Shown piece by piece: positions 1 to 311 of a stretch of 311 nt of DNA. The translations under genes were made by a program, and so were the position numbers. The notes below the pieces were generated by a model, which worked only from the letters and a program-made list of their open reading frames with translations, was not told the DNA's origin and did no database searches. Source of the stretch: Escherichia coli. Lineage in GTDB: Bacteria > Pseudomonadota > Gammaproteobacteria > Enterobacterales > Enterobacteriaceae. How positions within the stretch are numbered: position 1 is the stretch's first letter; each line of letters opens with the position of its first letter. The stretch lies in the NCBI RefSeq assembly GCF_003334355.1, contig NZ_QOWP01000116.1, one strand, 5' to 3'.

Positions 1-165
1 GCGCGATTTAGCCCCGACGTATCCCCACTGTTCGTCCATTTCCGCGCAGACGATGACGTCACTGCCCGGCTGTATGCGCGAGGTTACCGACTGCGGCCTG
101 AGTTTTTTAAGTGACGTAAAATCGTGTTGAGGCCAATGCCCATAATGCGGGCGGTTGCCCGGCAT
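1..165 (-). CDS. insB: IS1 insB / insB' frame (catalytic part of the InsAB' transposase), first 55 codons; 3'-partial, continues beyond position 1
   Basis: Manual minus-strand translation in the -1 frame relative to insA gives [55 protein letters not shown]..., closely matching the InsB N-terminus as I recall it. The frame is open from an upstream in-frame TGA at 187..189, and the first ATG is at 163..165, which is the conventional annotated insB start. Established knowledge: the functional transposase is the InsAB' fusion made by frameshifting, not independent initiation at this ATG. Overlaps insA across 84..165. Confidence 0.85.
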
Positions 166-311
166 CCAACGCCATTCATGGCCATATCAATGATTTTCTG
201 GTGCGTACCGGGTTGAGAAGCGGTGTAAGTGAACTGCAGTTGCCATGTTTTACGGCAGTGAGAGCAGAGATAGCGCTGATGTCCGGCAGTGCTTTTGCCG
301 TTACGCACCAC
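84..311 (-). CDS. insA: IS1 InsA (transposition inhibitor / transcriptional repressor), C-terminal 75 codons plus TAA stop; 5'-partial, N-terminus lies beyond position 311
   Basis: The six-frame track ORF translates to ...[74 protein letters not shown], which matches IS1 InsA residues ~17-91 as I recall them. The second cysteine pair of the N-terminal zinc-finger-like motif (C-x2-C) is encoded at 255..266, and the C-terminal half carries the helix-turn-helix region. The track's initial M is an artefact: 309..311 is an internal GTG (Val) codon. Stop codon TAA is at 84..86 (plus-strand tta). Confidence 0.92.
102..108 (-). other. Programmed -1 ribosomal frameshift slippery heptamer A-AAA-AAC (A6C) joining insA to insB'
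   Basis: Plus-strand gtttttt at 102..108 is AAAAAAC on the minus strand, in the insA frame as TTA-AAA-AAC (108..110, 105..107, 102..104). Slipping back one base gives AAA-AAA-CTC and continues into the InsB-like frame (..LKKLRPQSV..). The insA TAA stop lies 16 nt downstream of the heptamer, at 84..86. Confidence 0.82.

Follow-up and report, generated by a model that had tools for sequence, protein, structure and literature searches.

InsA, the A6C frameshift and the fusion protein InsAB' of the insertion sequence IS1 have been known since about 1989-1991. The element contributes to genome plasticity, inactivates genes and helps resistance genes to spread. A weak promoter in the left inverted repeat (IRL) drives insA and insB', and InsA, in which a zinc finger is combined with a helix-turn-helix (HTH), represses this promoter (PMC12428005). 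Infrequently, at about 2% (Escoubas et al., 1991, as cited in PMC12428005), ribosomes slip by -1 at A6C and produce the 232-residue DDE transposase InsAB'. Replacement of A6C by an in-frame fusion increases transposition about 1000-fold (PMC12428005), and the function of the A6C motif in -1 frameshifting is described in the same paper.

The stretch of DNA analysed here (the window, 311 nt from Escherichia coli) is almost certainly an internal segment of IS1, corresponding to the reverse complement of IS1 nt 104-414. The element is thus one already known, with insA, the A6C frameshift and InsAB' all previously described. Megablast of the window against 5,426 complete E. coli genomes gave rise to full-length, reverse-strand matches at 72,921 places in 4,965 of the genomes, with identities of 93-99.7%. 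At least 80% of the query was covered in 9,278 E. coli records, and the best place was at least 95% identical in 8,399. Identity reached 100% in a single one of the 9,391 matching E. coli records, that of E. coli PSS-12 (locus L001), where the copy is annotated as 'IS1-like element IS1A family transposase, programmed frameshift'.

Matches extend well beyond the E. coli genomes. At least 5,000 plasmid records match the window, those listed all at 95% identity or higher, from hosts that include Escherichia, Klebsiella, Enterobacter, Salmonella, Citrobacter, Shigella and others; the top plasmid matches among those listed are 99.7% identical. Phage P1, in the phage collection, carries a resident IS1 that is 98.4% identical to the window. 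The PGAP label on the matching copies is 'IS1A family', and from the InsA sequence of the R100 IS1R we take the window to be the R100/plasmid-type isoform. A different IS family as the best match is ruled out, the best matches being to IS1. The preliminary description had placed the window wholly within IS1 and had named a near-full-length, high-identity, reverse-strand match to IS1 as the check; such matches were obtained in E. coli, plasmids and phage P1, and the 100% match to an annotated IS1, together with its placement in a 768-bp element, bears the assignment out.

That element was delimited in L001, where IRL starts at 1398 and the right inverted repeat (IRR) ends at 2165 (768 bp). The window occupies 1501-1811 of L001, so that a window coordinate x converts to IS1 nt 415-x. 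The repeats that bound the element are:

Outside the window, bounding the 768-bp IS1: terminal inverted repeats GGTGATGCTGCCAACTTACTGAT / GGTAATGACTCCAACTTATTGAT, imperfect, about 23-30 bp.

The canonical left repeat GGTGATGCTGCCAACTTACTGAT begins at 1398 of L001, and IRL and IRR lie at the expected distance both in L001 (100% identical to the window) and in a second copy, L002 (99.7%). The coding sequence (CDS) annotated in L001 is an intact, full-length, joined, frameshifted transposase of 698 nt. With the re-read base this amounts to 232 codons and a stop, in agreement with the 232-residue InsAB' of PMC12428005.

Both ends of the element fall outside the window, as do the promoter and most of the catalytic domain. 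The position of the ends leaves room for an origin of the window in a truncated, rearranged or inactive IS1 remnant, or in an arm of a composite transposon (e.g. Tn9). Many E. coli IS1 copies are pseudogenes or partial (the CFT073 copy, for example, is annotated 'frameshifted'), a 35-nt IS1 fragment was among the matches (H70), and four of the six K-12 copies are essentially non-transposing (PMC12428005). Such an origin is nevertheless unlikely, since both frames are intact within the window, the slippery motif is perfect, and the sole 100% database copy is the intact 698-nt frameshifted CDS in its 768-bp element.

The flanks of the two matching copies were also inspected. An 8-9-bp target-site duplication is absent from L001 (1389-1397 vs 2166-2174, CACAAAACG vs GCCAGTAAC) and, at the same positions, from L002 (TAAAAATGC vs CTTCTTTCC). 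The TPR gene beside IS1 in L001 is an N-terminally truncated pseudogene. The flanks of L001 and L002 would fit an IS1-mediated deletion, or recombination of one copy with another, rather than a simple insertion.

All of the coding features lie on the minus strand of the window:

87..311, minus strand: insA codons 17-91 (open reading frame and translation; NCBIfam NF033558 transpos_IS1, E = 8.6e-23).
252..311, minus strand: second half of the InsA zinc ribbon, residues 17-36 (Pfam PF03811 Zn_ribbon_InsA).
102..233, minus strand: InsA HTH, residues 43-86 (Pfam PF12759 HTH_Tnp_IS1).
84..86, minus strand: insA stop codon TAA (IS1 nt 329-331), at column 226 of the isoform alignment and invariant in it.
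1..105, minus strand: insB' frame after the -1 shift, InsAB' residues 86-120, running on past the window.
1..57, minus strand: first 19 residues of the DDE_Tnp_IS1 catalytic domain (Pfam PF03400).

In the insA frame, no stop interrupts the reading from 311 until the TAA at 86..84 (75 codons); the -1 (insB') frame is free of stops between 186 and 1. Jointly the two cover every base of the window. In L001 the insA CDS starts 48 nt upstream of the window, which leaves 16 codons outside; placed in this way, InsA comprises 91 residues as judged by the position of its stop codon. Most of insB' lies outside the window.

The Pfam search was run on the frameshifted (-1) fusion product. Because the window begins at codon 17, only model positions 16-35 of 35 of the zinc ribbon are matched (E = 1.6e-9); this portion includes a C-x2-C (...YLCSHCRK...) and also scores 35.5 bits against the NCBIfam model for the IS1/IS1595 Zn-binding domain (NF050000; cutoff 28). 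The HTH, common to InsA and InsAB', is nearly complete (model positions 1-44 of 46, E = 7.9e-29), and of the DDE domain model positions 1-19 of 131 fall inside the window (E = 4.4e-6). The NF033558 profile matches both frames consecutively, at positions 10-81 in insA and 75-111 in the insB' peptide (E = 3e-6 for the latter).

The two frames are joined at a slippery sequence, functionally the most notable feature of the window and one that the preliminary description had not named:

102..110, minus strand: programmed -1 ribosomal frameshift site TTAAAAAAC (IS1 nt 305-313), a single exact match.
108..102, minus strand: A6C motif within TTAAAAAAC, preceded by TT (IS1 nt 307-313).

The site occurs once in the window and in 0 of 200 shuffles; the insA stop follows 16 nt downstream of it. 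The preliminary description had accounted for every base by overlapping insA and insB' genes on the minus strand; this holds, with a refinement as to the overlap, since the stretch decoded in both frames is predicted to span only about 25 nt (108..84), from A6C to the insA stop.

We aligned the window with seven IS1 copies (IS1A-type, IS1B-type, IS1X3 and three IS1F-like; 92.8-100% identity). Neither the slippery motif nor the insA stop varies among the aligned isoforms. The alignment has 32 variable columns. Scoring used the insA frame for 22 of them and the insB' frame for 11, with one column counted under both frames. In the insA frame, the 22 changes upstream of the motif comprise 16 synonymous and six non-synonymous ones; read in the insB' frame, nearly all of these upstream changes are non-synonymous or nonsense. 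From the motif onward the pattern is reversed, with all 11 substitutions synonymous in the insB' frame, including the one between the motif and the insA stop, and non-synonymous or nonsense in the insA frame. The phase of substitution thus flips at the motif, which indicates that purifying selection follows insA up to A6C and insB' beyond it. As read from the aligned copies, this flip is the signature that a functional long product in the form of the -1 fusion InsAB' should leave. Between 186 and 111, upstream of the motif, the open insB' frame is not coding: the isoform substitutions there reveal no coding constraint. The flip at A6C illustrates programmed frameshifting clearly by comparison of isoforms and is no discovery.

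A pseudoknot has been suggested in the literature. In our analysis the 96 nt that begin at the slippery site and run downstream, folded as RNA with a tool that ignores pseudoknots, were no more stable than shuffles (z = +0.26), so that a strong stimulatory hairpin in this stretch finds no thermodynamic support.

The features of the window fit the following scheme. A single weak promoter at the left end, outside the window, would transcribe insA and insB'. Most ribosomes would stop at the insA TAA (86..84) and release the 91-residue InsA, whose zinc ribbon and HTH would bind the IS1 ends; InsA would repress the promoter, compete with the transposase and inhibit transposition. In a small fraction of ribosomes a one-base backward slip on A-AAA-AAC (108..102) would switch translation to the insB' frame, yielding the 232-residue InsAB' DDE transposase, with the same DNA-binding N-terminus as InsA and a catalytic domain that begins at about 57..1. 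The frequency of slipping would set the InsA:InsAB' ratio and so keep transposition rare. The IS1 identity, the frames, the domains, the invariant slippery motif and the switch of selection from insA to insB' are direct observations of the present analysis; the literature (PMC12428005 and papers cited there) is the source for the frameshift event, for InsA as a repressor and for DDE catalysis.

The window differs from the commonest isoform at a sole nucleotide:

137, minus strand: rare SNP, GTT to ATT, InsA/InsAB' V75I (IS1 nt 278), inside the HTH domain.

At IS1 nt 278 the window has A, and the six non-identical isoform rows of the alignment (five distinct sequences) have G. Among E. coli records the SNP is found in the best-matching copy of one only (PSS-12; 1 of 9,391), and it is absent from the top plasmid matches (99.7%) among the matches listed. 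The replacement is conservative and probably neutral.

Within insA we also found an inverted repeat:

199-211 with 298-310: inverted repeat of 13 nt (IS1 nt 105-117 with 204-216), 12 of 13 positions (92%) complementary.

The repeat brackets 86 nt within insA and, as RNA, would close a 113-nt domain. To our knowledge there is no literature on it. That it forms a functional RNA or DNA structure, modulating for example InsA translation or mRNA stability, is very unlikely in our assessment. The complementarity of the arms is rarer than expected by chance, with an equally good repeat in 3 of 300 dinucleotide shuffles, and the fold of 195-311 is more stable than that of most shuffles (z = -2.15; 4 of 200 equally stable), both of which would suit such a structure. 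The isoform alignment, however, revealed no covariation in the stem: 11 of the 12 pairs never vary, and the one pair that does vary is lost in the IS1F-like isoforms (G.A, alignment columns 8/107), with no compensating change. Moreover, both arms encode protein, which accounts for their conservation, and with several features screened a 1% chance event is unremarkable. Given the number of features screened and the coding constraint on both arms, the repeat is probably fortuitous. It is highly improbable that the stem (IS1 nt 105-117 with 204-216) tunes InsA/InsAB' output or that V75I alters end-binding and IS1 activity; either effect, if true, would add only a little to what is known of so familiar an element.

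The preliminary description had also held that nothing in the window suggests an undescribed defence, toxin or regulatory system. Searches of Rfam and for promoters, terminators and plus-strand genes agree with it. An Rfam scan of both strands, with E values up to 10, returned no family at or near threshold; the match to Hrs13 (12.5 bits against a gathering score of 52, E = 1.8) is a chance match. Scans of both strands for sigma-70 promoters and intrinsic terminators found none. The plus strand contains two short open reading frames:

53..130, plus strand: open reading frame of 25 aa, no NCBIfam match.
124..216, plus strand: open reading frame of 30 aa, no NCBIfam match.

These two frames and the weak, sub-threshold Hrs13 match are what could be cited for a separate gene or a regulatory RNA encoded antisense to insA/insB'. 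Such a product has next to no likelihood: the frames lack a family match and show no coding signature in the isoform substitutions, a promoter-like site occurs on neither strand, Hrs13 falls far under its threshold, and the minus-strand frames explain all of the positions at which the isoforms differ. Because the two minus-strand frames account fully for the substitution pattern, nothing points to a second system. A mutational analysis of the IS1 open reading frames by Jakowec and colleagues in 1988 is said to have found that only insA and insB are required. The value of the outcome is that of a negative result only: where new systems are sought, the window can be masked as IS1 and set aside.

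The architecture of IS1 described in PMC12428005 is the same as that of the window. Copies labelled IS1A family by PGAP are 99.7-100% identical to the window in nucleotide sequence over all 311 bases and share with it the insA/insB' layout, the A6C motif, the stop codon and the domain set. The IS1B-type copies of E. coli K-12 are 98.7% identical and share the architecture, with four substitutions relative to the window (alignment columns 175, 195, 198 and 201), one of which is InsA L81F. Three of these changes, including L81F, are clustered within the 10 nt just upstream of the slippery site (window 114-117, columns 195-201). The K-12 copies in question hardly transpose (PMC12428005).

The IS1F-like and IS1X3 isoforms (from E. 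coli O145 RM9872, 7_12_30A and CFT073, and from plasmid pZBEC21_03) are more distant, at 93-96% identity. They carry 12-23 substitutions relative to the window, nearly all of them synonymous in the translated frame, with InsA replacements T52K, T69S and I80V; the slippery motif and the insA stop are unchanged. In E. coli 7_12_30A the IS1F-like copy (L006) splits the diguanylate cyclase gene dgcZ, the halves of which (1-498 and 1263-1507) are annotated as pseudogenes; this is a simple insertional inactivation.

The closest parallel outside IS1 is with IS3 (OrfAB) and similar elements, in which a DNA-binding upstream open reading frame is fused to a DDE open reading frame by a -1 slip on an A-rich heptamer, and in which the upstream product is a regulator, like InsA. 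The IS3-type elements differ from IS1 in that they encode a different protein family, are much larger and have well-defined stimulatory structures. The proteins encoded in the window fit the IS1-specific Pfam and NCBIfam models, not the IS3 models.

Follow-up and report, generated by a model that had tools for sequence, protein, structure and literature searches.

The 311-nt stretch of Escherichia coli DNA analysed here (the window) is a segment of the insertion sequence IS1 that carries the A6C frameshift control described in the IS1 literature, a reading to which we assign a probability of about 0.95. Sequence comparison confirmed that the window is an inner piece of the element, IS1 nt 104-414 on the minus strand, holding most of insA, the insA/insB' overlap and the beginning of the DDE catalytic region. 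Members of the IS1 family are recognized by an insA gene with a zinc ribbon and HTH, a DDE ORF in the -1 frame and an A6C motif in the overlap of the two, and further by a length of ~768 bp, imperfect terminal inverted repeats of ~23 bp and a target-site duplication of 8-9 bp. In the window we found the insA DNA-binding ORF, the -1 DDE ORF and A6C in the A_AAA_AAC register. The A6C site reported here is already known: it is a textbook feature of a very common element, present in more than 90% of E. coli genomes.

A megablast search with the window returned 9,391 IS1-matching records. They come from 4,965 of the 5,426 complete E. coli genomes, and the median number of copies per genome is 10. 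Matches were also returned from at least 5,000 plasmids, of Escherichia, Klebsiella, Enterobacter, Salmonella, Citrobacter, Shigella and others. RefSeq labels the matches "IS1-like element IS1A family transposase" and "programmed frameshift". The widespread IS1 variant is one base apart from the window (99.7% identity; window position 137), while IS1A of E. coli K-12 differs at five of the 311 positions (98.4%), none of them between A6C and the insA stop. Set against IS1 of the IS1A / IS1R type, which occurs in E. coli and on enterobacterial plasmids, the window is alike in frame layout, in the position of A6C, in the insA stop and in the 82-nt overlap; its recoding region is identical, and the difference is one rare base change (137, InsA V75I). 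Identity of 100% over all 311 nt was seen in a single record among the 9,391, the chromosome of E. coli PSS-12.

The reading frames are laid out in Table 1. The -1 frame has a TGA at 189..187 and is then open to the window end, which puts seven extra open codons before the annotated insB' ATG (165..163, minus strand). The first-pass annotation had described an 82-bp overlap of the two genes; this stands when counted from the annotated ATG, as for insA1/insB1 of E. coli MG1655, whereas the stretch that is really open in both frames at once is 103 nt long (84..186). It had also placed the heptamer at 102..108 and the insA stop at 84..86, and both placements hold on the minus strand. Translation of both frames bore out its view that the signal is intact, with the heptamer uninterrupted and the frames open in register. 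AAAAAAC occurs only once in the window (108..102, minus strand), and 15 nt, or five codons (TCA GGC CGC AGT CGG), separate it from the insA stop. The frames open at the slip site are 0 and -1 only. A TAA at 109..107 (minus strand), overlapping the 5' edge of the A run (T-TAA-AAA-AC), shuts the third frame. Of the features of a programmed -1 frameshift site, it has a slippery motif permitting -1 re-pairing of the tRNA and a -1 frame open past the 0-frame stop. As a bare string the heptamer is at chance level, being present in 17 of 200 shuffles, with 0.09 expected per window. What lifts it above chance is the place and register in which it lies, its constancy among IS1 copies and the fact that the window itself is identical to annotated IS1 elements.

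Table 1. Features of the 311-nt window; positions are those of the window, and IS1 positions are given where available.
Feature	Position	Strand	Basis or remark
insB' frame, -1 to insA, leaves window at position 1	1..186	minus	Translation; start of DDE domain
Possible irregular 18-bp RNA hairpin, predicted	44..97	minus	RNAalifold consensus, nine copies; unsupported
insA stop TAA, five codons past slip site	84..86	minus	Same in all copies compared
insA/insB' overlap as annotated, 82 nt	84..165	minus	Equals insA1/insB1 overlap in E. coli MG1655
insA, 5' end beyond window edge	84..311	minus	InsA residues 17-91 and TAA; translation, Pfam, NCBIfam
A6C slip site AAAAAAC	102..108	minus	IS1 nt 307-313; split A_AAA_AAC in insA register
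Single-base difference from widespread variant	137 (IS1 nt 278)	minus	A for G

Elsewhere in the window, a scan of all 311 nt for promoters and terminators found neither, and a search for internal repeats returned short pairs at chance level only. One inverted repeat of 13 nt lies within insA (199-211 / 298-310; 92% complementary, with 86 nt between the arms) and may be due to chance. Opposite the IS1 genes, the plus strand has two ORFs (53..130 and 124..216, of 25 and 30 aa) that come without supporting evidence and are probably by-products of coding-strand composition.

The proteins encoded in the two frames were examined with profile models. When the frames are joined by a -1 shift, the product of the window matches, in order, the Pfam models Zn_ribbon_InsA (model positions 16-35 of 35, the model start falling outside the window), HTH_Tnp_IS1 (E 7.9e-29) and the start of DDE_Tnp_IS1 (model positions 1-19 only, at the window end, E 4.4e-06). 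The NCBIfam equivalog for the IS1 family transposase, NF033558, has a cutoff of 100 bits; the fused product scored 115.9 bits, with a match unbroken across the junction, while InsA by itself reached 81.9 bits and the full fused product of the identical copy in PSS-12 reached 244.9 bits. A second NCBIfam model, NF050000, was also matched above its cutoff. Because the profile match is continuous over the junction, it directly supports the view that the two frames are meant to be fused close to this point. The exact InsA protein of the window (91 aa, V75I) is found on ~200 public contigs. For the fused protein of the window variant, an exact look-up in the protein collection returned neither junction form. 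The fused protein of the common variant is recorded in public databases with a Leu-Lys-Lys-Leu junction on 255 contigs and with Leu-Lys-Asn-Leu on one, and the Leu-Lys-Lys-Leu junction fits a single slip of tRNA-Lys.

To this we can add the comparison of the window with eight IS1 copies besides the one in PSS-12, which are 86-99.7% identical over this stretch and include IS1A and IS1B of K-12, an IS1F and an IS1 beside NDM-1. A6C was found at IS1 nt 307 in all nine copies compared. The block TTAAAAAACTCAGGCCGCAGTC, comprising the slip site and the next 13 nt, is invariant down to 86% identity, with substitutions on either side of it; such invariance is partly expected, since the region codes in two frames. 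The most divergent copy examined (86%), from plasmid pCFSAN126949_01 (L004), has the 16S rRNA methyltransferase gene rmtC on one side and blaNDM-1 on the other. The last residue of its InsA is Gln instead of Arg, and A6C and the insA stop are kept. Another copy, on a plasmid of E. coli ET665 (L006, 653-1149), adjoins IS110 and IS5 fragments; its A6C is intact, its 3' end is missing after nt ~550 and it is annotated as a pseudogene, a dead element retaining the recoding signal. This copy keeps the site and yet is cut off, so that an intact recoding site is no guarantee of an intact element.

The anatomy of the site, the IS1 identity, the conservation and the profile continuity come from the present analysis, while the shift itself, its rate and its effect on transposition come from the literature. 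Taken together, they suggest the following scheme for the window. Most ribosomes on insA would halt at the TAA (86..84) and release InsA, the repressor and inhibitor that binds the IS1 ends. In ~1-2% of passes, the peptidyl-tRNA-Lys on the AAA at 106..104 would slip one base back on the A run (108..103), and reading would then go on in the insB' frame to give InsAB'. This product would be the transposase, with the DNA-binding domains of InsA joined to the DDE catalytic domain. Transposition would be held rare by repression through InsA and by how seldom the ribosome slips. We infer that the copy in the window acts like the IS1 of the literature, and the window has nothing in it that speaks against this scheme.

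The published evidence for this mechanism is clear in its main points, and for consensus IS1 the making of the frameshift product was demonstrated by experiment. InsB' is not translated alone, and production of InsAB' needs a -1 frameshift at A6C, which affects <2% of transcripts (PMC12428005, PMC12903888); reporter fusions at chromosomal IS1 put the shift at ~1.6% of transcripts (PMC12428005, PMC12903888). When A6C was swapped for the in-frame GAAGAAAC, transposase rose ~735-fold and transposition ~900-fold, and InsA supplied in trans undid the rise (PMC12428005, PMC12903888). The statement in the first-pass annotation that a rare -1 frameshift sets the balance of InsAB' transposase and InsA inhibitor, and with it the transposition rate, agrees with these two reports. 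In E. coli A_AAA_AAC works at low efficiency, and IS1 is given as the example of an element that keeps its transposase scarce by using a weak motif (PMC4066793). According to PMC1851650, which cites Sekine and Ohtsubo (1992), the IS1 event is not a tandem slip: a single peptidyl-tRNA-Lys moves from AAA to the AAA that overlaps it, at a rate of 0.3-1%.

The IS1 arrangement has close counterparts. Elements of the IS3 family (IS911, IS3, IS150) likewise fuse a DNA-binding ORF to a DDE ORF by a -1 shift at an A-rich motif, and there too the amount of transposase is set by how often the shift occurs (PMC5009743, PMC4066793). The IS3 family differs in using mostly the efficient A_AAA_AAG or A_AAA_AAA where IS1 has the weak A_AAA_AAC, and in having defined stimulators, namely a Shine-Dalgarno-like sequence before the site and a hairpin or pseudoknot after it. 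In the E. coli dnaX gene the shift reaches ~50%, is driven by strong flanking stimulators and yields the shorter product, whereas in IS1 it is ~1-2% and yields a longer fusion protein. The dnaX gamma/tau site (A_AAA_AAG) and IS1 are alike in that tRNA-Lys slips by -1 on a run of A (PMC1851650). The single-tRNA slip reported for IS1 in the same paper sets it apart from the IS3 family, as does the window, where we found no supported stimulator.

The search for such a stimulator covered both sides of the slip site. The hairpin predicted in Table 1 begins 4 nt past the slip site and has the insA stop inside it, and one of its pairs, 88/52, varies as GC/GU/AU among IS1 copies. Covariation in the hairpin showed no excess over the shuffle control (295/500), in a set of very similar copies that holds only five distinct sequences. 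The stability of the fold over the 62 and 101 nt after the slip site was equal to that of shuffled sequence (z 0.08 and 0.32). An Rfam search of the window reached no family threshold; the one weak match was on the other strand (E 1.8), far below cutoff. Upstream of the slip site, no Shine-Dalgarno-like sequence is visible. Sekine and Ohtsubo reportedly found in 1992 that the second to fourth adenines are essential, that downstream structures are not, and that the insA stop codon modulates efficiency. Stimulators are not obligatory at low-efficiency sites (PMC4066793), and the "pseudoknot" at this site that appears in recent papers is speculation only. With no supported stimulator and no Shine-Dalgarno-like sequence, low efficiency is therefore expected rather than demonstrated. 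It is conceivable, if improbable, that the hairpin (97..44) is a real conserved modulator of the frameshift, perhaps one that responds to conditions, or else that V75I alters repression by InsA or end binding by InsAB' and with it the activity of this IS1 lineage.

The base change at 137 leads to V75I in InsA and InsAB', within the HTH domain, and to R10H in the insB' frame, in a stretch that is not translated in that frame. The exact 311 nt occur in one of 9,391 records and the V75I form of InsA occurs on ~200 contigs; V75I must therefore be present on more than one IS1 background. The one identical copy (L001), on the E. coli PSS-12 chromosome, is a complete 768-bp IS1 with a 91-aa insA, an insB' open for 167 aa and terminal inverted repeats GGTGATGCTGCCAACTTACTGAT and ATCAATAAGTTGGAGTCATTACC placed 768 bp apart, and it need not be the source of the window. 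Its flanks (2889-2897 / 3666-3674) showed no 9-bp target duplication, reading cacaaaacg on the left against gccagtaac on the right. This copy abuts a tetratricopeptide-repeat gene that is without its N-terminus. Together, the unduplicated flanks and the shortened gene suggest that IS1 caused a deletion beside it or that two IS1 copies recombined.

Two rival readings do without ribosomal frameshifting. If RNA polymerase were to slip in the A6 run and add an A, the resulting A7 mRNA would be read in frame, with no ribosomal shift at all. Such a transcript gives the same Leu-Lys-Lys-Leu junction, and the annotated product therefore cannot separate the two routes. For efficient slippage, E. coli RNA polymerase requires longer runs, of ~9 or more. 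Homopolymeric A runs are known slippage sites (Baranov et al. 2005, as cited in PMC4066793), but the literature credits the IS1 event to the ribosome, and at another A6 tract, expressed in E. coli, RT-PCR detected A6 mRNA only while the -1 product was still made (PMC1851650). We consider transcriptional slippage here to be very improbable. The older two-gene annotation would have insB' translated independently from the ATG at 165..163, the A run being incidental. This ATG does begin the annotated 167-aa ORF, and MG1655 still has insB1 as a separate CDS. However, no Shine-Dalgarno-like sequence precedes it (the upstream sequence is aatggcgttgg), the product would be the DDE part alone without the DNA-binding domains, RefSeq now annotates the joined product, and InsB protein went undetected in a study that deemed insB' non-coding alone (PMC12903888). 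Independent translation is thus contradicted by the missing ribosome-binding site and by the failure to detect InsB, and is almost certainly wrong.

Even with frameshifting at A6C as the route to InsAB', the site could be intact and the source copy inert, through truncation, loss of an inverted repeat or disabling substitutions, with A6C left as a relic. The window shows 311 of the 768 nt and carries V75I in the HTH domain, and the truncated pseudogene of the ET665 plasmid, one of the nine copies compared, has an intact A6C. In K-12, IS1B, C, D and F retain A6C and barely transpose, and non-consensus copies with only nine mismatches are nearly inactive (PMC12428005). On the other hand, the sole exact match in complete E. 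coli genomes is the full 768-bp element of PSS-12, in which both inverted repeats are present and insB' is open, and the spread of V75I InsA over ~200 contigs speaks against inertness as well. Residue 81 of InsA in the window is L, and not the L81F suspected of impairing the non-consensus copies (PMC12428005). An inert source copy is unlikely in our view. The caution in the first-pass annotation that 311 bases cannot tell whether the source copy is active is upheld.

For annotation, the lesson is that this region should be described as one joined "programmed frameshift" transposase gene, and not as two genes or a pseudogene. The intact A6C in the window says only that the control point was not lost in the source copy, and it leaves what is known of the mechanism unchanged. 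That control point matters since A6C is the main brake on IS1, an element that in enterobacteria causes insertional mutations and deletions and mobilizes resistance genes.

Follow-up and report, generated by a model that had tools for sequence, protein, structure and literature searches.

An internal 311-nt segment of an IS1A-like insertion sequence IS1 spanning the insA–insB′ frameshift site

The stretch of DNA analysed here (311 nt, in the following called the window) is, judged by sequence comparison, an internal piece of the insertion sequence IS1 of the IS1A-like type. This identification is secure, because the matches to annotated IS1 copies far exceed chance. The best match among E. coli records was an annotated IS1 copy of strain PSS-12 (NZ_AP027697.1; 100% identity, E = 5e-161), followed by matches of 99.7%, and the matching E. 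coli genes are annotated as 'IS1-like element IS1A family transposase'. Overall, the window showed an identity of 98.4% to K-12 IS1A, of 99.7% to the commonest haplotype and of 100% to one annotated copy. As mapping reference we used the full 768-bp element at the PSS-12 locus (L001), in which 23-nt imperfect inverted repeats (78% complementary) lie 722 nt apart, adding up to the canonical 768 bp. The following features were found in the window:

1–311, minus strand: internal IS1 segment with no element end, equal to nt 104–414 of the 768-bp element (window 311 to 1 corresponds to IS1 nt 104 to 414)
84–311, minus strand: insA codons 17–91 and TAA stop (86–84), from the translated open reading frame and matches to NCBIfam NF033558 and NF050000
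252–311, minus strand: InsA zinc ribbon, C-terminal 20 positions with the second Cys pair CSHC (Pfam PF03811 Zn_ribbon_InsA, E = 1.6e-9)
102–233, minus strand: helix-turn-helix DNA-binding domain of InsA/InsAB′, nearly complete (Pfam PF12759 HTH_Tnp_IS1, E = 7.9e-29)
135–137, minus strand: insA codon 75, ATT (Ile) for GTT (Val); the changed base is window position 137 (T on the plus strand), IS1 nt 278 G>A
102–108, minus strand: intact A6C slippery heptamer AAAAAAC, the programmed −1 frameshift site (IS1 nt 307–313), read from the sequence
1–105, minus strand: insB′ frame after the shift, InsAB′ residues 86–120 (KLRPQSV...GAKSR), by translation; it exits the window at position 1
1–57, minus strand: start of the DDE catalytic domain (Pfam PF03400 DDE_Tnp_IS1, E = 4.4e-6; residues 86–104 on model positions 1–19 of 131)

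The original prediction had named IS1 and placed both boundaries of the element beyond the window, and both claims were borne out, the first by the 100% and 99.7% identities to annotated copies. When the window was searched for the terminal repeats IRL and IRR at up to three mismatches, neither was matched, and both boundaries therefore lie outside it. According to the mapping, IRL (nt 1–23) is located 81–103 nt beyond window position 311 and IRR (nt 746–768) 332–354 nt beyond window position 1. In a complete insertion, GGTGATGCTGCCAACTTACTGAT (reverse-complemented on the plus strand) would end 103 nt past position 311. In total, 457 of the 768 bp of IS1 are outside the window, among them the two ends, the promoter, the first 16 codons of insA and the greater part of the DDE domain. 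The addition of 500 bp on each side, as proposed in the original prediction, covers both ends plus ~150–400 bp of flank, which suffices for locating the ends and the target duplication and is too short for a second IS1 copy.

Furthermore, the coding content of the window follows the organisation of the insA–insB′ unit. The InsA fragment, whose first 16 codons fall beyond position 311, is identical to K-12 InsA in 74 of 75 residues. Its residues 1–20 align to positions 16–35 of the 35-position zinc-ribbon model, the first 15 model positions being beyond the window edge, and residues 27–70 cover positions 1–44 of the 46 positions of the helix-turn-helix model. The insA stop is located 16 nt downstream of the A6C run. 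Read in the −1 frame, the sequence between the slippery site and position 1 has no stop codon, and the amino acids of this insB′ stretch are identical to those of K-12 InsAB′. The other 112 positions of the DDE model lie beyond position 1, and the domain is complete in the 232-aa InsAB′ of L001. As expected, the Pfam domains occur in the order Zn_ribbon_InsA, HTH_Tnp_IS1, DDE_Tnp_IS1.

When scored separately against the IS1 family transposase profile NF033558, the InsA part reached 81.9 bits and the insB′ part 26.3 bits. The −1 fusion of both parts matched continuously over profile positions 9–111 with 115.9 bits. Because the fused frames match this profile continuously and above its curated cut-off of 100, insA and insB′ are one frameshifted gene, for which we regard this match as direct evidence. 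The annotation of the identical copy in RefSeq likewise reads 'programmed frameshift'. The original prediction had stated that both genes are truncated only by the window edges and show no visible mutation. This agrees with our reading: insA is open from position 311 to its TAA stop at 86–84 and insB′ is open to position 1, there are neither internal stops nor indels, the A6C run is intact, and of the five differences from K-12 IS1A four are synonymous and the fifth is the conservative change V75I. Two open reading frames of 25 and 30 aa on the plus strand were dismissed: they lie opposite the conserved coding sequence of IS1, and nothing speaks for them.

A scan of both window strands against Rfam (E ≤ 1) yielded no family. 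For the 115 nt of RNA starting at the slippery site we obtained a minimum free energy of −32 kcal/mol compared to a mean of −33.4 for shuffled sequences (z = +0.47), i.e. no extra stability. A pseudoknot has been proposed in the literature (PMC12428005); minimum free energy folding is blind to pseudoknots, and this result speaks neither for nor against it.

Of the functional parts of IS1, the window covers the module that binds DNA, the switch in translation and just the beginning of the catalytic domain. In IS1, a promoter overlapping IRL, repression by InsA, the A6C frameshift leading to the 232-aa InsAB′ and a target duplication of 8 or 9 bp have been described (PMC12428005). In the element from which the window stems, a weak promoter in the left end would accordingly transcribe insA and insB′ together. 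Normal translation would yield InsA, with its zinc ribbon and helix-turn-helix, which would bind the IS1 ends and repress transcription. A rare −1 slip of the ribosome at the A6C run (about 2% in one plasmid-based report; PMC12428005) would bypass the insA stop and produce InsAB′, the DDE transposase that would move the element and leave behind the 8–9 bp duplication of the target.

We consider it very probable that the window is the middle of a complete 768-bp IS1 in the genome of Escherichia or another enterobacterium. All 28 assessable related copies (L001 and 27 others) were full-length with 768 bp, in a sample that is biased to intact copies since the full-length relatives were fetched via intact ORF products. 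Target duplications of 8 or 9 bp were present at L004, L006–L009, L018 and L026 and in neither L001 nor several other copies. Nothing in the window itself speaks against a complete insertion; as a limit, the sole exact match, the PSS-12 copy (L001), is without such a duplication. We infer that the ends beyond the window are intact, and the copy itself may be active. Intact sequence does not in itself imply activity, because K-12 copies that are only nine bases off IS1A are nearly inert (PMC12428005).

The window was further compared with the IS1 copies of E. coli K-12 and with the commonest haplotype. Five sites vary, located at window positions 288, 153, 137, 22 and 19 (IS1 nt 127, 262, 278, 393 and 396, respectively). 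K-12 IS1A and IS1E (the 'consensus' IS1 of 768 bp) have the same organisation, the same A6C site and the same InsAB′ residues after the shift, and are identical to the window in 306 of 311 bases. Of the five differences from IS1A, two are silent in insA (nt 127 and 262) and two in the insB′ frame (nt 393 and 396), and the one at nt 278 leads to V75I. K-12 IS1B, IS1C and IS1D (types II and III) share with the window the bases at nt 127, 262 (IS1B and IS1C only), 393 and 396. Unlike these three copies, the window has IS1A-type bases at nt 298, 301 and 304, and A at nt 278. Because nt 298, 301 and 304 are of the IS1A type, the window keeps Leu81 and does not have the L81F substitution of the inert K-12 copies. 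By these diagnostic bases, the window haplotype is a mosaic of IS1A-type and IS1B/C-type bases.

The commonest haplotype, annotated as 'IS1-like element IS1A family' (for instance L002 of strain Combat11I9), is identical to the window in 310 of 311 bases and has G at nt 278, and thus Val75. The G>A change at nt 278, located in the helix-turn-helix domain, is therefore the sole difference between the window and the commonest copies of the IS1A type. Single genomes have this common haplotype at up to 40 or more places, and plasmids from E. coli, Enterobacter, Serratia and Salmonella carry it as well.

In the assembly collection, 161 indexed blocks contain the InsA protein with V75I, which occurs at many chromosomal sites in full-length copies. 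Five of these sites (L004 and L006–L009, four of them in one genome) have clean target duplications of 8 or 9 bp, from which it follows that the allele has transposed. V75I is thus a genuine allele that circulates and has moved within other genomes. Moreover, it sits on at least three synonymous backgrounds. This recurrence suggests, from base comparisons, either that IS1 copies have exchanged sequence by recombination or gene conversion, or that the mutation has occurred repeatedly. We also considered that V75I, on its mosaic background, might alter binding to the element ends and hence the balance between repression and transposition in this IS1 lineage, with its recurrence reflecting selection or gene conversion, and regard this as a rather improbable proposal. 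If true, such an effect would tie in with the few substitutions that are reported to make K-12 IS1B, IS1C and IS1D nearly inert. According to a recent study of K-12, IS1A and IS1E account for more than 99.9% of IS1 transposition, and IS1B, IS1C and IS1D, with nine mismatches to IS1A, are nearly inert, L81F in the helix-turn-helix being a candidate cause (PMC12428005).

The exact 311-nt sequence is rare. Among 20,395 E. coli records it was found at 100% in one, that of PSS-12. No 100% match was obtained in 72,556 plasmids (the best being 99.7%) or in 50,697 phage records. A validated exact pattern of 146 nt, which spans four of the five diagnostic sites and not the whole window, gave nothing in 100,044 species-representative genomes and nothing in metagenome contigs. 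None of 23 further IS1 copies fetched via exact protein look-ups was identical to the window. For the PSS-12 copy, the 167-aa ORF in the InsB frame gave no record in an exact look-up, and the 125-aa form of this ORF occurs at many loci, none of them with the exact window. Of the sequenced enterobacteria, the collections searched cover Shigella, draft assemblies and non-E. coli chromosomes only in part.

The original prediction had called the context of the element undeterminable. From the window alone this still applies; the rare haplotype, on the other hand, gives a single candidate locus, namely the interval between topB and gdhA in PSS-12. A more specific reading, which is possible and which we put forward tentatively, is that the window derives from the IS1 in the topB–gdhA interval, either of PSS-12 itself or of a strain closely related to it, and that an IS1-mediated adjacent deletion at this place removed a gene of the Hsp70 family together with the 5′ end of the gene for its J-domain/TPR partner. 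In favour of this, PSS-12 is the only record at 100% across E. coli, plasmid and phage records, and its IS1, which has no target duplication, stands in place of 2,368 bp that are found in strain MINF_7C. However, PSS-12 holds 21 IS1 places and the exact match is known for one locus. In addition, a sequence one base away from a very abundant haplotype can arise more than once, and the partial coverage of Shigella, draft assemblies and non-E. coli chromosomes also weighs against this origin.

At the PSS-12 locus itself (L001 2647–3414), IS1 is located between topB and a truncated TPR/J-domain pseudogene adjoining gdhA. No second IS1 was found within 20 kb on either side of it. Its flanks, ...ACAAAACG and GCCAGTAAC..., show no target duplication. 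In MINF_7C the same interval contains an intact J-domain gene and an Hsp70-family gene, and in the alignment PSS-12 is without 2,368 bp (L027 5500–7867 of MINF_7C) exactly at the IS1 junction. The lost segment, between gdhA and topB, comprises the 5′ 614 nt of the J-domain/TPR gene, the whole Hsp70-family gene and a 57-nt spacer. On this comparison, the PSS-12 locus bears the mark of an IS1-adjacent deletion in a pair of accessory chaperone-like genes. A simple insertion with a corresponding 'empty site' was also considered for this locus and rejected: no genome in the collection joins both flanks, and the comparison with MINF_7C points to a deletion.

As a separate observation, the topB-proximal flank (L001 3680–3914) is only about 90–93% identical to most E. 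coli genomes, and the whole PSS-12 locus is about 96–97% identical to MINF_7C, which is unusually divergent for a core region. This hints at a divergent lineage or a recombined segment.

We then weighed whether the window lies in one arm of an IS1-flanked composite transposon or in a plasmid-borne resistance or virulence region. Composite transposons of the Tn9 type are well established. IS1 is abundant on conjugative plasmids of many Enterobacterales: at least 5,000 plasmid records match the window (up to 99.7%), most of them with several IS1 copies, and their hosts include Escherichia, Klebsiella, Enterobacter, Salmonella, Citrobacter, Shigella and others. A few phage records match as well, P1 among them. 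In addition, close pairs of IS1 were seen among the related loci (L013 and L019). We nevertheless judge this location unlikely. The exact window is on none of the 72,556 plasmid records, and its only exact match is a solitary chromosomal copy. Matches to the window were found at 72,921 places in 9,391 records, representing 4,965 of the 5,426 complete E. coli genomes (at least 80% of the window was covered in 9,278 E. coli records), and among the E. coli places the chromosomal ones (58,671) exceed those on plasmids (14,250) by about 4 to 1.

The related loci illustrate what IS1 does to its surroundings, in line with the original prediction that it disrupts genes, causes rearrangements and occurs in pairs: a split gene at L004, the 2.4-kb deletion at L001, and two copies close together at both L013 and L019. 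At L004 (2946–3713) an IS1 encoding the V75I InsA splits a gene for a sigma54-dependent response regulator and is flanked by a perfect 9-bp target duplication (CGTTTATCG); the split gene adjoins genes for a HisKA sensor kinase and a Metal_resist protein, an arrangement like that of zraSR/zraP. At L013, one IS1 (2946–3713) abuts a 133-aa N-terminal fragment of BrxC beside brxB and brxA, and a second (5920–6276) starts about 2.2 kb further on, so that L013 may be an IS1-bracketed, disrupted BREX defence locus. L019 contains two full-length IS1 copies (1331–2098 and 2126–2893) in direct tandem, 27 bp apart and beside an RHS-repeat gene; a target duplication was found for neither. At L026, a diverged IS1 of 91% identity (866–1633, minus strand) and one of 99.9% identity (2126–2893, plus strand) face in opposite directions within a fimbrial chaperone-usher operon, with about 500 bp between them, and each has a 9-bp target duplication of its own.

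We regard it as very unlikely that the window stems from a remnant, be it truncated or defective in another way. Remnants and rearranged copies of IS1 do exist, and the IS-rich CP4-6 region of K-12 holds fragments of other IS elements adjoining IS1B. In the window, however, both frames and the slippery site are intact and the base changes are either synonymous or conservative. Moreover, each of the 28 related copies that could be assessed has the full length, and the copy with the exact match comprises all 768 bp and both inverted repeats. The copy at L011, which had been suspected to be a remnant, turned out to be full-length and more diverged (94.5%).

A complete IS1 thus remains our preferred reading of the DNA around the window. 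Few mobile elements of enterobacteria are as abundant or as well studied as IS1, and this window, which contains only its well-known middle, carries little weight alone. What the analysis adds is its precise position within IS1, the mosaic haplotype with V75I and a single locus as candidate origin. We annotate the window as IS1 nt 104–414, on the minus strand, with apparently intact insA, insB′ and frameshift site. A gene disruption, a deletion or a composite transposon would show only in the flanks. If the window belongs to a locus of the PSS-12 type, what happened there would be a deletion next to IS1, of an ordinary kind, in an accessory pair of Hsp70 and J-domain genes.
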